Shown here: positions 1 through 32,000 of the stretch, piece by piece | How the letters are laid out: each line of letters opens with the position of its first letter | Numbering within the stretch: the first letter of the stretch is position 1 | NCBI RefSeq assembly: GCF_000340435.2 | Contig: NZ_CP011883.2 | Span: 2,378,763-2,410,762 of the forward strand | From: Mycobacterium haemophilum DSM 44634 | GTDB taxonomy: Bacteria; Actinomycetota; Actinomycetes; Mycobacteriales; Mycobacteriaceae | Reading direction: 5' to 3' | DNA: 32,000 nt | The notes under the pieces: model-generated | Databases searched by the model: none | The model's input: the letters and a program-made list of their open reading frames with translations, nothing else | What the model was told of the DNA's origin: nothing | Position numbers and translations under genes: made by a program

Positions 1-457
1 CAGCCGCCGTCACCGGGAGGTCGTTGCTGGGACGGGAGTCGTCGAGCTGGCCCCGGTAGACAAGTCGACGCTCGCCATCGAAGACGAACGTATCGGGCGT
101 ACAGGCCGCGGCGAAGGCGCGGGCCACGTCCTGGGTCTCGTCGTAAAGATACGGAAAGGTCCAGCCGTGGCGACGGGCCTCGACAACCATCTGATCGGGT
201 CCGTCCTGCGGGTAAGTGATCACGTCATTGCTGGAGATACCGACCATCGCGACGCCTCGATCGGCGAGGTCCCGACCGAGTGCGGCCAGCCCAGCAGCGA
301 CGTGCTGGACGTATGGGCAGTGGTTACAGATAAACGTGACGACAAGCGCCCGGCCCGTGAGCCCGTCGAGGCTGATCATGGCGCCGGAGGCCGGCTCGAG
401 CAGCATGAACGGCGGCGCTGGCGTACCGAGGGCGAGCATGGTGGACTCGATGGCCAT
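1..457 (-). CDS. Thioredoxin-fold thiol-disulfide oxidoreductase (AhpC/TSA-TlpA-like thioredoxin family protein); 3' end runs off the window
   Basis: Open to the window edge, so absent from the supplied ORF track. Own reverse-strand translation from the ATG (complement of 455-457): MAIESTMLALGTPAPPFMLLEPASGAMISLDGLTGRALVVTFICNHCPYVQHVAAGLAALGRDLADRGVAMVGISSNDVITYPQDGPDQMVVEARRHGWTFPYLYDETQDVARAFAAACTPDTFVFDGERRLVYRGQLDDSRPSNDLPVTAA. Contains a CxxC motif (CNHC) and FPYLYDE / CTPDTFVFD blocks typical of this family. Alternative in-frame GTG at 518-520. Confidence 0.7.
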   Translation of the reverse strand, partial: MAIESTMLALGTPAPPFMLLEPASGAMISLDGLTGRALVVTFICNHCPYVQHVAAGLAALGRDLADRGVAMVGISSNDVITYPQDGPDQMVVEARRHGWTFPYLYDETQDVARAFAAACTPDTFVFDGERRLVYRGQLDDSRPSNDLPVTAA

Positions 458-663
458 ACCCGCCAGAATAGCCCCACAAGGCCGGCCTTCCTCACCGGTG
501 ATATCGCAAATGAAACTCACCCTATTGGTCGGTCGCGCGACGGCTTGCAAGTCGTCAACCGACCTGCCTTGAGCGCGATGGCCAGGACAATGAAAAGTGT
601 TGATACACAGCATGGTTAGCGATGCCGGGAGCGCGCGCCTTGAGCCGAGGCTGGAAAATTCGT

Positions 664-771
664 GCGCCCGCTTACGACATGTCAACCGCATACGCCTGCA
701 CAAAGGCCGCTATCGAAACGCTTACCCGTTACGTGGCAACGCAATACGGCCAGTACGGCGTAAAATTACGC
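664..771 (+). pseudogene. Isolated fragment of a short-chain dehydrogenase/reductase (catalytic YxxxK segment only)
   Basis: Part of ORF 622..876 reads APAYDMSTAYACTKAAIETLTRYVATQYGQYGVKLR. This matches the SDR active-site block (aYxasKaAi..ltr.lA.eyg..gIr). There is no Gly-rich NAD motif upstream and no SDR C-terminus downstream. Confidence 0.3.
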
Positions 772-803
772 ATGCAGCGCAGCGCAGCGCAGCGCGGCTC
801 AGA

Positions 804-1430
804 TCAGCTCGAGGCGCCGAGGACCTTGATCGCGAAGATGAGCGTGTCGCCCGGCCGGATTCCAGCACTGGGCTGACCGTCGGGGTAGCCATCCGCGGAG
901 GTCATGGCGACGGCGACCGTGGACCCGACCCTTTGTCCTGCGATGGCCTTCTGGAAGCCCGGCACGACTCCGTTAAGCGGAAAGTCAACCGGGGCGCCCC
1001 GTTGGTAGCTACTGTCGAATACGGACCCGTCACGTCCATTGACACCCATGTAGCAGACGGAAACCCTAGCCGTGCCCGGAACTACCGGTCCGTCTCCGGC
1101 GTGCAGCGTATGCACCTGGGTCTGGGTCACGCTGAACGGTGCCGTCACGTTCACACGCGGAGCTGTCGTGTCCGTGGATGCGGTGACCGCGATGCTGCCA
1201 GTGGTCCCGGCCAGCGTCCAGTCAGGGGTTCCGCTGTTCTGAGGAGTTGCTGTTGGGCACGAGCCGGCCGCGGTTGCTTTGCCCGATCCAGCGAGCGTGA
1301 GAACGGTTGCCGCGACACAAGCTGCGAGCACGACGGAGGAATACACCCAGGAAGGCTTCACGGCAGTCACGCTACAGCTACCTATGGCGTCGCCTACAGG
1401 TAGCCCGCCACCCACGGTCGCCATTGCCAA
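804..1430 (-). CDS. FKBP-type peptidyl-prolyl cis-trans isomerase, probably exported or lipoprotein
   Basis: C-terminal half VSVCYMGVNGRDGSVFDSSYQRGAPVDFPLNGVVPGFQKAIAGQRVGSTVAVAMTSADGYPDGQPSAGIRPGDTLIFAIKVLGAS matches the FKBP domain pattern (Y.G....G..FDsS..rg.P..f.l...vi.G....i.G..vG). N-terminal hydrophobic stretch with a lipobox-like LAAC. The true start may be an internal GTG (VKPSW...). Confidence 0.8.
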   Translation of the reverse strand: MAMATVGGGLPVGDAIGSCSVTAVKPSWVYSSVVLAACVAATVLTLAGSGKATAAGSCPTATPQNSGTPDWTLAGTTGSIAVTASTDTTAPRVNVTAPFSVTQTQVHTLHAGDGPVVPGTARVSVCYMGVNGRDGSVFDSSYQRGAPVDFPLNGVVPGFQKAIAGQRVGSTVAVAMTSADGYPDGQPSAGIRPGDTLIFAIKVLGASS

Positions 1431-1586
1431 CGCACCGCGGACGAGCCGATCTGCAATAGATCGACACGCCTTATCGCTATCTTAAGATTCTCTTATTTTT
1501 CTTATTTTTGGTGTAGGGTCGCTCGTCATGAGCTTGAGCAGCCTTTGCGTCGGGTCAGTGACCATCCGCACTGGAAAGGGTCTGGT

Positions 1587-3017
1587 GTGAAAGAAATCGG
1601 TGAGCACGCTGTTGTGCTGGGTGCCGGGATGGCTGGTCTGGTTGCCGCTGGGGCGCTTTCAGAGTTCTACGACTCGGTCACGGTGGTGGAGCGCGACACG
1701 TTGCCCGATCGTCCTGCCCATCGCAGGGGCATCCCGCAGGGACGTCACGTACACATGTTGCTCAGCCGCGGCAGCCATGTGCTGGGTGAATTGTTTCCCG
1801 GGCTGCCGCATGAGCTGGCCGCTGCGGGAGCTGTCGTCATCGATGACGGGGACTTGTCACGGGTGTATGTGCGCAGCGGTCCCTACGAGTTGAAGCAGTC
1901 GGGCACACTTGCTGATCCGGCGGCGTTGGCGGTGTATCTCGCCAGCCGGCCGTTCCTAGAGTTTCACGTGCGCCGACGTGTCGCAGCCCTGGCTAACGTG
2001 AATTTTCTTGACGGACACAACGTGGTCGAACCGCTCGCCGCGAACGACTCCATCCTCGGAGTTCGAATCATCAACCGCGACAACGGCGTAGTCACCGCCC
2101 TTGATGCCGATCTAGTAGTCGATGCCACAGGCCGGAACGCGTGCACCCCAGCGTTTTTGGAAGACCTGGGATATGGCCGCCCACCCGAGGAGCGCTCCGC
2201 GGTCAACGTCGGCTATTCGAGCCAGCCGTTGAGCATCCCCGAAGGGTGCATCGTCGAACGGCTGGCACTGTTCAATCGAGGGATCGACAGGCACCGGGGC
2301 CTGCTGATGGCCTGCGAGCACGACACTTGGATGCTGGCGATCGGCCGCAGCGCCGCGGCGGGCCGGCCACCGGCCGACTTGGCCGAGATGCTCACGCTAG
2401 CAGCACAATCATTGCCGGCGCCGATCATGGCCGGGCTGCGCAACGCCCAACCCCTCGGACAGAGCGTGATCCTCCGCAACACCGCAGCCATATGGCGTCG
2501 TTTCGATCAGATACCGAGATTCCCATCGGGTCTCGTGGTGATCGGGGATGCGTTATGCAGCCTGGACCCCAGCTACGGACAAGGCATGACGATGGCCACC
2601 CTGCAGGCCCTGACATTACGCGACTGCCTGAACTATGGTCATCGCGATGTGGCGCAACGCTTCTTTCACGCTGCGGCGCGACAAATTGGTCCGACCTGGA
2701 CAGCGAACCAAGTCCGCGACCGCATCCTTGCCCCTGTCCCAAAGCCGCGCTCGATGCGGCAGCGGGCCATGCGGTGGTCAACGCAGGCTGCGCTGAACGC
2801 CACGGCGAACGACACCGTCCTGGCCGAACGCTTCTTGCGGGTGCTGAATCTCGTTGATTCGTCTGAACGGCTACAAGACCCCCGGCTGTTGCCTCGCGTC
2901 CTGGCGGCCAACGTGCGTTATCGCAGGACTCGGCCAGGTGCCCAAACCGGTAGTCAATGGGTGGAGCACCCAGCCGCGTTGCTTGGCGAGCACGAAAGGA
3001 CAAATAGTCATGATTGA
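1587..3017 (+). CDS. FAD-dependent oxidoreductase/monooxygenase (group A flavoprotein-like)
   Basis: Rossmann dinucleotide motif [29 protein letters not shown] at the N-terminus and [18 protein letters not shown] (the GD....P..GqG motif of flavoprotein hydroxylases). Start taken as GTG 1587, preceded by GGAAAGG (1572-1578). The track's upstream extension from 1545 is unnecessary. Confidence 0.75.
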
Positions 3018-4089
3018 TAAAATATTTGACGAACTCCTGTCCGCGATCACAACGAAAGCGCTACGCGGCGATCCTGTGGACCGCGACGAGTTATTGGCGG
3101 TGTTGGCCAGCACCGACGATGACCTGCTCGACGTGATCGCCGCAGCCGGTCGAGTGCGGCGCATGTTCTTCGGCCGCCGAGTCAAACTCAACTACCTGGT
3201 GAACATGAAATCCGGTATGTGTCCTGAAGATTGCGGTTATTGCTCGCAACGGCTCGGATCGACCGCCGAAATCCTCAAGTACTCATGGATCGACACCGAT
3301 GAAGCCGCCCAGCACGCGCGAAGCGCGATCAATGCCGGCGCTAAACGCGTCTGCCTGGTAGCCGCCGGCCGCGGGCCGGGCGATCGTGATATCGAACGCA
3401 TTGCCGAGACTGTCGCTGCAATCAAAGGTTCCGCCCCGCAAGTGGAGGTGTGTGTCTGCCTGGGGCTGCTCAAACAGGGGCAAGCTGACCGGCTTCGGCA
3501 GGCCGGCACCGATGCGTACAACCACAACTTGAACACCAGCGCTGAGAACTACGCCCGGATCTGCTCGACTCACACCTTCAGCGATCGGGCGGACACGGTC
3601 GCCGCCGCGAAAGCGGCCGGGCTGTCTCCGTGTTCGGGTGCCATCGTCGGAATGGGTGAATCCGATGAGGACATCGTTGATGTCGTTTTGGCTTTGCGCG
3701 AGCTCCGACCGGACTCGGTGCCGGTGAACTTCCTCATCCCTTTCCAAGGCACGCCGCTGGGCGGGCATTGGGAGCTGACTCCGCAGCGCTGCCTGCGCAT
3801 CCTGGCGATGTTCCGGTTCGCCTTCCCTGACGTCGAAGTCCGCGTCGCCGGCGGCCGCGAGATACACCTGCGCACCCTGCAACCGCTGGCTTTGCACCTC
3901 GCGAATTCGATCTTTCTCGGGGACTACCTCACCAGCCAAGGACAACCCGGCCGCGCCGACCGGGAGATGATCGCCGACGCCGGCTTCGTAATCGAAGGCT
4001 TCGACCAGCCGACCCAGTCAGCGCGCCCCCGCGACCTCGTCATCACCCGCCACCGCGGCGCAGGTACCACCGCACCCGCCAACACCTAG
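3010..4089 (+). CDS. bioB: Biotin synthase family radical SAM enzyme (BioB-like; paralogue status unknown)
   Basis: CxxxCxxC radical SAM motif CPEDCGYC (Cys codons 3220-3243). BioB signature blocks present: [64 protein letters not shown] 3010 overlaps the upstream gene's stop (3015-3017) by 8 nt. The track ORF from 2854 is an in-frame upstream extension. Confidence 0.85.
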
Positions 4090-4123
4090 AGCGTCGATAT
4101 TTCCGCAACGAGAGGTCAACGAC

Positions 4124-4900
4124 ATGCCCGACACTGAAGTCGACGACGAACCAGATGGGGTCGTCCTCGAAGTACAGCGCGACCGAACGCCACGACTGCT
4201 GCCAACCTCCGACGCGGCGGCGGCGTACCGCCTCGTCTACGGACGTGTCGACGCGCTGCTGCGCGGCCGCGCTGAGATCGCCGAATTCGCAGTGCCGGCC
4301 TGTCCCGCCTGGACCGTCCGCCAGACGGTTGCCCACCTTGCCGGCGTCGCACACGACATCATTTCACTAAACCTGGAGGCAGTGGGCACCGACTCCTGGA
4401 CCCAGGCGCAAGTCGATCGCCTCGGCGGGAACAACATCGACGAGTTACTCGACCTGTGGGGACAGACGATCGACCCTGTGACGGCGAGGCTCGGTCTGGG
4501 CCCCAAAGGATCCGAATGCCAGCTTGTCTTCGATGCCCTCACCCATGAGCACGACATCCGCGGCGCACTGTGTAAACCGTATTCCCGCACAGGCGATCTC
4601 CCGTTCGAGGTCACCATGGGATTCTTGACGACAACGGGCGACCAGATCATCCGGCAAACTGGGCTGCCGGCGCTCCGGTTGATCACCCCGACGATCGGAT
4701 CCGTACAACTCGGCGACCCGCACACGGCACAAAGTCACGTCACCCTTAGCGTTTCGGATTTCGAGGCGCTGCGCGCCTTCGGAGGACGACGCAGTGTCCG
4801 CCAATTGTTGGCGCTGCCCTGGCAGGGAGATCCGACAAACCTGTTGCCTGTCTTCAGCAACAACGCCATACGACCACCAAACGACGACCTTGTCGAATGA
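4124..4900 (+). CDS. DinB-like / mycothiol-dependent maleylpyruvate isomerase N-terminal domain family protein (actinobacterial TIGR03083-type)
   Basis: N-terminal VPACPAWTVRQTVAHLAGVAHD block is typical of the actinobacterial DinB/MDMPI_N family. GAGAGG (4110-4115) lies 8 nt upstream of ATG 4124. Confidence 0.65.
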   Translation: MPDTEVDDEPDGVVLEVQRDRTPRLLPTSDAAAAYRLVYGRVDALLRGRAEIAEFAVPACPAWTVRQTVAHLAGVAHDIISLNLEAVGTDSWTQAQVDRLGGNNIDELLDLWGQTIDPVTARLGLGPKGSECQLVFDALTHEHDIRGALCKPYSRTGDLPFEVTMGFLTTTGDQIIRQTGLPALRLITPTIGSVQLGDPHTAQSHVTLSVSDFEALRAFGGRRSVRQLLALPWQGDPTNLLPVFSNNAIRPPNDDLVE

Positions 4901-4994
4901 TCATCAACGCATCCATAAAGCGGCAGCATAGTCTGCTCGCGCACGCCAGGTCGCGTGGTTGACGCCTGGCGGTCTGGGGGGTCGCACCACTCAT

Positions 4995-5125
4995 CGAGGC
5001 CCGATTGGTCGCGACCCCCGCCCAGTCGGTATGGCTGATCTCCTAATCGCCACCCTCGCCGATGCCCATGATGTGGCCCTGATCCACTATCTGAGTGTCA
5101 CGCGAAATCCCTTGGCACGCAATGC
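4995..5125 (+). pseudogene. C-terminal remnant of a PIN-domain VapC toxin
   Basis: ORF 4959..5276 contains RGPIGRDPRPVGMADLLIATLADAHDVALIHYLSVTRNP. This resembles the VapC C-terminal block (G..i...DllIAA.A..h...LvTrN). No PIN N-terminus and no antitoxin lie upstream, because the previous gene ends at 4900. Confidence 0.3.
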
Positions 5126-5331
5126 AGTATCGCGAGACGCTTCGACTGAATCCAGGTTCACTGCCGAACGCCAGGGGACCGAGTCGGCATCGGGTTCAAG
5201 GACAACCTCGCTACCAATCCGAGGATCGGCGTGCAGGCGTCCACTGTTGCGCCCCGTGCCGCCAAGGTCCCCATAATGAGTTTTCGGCGACCGTACACTG
5301 GCAAAACGCCCGCCCGCGTGTCTCATCGGAC

Positions 5332-5337
5332 TACGAT
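5332..5337 (+). promoter_or_regulatory. -10-like hexamer TACGAT exactly 6 nt upstream of GTG 5344 (leaderless-type promoter geometry)
   Basis: TACGAT fits the mycobacterial TANNNT -10 consensus. The 6-nt gap places the predicted transcription start on the GTG. The same geometry is seen at three TA operons in this window. Confidence 0.3.
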
Positions 5338-5343
5338 GTCGCC

Positions 5344-6204
5344 GTGGCCGATGTAACGGTGGCAATATTTTCGTTCACGAGGAACGAAGCGACCGCCGTA
5401 ACGGAGTTGCTGACGCGCCTTTACATCGACCTACCGGTCTTCGGAACAACGATCTGGACGCCAACCAAGCTGGGGGTAGAGGCAGTAGAGGGCTGCCTGT
5501 CTGACGGCCGGACTGCCAGAGTGGAGCACCATCCCCTGAGTGCCCAGGGGAACGTCGTTGCAGCGGCGGCTCTCAGCAGATCAACCCGAGAGAACCGAGC
5601 CGACTACTACGTCTTCTATGGCTGCTGCGGAACAGTCGACTCGAAGCTGGTGGGTCAGGTGTTTCGGGCCGAAAGGGTGTCATACCTGTCATTGGGGGTG
5701 GTCGCCGCCTCAGCCGACGGCGAAGTCGTCAAGCTAAAAAACAAATGGATCGTCCGTACTCAACCTAACGAACAGGCCCCGCTTGACGCGATTGAGATGC
5801 GAGCCGGGTCAGCAGGTGCTCCGGGTTCTGTGTGGGGGCTGGATCTTCCCGACGCCCACGTTCTTGCAACCGACAAGGTGATCAAGGTCGGGCCAGGTGT
5901 CGCGCCAATGCCAATACATACGCCATCCAGCGGTCCCATCTACGCCAAGGGAGACTGGACGTACTCGCTGGCGCTTGCCCTGTACTCCCGAATGGCGACT
6001 AAGCCCGTACTCGTCGACATGGAGTCCTTCGGTATTGCTTCCACAATGCGCGCTTTGGGCTTGTGTGAGCGCGTACTCGTCCTGCGCGTTGCAACAGACT
6101 CCTTAAGCGATAAGGCGGATCAAAGCGATCTGGATCAACTCGACTTCCTAAGAGCGGGTTTGGCCGAGCTGGCTGCTGCGATAGCTACTATCCTGGGGAT
6201 CTAA
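5344..6204 (+). CDS. Nucleoside phosphorylase/nucleosidase superfamily (PNP_UDP_1-like fold) protein
   Basis: VTVAIFSFTRNEA (first beta strand plus acidic residue, as in MTA/SAH nucleosidases). SAQGNVVAAAALSRSTRENRADYYVFYGCCGTVDSKLVGQVFRAERVSY (GxGxvxAA ... GxxG ... vGdv core). C-terminal VLVDMESFGIASTMRALG...VLVLRVATDSLSD ((D/E)ME and [ST]D catalytic blocks). Start chosen at GTG 5344; the track's 5095 start adds an Arg/Pro-rich, non-homologous extension. Many A/T-ending codons. Confidence 0.6.
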   Translation: MADVTVAIFSFTRNEATAVTELLTRLYIDLPVFGTTIWTPTKLGVEAVEGCLSDGRTARVEHHPLSAQGNVVAAAALSRSTRENRADYYVFYGCCGTVDSKLVGQVFRAERVSYLSLGVVAASADGEVVKLKNKWIVRTQPNEQAPLDAIEMRAGSAGAPGSVWGLDLPDAHVLATDKVIKVGPGVAPMPIHTPSSGPIYAKGDWTYSLALALYSRMATKPVLVDMESFGIASTMRALGLCERVLVLRVATDSLSDKADQSDLDQLDFLRAGLAELAAAIATILGI

Positions 6205-7139
6205 TGACGCCGGAGCGGAAACCGCGGATCCTCGAGGACGAGGTGCGTAGATTACGCGCCGGCATTGTGTGGTCCGCGCCTTCGACGCGTGACCCACGGG
6301 AAGCGGAAATGGTTCGTGTTGTGTCGGCCGCGTCCCTAGCGTGGGACGGTCAGGTGGACCGGGTCGACCGTTTCTCGCGTCCGCTGCTGCCATCCGGCAC
6401 CCCGACTGAAGAGCGAGCCAACCCGGCAGTGACCGCACAGCTGTTCTTGGCACAGGTAGCTTCCGACTATCGACGCGTGGCGTCATGCGAACTCGACCTC
6501 CGCGAGGTGGAAGCTCGGCGGAATTCAGATCAGGGCGCGATGGCCCTAGAGCGTGCCGGTGTGGTAAGCCGGCCAGTGGCGCCGCTAGCTGTCGGGCAAT
6601 ACCTTGCGGCTCACGAATGTGCCGCGGATGCGGACCTGGAGAGCGTGTTGGTGCCATGGATGTCGTCTGCGGGGGATGCAGATCTCGAGTCGCAATGCGC
6701 TGCGGCATTCGGCGATGTGCTCGGCCCCTTGGTACAGGTCGCACTGGACGAGTCGCATGACCACACTCAGCTGGTGCTGCCCAGTTGGTCTAGCCATATG
6801 GGAGATGCATGGTGCATAGAGTTCCTTGCAGCAGGGGCTCAGATTCTGAAACGTCCCGCCTTGCTTAGCTCTTCACACATAGAAGGGGAAGTGATCATCT
6901 CTTCCCGCGACGGCTTAGTCGACGTGACGCAGACCATAAACAATGTCGTTGCACTCGCAGAAGCCTTCCGCCCTGTGCAAGATGTGAGAGTCAGTGCCGC
7001 TGAGAACAGAAGCAAACCGAAGATCGACCTTGTTCTGTCGGGCGATCGGCTCAGACCAGACGAGCTCAATCTGTTCCTGAGTAGTGTGCAAGACATACCC
7101 GCCGATGTAATGATCCTGGCCAACGTTGCGGATAACTAG
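6204..7139 (+). CDS. Hypothetical 311-aa protein, no recognisable domain; translationally coupled to the PNP-like gene
   Basis: ATG 6204 shares its A with the upstream TAA (TAATG at 6202-6206). Amino-acid composition is normal (A/L/V/D/E rich). The opposite-strand ORF 6148..6744 is a Pro/Arg-rich shadow. Internal duplicated DADLES peptide (AADADLES...GDADLES). Rare codons AGA, ATA, TTA, AGT, TCT occur, and the 3' third is visibly AT-richer. Confidence 0.6.
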   Translation: MTPERKPRILEDEVRRLRAGIVWSAPSTRDPREAEMVRVVSAASLAWDGQVDRVDRFSRPLLPSGTPTEERANPAVTAQLFLAQVASDYRRVASCELDLREVEARRNSDQGAMALERAGVVSRPVAPLAVGQYLAAHECAADADLESVLVPWMSSAGDADLESQCAAAFGDVLGPLVQVALDESHDHTQLVLPSWSSHMGDAWCIEFLAAGAQILKRPALLSSSHIEGEVIISSRDGLVDVTQTINNVVALAEAFRPVQDVRVSAAENRSKPKIDLVLSGDRLRPDELNLFLSSVQDIPADVMILANVADN

Positions 7140-7284
7140 TTGCCGTTGCTGATTCGCAAGGCTAGATAGGCTCGTCCTTTACCGAAAACTTCACGCCATT
7201 GATGGCCAAGCGAGGGGCGTCCGTGGAACGCGAGTGCGCTTTGCGTCGACTTGCGCGCTATCGGTGTCTTCCGGACCTCCATGT

Positions 7285-7557
7285 ATGTGCGAGTTTGCTG
7301 GACCGAGATCGCACCACAAACCCCGTACCAGAAATGCTAGCGACCTCAAGGCGGCACTACGCGTGCGCGCCGCTGAGCACGGTCGCTCCATGGAATCCGA
7401 GGTGCGCGAGATCTTGCGTACCGTATTGGAGCGCCCGTCGAGTGGTCCGGGGATGGCTACACGGATTCGACAGCGGTTCTCCGACGTCGCCAGGGCCGCG
7501 GACCTTGAGCTGCCGAACCGAACTGATCGCCCACGAGCTGCGGAGTTTGGCGGGTGA
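7285..7557 (+). CDS. vapB: VapB-type antitoxin (ribbon-helix-helix, FitA/StbC-like) with atypical N-terminus, possibly degenerate
   Basis: TRNASDLKAALRVRAAEHGRSMESEVREILRTVL matches the (IRNL.de.k.aLr.RAa.hGrSmEeEvR.IL) antitoxin block. The usual M..L.IRN N-terminus is replaced by MCEFAGPRSHHKPRTRN. The stop TGA overlaps the GTG of the downstream PIN ORF (GTGA at 7554-7557). Confidence 0.55.
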   Translation: MCEFAGPRSHHKPRTRNASDLKAALRVRAAEHGRSMESEVREILRTVLERPSSGPGMATRIRQRFSDVARAADLELPNRTDRPRAAEFGG

Positions 7558-7960
7558 TTGTCCTCGACGCCAACGTCGTGTCGGAATTGATACGGAAGGC
7601 ACACCTGAGCCCCGCGTCATTAGTTGGGTTGACAGGTTTTCCGCCTCGGACGTACTGGTCACCGCCGTTACGGCGGCCGAGCTCAGGCATAGCTTTGCCC
7701 GGTTGCCGGAGGGGCGCCGCAAGCGGGAACTACACATCAAGATCGACGGACTACTAACAGCGGATTTCGAGGGCCAGATTCTGCCGTTTGATGCGCCGGC
7801 GGCGGCAACGCACTACGCGGAAATCGTTGCCTCCCGAGAACGTGCTGGACGTCCGATCAGAGTGCGGTCGACGTCGCGATACCGGCCGGCCGCGCCCAAG
7901 GGGTGGTGTACGAGACCGCTCGTTTGCTGGCGGCTGAACGACTCCACGCCCCCGATGAGG
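7554..7960 (+). pseudogene. vapC: vapC (PIN toxin) disrupted by at least one, probably two, frameshifts
   Basis: Frame of 7554 gives MIVLDANVVSELIRKA and then nonsense. From about 7600 the PIN sequence continues in the frame of ORF 7199..8059: PEPRVISWVDRFSASDVLVTAVTAAELRHSFARLPEGRRKRELHIKIDGLLTADFEGQILPFDAPAAATHYAEIVASRERAGRPI. After about 7860 the expected D.qIAAiA block appears only in a third frame (AVDVAIPAGRAQG). The LATRN..DF end is missing. Confidence 0.55.
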
Positions 7961-8128
7961 CTGGCGTGCCGGCTTTCCCCGTCCGCAAGTTCGCGTTCGG
8001 CCGGGCGATACATGGTCCAGGGTGGATCGAGGCTAAAATTTCATGACGGTTTCAGTTGAGCAAAGGTACTGCAGCTTACCCGCGTTGCGAGAGCCGATAT
8101 CACCTGTTTGGCTTTAGTGTTGGCAGCT

Positions 8129-32000: not shown

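Follow-up and report, generated by a model that had tools for sequence, protein, structure and literature searches.

A nucleosidase-fold enzyme and its orphan partner in Mycobacterium haemophilum: a tentative effector-regulator conflict module

CapRel(SJ46) is a fused toxin-antitoxin defence protein in which the domain that autoinhibits a toxSAS pyrophosphokinase also acts as the sensor. Cap17 and DtcC, two effectors with a PNP domain, are toxic through nucleosidase activity on ATP and act under attached sensor domains (10.1101/2023.01.24.525353). Here, we describe a two-gene module, comprising a nucleosidase-fold enzyme and an orphan partner, that lies within 32,000 nt of Mycobacterium haemophilum DSM 44634 (NZ_CP011883.2, positions 2,378,763-2,410,762), the whole of this analysed stretch being referred to as the window; literature searches returned no description of such a gene pair. 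To our knowledge, very few native mycobacterial defence or conflict systems have been characterised and, with phage therapy now on trial against non-tuberculous mycobacteria, this gap matters now.

The module (Table 1) is a discrete unit of 1.9 kb, with similarity to other genomes bounded at approximately 5260 and 7120-7176. The leader aligns at the nucleotide level with M. riyadhense and further loci from 5259-5332 onwards, and its last 20 nt are invariant across 12 loci spanning three different genomic contexts. The GTG start of gene 1 agrees with both the public M. haemophilum annotation and the N-termini of homologues (MADVTV...). TACGAT sits 6 nt ahead of this codon, and distant homologues likewise carry a TANNNT sequence 6-9 nt ahead of their start codons, a spacing that, under the TANNNT -10/leaderless-mRNA rule of mycobacterial promoters, would imply a leaderless mRNA. 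A promoter and terminator scan using an E. coli-type consensus returned nothing. Taken together, the bounded similarity, the occurrence of the module in at least three different genomic contexts and the invariant TACGAT support its autonomy. As an earlier sequence-only reading had proposed, the gene 1 stop and gene 2 ATG overlap as TAATG with one shared base; at the same junction, other species carry TGATG, an in-frame TGA-ATG or an in-frame linker of 1-3 codons. Both ORFs are conserved in other species (dN/dS 0.08-0.39 against the window), with purifying selection on all parts of the module and the partner evolving 2-3 times faster.

Table 1. Positions of the module, its parts and its immediate flanks within the window.
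Feature	Position	Strand	Description
mazF (PemK) remnant	5133..5232	-	Flank outside the module; similarity to the L003 PemK gene
Module leader	5259..5343	+	Kept upstream region; GGnTTACGATGnCGCC block invariant, abuts start codon
TACGAT	5332..5337	+	Candidate mycobacterial -10 hexamer (TANNNT), invariant in 12 loci
Gene 1	5344..6204	+	Divergent PNP/MTAN-fold nucleosidase, 286 aa; GTG start 5344, stop 6202-6204
Gene 1/gene 2 junction	6200..6206	+	ATC-TAATG-ACG; one base common to stop and start
Gene 2	6204..7139	+	Orphan partner, 311 aa; ATG 6204
Gene 2 N-domain	6204..6869	+	Residues 1-222, all-alpha, 13 helices, pLDDT mostly 80-95 (AlphaFold)
Gene 2 linker	6870..6917	+	Residues about 223-238, pLDDT <50
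Gene 2 C-domain	6918..7139	+	Residues 239-311, small alpha-beta-beta-alpha-beta domain (AlphaFold)
vapB then frameshifted vapC	7285..8059	+	Flank outside the module; lacking at the M. riyadhense locus, which is syntenic in other respects

All of the blocks from which a nucleoside phosphorylase/nucleosidase (PNP) fold had first been read in gene 1 (SAQGNVVAAAAL, YYVFYGCCGTVDSKLVGQVF, VDMES and RVATDS) were found in the sequence. Against Pfam PF01048 (PNP_UDP_1), gene 1 scored 21.9 bits (E 1.3e-4) relative to a gathering score of 25.1, a fused homologue (P0109) scored 26.7 bits, and precomputed PF01048 matches were present on many family members. Structural comparison bore out the fold: the AlphaFold model of a natural fusion (P0026, which shares 87% identity with gene 1) gave MTAN and futalosine hydrolase as the best Foldseek matches (E 3e-11, prob 1.0; TM 0.6-0.68, with 0.68 on target), and the best 50 of its 474 PDB matches at E<=1e-3 were all MTAN or futalosine hydrolase. 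By sequence profile, the gene 1 family reached the PDB at E 0.04 only. Invariant positions in the family comprise E15, Q68-G69-N70, F91-Y92-x-C94-x-G96, K134-W135, T176-D177-K178, M226-E227, R248 and D252. HMMER alignment to the VEME and RA(I/V)SD motifs, in which dMEs falls on vEMEa and RvvtD on RavSD, equates M226-E227, R248 and D252 with E. coli MTAN Met173-Glu174, Arg193 and Asp197, and none of these residues varies across 39 members, whose identity falls as low as 38%. When the first strand and helix are aligned by hand, E15 would correspond to MTAN Glu12. Such invariance of MTAN-equivalent residues is the pattern expected of a working active site, supporting gene 1 as a nucleosidase-fold enzyme in which the predicted catalytic Met-Glu and Asp are intact. 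Gene 1 does not belong with the housekeeping MTAN, futalosine hydrolase or HpnG enzymes, as scores against the corresponding NCBIfam equivalogs (12.3-21.1 bits) fell more than 100 bits under the cut-offs (124.7-187.1). Pfam and the family alignment indicate a single domain without a receiver domain, carrying a family-specific insertion of ~85 residues modelled at low confidence and containing its own invariant motifs (LKNKW and ATDKV). Apart from these sub-threshold PNP and nucleosidase matches, Pfam, NCBIfam, PADLOC and PHROG gave nothing for gene 1. Gene 1 dN/dS values ranged from 0.08 to 0.18.

Gene 2 had been described as lacking both a placeable motif and a transmembrane segment, and both statements stand: no family was found in Pfam, NCBIfam, PADLOC or PHROG, Foldseek searches gave no significant fold match in the PDB and nothing among viral BFVD structures, and the maximum Kyte-Doolittle value over 19 residues was 1.27, ruling out a transmembrane role. 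Candidate relatives were rejected in each case, namely CDF zinc transporters (best PDB Foldseek E 1e-3, TM only 0.16), the MamM C-terminal domain (TM 0.44 on target, E 0.2, not significant) and gasdermin (sole PDB profile match, E 0.6, noise). A profile search of 1.84 billion representatives recovered 31 relatives only, and Pfam detected no DNA-binding domain of HTH, RHH or AbrB type. The internal DADLES duplication is present (residues 142 and 158), but its first copy is not kept in homologues, which makes it a lineage-specific coincidence rather than a repeat. The N-domain (dN/dS 0.17-0.35) occurs in every architecture, including partners made up of nothing else and enzyme fusions in which it is the only gene 2 part. 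In contrast, the C-domain is optional, being missing from three fused loci and the M. wolinskyi partner, is atypical in composition and is the fastest-evolving part (dN/dS of partner domains 0.17-0.63). A mycobacterial protein, P0128, matched the C-domain (E 5e-17, about 55% identity), whilst its N-terminal part matched the PADLOC TIR-TM profile (PDLC03016, E 3e-17) without the first ~64 positions; as a single, N-terminally truncated example, P0128 may be a remnant. From this homology, the C-domain common to P0128 and gene 2 suggests a module shared by two nucleotide-targeting effector types. In phages, relatives of the TIR-TM family are carried as morons by lambdoid and P2-like members.

Of 13 mycobacterial loci set against the window, seven encoded a single in-frame fused ORF (L002 from M. 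nebraskense, L004, L005, L006, L009, L010 and L025 from M. seoulense), with fused and split forms one substitution or one base apart and P0109 representing a further, divergent fusion. The best reading is that the module is in essence one protein, split in M. haemophilum. Homologues of gene 1 at 38-46% identity were always accompanied by an overlapping downstream orphan of 210-328 aa; these distant orphans (A6 family) are colinear with gene 2 and matched it weakly by hhalign (P 0.005, probability 7%), with no match by BLASTP. All loci shared the same gene order and a conserved upstream region, and in M. pulveris both genes were pseudogenised together. In the survey of co-occurrence, gene 1 and its partner were found together across loci, in constant order and often fused, and the in-frame fusions, sharp boundaries, joint decay and kept order support the proposal that they form one functional unit. 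A pattern-based search of 185,579 species genomes placed the module in at least 12 loci, a lower bound, and searches of IMG/VR viral contigs, GenBank phages and plasmids detected no copy.

The sequence-only reading had the pair bracketed by a vapC remnant and a decayed vapBC. Decay of the downstream vapC, which starts MIVLDANVVSELIR at 7554 and is frameshifted, was upheld, but the adjoining vapB is intact (FitA-like RHH, E 1e-12), and the supposed upstream vapC remnant had no Pfam match, with a mazF (PemK) remnant present instead (80% nucleotide identity to the L003 PemK gene, 67% over 27 aa). Genes and remnants of vapBC and mazEF surround the module in both M. haemophilum and M. riyadhense, and the immediate toxin-antitoxin (TA) flanks differ even between these two species. 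The expectation that the module would generally occupy hypervariable islands failed, as seven species carry it at one quiet syntenic site (FKBP, GGDEF-EAL, DUF899, PNPOx / module / TetR), a distribution more suggestive of vertical inheritance and loss than of movement between islands; the M. gordonae site likewise has ordinary neighbours. No metabolic gene was conserved beside the module across contexts. In the window, bioB, encoding a radical-SAM enzyme that yields 5'-deoxyadenosine, lies two genes upstream of the pair, an adjacency found only in M. haemophilum. Defence-related neighbours included a complete Lamassu (LmuA, LmuB and LmuC) 1.3 kb from the pair in M. wolinskyi, GmrSD and a transposase adjoining the P0035 copy and an nSTAND ATPase near another copy, although these represent a handful of loci counted without a background rate. 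A serine recombinase was also found near L020. Neighbour matches to PD-T4-6, MADS, AriA and helicase models were dismissed as generic kinase, ATPase and helicase similarity, as were most other PADLOC matches among the neighbours. Pfam analysis of the window neighbourhood agreed with the earlier statement that no CD-NTase, two-component or STAND partner is adjacent.

Codon usage in both genes was unlike that of their neighbours, as had been noticed from the sequence. GC3 was 0.661 for gene 1 and 0.643 for gene 2, compared with 0.724 +/- 0.039 for 19 neighbouring genes, and the rare codons AGA, ATA, TTA, AGT and TCT made up 3.5% (z = 2.7) and 5.8% (z = 6.0), respectively, compared with 1.6 +/- 0.7% for the neighbours. 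The bias peaks in the last 87 codons of gene 2 (12.6% rare codons, GC 53%).

We tentatively favour, at somewhat short of an even chance, a reading of the pair as a conflict module of the PNP-effector type, in which a nucleosidase effector is restrained by its cognate sensor/inhibitor. The results above show the fold, the conserved catalytic residues, the functional linkage of the genes, the autonomy of the module, purifying selection, the faster evolution of the partner and the sharing of a domain with a TIR effector; toxicity, restraint by gene 2, the substrate, the trigger and leaderless transcription are inferred, as follows. The module would be transcribed from its own promoter as a leaderless mRNA, with gene 2 translated by termination-reinitiation at TAATG, giving the two products in roughly 1:1 amounts. 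Gene 1, placed within the PNP fold on its MTAN branch, would act as a hydrolytic purine N-glycosidase and gene 2 as its cognate regulator, the helical N-domain most likely binding the enzyme and holding it inactive, and the C-terminal alpha/beta domain serving as an interchangeable cassette for input or oligomerisation. Some trigger, for which phage infection is a plausible candidate, would lift the inhibition; the released enzyme would then remove adenine from an essential cofactor or adenine nucleotide, and growth would stop. That gene 1 might be nucleotide-depleting and cleave ATP is proposed purely by analogy. A defence or conflict role finds some support in the Lamassu, GmrSD and nSTAND neighbours, the C-domain on a TIR-TM-type protein and the TA flanks, whilst the narrow distribution, joint decay in M. 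pulveris, fast partner evolution and atypical codons support a conflict or accessory character. Counting against it are the lack of PADLOC matches and of a detectable sequence link to Cap17 or DtcC, the quiet syntenic site, the absence of phage or plasmid copies in the databases searched and the lone truncated TIR chimera. The inter-domain arrangement in the P0026 model is uncertain (pTM 0.54). A bolder version, of a stand-alone mycobacterial immune protein combining an MTAN-fold effector outside the Cap17 clade, a helical autoinhibitor/sensor of novel fold and a portable C-terminal input cassette shared by PNP and TIR effectors, is possible but rather doubtful.

Rather than acting in conflict, gene 1 might be a specialised metabolic or salvage nucleosidase of an adenosyl metabolite, such as a cofactor, a by-product of radical-SAM chemistry or an intermediate of secondary metabolism, with gene 2 tuning its activity or localisation. 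We consider this unlikely, but it accounts for MTAN and futalosine hydrolases being the nearest structures and sequences, for the quiet site beside ordinary genes in seven species, for steady purifying selection and for the lack of defence-model matches and of phage or plasmid copies, and bioB in the window would offer a nearby source of 5'-deoxyadenosine. Against this, bioB is adjacent in M. haemophilum only and no other metabolic neighbour is kept across contexts, every NCBIfam housekeeping cut-off is missed by more than 100 bits, occurrence is scattered and very restricted, both genes having decayed together in one species, the partner evolves faster, and the C-domain is common to a TIR effector. 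Furthermore, we know of no metabolic MTAN-type enzyme fused to an orphan domain of 220-310 aa without a known fold, as found here.

Improbable in our view is a TA-like addiction or stress module without an antiviral role, in which gene 1 would be the toxin and gene 2 a stoichiometric antitoxin, persisting as selfish DNA or through stress-induced dormancy like the vapBC and mazEF systems surrounding it in M. haemophilum and M. riyadhense. The translational coupling, the candidate promoter of its own and the decay of both genes in M. pulveris would fit such a module, but the seven in-frame fusions sit badly with differential degradation of the antitoxin, gene 2 exceeds the putative toxin in size with no DNA-binding domain detected in it, and plasmid or phage carriage was not found. 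The sequence-only reading had also entertained a TA-like pair; in the classical form, with a labile antitoxin, the frequency of fusions argues against it and favours an effector whose regulator is attached or built in. We rejected a secreted polymorphic toxin and its immunity gene, as gene 1 begins at the catalytic fold without a trafficking or secretion domain and because a toxin-immunity fusion would be self-defeating. Recruitment of the fold to a non-catalytic or other role, for example nucleotide-binding signalling without N-glycoside cleavage, appears very unlikely: whilst the extreme divergence from characterised PNP-family members and the low-confidence insertion with its invariant LKNKW and ATDKV motifs could accommodate it, the equivalents of MTAN Met173, Glu174, Arg193 and Asp197, together with the Glu at the Glu12 position, are invariant in all 39 members.

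If the favoured reading of a restrained nucleosidase effector is true, the module would stand next to Cap17 and DtcC as a second line of nucleosidase effectors, of independent origin and governed by a regulatory domain without known fold, and the small domain, apparently swapped between PNP and TIR effectors, would help in tracing more systems. Split, in-frame-stop and fused forms occur as a natural series and constitute a ready experimental set on the restraint of an effector by its partner. Should the enzyme prove metabolic instead, the MTAN fold would gain a new class of substrate, along with an obligatory partner of an unusual kind.

Searches with defence-effector profiles, proposed from the sequence alone, gave no PADLOC match for any of the 39 family members. 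With filters off and at E<=1000, the family HMM gave no match to DtcC, to the eukaryotic Cap17-like PNP domains of NLRN and DDAN or to ~400 aa of Cap17, whilst the same HMM sees MTAN weakly; descent from a known defensive PNP clade is therefore unsupported, although a deeper relationship may exist. Scores against known PNPs by hhalign were all weak, with MtnN the best, and none of the host species appears among the entries listed in Table S4 of Rousset 2023. The pair nonetheless resembles Cap17 (CBASS) and DtcC (Detocs) in its PNP_UDP_1 fold with a catalytic Asp in an equivalent C-terminal motif, in the attachment of the enzyme to, or its encoding with, a non-catalytic regulatory part and in its accessory character, sometimes beside other defence systems. 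It differs from them in having no detectable sequence relationship to DtcC, NLRN, DDAN or the Cap17 portion compared, in an orphan partner of a helical and a small alpha/beta domain in place of a SLOG/TPALS sensor or receiver domain, and in placing the effector N-terminal to the regulator. Unlike CBASS, Pfam found no CD-NTase or cyclic-nucleotide-sensing family in the 20 kb around the pair and gene 1 is single-domain; unlike Detocs, gene 1 has no receiver domain and the window no adjacent HisKA/HATPase gene.

Compared with MtnN/Pfs and futalosine hydrolase, its best structural matches, gene 1 keeps the active-site Glu, Met-Glu and Arg...Asp, but identity is 11-17%, and the ~85-residue insertion, an obligatory partner or fusion domain, the lack of a metabolic operon and the very narrow distribution set it apart. 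Two adjacent genes in constant order with a one-base overlap and a shared upstream region recall type II TA systems, from whose antitoxins gene 2 differs in its length of 311 aa, exceeding that of gene 1, and in its fusion to gene 1 in seven loci. The TIR-TM family is linked through P0128, which joins a TIR-TM-type TIR to a gene-2-like C-domain, although the window pair has no TIR domain. CapRel(SJ46) differs in being a toxSAS pyrophosphokinase rather than a nucleosidase and in its unrelated regulatory domain, with autoinhibition and sensing transferred here by analogy, yet it may offer the closest working analogy, as an enzymatic domain is followed by a regulatory domain and both split and fused versions occur in the family.

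The main new result is that the two genes form one unit. Among 13 mycobacterial loci compared with the window, seven carry the module as a single in-frame fused ORF: four full fusions of 592-620 aa, M. nebraskense and Mycobacterium sp. ACS4054 among them, join the PNP/MTAN-fold enzyme to both domains of gene 2 (the N-domain and C-domain), and three short fusions of 513-583 aa, M. seoulense and Mycobacterium sp. 4858 among them, end without the C-domain. The homologous protein P0109 is a further, more divergent fusion, and partners made of the N-domain alone also occur (M. wolinskyi, 46% identical). On soil metagenome contigs, ~40%-identical gene 1 homologues overlap a downstream orphan of 318-328 aa that is colinear with gene 2 via FG.VL.P and W....GA..L, a colinearity that hhalign does not support statistically (P 0.005, probability 7%). 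Both members of the pair have become pseudogenes in Mycolicibacterium pulveris (AP022599.1, L027 4175-5701): residues ~52-102 of gene 1, and with them the QGN and FYGCCG core, are missing, and gene 2 is frameshifted at least twice. At another locus (L023 6867-7634), a pair of short genes (85 and 152 aa) takes the partner's place downstream of a gene 1 homologue with 44% identity, with RtcB immediately upstream and an nSTAND1/AAA_16 gene 5 kb downstream.

The gene pair and TAATG overlap described in the sequence-only reading were confirmed: the stop of gene 1 and the start of gene 2 have one base in common (ATC-TAATG-ACG), and the contig's public annotation calls the same two genes. A longer ORF, open from 5095, was rejected as the gene 1 start because family members at 38% to 94% identity begin at MAD(V/L). 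At the junction, the compared loci have a TAATG or TGATG overlap, an in-frame TGA-ATG, or 1-3 sense codons as a linker; therefore, one substitution or one base separates split from fused forms. In M. gordonae (L007) and Mycobacterium sp. TY814 (L008), an in-frame TGA followed immediately by ATG (~9997-10003) is the sole gene separation, such that TGA readthrough would restore the fused protein and one mRNA could give both forms.

Features of the module and its surroundings in the window
Feature	Position	Strand	Remarks
mazF/PemK remnant	5133-5232	-	directly upstream of module; 80% nucleotide-identical to part of intact PemK, L003 6064-6435
TACGAT, candidate -10	5332-5337	+	matches TANNNT; invariant in L001-L010, L025, L032
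Gene 1	GTG 5344 to TAA ending 6204	+	286 aa
Gene 2	ATG 6204 to 7139	+	311 aa; product 100% identical to public protein ABH37_08865 (M. haemophilum)
vapB	7285-7557	+	intact
vapC	7554-8059	+	frameshifted; starts MIVLDANVVSELIR, continues in another frame
CBM_2 protein gene	8108-8557		small, secreted-looking, cellulose-binding domain (Pfam E 6e-33); inside toxin-antitoxin cluster; 91% nucleotide identity with M. riyadhense
vapBC	9035-9798
mazEF-like pair (PemK)	~10200-10770		public annotation
PIN pair	12391-13038	-

The module is autonomous. In comparisons with other genomes, nucleotide similarity sets in at 5259-5332 and ends at 7108-7176, and these sharp limits also hold against M. riyadhense, in which the wider region is syntenic and the immediate flanks differ. 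The 20-nt sequence in front of the start codon, GGnTTACGATGnCGCC, does not vary among 12 loci spanning three contexts, and includes TACGAT, 6 nt ahead of the GTG with its final T 7 nt ahead of the G. The mycobacterial -10 consensus is TANNNT, and this spacing is the geometry of leaderless transcripts. TACGAT probably acts as the -10 element for a leaderless mRNA; TANNNT also lies 6-9 nt before the start codons of distant homologues (L018, L020, L021 and L023).

Gene 1 is a genuine yet extreme member of the PNP/MTAN fold. The fold proposed earlier holds, with a PF01048 score of 21.9 bits, below the 25.1 cut-off, and an AlphaFold model of P0026, a natural fusion 87% identical (pLDDT 78), that matches MTAN and futalosine hydrolase structures (E 3e-11, TM 0.68). 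Orthology to a housekeeping nucleosidase, which the same reading had named as a refuting outcome, finds no support: the NCBIfam nucleosidase, HpnG and futalosine-hydrolase models score 12-21 bits against cut-offs of 125-187. MTANs were the sole PDB matches of the 39-member family profile (E 0.04), the invariant dMEs and lRvvtD falling on MTAN vEMEa and iRAvSD. Invariant residues include E15, Q68-G69-N70, F91-Y92-x-C94-x-G96, M226-E227, R248 and D252; the last four are counterparts of active-site residues of the hydrolytic MTANs, and manual alignment puts E15 at the position of MTAN Glu12. An insertion of ~85 residues (118-205) is poorly modelled and bears the family-specific invariant motifs LKNKW and ATDKV, whose conserved lysines could, speculatively, be compatible with a phosphorylated substrate.

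Gene 2 is a true orphan, as first perceived: it has no family match in Pfam, NCBIfam, PADLOC or PHROG and no transmembrane segment was found. Searched exhaustively with its profile, 1.84 billion representative proteins yielded 31 relatives. Its AlphaFold model (pLDDT 78) comprises an all-alpha N-domain (~10-222), a disordered linker and a small alpha-beta-beta-alpha-beta C-domain (241-305), with no significant match among PDB and viral structures. The reported DADLES duplication was dismissed as a repeat, homologues not conserving it. Two metagenomic homologues (P0035 and P0036, 392-398 aa) carry an additional ~90-residue C-terminal extension with an arginine-rich tail end (…RRRRRS), which hints at an extra, possibly nucleic-acid-binding module in some versions.

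A domain ~55% identical to the C-domain (E 5e-17) ends P0128 (L026 5959-6831; AP024310.1, a complete mycobacterial genome), whose N-terminal part falls in the PADLOC TIR-TM family (3e-17) with the first ~64 profile positions missing. The C-domain thus appears, from this single N-terminally truncated example, to be found on two different nucleotide-targeting effector types, and P0128 could be the decayed form of a TIR effector built with this C-terminal module. It lies in a prophage-like region of small hypothetical genes and an integrase fragment; in E. coli phages, the relatives of TIR-TM are TIR_2 proteins whose genes are morons, such as mEp390_047 between the Q and holin genes.

The enzyme, N-domain and C-domain are all under purifying selection (dN/dS 0.08-0.18, 0.17-0.35 and 0.15-0.63, respectively), and identity declines in the same order. 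The atypical, rare-codon usage noted in both genes was upheld and is strongest in the C-domain (GC 53%, 12.6% named rare codons). Distribution is narrow: among 185,579 species genomes, a pattern-based scan located at least 12 loci, every one in Mycobacterium or Mycobacteriales, and no copies were found in IMG/VR, GenBank phages or plasmids. Because the copies of M. pulveris and M. haemophilum, like the fused ones, are flanked by FKBP and GGDEF genes, ancient vertical inheritance combined with repeated loss is as likely as transfer.

Genomic context is mixed. The seven fused copies occupy one common, ordinary site (FKBP, GGDEF-EAL, DUF899, PNPOx / module / TetR); a second (cation ATPase / module / thioesterase, CobW) is common to the M. 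gordonae group. vapBC and mazEF genes or remnants surround the module in M. haemophilum and M. riyadhense. The demonstrable upstream remnant is mazF rather than the vapC first named, and of the downstream vapBC described as decayed only vapC is broken; the syntenic M. riyadhense locus lacks this vapBC and has a different 147-aa gene on the opposite strand. Toxin-antitoxin genes run densely across 9035-13038, downstream of the pair. In M. wolinskyi (L018), a complete Lamassu (8964-13017; LmuC 1e-72, LmuB 3.5e-207, LmuA 6e-59) lies 1.3 kb downstream, and the genes on the upstream side include a Ser/Thr kinase and HTH_17. Other copies adjoin a GmrSD-type gene and transposase, or have a serine recombinase, or an nSTAND-type ATPase and RtcB, in their vicinity. 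A RES-domain toxin gene sits 3 kb downstream of the decayed M. pulveris pair.

A new two-part architecture built on the nucleosidase fold is well supported, and this half of the earlier proposal stands; its defence half gained no PADLOC match in any of the 39 family members, and we infer defence role, substrate and mode of control. An effector-plus-regulator conflict module is our leading reading, held at slightly under even chances. A specialised metabolic role, with gene 2 as the accessory subunit, is a weaker possibility; the enzyme also falls short of the housekeeping equivalogs. A toxin-antitoxin-like module without antiviral role is improbable, and something else takes the remainder.

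ATP cleavage by PNP-domain effectors is established for Cap17 of CBASS and DtcC of Detocs (10.1101/2023.01.24.525353). The module may work like them. It differs from both systems in having no CD-NTase, kinase, receiver or SLOG domain, in agreement with the sequence-only reading on CD-NTase and two-component partners. With the family profile, neither DtcC nor two eukaryotic Cap17-like domains nor part of Cap17 could be detected; the same profile detects MTAN weakly. The best working analogy for the module, in our view, is with immune proteins of the fused toxin-antitoxin type, CapRel(SJ46) for example.
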